Made by a program: the position numbers and the translations under genes
From: a virus
Lineage: Duplodnaviria > Heunggongvirae > Uroviricota > Caudoviricetes
DNA: 5,071 nt
Virus record (IMG/VR): IMGVR_UViG_2563366839_000004
Reading direction: 5' to 3' (one strand)
Shown here: positions 1 through 5,071 of the stretch, one piece after another
Position numbering within the stretch: position 1 is the first letter of the stretch
Layout of the letters: each line of letters starts with the position of its first letter
The notes under the pieces: model-generated
Database searches by the model: none
Seen by the model: only the letters and a program-made list of their open reading frames with translations
What the model was told of the DNA's origin: nothing

Positions 1-719
1 CCGCGAAGATGATAATTACGGCTCACCTGCTGGCTGCCGAACTGCTCCGAGTCCACCTGCACGCCGACCAGTGCCGTGTTCGGGTAGCACTGTTTCACAT
101 CGATGATTTCGGTGTATGACGACCAGAGCGTTTTGTTTTGCAACCGGTCTGTGGTGCTGTCCGGTGTCATCCTGCGCATCCGGATACTGAACGGGCGCGG
201 CGGCAGGTTATCCACCACCACAGAGACCAGGTACTGCGAGGTGGTTTTACCCTTAATGGTGATGTCTTTTTCCGTCACCCAGCCACCATTACGCTGTATC
301 TGAACCAGCAGGCGAACTTCCGACGGATTCCGGTCCCCCTTTGAAGTGGTTTCCACCAGTGCCTGCACGCCGAAAGTAAAACGCAGTCGGTCGATGTTTG
401 CCGACGTGATGGTGCGGGTGATCGGCGTGTCATATTTCACTTCCGTACCCAGCACCGTCTCGGAGCCGGAGGATTCAAACCTCTCCGGCGGTGTCTGCTC
501 CTGCTCACCTGCCCGGAACACCACCGTGACACCGGAGATATTGGTATTCCCCTCACTGTCCAGCACCGGCGTACTGTTCAGCAGCACGCTTTTTAATCCG
601 TCCACCGGACCTTCAATCGGCCCTTCGCTGATGGCGTCTATCACGCTCAGCATCTGGGATGATTTCAGGTTGTCCTTCGCTTCGCGCGGGGTATGCCCCT
701 TACTGCTGCCTTTACCCAT
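1..719 (-). CDS. J: Tail tip / central tail fiber (host specificity) protein J, N-terminal ~239 codons; partial, ORF runs off the left window edge
   Basis: Manual minus-strand translation from ATG (revcomp of 717..719) gives MGKGSSKGHTPREAKDNLKSSQMLSVIDAI... with no stop before position 1, which I recognise as the lambda gpJ N-terminus. Absent from the ORF track because it has no in-window stop. Sits 60 nt downstream of the I stop. Start preceded by GGAG/GAGG purine-rich motifs. Confidence 0.88.
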   Translation of the reverse strand, partial: MGKGSSKGHTPREAKDNLKSSQMLSVIDAISEGPIEGPVDGLKSVLLNSTPVLDSEGNTNISGVTVVFRAGEQEQTPPERFESSGSETVLGTEVKYDTPITRTITSANIDRLRFTFGVQALVETTSKGDRNPSEVRLLVQIQRNGGWVTEKDITIKGKTTSQYLVSVVVDNLPPRPFSIRMRRMTPDSTTDRLQNKTLWSSYTEIIDVKQCYPNTALVGVQVDSEQFGSQQVSRNYHLR

Positions 720-720
720 T

Positions 721-731
721 CCTCACGCTCC
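721..731 (-). promoter_or_regulatory. Putative ribosome-binding site for J
   Basis: Minus-strand sequence upstream of the J ATG reads GGAGCGTGAGGA-ATG; GGAG lies 8 nt and GAGG 1 nt from the start codon. Confidence 0.5.
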
Positions 732-741
732 ATAAACGACA

Positions 742-761
742 AAACCGCCCGCAGGCGGTTT
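742..761 (-). other. Perfect inverted repeat (8-bp stem, 4-nt loop) in the I-J intergenic spacer; possible RNA stem-loop (stability element, weak terminator or attenuator)
   Basis: Plus strand aaaccgcc-cgca-ggcggttt (742..761); the two arms are exact reverse complements. On the sense (minus) strand the stem is followed by UUUUGUCGUUUAUG, an interrupted U-rich tract. Confidence 0.45.
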
Positions 762-779
762 CACATAAAACGTTTTTCA

Positions 780-1451
780 TCAACGACCAATCACCACAAC
801 CTGACCACCGTCCCCCTCGTCTGCCGTGCTGATCTCCTGAGAAGCCACCCGCGACCCCACGCGCATTTCACCGTACAGAACAGGCAGAACATTGCCCTGG
901 GCAACCATGTTATCCAGTGAGGAGAAATAGGTGTTCTGCTTACCGTTATCCGTTGTCTGTGTACGGGGAGTTCTGGCTTTCGGTGCCAGCATCTGGGCCA
1001 CACCACCGAGCACCATACTGGCACCGAGAGAAAACAGGATGCCGGTCATACCACCGGCCCCAATGGCTGCCCCCCACGCTGCAAGGGTGGCTCCGGCAGT
1101 AAAGAATGATCCGGCAATGGCGGCTGCTCCCAGGACAATCTGGAATACGCCACCTGACTTGGCCCCGGCGACTCTGGGAACAATATGAATCACAGCGCCA
1201 TCAGGCAGAGTCTCATGTAACTGCGCCGTTAACCCGGACGTGCTGACGTCCCGCCCGGCAATCCGTACCTGATACCAGCCGTCGCTCAGTTTCTGACGAA
1301 ACGCCGGGATCTGCATGGCCAGCGCCCGGATGGCTTCGGCCCCCGTTTTCACACGCAGATCGATGCGGCGGCCAAATCGTTGTAAATCCCCGTAAAGGCA
1401 GATGCGTGCCATGCCTGGTGACGCCAGAGGGAGTGTGTGCGTCGCTGCCAT
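780..1451 (-). CDS. I: Tail tip assembly protein I (223 aa)
   Basis: Complete ORF, ATG at 1451 and TGA at 780..782. I recognise the translation (MAATHTLPLASPGMARICLYGD...QVVVIGR) as lambda gpI. AGAGG-type SD about 11 nt upstream. Overlaps the 3' end of K by 103 nt in a different frame. Confidence 0.9.
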   Translation of the reverse strand: MAATHTLPLASPGMARICLYGDLQRFGRRIDLRVKTGAEAIRALAMQIPAFRQKLSDGWYQVRIAGRDVSTSGLTAQLHETLPDGAVIHIVPRVAGAKSGGVFQIVLGAAAIAGSFFTAGATLAAWGAAIGAGGMTGILFSLGASMVLGGVAQMLAPKARTPRTQTTDNGKQNTYFSSLDNMVAQGNVLPVLYGEMRVGSRVASQEISTADEGDGGQVVVIGR

Positions 1452-2092
1452 TTGTCGGTGTACCTCTCTCGTTTACTCAGTTGTTCAGGAATATGGTGCA
1501 GCAGCTCACCGTCACCACAGTAAATGGCGGCATGATTCGGCACCGATGAACCAAAACAGCACAGCAGCACATCGCCCGGCTGCGCCGCTGACAACGGCAT
1601 CTGATACAGCCCTGTGGCCTCCAGATTATCCAGATAGAGATTCTGGCCGTGACGCCACCAGTCATCCTCACGATGAAAATCCGGCATCTCAATCCCCGCC
1701 AGATGGTAAGCATCCCGGAACAGCGTGTAACAGTCCGTCACACCGTGCTCAAAGCGCCGCCCGGTGAGATGCGGCACACAGCGGAACTTATGAATCGTCC
1801 CCCGGCAGACCAGCCACCAAGGCAAATCACTCTGCACCTGCAGCCGCCGGTCGGCCTCACTCAGCCAGGGCAGACCACCGGGGTGGCTGTGGACCAGCGC
1901 CACAATCTCACCCTGCATCTCTGCCTGCAGCCAGTCTTCCGGCGACATACGGAAATACGCCTCCGGCTCACCGGAGATATTCACGCAGGGAAAATATCTT
2001 TCCCCCTCCGGTGTTCTCACCACGAAGCCGCACGACTCCGCTGGCGCACATCGCCGGGCGTGCGCCAGAATCGCTGATTCTGTCTCTGTCAT
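1349..2092 (-). CDS. K: Tail tip assembly protein K (full ORF 247 aa), with JAMM/MPN+ and NlpC/P60-like peptidase motifs; alternative internal start at 1948 would give 199 aa
   Basis: ORF from ATG at 2092 (5 nt after the L stop, no SD) to the stop at 1349. Contains HSHPGGLPWLSEAD (H-x-H-x7-S-x2-D JAMM motif, residues 68-81) with an upstream E-S-C-G (E19), and downstream DCYTLF (Cys121) plus NHAAIYCGDGELLHH (His187, His199/200), typical of NlpC/P60 Cys/His peptidases. An internal in-frame ATG at 1948 (Met49) is preceded by GGAGG (1960..1964) with an 11-nt spacer. Confidence 0.88.
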   Translation of the reverse strand: MTETESAILAHARRCAPAESCGFVVRTPEGERYFPCVNISGEPEAYFRMSPEDWLQAEMQGEIVALVHSHPGGLPWLSEADRRLQVQSDLPWWLVCRGTIHKFRCVPHLTGRRFEHGVTDCYTLFRDAYHLAGIEMPDFHREDDWWRHGQNLYLDNLEATGLYQMPLSAAQPGDVLLCCFGSSVPNHAAIYCGDGELLHHIPEQLSKRERYTDKWQRRTHSLWRHQAWHASAFTGIYNDLAAASICV

Positions 2093-2097
2093 GGGAT

Positions 2098-2796
2098 TTA
2101 CTGCGAAAGTTTGTTAATGGAAAGGAAGCCGCCAAAGTTGCCGACATTATTGCGGAACTTACAACCGCTCAGGCATTTGCTGCATTTATCCTTCGTGATA
2201 TCGGACGTTGGCTGGTCATATTCATCCGCGACTGCCGGACCGTGATAACCGCACTCATCACCGCGATAGGTCCAGGTGCAGGTGTTGGCCAGCATGATAC
2301 GTCCCGGAAAAACAGCGCCATCCGTTTCCGTCGGCGTGGACAGTACAAAGGAGGCACTCACCGCGCTCAGTTCGCTGCACTGCTCGATGCGCCAGCGGCT
2401 GATCACCTCCTGCTCCGGATCGGCGTCACTGTTTCCGTTGACGAAGTTCACCGCATCCAGAAAACGGGCGTAAACCTTACGCCGGACCACCGTTCCGCCG
2501 ACCAGACTCTGCATATCTTCCGCCATCCCGGTGACCATACCGTACAGGTTAGAAACCGTCAGCGTGGGGCGCGTACTGGTGCCTTTGCCATTCAGTTCAA
2601 AACCGCTCCCCTGAATGGGATACGGCTGATACTGTCGCCCCTGCCAGGTGACCGGCTCACCTTTTTCGTTCTGCTCATTACAGAAAAAATAACGTTCTCC
2701 ACCGACCTCTGTCAGGTCGATTTCCCAGAGCACCACGCTGGCCGACTGCTCCGCACGGGTGCATTCATTCAGTGTTTCCTGCCGGATATCCTGCAT
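2098..2796 (-). CDS. L: Tail tip assembly protein L (232 aa), with C-terminal cysteine cluster
   Basis: Complete ORF, ATG at 2796 overlapping the M stop (TGATG) and TAA at 2098..2100. I recognise the translation (MQDIRQETLNECTRAEQSAS...FLSINKLSQ) as lambda gpL. C-terminal cysteines C173, C182, C205, C208, C212. AGGTGG SD 7 nt upstream. Confidence 0.9.
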   Translation of the reverse strand: MQDIRQETLNECTRAEQSASVVLWEIDLTEVGGERYFFCNEQNEKGEPVTWQGRQYQPYPIQGSGFELNGKGTSTRPTLTVSNLYGMVTGMAEDMQSLVGGTVVRRKVYARFLDAVNFVNGNSDADPEQEVISRWRIEQCSELSAVSASFVLSTPTETDGAVFPGRIMLANTCTWTYRGDECGYHGPAVADEYDQPTSDITKDKCSKCLSGCKFRNNVGNFGGFLSINKLSQ

Positions 2797-3125
2797 CAGT
2801 TCACCACCTGTTCAAACTCTGCGCTGAACTCAACACGCAACATACTGACCCGCGACGACCATTTTGCGCAGGTCACCTTTATCTGCCGCCACTCATAAGG
2901 CGGCGTCCACAGAAAGGATTTCCAGCCCCCGTGCTCTTCCAGAAACGACTCCAGTACCGTGGCCTCCTCACGGGGGACAGAAAGCGTCACGCTGTACGTT
3001 TTCAGGTTGGCATTCAGCCCGGCAGGCGCTCGCTGAGAATAGCCATCACCAAAGCGCACCTTTCTTACAGAAGGGACCGAAGCCACATCCATACCGGGTT
3101 TCACTTTCCAGCGGAAGGTCTTCAT
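2796..3125 (-). CDS. M: Tail tip assembly protein M (109 aa)
   Basis: Complete ORF; its ATG (3125..3123) overlaps the H stop TGA (3124..3122) as ATGA. I recognise the translation (MKTFRWKVKPGMDVASVPSV...FEQVVN) as lambda gpM. Strong GGAGG SD (3132..3136) 6 nt upstream, embedded in the last H codons. Confidence 0.9.
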   Translation of the reverse strand: MKTFRWKVKPGMDVASVPSVRKVRFGDGYSQRAPAGLNANLKTYSVTLSVPREEATVLESFLEEHGGWKSFLWTPPYEWRQIKVTCAKWSSRVSMLRVEFSAEFEQVVN

Positions 3126-5071
3126 CGTCCACCTCCGGAGAACAGGCCACCATCACGCATCTGTGTCTGAATTTCATCACGGGCACCCTTGCGGGCCATG
3201 TCATACACCGCCTTCAGAGCAGCCGGACCTATCTGACCGTTCGTGCCGTCGTTGTTAATCACCACATGGTTATTCTGCTCAAACGTCCCGGACGCCTGCG
3301 ACCGGCTGTCTGCCATGCTGCCCGGTGTACCGACATAACCGCCGGTGGCATAGCCGCGCATCAGCCGGTAAAGATTCCCCACGCCAATCCGGCTGGTTGC
3401 CTCCTTCGTGAAGACAAATTCACCACGGTGAACAATCCCCGCTGGCTCATATTTGCCGCCGGTTCCCGTAAATCCTCCGGTTGCAAAATGGAATTTCGCC
3501 GCAGCGGCCTGAATGGCTGTACCGCCTGACGCGGATGCGCCGCCACCAACAGCCCCGCCAATGGCGCTGCCGATACTCCCGACAATCCCCACCATTGCCT
3601 GCTTAAGCAGAATTTCTGTCATCATGGACAGCACGGAACGGGTGAAGCTGCGCCAGTTCTGCTCACTGCCGGTCAGCATCGCCGCCATATTCTGTGCAAT
3701 ACCATCAAAGGTCTGCGTGGCTGCACTTTTTACCTGCGACATACTGTCCGTGGCGCTCTCTTCCCACTCACTCCAGCCGGACTTCAGGCCTGCCATCCAG
3801 CTCCCGCGAAGCTGGTCTTCAGCCGCCCAGGTCTTTTTCTGCTCTGACATGACGTTATTCAGCGCCAGCGGATTATCGCCATACTGTTCCTTCAGGCGCT
3901 GTTCCGTGGCTTCCCGTTCTGCCTGCCGGTCAGTCAGCCCCCGGCTTTTCGCATCAATGGCGGCCCGTTTTGCCCGTTGCTGCTGTGCGAATTTATCCGC
4001 CTGCTGCGCCAGCGCGTTCAGGCGCTCCTGATACGTAACCTTGTCGCCAAGTGCAGCCAGCTGGCGTTTGTACTCCAGCGTCTCATCTTTATGCGCCAGC
4101 AGGGATTTCTCCTGTGCAGACAGCTGGCGACGTTGCGCCGCCTCCTCCAGTACCGCAAACTGGCTCTCCGCCTTCCACAAATCCCGGCGCTGCTGGCTGA
4201 TTTTCTCATTCGCTCCGGCATGCTTCTCCAGCGTCCGGAGTTCAGCCTGAAGCGTCAGCAGGGCAGCATGAGCACTGTCTTCCTGACGATCGCCCGCAGA
4301 CACCTTCACGCCGGACTGTTTCGGCTTTTTCAGCGTCGCTTCATAATCCTTTTTCGCCGCCGCCATCAGCGTGTTGTAATCCGCCTGCAGGATTTTCCCG
4401 TCTTTCAGTGCCTTGTTCAGTTCTTCCTGACGGGCGGTATATTTCTCCAGCGGCGTCTGCAGCCGTTCGTAAGCCTTCTGCGCCTCTTCGGTATATTTCA
4501 GCCGTGACGCTTCGGTATCGCTCTGCTGCTGCGCATTTTTGTCCTGTTGAGTCTGCTGCTCAGCCTTCTTTCGGGCGGCTTCAAGCGCAAGACGGGCCTT
4601 TTCACGATCATCCCAGTAACGCGCCCGCGCTTCATCGTTAACAAAATAATCATCCTTGCGCAGATTCCAGATGTCGTCTGCTTTCTTAAACGCAGCCTCT
4701 GCCTTAATCAGCATCTCCTGCGCGGTATCAGGACGACCAATATCCAGCACCGCATCCCACATGGATTTGAATGCCCGCGCAGTCCTGTCTGCCCAGGTCT
4801 CCAGCGTGCCCATGTTCTCTTTCAGGCGGCGGGTCTGGTCATCAAACCCTTTCGTTGCGGCCTCGTTCGCCGCCTGCAATGCCCCGGCTTCATCGCCGGA
4901 ACGCTGCAACTGAGCAACATACGCAATCTGCTCCGCCGTCACGTTATGGAACTGACGTGCCATCGCTGTCAGTCCCGACGTCGGGTCTGTGGTCAGCTTC
5001 CCGAAGGCTTCAGCGACCTTGTCCACCTCCACGCCGGATGCAGAGGAGAAACGCGCCACACTCTGGCTGAT
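3122..5071 (-). CDS. H: Tail tape measure protein H, C-terminal 649 codons; partial, reading frame open to the right window edge
   Basis: Reading frame is open from the window edge (codons ISQS precede the GTG at 5059 that the track reports as M) to TGA at 3122..3124. Long Ala/Gln/Glu/Lys/Arg-rich predicted coiled-coil region, a Gly-rich hydrophobic segment (MVGIVGSIGSAIGGAVGGGASASGGTAIQAAAA), and C-terminus ...MRDGGLFSGGGR. Recognised as lambda gpH. Confidence 0.9.
   Translation of the reverse strand: MSQSVARFSSASGVEVDKVAEAFGKLTTDPTSGLTAMARQFHNVTAEQIAYVAQLQRSGDEAGALQAANEAATKGFDDQTRRLKENMGTLETWADRTARAFKSMWDAVLDIGRPDTAQEMLIKAEAAFKKADDIWNLRKDDYFVNDEARARYWDDREKARLALEAARKKAEQQTQQDKNAQQQSDTEASRLKYTEEAQKAYERLQTPLEKYTARQEELNKALKDGKILQADYNTLMAAAKKDYEATLKKPKQSGVKVSAGDRQEDSAHAALLTLQAELRTLEKHAGANEKISQQRRDLWKAESQFAVLEEAAQRRQLSAQEKSLLAHKDETLEYKRQLAALGDKVTYQERLNALAQQADKFAQQQRAKRAAIDAKSRGLTDRQAEREATEQRLKEQYGDNPLALNNVMSEQKKTWAAEDQLRGSWMAGLKSGWSEWEESATDSMSQVKSAATQTFDGIAQNMAAMLTGSEQNWRSFTRSVLSMMTEILLKQAMVGIVGSIGSAIGGAVGGGASASGGTAIQAAAAKFHFATGGFTGTGGKYEPAGIVHRGEFVFTKEATSRIGVGNLYRLMRGYATGGYVGTPGSMADSRSQASGTFEQNNHVVINNDGTNGQIGPAALKAVYDMARKGARDEIQTQMRDGGLFSGGGR
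3132..3136 (-). promoter_or_regulatory. Ribosome-binding site for M (GGAGG) inside the H 3' end
   Basis: Minus strand GGAGGTGGACG-ATG; 6-nt spacer to the M start codon. Confidence 0.6.

Follow-up and report, generated by a model that had tools for sequence, protein, structure and literature searches.

The 199-residue annotation of lambda gene K is an artefact of a missing base: comparison points to a 247-residue product with predicted JAMM and NlpC/P60 peptidase domains

Gene K of a lambda-like prophage very probably encodes a 247-residue protein that is read from an ATG at position 2092, that combines a JAMM/MPN+ metallopeptidase domain with an NlpC/P60 cysteine peptidase domain, and whose JAB domain would trim the ubiquitin-like tail protein gpI. 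The 199-residue product listed in the reference lambda records is an artefact of a single G missing from the 1982 reference sequence, and later records copied the start. We analyzed K in a stretch of 5,071 nucleotides (hereafter the window; IMG/VR record IMGVR_UViG_2563366839_000004), for which an earlier note, made from the sequence alone, had described two peptidase signatures in K and had called its start codon ambiguous.

Gene neighbourhood and predicted peptidase domains of K

By its ORF list and Pfam matches, the window covers H-M-L-K-I(-J) of a tail module like that of lambda, encoded on the minus strand. K is flanked by Phage_min_tail, Phage_tail_L, and Lambda_tail_I matches and shares an overlap of 103 nt with I at its 3' end (Table 1). 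Its match to phrog_30 ('minor tail protein', E = 3.8e-162) and its position between the L and I homologues assign it to the lambda-type K family, and the homologous gene of a prophage, 744 nt long, carries the PGAP annotation 'C40 family peptidase'. Over 1 kb around K, the DNA is ~96.4% identical to that of lambda, and E. coli prophages match the entire window at up to 98.3% identity. Judged by these identities, the window is a prophage-type variant rather than lambda itself, and its segment 1349-2092 is an ordinary K gene, that of a lambda-like prophage.

Table 1. Positions of genes, codons, and predicted domains at the K locus of the window
Feature	Position	Strand	Details	Basis
Gene L	2098..2796	(-)	232 aa	Pfam Phage_tail_L, E = 2.3e-101
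Gene K, full-length ORF	1349..2092	(-)	247 aa, 28.3 kDa	ORF list; phrog_30; PGAP
Long-form start codon ATG	2090..2092	(-)	5 nt (ATCCC) after the L stop TAA at 2098-2100	
JAB/MPN+ (JAMM) metallopeptidase domain	1781..2083	(-)	residues 4-104	Pfam PF14464
Glu19 codon (PAESCGF)	2036..2038	(-)	JAMM catalytic-type Glu	kept in 99/102 distant homologues
GGAGG	1960..1964	(-)	within Pro43-Glu44-Ala45 codons, 11 nt upstream of Met49	anti-SD duplex
G, second base of Ala45 codon GCG	1958	(-)	absent from J02459/NC_001416	alignment and string checks
Internal in-frame ATG, Met49	1946..1948	(-)	start of the legacy 199-aa annotation	
Zinc-binding motif H68-S-H70-x7-S78-x2-D81	1850..1891	(-)	HSHPGGLPWLSEAD, residues 68-81	motif and conservation
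NlpC/P60 (C40) papain-like cysteine peptidase domain	1421..1762	(-)	residues 111-224	Pfam PF00877
Proposed triad codons	1730-1732; 1532-1534; 1496-1498	(-)	C121; H187; H199	
Gene I	780..1451	(-)	223 aa, N-terminal ubiquitin-like domain	Pfam Lambda_tail_I, residues 14-97

The N-terminal part of K carries a complete predicted JAMM/MPN+ zinc-metallopeptidase domain with Glu19, His68, His70, Ser78, and Asp81. The motif E-x(n)-H-[ST]-H-x7-S-x2-D is found in full (E19, H68, S69, H70, S78, and D81), and every residue and coordinate that the earlier note had assigned to it was confirmed. The Prok-JAB profile (PF14464) matches the 247-residue protein over profile positions 4-112 of 114 with 53 bits (E = 3.7e-14), above the Pfam gathering cut-off of 25 bits. 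In the 199-residue form, only profile positions 63-112 are left and the score is 23.3 bits, which is under the cut-off. This agrees with two further statements of the note, namely that the shorter product would lack E19 and the first part of the MPN fold and that the 247-residue form alone has the full JAMM site. The note had also proposed to check by a Pfam search of both forms whether the MPN domain might begin only after Met49; in this search, the profile match begins at residue 4.

Structural comparisons point in the same direction. A PDB sequence search matched the MPN-family protein 2KKS to K residues 7-105 (E = 2e-05), with the N-terminal helix and the Glu motif aligned (AILAHARRCAPAESCGFVV in K versus EMLAHARQALPNEACGLLG in 2KKS). 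The AF2 model of K has a mean pLDDT of 80.5, with residues 1-40 at 85-93, and predicts a helix at residues 3-15 and strands at residues 20-27 and 30-36, likewise at pLDDT 85-93. Given these helix and strand positions, a start at Met49 would cost the MPN fold three of its core elements. In a Foldseek search of the PDB, P. furiosus JAMM1 (5lda, 5ld9), Rpn11, and CSN5 were the top matches, with a probability of 1.00. PfJAMM1 was matched both alone and in complex with the ubiquitin-like protein SAMP2, with E = 2e-05 and an rmsd of 2.5-2.7 A over ~107-110 alignment columns.

Fused to the JAMM domain is a predicted NlpC/P60 cysteine peptidase domain with Cys121, His187, and His199, found in the contexts TDCYTLF (C121), NHAAIY (H187), and LLHH (H199/H200). 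The NLPC_P60 profile (PF00877) matches over its full length (positions 1-105 of 105) with 48.3 bits and E = 1.1e-12, against a gathering cut-off of 23 bits. Like the Prok-JAB match, this one is far from a chance result. With the second half of K, Foldseek found MepS, Acd33800, and clostridial autolysins, and the spacing of 12 between H187 and H199 equals the His...His spacing of RipA-type and T. thermophilus enzymes (PDB 8idc, 4xcm). The resemblance of the C-terminal half to NlpC/P60 enzymes, which the note had read from C121, H187, and H199/H200, thus stands on a full-profile match, a structural match to MepS, and conserved residues. K also matches TIGR02219, a family named 'putative phage cell wall peptidase'. 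Beyond JAB and NlpC/P60, Pfam detected no domains in K, nor was a signal peptide or a module for cell-wall binding noticed in passing. An annotator's note cites the CDD model MPN_NLPC_P60.

Both sets of catalytic residues are strongly conserved. From a search of 1.84 billion cluster representatives, we selected 102 full-length K homologues below 65% identity. Besides E19 (Table 1), these keep H68 in 100, H70 in 99, S78 in 92 (with Thr in eight more), and D81 in 99 cases, and across the whole motif, S69 included, the range is 92-100; for the NlpC/P60 domain, the numbers are 98 for C121 and 100 each for H187 and H199. Conservation extends to other residues upstream of Met49, with C21 kept in 93, G22 and N38 in 100 each, and F47 in 95 of the homologues. 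The alignment of homologues, suggested in the note as a check of whether conservation reaches upstream of Met49, shows residues 1-48 to be as conserved as residues 49-110 (35.1% versus 35.6% identity to K). Position 49 itself is Ile in 66 of the 102 sequences and Met in 12. Compared with 86%-identical genes, dN/dS in codons 2-48 is 0.09-0.10 (dS 0.53-0.59, dN 0.054) and equals that of the rest of the gene. By this measure, codons 2-48 are under purifying selection.

Translation start of K

The two candidate starts are as the earlier note had described them. ATG 2092, five nucleotides past the L stop, shows no Shine-Dalgarno pairing (+0.7 kcal/mol), whereas the GGAGG upstream of ATG 1948 forms an anti-SD duplex of -9.5 kcal/mol. 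To compare the starts, we used 85 distinct K-homologous genes with DNA context (26-100% identity), gathered by an alignment search on genomes and by searching with single distant proteins against viral contigs. In each of the 85 genes, an ATG precedes the Glu19 equivalent by 13-21 codons; its distance from the L stop is -4 to +11 nt in 55 of the 75 loci with a recognizable L. Twelve loci contain an extra gene between L and K and retain the K start position; of these, L067 and L068 possess a strong SD (AAGGAGG), and the other ten pair only weakly with the anti-SD (-2.4 to -6.2 kcal/mol).

The Met49 codon behaves differently. Only 19 of the 85 genes have ATG at the equivalent position; a prophage with 97% identity has CTG there, and phages with 86% identity have ATC and keep the GGAGG. 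ATG and strong SD occur together only in a clade of at least 91% identity (13/85). Since the GGAGG is kept in relatives that lack the Met49 ATG, it is explained by the conserved Pro-Glu-Ala codons. We also considered GTG starts at codons 24, 25, and 37; each of them removes Glu19, and none has a conserved counterpart.

From this comparison, we infer that the real K product would be the 247-residue form starting at ATG 2092. The same length is annotated by PGAP, in the phage 434 record, and in a 2025 lambda record. The claim of an ambiguous start codon therefore does not really hold for this window: the long start is conserved in every gene compared and Met49 in few, and the ORF of the window is intact. 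The ambiguity has a historical rather than a biological origin. Ribosomes that end at the L stop most likely re-initiate at ATG 2092, five bases on. Such termination-reinitiation is suggested by the lack of an SD at this ATG together with the surroundings of the L-K junction, where we found no Rfam family, promoter, terminator, or unusual RNA structure (fold z = -1.1).

Two nested products could also be made from the gene, that is, the 247-residue enzyme and a 199-residue protein from Met49 which would work with its NlpC/P60 domain only, or else as a modulator. We give this reading a slim chance. ATG 1948 does have its -9.5 kcal/mol duplex 11 nt upstream while the long start has no SD, and the combination of ATG and SD is kept in the 13 distinct genes of the clade of at least 91% identity. 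Natural NlpC/P60-only versions of K have been reported by Iyer et al. (PMC1779556), and lambda has nested in-frame starts elsewhere (S107/S105). However, Met49 is missing in 66 of the 85 genes, including the close relatives with CTG and ATC, the GGAGG is accounted for by its coding role, the 11-nt spacing is beyond optimal, and the Met49 site lies inside a translated ORF. From the short form, the catalytic Glu would be missing, as would the three secondary-structure elements with which the MPN fold begins, and, as far as the model can tell, half an MPN domain is unlikely to fold. A minor, internally initiated 199-residue species may be made in lambda-type phages, but conservation lends it no support.

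Proposed function of K in tail assembly

Following Iyer et al. 2006 (PMC1779556), who proposed that K processes the ubiquitin-like I, we suggest that the full-length K may be an assembly enzyme that does not become part of the virion. Its JAB domain would cut the ubiquitin-like N-terminal domain off gpI at the conserved Gly-rich end, and this cleavage would free the C-terminal part of I, the part that plugs the tail tip. The support for this is circumstantial. A ubiquitin-like I ORF lies downstream of K in all 74 loci with enough flank. At the end of the ubiquitin-like domain of gpI, P92, G96, and [AS]97 do not vary, and conservation of G100-G101 is nearly as general. One cryo-EM map of the lambda tail tip shows nothing of gpI before residue 101 (PMC11101478), and others show nothing before residue ~134-135 (PMC10721106, PMC12617516); disorder of the N-terminal domain explains these maps equally well. 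Virion mass spectrometry gave one gpI peptide, reported without its position, and so does not tell whether the ubiquitin-like domain is removed. gpK itself was not detected in virions by mass spectrometry, and no cryo-EM map contains it. In the literature searched, we found no published enzymatic assay for either domain of K.

Known systems help to frame this proposal. With JAB/JAMM peptidases that process ubiquitin-like proteins (PfJAMM1-SAMP2, 5LDA; PF14464), K has the motif and the predicted MPN fold in common, and like them it is linked to a beta-grasp ubiquitin-like protein that ends in conserved Gly residues. Unlike the PfJAMM1 type, K is fused to an NlpC/P60 domain, and its presumed substrate is a linear fusion in gpI and not a conjugate; moreover, an unsystematic look through the inspected tail-gene stretches showed no E1-like enzyme. 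E. coli MepS/Spr shares with K the order and spacing of Cys-His-His and the papain-like fold, but K is cytoplasmic and absent from virions, and it more probably acts on a phage protein than on peptidoglycan. The counterpart of gpK in F-type pyocins, PA0639 / PyoF8, is non-structural and absent from particles, and its deletion results in tubes without tips, which adds to the circumstantial support. It belongs to a tailocin and not to a phage, and is likened to the K of the window by role.

Slightly less probable than nested products, and in our view rather doubtful, is that K acts as a non-catalytic chaperone or scaffold of the tail tip, or that its NlpC/P60 domain is a cell-wall hydrolase at infection. 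NlpC/P60 enzymes are typically peptidoglycan endopeptidases, and the fold matches to MepS and autolysins as well as the TIGR02219 name fit a role at the cell wall; in addition, the authors of the tail structure describe the peptidoglycan-cleaving activity of lambda as unidentified (PMC11101478). Action at infection is contradicted, however, by the absence of gpK from virions and cryo-EM maps, and the strict linkage to a ubiquitin-like protein points to a protein substrate. A purely structural role is at odds with the catalytic residues of both domains, which are near-invariant across homologues of 26-60% identity.

Trimming of gpI by the JAB domain is thus the reading that we prefer. That full-length K is the long-sought lambda tail protease which removes the ubiquitin-like domain of gpI, and that the ubiquitin-like/JAMM pair constitutes a checkpoint of siphovirus tail assembly, is a far-reaching proposal that we regard as unlikely. 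No protease has yet been assigned to the conversion of gpH to gpH* (PMC12617516), which leaves room for K in that role.

The base missing from the reference lambda sequence

Lambda gpK (TAPK; NP_040598.1, AAA96551.1) is encoded in the same H-M-L-K-I-J locus as the K of the window and is ~96% identical to it over the shared 199 residues (seven differences). The earlier note had ascribed a 199-residue K to the reference lambda annotation, and this is indeed what the J02459 and NC_001416 records contain. The reference record covers residues 49-247 only and has a one-base gap between lambda positions 14266 and 14267, whereas the window ORF is intact; J02459 and NC_001416 read GGAGGC-TATTTCC at this site, and the window and all other aligned sequences GGAGGCGTATTTCC. 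Without the G, the K frame upstream of Met49 runs into a stop codon, ATG 14132 opens a dead-end frame of 76 codons, and the only K frame that remains has its first ATG at Met49. The 199-residue annotation therefore results from the closure of the long ORF by the gap, which puts ATG 14132 out of frame, and not from the choice of an ATG led by an SD.

The window has the G, and so does each of the 22 close relatives in the locus set that share the stretch, re-sequenced lambda among them. In re-sequenced lambda (PV340536.1, LC730321.1 with 48,503 bp, and KT232076.1), the long ORF has 247 codons for amino acids and the same start context as the K of the window. Lambda imm21 and HK630 have the G, and their records annotate the 199-residue start all the same. 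Ten independent lambda-contaminated assemblies of unrelated bacteria also contain the G, and their K equals the long lambda ORF at 100% identity. In phage 434, the gap position is occupied by a base as well, though the flanking bases differ. Of 4,184 E. coli replicons with a match, not one aligned gap-free to the reference stretch (best match 99.4%, 161 nt versus 162 nt), and this includes the complete E. coli genomes. The base is missing only from J02459, NC_001416, OR974322.1, and the UNVERIFIED record OR474059.1, the last two of which look derivative. Our literature search found no explicit published statement on the K start or on the gap in the reference. Suppliers' notes on lambda cI857 Sam7 DNA presumably list an inserted base at 14266.

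Taken together, these data show that the 199-residue annotation is an artefact of the G missing from the 1982 reference, with the start copied into later records. A reading error is the most likely cause of the gap in J02459; in principle, the sequenced stock could have carried a real mutation, but K is an essential tail gene. We consider it most improbable that the legacy annotation is right and that codons 1-48 merely separate L from K without being translated. The J02459, NC_001416, HK630, and lambda imm21 records do annotate 199 residues with an RBS and the long ORF is closed in the reference sequence, but that closure comes down to the one-base gap, which only J02459, NC_001416, and two later records of lambda show. 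Every relative has an open frame here, dN/dS is ~0.1 in codons 2-48, E19, C21, G22, and N38 are near-invariant, and most homologues have no Met49 start.

The dual-peptidase architecture of K and the proposal that it processes I are already known and were published in 2003-2006. Ambroggio et al. 2004 (PMC300881) listed the JAMM motif of lambda K, and Iyer et al. 2006 (PMC1779556), citing Anantharaman & Aravind 2003, described the JAB and NlpC/P60 architecture and the link to the ubiquitin-like gpI. The practical value of our analysis lies in the correction of the annotation, according to which the functional K has 247 residues. In the most-used lambda reference (NC_001416, NP_040598.1), K is short of 48 residues including the catalytic Glu, and this truncated entry still misleads recent papers: a 2020 review assigns just one peptidase domain to the "199-residue gpK" (PMC7291167), and a 2025 expression screen entered gpK as NP_040598.1 (PMC12236752). 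For tests of K enzymology or of gpI processing, the gene should be cloned from the ATG five bases past L and not from Met49.

Lambda K genes in unrelated assemblies

Among the K-homologous loci, short or low-coverage genome contigs (L014-L025, L027, L029, L032, L033, L036, and L037) were found to carry lambda K genes, many of them with 100% identity to lambda. The genus labels of these contigs include Neobacillus, Pseudoxanthomonas, Enterococcus, Paenibacillus, Shewanella, Bradyrhizobium, and Kitasatospora, among others. The presence of lambda K in these assemblies almost certainly reflects contamination by lambda control DNA, and we used these contigs as independent re-sequencing of lambda.

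Linkage of K to its neighbors

In 12 distinct homologous loci (listed under L058-L068, L043, L051, and L073), L and K are set apart by an extra 500–870 nt, apparently an inserted gene. The protein database also contains L-K and K-I fusions (entries P0011, P0013, P0024, P0030, P0032, P0038, and P0043), which are 311–431 aa long and combine the JAB and NlpC/P60 domains with either Phage_tail_L or Lambda_tail_I. In most cases these fusions form single-member clusters, and most of them are probably frameshift errors or derive from decaying prophages. Natural I fusions were likewise mentioned by Iyer et al. (PMC1779556).

Start codons of K and I

In phage BP-4795, the K frame is by chance not closed by a stop codon ahead of the gene, and the annotated start of K therefore lies 128 nt within L. 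This annotation is an over-extension, an error opposite to that of lambda.

At the other end of K, the last ~20 residues (227–247), whose coding segment overlaps the start of I (window positions 1349–1451), are weakly conserved, with 20.6% identity and 61% gaps against the distant homologues (n = 102). The K-I overlap looks peculiar to the lambda-like group. For gene I, legacy records choose the ATG, whereas PGAP and a 2025 lambda record choose the GTG. The ubiquitin-like Pfam domain of I covers profile positions 2–83 of 83 in the longer form and is reduced to positions 26–83 in the shorter one. The annotation problem of gene I is the mirror image of that of K.

Annotated and alternative forms of K and I
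Feature	Coordinates	Strand	Product	Remark
BP-4795 K, locus L008 (NC_004813.1)	CDS 369-1250		293 aa	'putative tail fiber component'
Gene I, legacy start ATG 1451	780-1451	minus	223 aa	103-nt overlap with K
Gene I, alternative start GTG	1350-1352	minus	190 aa	overlaps K stop

Follow-up and report, generated by a model that had tools for sequence, protein, structure and literature searches.

A ubiquitin-like domain in the tail tip protein gpI of a lambda-type phage and its probable removal by the JAMM peptidase gpK

Related ubiquitin-like and tail tip systems

A C-terminal Gly is the usual residue after which JAMM enzymes cut, and ubiquitin fused to ribosomal proteins is a well-established eukaryotic ubiquitin-fusion precursor. 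Another eukaryotic protein, SDE2, carries an N-terminal UBL that is reported to be cut by USP5 (PMC13572447). The likeness of the lambda tail tip protein gpI to such precursors is one of analogy and not of family membership: the enzymes are cysteine USPs in the eukaryotic cases whereas a JAMM metalloprotease is concerned here, and the cargo is unrelated.

Prokaryotic operons that pair a JAB/JAMM peptidase with a ubiquitin-like (Ubl) protein were catalogued by Iyer, Burroughs and Aravind in 2006, who predicted JAB cleavage at the C-terminal glycine of the Ubl (PMC1779556); a preliminary description of the DNA considered here referred, correctly, to this published prediction. Like the peptidases of the prokaryotic pairs and the eukaryotic enzymes Rpn11, CSN5, and AMSH, gpK has the full E...HxH-x7-S-xx-D motif, and it is encoded beside its presumed Ubl substrate, as in the catalogued operons. 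It differs from these relatives in having a second peptidase domain, NlpC/P60, on the same chain, and in that its presumed target is a normal peptide bond within a precursor and not an isopeptide bond.

Several structures of the lambda tail include gpI. In virions it is visible only from residue 135 (PMC10721106) or 134 (PMC12617516), and its second helix forms a tripod around residues 818-842/849 of gpH. Its hydrophobic helices occupy the tip lumen around gpH in the closed tail and are gone from the density after LamB binding (PMC10721106, PMC12617516, PMC11101478); the first of them, helix H1, is resolved in the closed tail and lost on opening (PMC11101478). Insertion of the gpI helices into the membrane is a proposal of the same tail structure papers (PMC10721106, PMC12617516, PMC11101478).

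Homologues with the same architecture are known from the F-pyocin, in which the tip plug PA0640 accompanies the gpK homologue PA0639, and from phage T1 (gp34); the chains 25vf_9 and 9l9p_A align with gpI across the Ubl domain, the junction, and the hydrophobic helices. [quoted passage not shown] The junctions differ: the pyocin protein has GSKQSG, which lacks a GG pair, and T1 has GSKTGG. When recombinant PA0640 is produced by itself in E. coli, host proteases trim off the N-terminal region, so strict dependence on K for removal of the N-domain need not hold in all systems; the pyocin authors named no protease for the removal. The pb3 plug domain of phage T5 works like gpI at the virion level: it is trimeric, shuts the tube, and has been proposed to reach the outer membrane when it opens (PMC10721106). 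In T5, however, the plug is inserted into the hub protein and has neither a gene of its own nor a Ubl domain or JAB partner.

Domains of gpI and gpK

The window, meaning the whole stretch of 5,071 nucleotides that was analysed, is a lambda-type tail region with the gene order H-M-L-K-I-J on the minus strand and 97.7% identity to lambda; its features are given in Table 1. The I ORF aligns over residues 1-223 with lambda gpI chains (8iyk_I and others) and differs from them at four positions only (M46, I48, T162, and A203), none of them near the junction or at conserved positions, and its coordinates agree with the annotation in lambda records. The segment singled out in the preliminary description, 984-1412 (-), is exactly residues 14-156 of this ORF. 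The protein is that of the lambda gpI or "TAPI" family (PF06805; 8IYK, 8IYL, 8K35, 8XCG, 9E7M), and its gene likewise lies between K and J and overlaps K to the same extent. The TAPI architecture of a Ubl domain, a Gly-rich hydrophobic linker, and a C-terminal "TAPI-C" domain is present, and diverged I homologues carry all three parts. The alignments of most diverged homologues start with their own residues 1-3 at query residues 14-17, and a 210-residue form of I that starts at Met14 is also among database annotations (P0012). The ATG at 1451 has GAGG 10 nt upstream; no good Shine-Dalgarno sequence was seen before Met14.

Table 1. Positions of gene I, gene K, and their parts in the window
Feature	Position	Strand	Basis
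Gene K, full 247-aa ORF (JAB + NlpC/P60)	1349..2092	(-)	ORF + Pfam
gpK catalytic Glu19	2036-2038	(-)	
gpK residues 68-81, JAMM zinc-site motif HSHPGGLPWLSEAD	1850..1891	(-)	Regex match
gpK residues 111-224, NlpC/P60 (papain-like) peptidase domain	1421..1762	(-)	Pfam PF00877
K/I overlap, different reading frames (103 nt to first I ATG, 64 nt to Met14)	1349..1451	(-)	
Gene I (tail tip assembly/insertion/plug protein gpI), 223 aa, stop codon included	780..1451	(-)	ORF + PDB chain match
gpI residues 1-13, N-terminal extension specific to lambda-like phages, before conserved start Met14	1413..1451	(-)	
gpI residues 14-97, ubiquitin-like beta-grasp domain, MoaD/ThiS/SAMP type	1161..1412	(-)	Pfam, AF2, Foldseek
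gpI residues 96-101 (G-A-K-S-G-G), junction of Ubl domain and structural part, probable cleavage window	1149..1166	(-)	
gpI residues 102-129, hydrophobic Gly/Ala-rich helix H1	1065..1148	(-)	AF2 helix 100-129
gpI second helix	987..1043	(-)	AF2 helix 137-155
gpI residues 157-223, plug (159-175) + beta-strands inserting between gpJ hub domains	783..983	(-)	PDB 8iyk, 8iyl, 8k35, 8xcg, 9e7m

The N-domain of gpI matches the Pfam family PF06805 Lambda_tail_I over model positions 2-83 of 83 (E=5.6e-28; 97.6 bits, cut-off 23.8). Its AF2 model has pLDDT values of 93-98 at residues 11-90 and above 93 through residue 95, with strands at residues 13-19, 29-34, 59-64, and 87-93 and helices at residues 21-26, 37-47, 49-57, and 74-78. 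The top Foldseek matches in the PDB are SAMP1, MoaD, CysO, Urm1, ubiquitin, and SUMO (E values down to 3e-4, target TM-scores of ~0.7, probability 1.00), and virtually every one of the best 50 matches listed is a Ubl protein, with SAMP1, MoaD, and CysO at the head. The ubiquitin-like character that the preliminary description had read from the sequence, with structure prediction suggested as a check, is thereby borne out. An identity of the N-domain as an enzyme was rejected, the domain being a Ubl beta-grasp with enzyme-like matches absent from the Pfam and Foldseek results. Also set aside was P0181, a repeat protein of 2,783 residues with 23 short matches, whose similarity to I lies only around residues 10-45.

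The fold is common to the N-domain and the carriers and modifiers MoaD, ThiS, SAMP1, CysO, and Urm1, and the residues P92-x-V-x-G96-A97 that follow the last strand line up with P-P-V-T-G-G of MoaD; the sequence similarity to MoaD is marginal (hhalign E=0.006), and gpI has Ala opposite the terminal Gly. Unlike the free-standing carriers, the gpI domain is made in cis, on one chain with a structural protein, and would gain a free end only through cleavage. Because 126 further residues follow it, in place of a free C-terminus of the carrier type, and because the six genes H, M, L, K, I, and J of the window include no E1-like adenylating enzyme, the domain is classed as a Ubl fold and not as a carrier of the ThiS/MoaD type. 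The proposal that the released Ubl is not discarded but serves as a modifier or sulfur carrier, as ThiS, MoaD, and SAMP do, would draw on the sulfur carriers and modifiers among its closest structural relatives (SAMP1, MoaD, and CysO), on the possible thiolation raised by Iyer et al. (PMC1779556), and on the 4Fe-4S cluster of the neighboring tip protein gpL (PMC10721106). Such a role is nonetheless improbable in the extreme, given the missing E1-like gene in the window, the Ala or Ser that most family members have at the position of the MoaD terminal Gly, and the fact that neither a target nor a conjugate was found in the literature consulted.

Residues 102-156 were described at the outset as Gly/Ala-rich, hydrophobic, and possibly membrane-spanning, and the analysis agrees. 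They contain 45% Gly+Ala and no charged residues; the uncharged run extends over residues 99-157 (59 residues), a length that 10,000 shuffles of the sequence never reached. Kyte-Doolittle hydropathy in a 19-residue window has a maximum of 1.78, where the usual transmembrane threshold is 1.6, and AF2 predicts two helices (Table 1), as do published TMHMM predictions (PMC7291167, PMC11101478). Residues 102-155 thereby have the features of a transmembrane hairpin, namely two uncharged helices of at least ~20 residues and hydropathy above the transmembrane threshold. Glycines within both helices are invariant among homologues (G108 in H1; G143 and G150 in the second helix). The AF2 monomer has low confidence at residues 157-223, as expected, because the strands there pair with gpJ.

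The peptidase gpK has a Prok-JAB Pfam match at residues 4-104 that covers the model nearly end to end (53 bits, cut-off 25), and residues 7-105 can be aligned to the JAB protein 2kks. Lambda records annotate a shorter K, 1349-1948 only (199 aa), and this standard annotation leaves out 48 residues at the start of the JAB domain, the catalytic Glu among them; upstream ORFs in diverged loci have median lengths of 241-247 aa. The JAMM residues are E19 and H68-S-H70-x7-S78-x2-D81, and none of E19, H68, S69, H70, S78, and D81 varies among 30 diverged K sequences. The second domain matches PF00877 NLPC_P60 (E=1.1e-12; 48.3 bits, cut-off 23), and its residues C121, H187, H199, and H200 are likewise invariant.

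Two peptidase domains raise the question of which one acts on gpI. If the NlpC/P60 domain, or a host protease, were to remove the N-domain, the JAB domain would merely bind the Ubl fold; C121, H187, and H199 are conserved just as strictly as the JAMM residues, and host proteases do trim PA0640 expressed alone in E. coli. This division of labor is unlikely. Invariance of the JAMM catalytic residues argues for an active enzyme over a binding module, the JAB-Ubl pairing recurs across prokaryotic systems (PMC1779556), and a conference summary credits the cut to gpK, which it describes by its deubiquitinating domain (PMC12908700). We infer that the JAB domain of gpK makes the cut.

The junction and the fate of the N-domain

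The Ser-Gly-Gly reported in the preliminary description is present at residues 99-101, and cleavage directly after Gly101 had been proposed on its account. The exact site is not secured. Across the family, the conserved glycine is G96 and not the pair at 100-101: G96 is at least 90% conserved, and each of the 71 distinct junction strings, drawn from 240 viral loci, contains it. The conserved motif spans both sides of the putative cut, hP-x-h-x-G-[AS]-[KG]-x-x-G-h-[FG]-[QGN]-h-h-h-G. In the weak hhalign alignment, residues 76-96 of gpI lie on residues 60-80 of MoaD, which puts A97 at the C-terminal G81 of MoaD, a position held by Ala or Ser in most family members. In purified closed tails lambda gpI is resolved from residue 101 onward (PMC11101478), and the model of T1 gp34 begins at G92, the counterpart of lambda G101 in the alignment; if these models are correct, G101 is part of the mature fragment.

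A cut exactly after Gly101, on the model of the ubiquitin Gly-Gly C-terminus, is possible but rather doubtful. It would be consistent with the SGG at 99-101, with G101 as the commonest residue at its position (58 of 77 diverged sequences), with the usual preference of JAMM enzymes for a C-terminal Gly, and with the conserved [VLI]-F-Q that follows directly, as would be expected for the P' side. The GG pair varies among homologues, however, with NG, AG, SG, DG, and gaps all occurring and G96 as the near-invariant glycine; the Pfam domain ends at 97, the residue placed on the MoaD terminal G81 by the weak alignment; and both the lambda and the T1 model include the equivalent of G101. The conserved G96, the placing of A97 at the last Gly of MoaD, and the beginning of both models at G101 or its equivalent together point to a cut somewhere between A97 and G101, and not certainly after G101. 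Gly133-Gly134, suggested by virion models that begin at 133-135, was rejected as the site: it lies in an insertion that most homologues lack, and gpI is already visible from residue 101 in purified closed tails (PMC11101478).

According to the conference summary, gpK cleaves the gpI Ubl domain after gpI has joined the tip complex (PMC12908700). The preliminary description cautioned that cleavage of I by K had not been firmly demonstrated; cleavage has since been reported as shown, though in that summary alone, and a literature search found no full paper with data on K-dependent cleavage. The reading of I and K as a Ubl/JAB pair is real and was correctly made, and it is already known, from the 2006 prediction and the experimental confirmation reported at a 2025 meeting; since the pair has been described before, no new biology is added. 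What the analysis contributes in practice is the narrowing of the cleavage window to A97-G101 and the recognition of G96, rather than the GG pair, as the conserved glycine.

Mass spectrometry did not find gpK in virions (PMC10721106). The sole gpI peptide in virion mass spectrometry amounts to 9.87% coverage, a figure that the C-terminal tryptic peptide 202-223 alone would match; several good tryptic peptides of the N-domain were not reported. Because a single gpI peptide was obtained, these data support the absence of the N-domain weakly. That one peptide would also be compatible with gpI escaping cleavage and entering the virion at full length, with an N-domain too mobile for cryo-EM, and the cryo-EM papers call the N-terminal domain just "unresolved" (PMC10721106, PMC12617516, PMC11101478). 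Intact gpI in virions is nevertheless very unlikely: the peptide that was detected is C-terminal although good N-domain peptides exist, N-terminal peptides of the F-pyocin homologue occur in stalled precursors only, cleavage is reported in the conference summary (PMC12908700), and the lumen that holds gpH would presumably need room for three 10-kDa domains.

The following account of gpI as a precursor cleaved by gpK is, taken as a whole, very probably correct. The product of gene I would be the precursor of the tail tip "plug" and consist of four parts: a Ubl domain of the MoaD/SAMP type (residues 14-97), a junction (G96-A-K-S-G-G101), two hydrophobic helices (~101-130 and 137-155), and a C-terminal plug and beta-strand region. 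gpK would act in assembly without becoming part of the virion, its JAB/JAMM domain being a metallopeptidase and its NlpC/P60 domain a cysteine peptidase. As the tip is assembled, gpI would join gpJ and gpL, whereupon the JAB domain of gpK would cut off the Ubl domain at the junction, between A97 and G101. Until then the Ubl domain probably serves to solubilise the strongly hydrophobic helices, and probably blocks the step that follows, docking of the tape measure and tube, so that its removal may act as a checkpoint. The mature fragment, from ~101, would stay in the tip lumen as a trimer, grip the C-terminus of the tape measure, and plug the tube; binding of gpJ to LamB would open the plug and release the two hydrophobic helices, probably into the outer membrane.

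On this account gpI/gpK would be a clean example from a bacterial virus of a Ubl domain in cis that is removed by an enzyme of the JAMM deubiquitinase type as an assembly checkpoint; the pair is relevant to the origin of ubiquitin systems and to the building of siphophage tails and F-type tailocins. It is very doubtful that the released Ubl, with its exposed small C-terminal residue, has a further role in sulfur chemistry or as a modifier, or that the NlpC/P60 domain of gpK makes another tail cut, such as that of gpH to gpH*, the catalysis of which is not known according to the Ur-lambda paper (PMC12617516).

Pairing and overlap of K and I across viral loci

The preliminary description placed a JAMM-bearing gene K next to, and overlapping, gene I; the motif is indeed intact here, and the two genes are paired both in the window and in diverged relatives. 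Diverged loci were gathered with distant sequences first, since searching with lambda first returned only lambda-like loci at at least 97% identity; an alignment of 45 sequences contained no stretch conserved enough for a locus search. A JAMM-bearing ORF of ~245 aa lies directly upstream of the I homologue in about 90% of the diverged viral loci examined (77/78, 63/72, and 70/74 in three clades). The upstream ORF has no recognisable JAMM motif in 9 of 72 and 4 of 74 diverged loci, which may be artefacts of ORF calling or contig ends.

K and I overlap or tightly abut in the diverged loci as well: the overlap is 58-64 nt in one clade and mostly 26, 4, or 1 nt in a second, in which a minority of loci have gaps of 14-44 nt. 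The two genes are probably translationally coupled. Natural K-I fusions were considered as a model and rejected: all those in the searches either begin no earlier than K Met49 or are chimeras with deletions (P0030, P0123, P0047), so none has a complete JAB domain, and they resemble artefacts of a frameshift or deletion near the K/I overlap.

Lambda tail genes in the window and their annotation

The window shares 97.7% identity with phage lambda and its close relatives over its full 5,071 bases, and all of its genes are encoded on the minus strand (see table). The stretch flagged in the preliminary description corresponds exactly to residues 14-156 of gene I, whose product matches lambda gpI in PDB 8IYK, 8IYL, 8K35 and 8XCG across all 223 residues; the four substitutions (M46, I48, T162, and A203) all lie away from the features discussed here. 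By all criteria tested, I belongs to the lambda gpI family.

Genes and sub-features of the lambda-type tail region
Feature	Coordinates	Strand	Remark
H (tape measure)		-	3' two-thirds of gene in window
H C-terminal part, Gly/Ala-rich stretch	~3480-3610	-
M	2796-3125	-
L	2098-2796	-
K	1349-2092	-	247-aa ORF
K as annotated in lambda-family records	1349-1948	-	199 aa, from Met49
K portion omitted by short annotation	1949-2092	-	48 residues
K NlpC/P60 domain	1421-1762	-	residues 111-224
I	780-1451	-	223 aa
I residues 14-156	984-1412	-
I residues 1-13	1413-1451	-
I-J spacer	720-782	-	60 nt
J	ending at 719	-	start of gene only

The annotated start of I varies: in phage records the protein has 223 aa and begins with the ATG at 1451, a 210-aa product starting at Met14 appears in many E. 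coli genome annotations (P0012, a database protein with 5,268 member sequences), and 190-aa forms begin at residue 34. The position equivalent to Met14 is the start of diverged homologues, residues 1-13 are restricted to lambda-like phages, and of the two starts the ATG at 1451 is preceded, 10 nt upstream, by the better Shine-Dalgarno sequence, GAGG. In the I-J spacer there is a strong hairpin with core stem AAACCGCC / GGCGGUUU, loop UGCG and flanking pairs that extend it, followed by a U-rich stretch; its energy of -22.8 kcal/mol (z = -3.6) was matched by 0 of 200 shuffles, and it is not among the output of a simple terminator scan.

The short form of K in lambda-family records is preceded by GGAGG 11 nt upstream of Met49. 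The ORF extends to an ATG at 2092, 5 nt past the L stop codon, and the omitted residues belong to the JAB domain and include the invariant catalytic Glu19; the JAB protein 2kks aligns to K from residue 7, and the longer form fits both the family-wide length of the upstream ORF (~241-247 aa) and the full JAB profile. The 199-aa annotation probably truncates the enzyme.

Ubiquitin-like domain of gpI and its pairing with the JAMM protein K

The N-terminal domain of I was described as resembling the ThiS/MoaD/ubiquitin β-grasp proteins. Residues 14-97 match Pfam PF06805 (Lambda_tail_I, E=5.6e-28). A homologue search with I returned 3,072 cluster representatives (E<=0.001), and 45 homologues from among them, 32-46% identical to I, formed the alignment for an AlphaFold2 model in which residues 11-90 have pLDDT 93-98. 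The model contains strands at 13-19, 29-34, 59-64, and 87-93 and N-domain helices at 21-26, 37-47, 49-57, and 74-78. Nearly all of the top Foldseek matches in the PDB were SAMP1 (2L52, 3PO0, 4HRO), MoaD (1FM0_D, 1NVI_D, 1JWB_D), CysO, Urm1, archaeal and eukaryotic ubiquitin, and SUMO, with E down to 3e-4, probability 1.00 and target-normalised TM ~0.7. The predicted structure of residues 14-97 is therefore the ubiquitin-like (Ubl) β-grasp fold, as claimed, and not a different fold; as encoded, the domain does not qualify as a free-standing, E1-activated carrier or modifier.

Among proteins brought up by the searches, P0181 (2,783 aa, repetitive) gave 23 short matches to about residues 10-45 of I through a 'GDFENLSRRMDLKV'-like repeat resembling 'GDLQRFGRRIDLRV'; it looks like a chance repeat match and not a homologue. 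Many other matches are single-member proteins in which a piece of K, L or another gene is fused in frame to I: K-I joins (P0009, P0013, P0014, P0017, P0055, P0094, P0120), JAB-I joins (P0030, P0123), an L-I join (P0047) and P0032. The joins either fall where K and I overlap or represent internal deletions. All natural K-I fusions among the matches lack a complete JAB domain, and none of the listed fusion proteins holds both a complete JAB and a complete Ubl domain; fusions around the overlap look like non-functional products of frameshifts, assembly errors or decayed prophages.

The JAMM motif reported in the adjoining gene was borne out: K carries E19 and H68-S-H70-x7-S78-x2-D81 within a Prok-JAB match (residues 4-104), followed by a papain-like NLPC_P60 match (residues 111-224), and overlaps I by 103 nt in a different frame. 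Across 240 viral loci from three clades, a JAMM-bearing ORF (median lengths 241-247 aa) ends at or overlaps the start of the I homologue in 77/78 lambda-like loci and in 63/72 and 70/74 loci of two diverged sets with I homologues that share ~35-45% identity with that of lambda. The JAMM residues E19, H68, S69, H70, S78, and D81 and the NlpC/P60 residues C121, H187, and H199/H200 are invariant in 30/30 diverged K proteins. K-I pairing is thus conserved as a family trait, rather than being a peculiarity of lambda.

The motif is absent from the upstream ORF in 13 of the 146 diverged loci that have such an ORF (within L082-L241, for example L110, L136, L142, L143, L156, L157, L162, and L166), and there the I homologue retains the G96...G101 junction. 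These ORFs could be K variants with NlpC/P60 alone, as described by Iyer et al. (PMC1779556), or artefacts of ORF calling or contig ends.

The pairing of a Ubl with a JAB protein, mentioned in the preliminary description, was indeed predicted by Iyer, Burroughs and Aravind (Genome Biology 2006; PMC1779556). In their account TAPI (the gpI type) consists of a ThiS/MoaD-like Ub domain, a glycine-rich linker and a C-terminal domain; the adjoining TAPK (the gpK type) has JAB and NlpC/P60 domains, and the JAB domain is predicted to free the Ub-like domain by a cut at its C-terminal-most glycine. The present observation arrives at that prediction anew and independently; it is already known.

Reported removal of the N-domain and probable position of the cut

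The 2006 prediction is now reported as experimentally confirmed: a summary of an October 2025 bacteriophage conference states, from work by Alan Davidson's group, that gpK cleaves off the gpI Ubl domain once gpI has joined the tip complex (PMC12908700); a full paper on K-dependent gpI cleavage was not found in the literature searched. The N-domain is seen in no lambda, Ur-lambda, T1 or F-pyocin particle (PMC10721106; PMC12617516; PMC11101478), and gpK was undetected by virion mass spectrometry (PMC10721106). N-terminal peptides of PA0640, the F-pyocin gpI homologue, are missing in mature F-pyocin but can be found in tips that stalled before the tube attached. A lambda virion proteomics table lists one gpI peptide with 9.87% coverage, a value that in an in-silico digest no peptide other than the C-terminal one, 202-223 (22 residues), gives; the same digest yields several good N-domain tryptic peptides. 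As evidence for N-domain removal the coverage is weak, though consistent. Both the removal and its K-dependence are taken here from the cited literature.

The proposed cut after Gly101 fared less well than the Ser-Gly-Gly on which it was based. That motif is present at residues 99-101, but the Gly-Gly pair is variable (G100 in 49/77 and G101 in 58/77 diverged sequences), whereas P92, G96, and G108 are near-invariant or invariant. In 71 distinct junction strings from viral loci, G96 is present in all 71, the next residue is A or S and in rare cases G or N, and positions 100-101 are GG, NG, AG, SG, DG or a gap; the F-pyocin protein has GSKQSG and T1 has GSKTGG. In a weak profile-sequence alignment (E=0.006; MoaD sequence checked against 1FM0_D), I residues 76-96 fall on E. 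coli MoaD 60-80, such that A97 corresponds to the C-terminal Gly81 of MoaD, and the Pfam domain also ends at residue 97. Ge and Wang describe closed-tail gpI as resolved "from position 101 onward" (PMC11101478), and the T1 gp34 model begins at residue 92, which aligns with lambda G101. Taken together, these observations point to a cut between A97 and G101. Should the first modelled residues be right, G101 would be part of the mature fragment, and a cut after G101 would miss the true site by one residue or more. Gly133-Gly134, close to the starts of the virion models, was rejected as a candidate; it sits in an insertion with no counterpart in most homologues.

Hydrophobic segment and proposed mechanism

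Residues 102-156 are Gly/Ala-rich and hydrophobic as described, with 45% Gly+Ala and zero charged residues; the whole uncharged run (residues 99-157, 59 long) was equalled in 0/10,000 protein shuffles, and the maximum Kyte-Doolittle 19-residue average is 1.78. AlphaFold2 places two helices here, at 100-129 and 137-155, with moderate confidence, and TMHMM predicts two membrane-spanning helices for gpI (PMC7291167; PMC11101478). [quoted passage not shown] In the LamB-bound tail gpI is visible solely from residue 167 onward, and the authors propose that both helices drop into the outer membrane after LamB binding (PMC11101478). Since the two helices vanish and are proposed to enter the outer membrane, calling the segment membrane-active is a reasonable reading, with insertion itself at the stage of a proposal.

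In the best-supported account of the mechanism as a whole, the overlapping genes K and I would be co-expressed, and the Ubl domain probably keeps the hydrophobic helices in solution and holds back the step of assembly that follows. After gpI has entered the J-L-I complex, a cut at the junction, presumably made by K's JAB domain, would detach the Ubl domain. The remaining mature fragment, which starts at about residue 101, would then bind the tape measure C-terminus and plug the tip, and LamB binding would open the plug and release the helices towards the outer membrane. Of these elements, the present analysis itself demonstrates the fold, the motifs, their conservation and the gene pairing; the solubilising and checkpoint roles, the scissile bond and the K domain that cuts are inferred. 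Eukaryotic ubiquitin-fusion precursors are alike in mechanism.

The Ur-lambda paper gives the protease for the gpH to gpH* cut as unknown (PMC12617516). The C-terminal part of H has a Gly/Ala-rich hydrophobic stretch of its own, ...MVGIVGSIGSAIGGAVGGGASASGGTAIQAAAAKF..., whose composition resembles that of the I helices, and this stretch falls where the literature puts the uncharacterised gpH to gpH* cleavage (PMC12617516).
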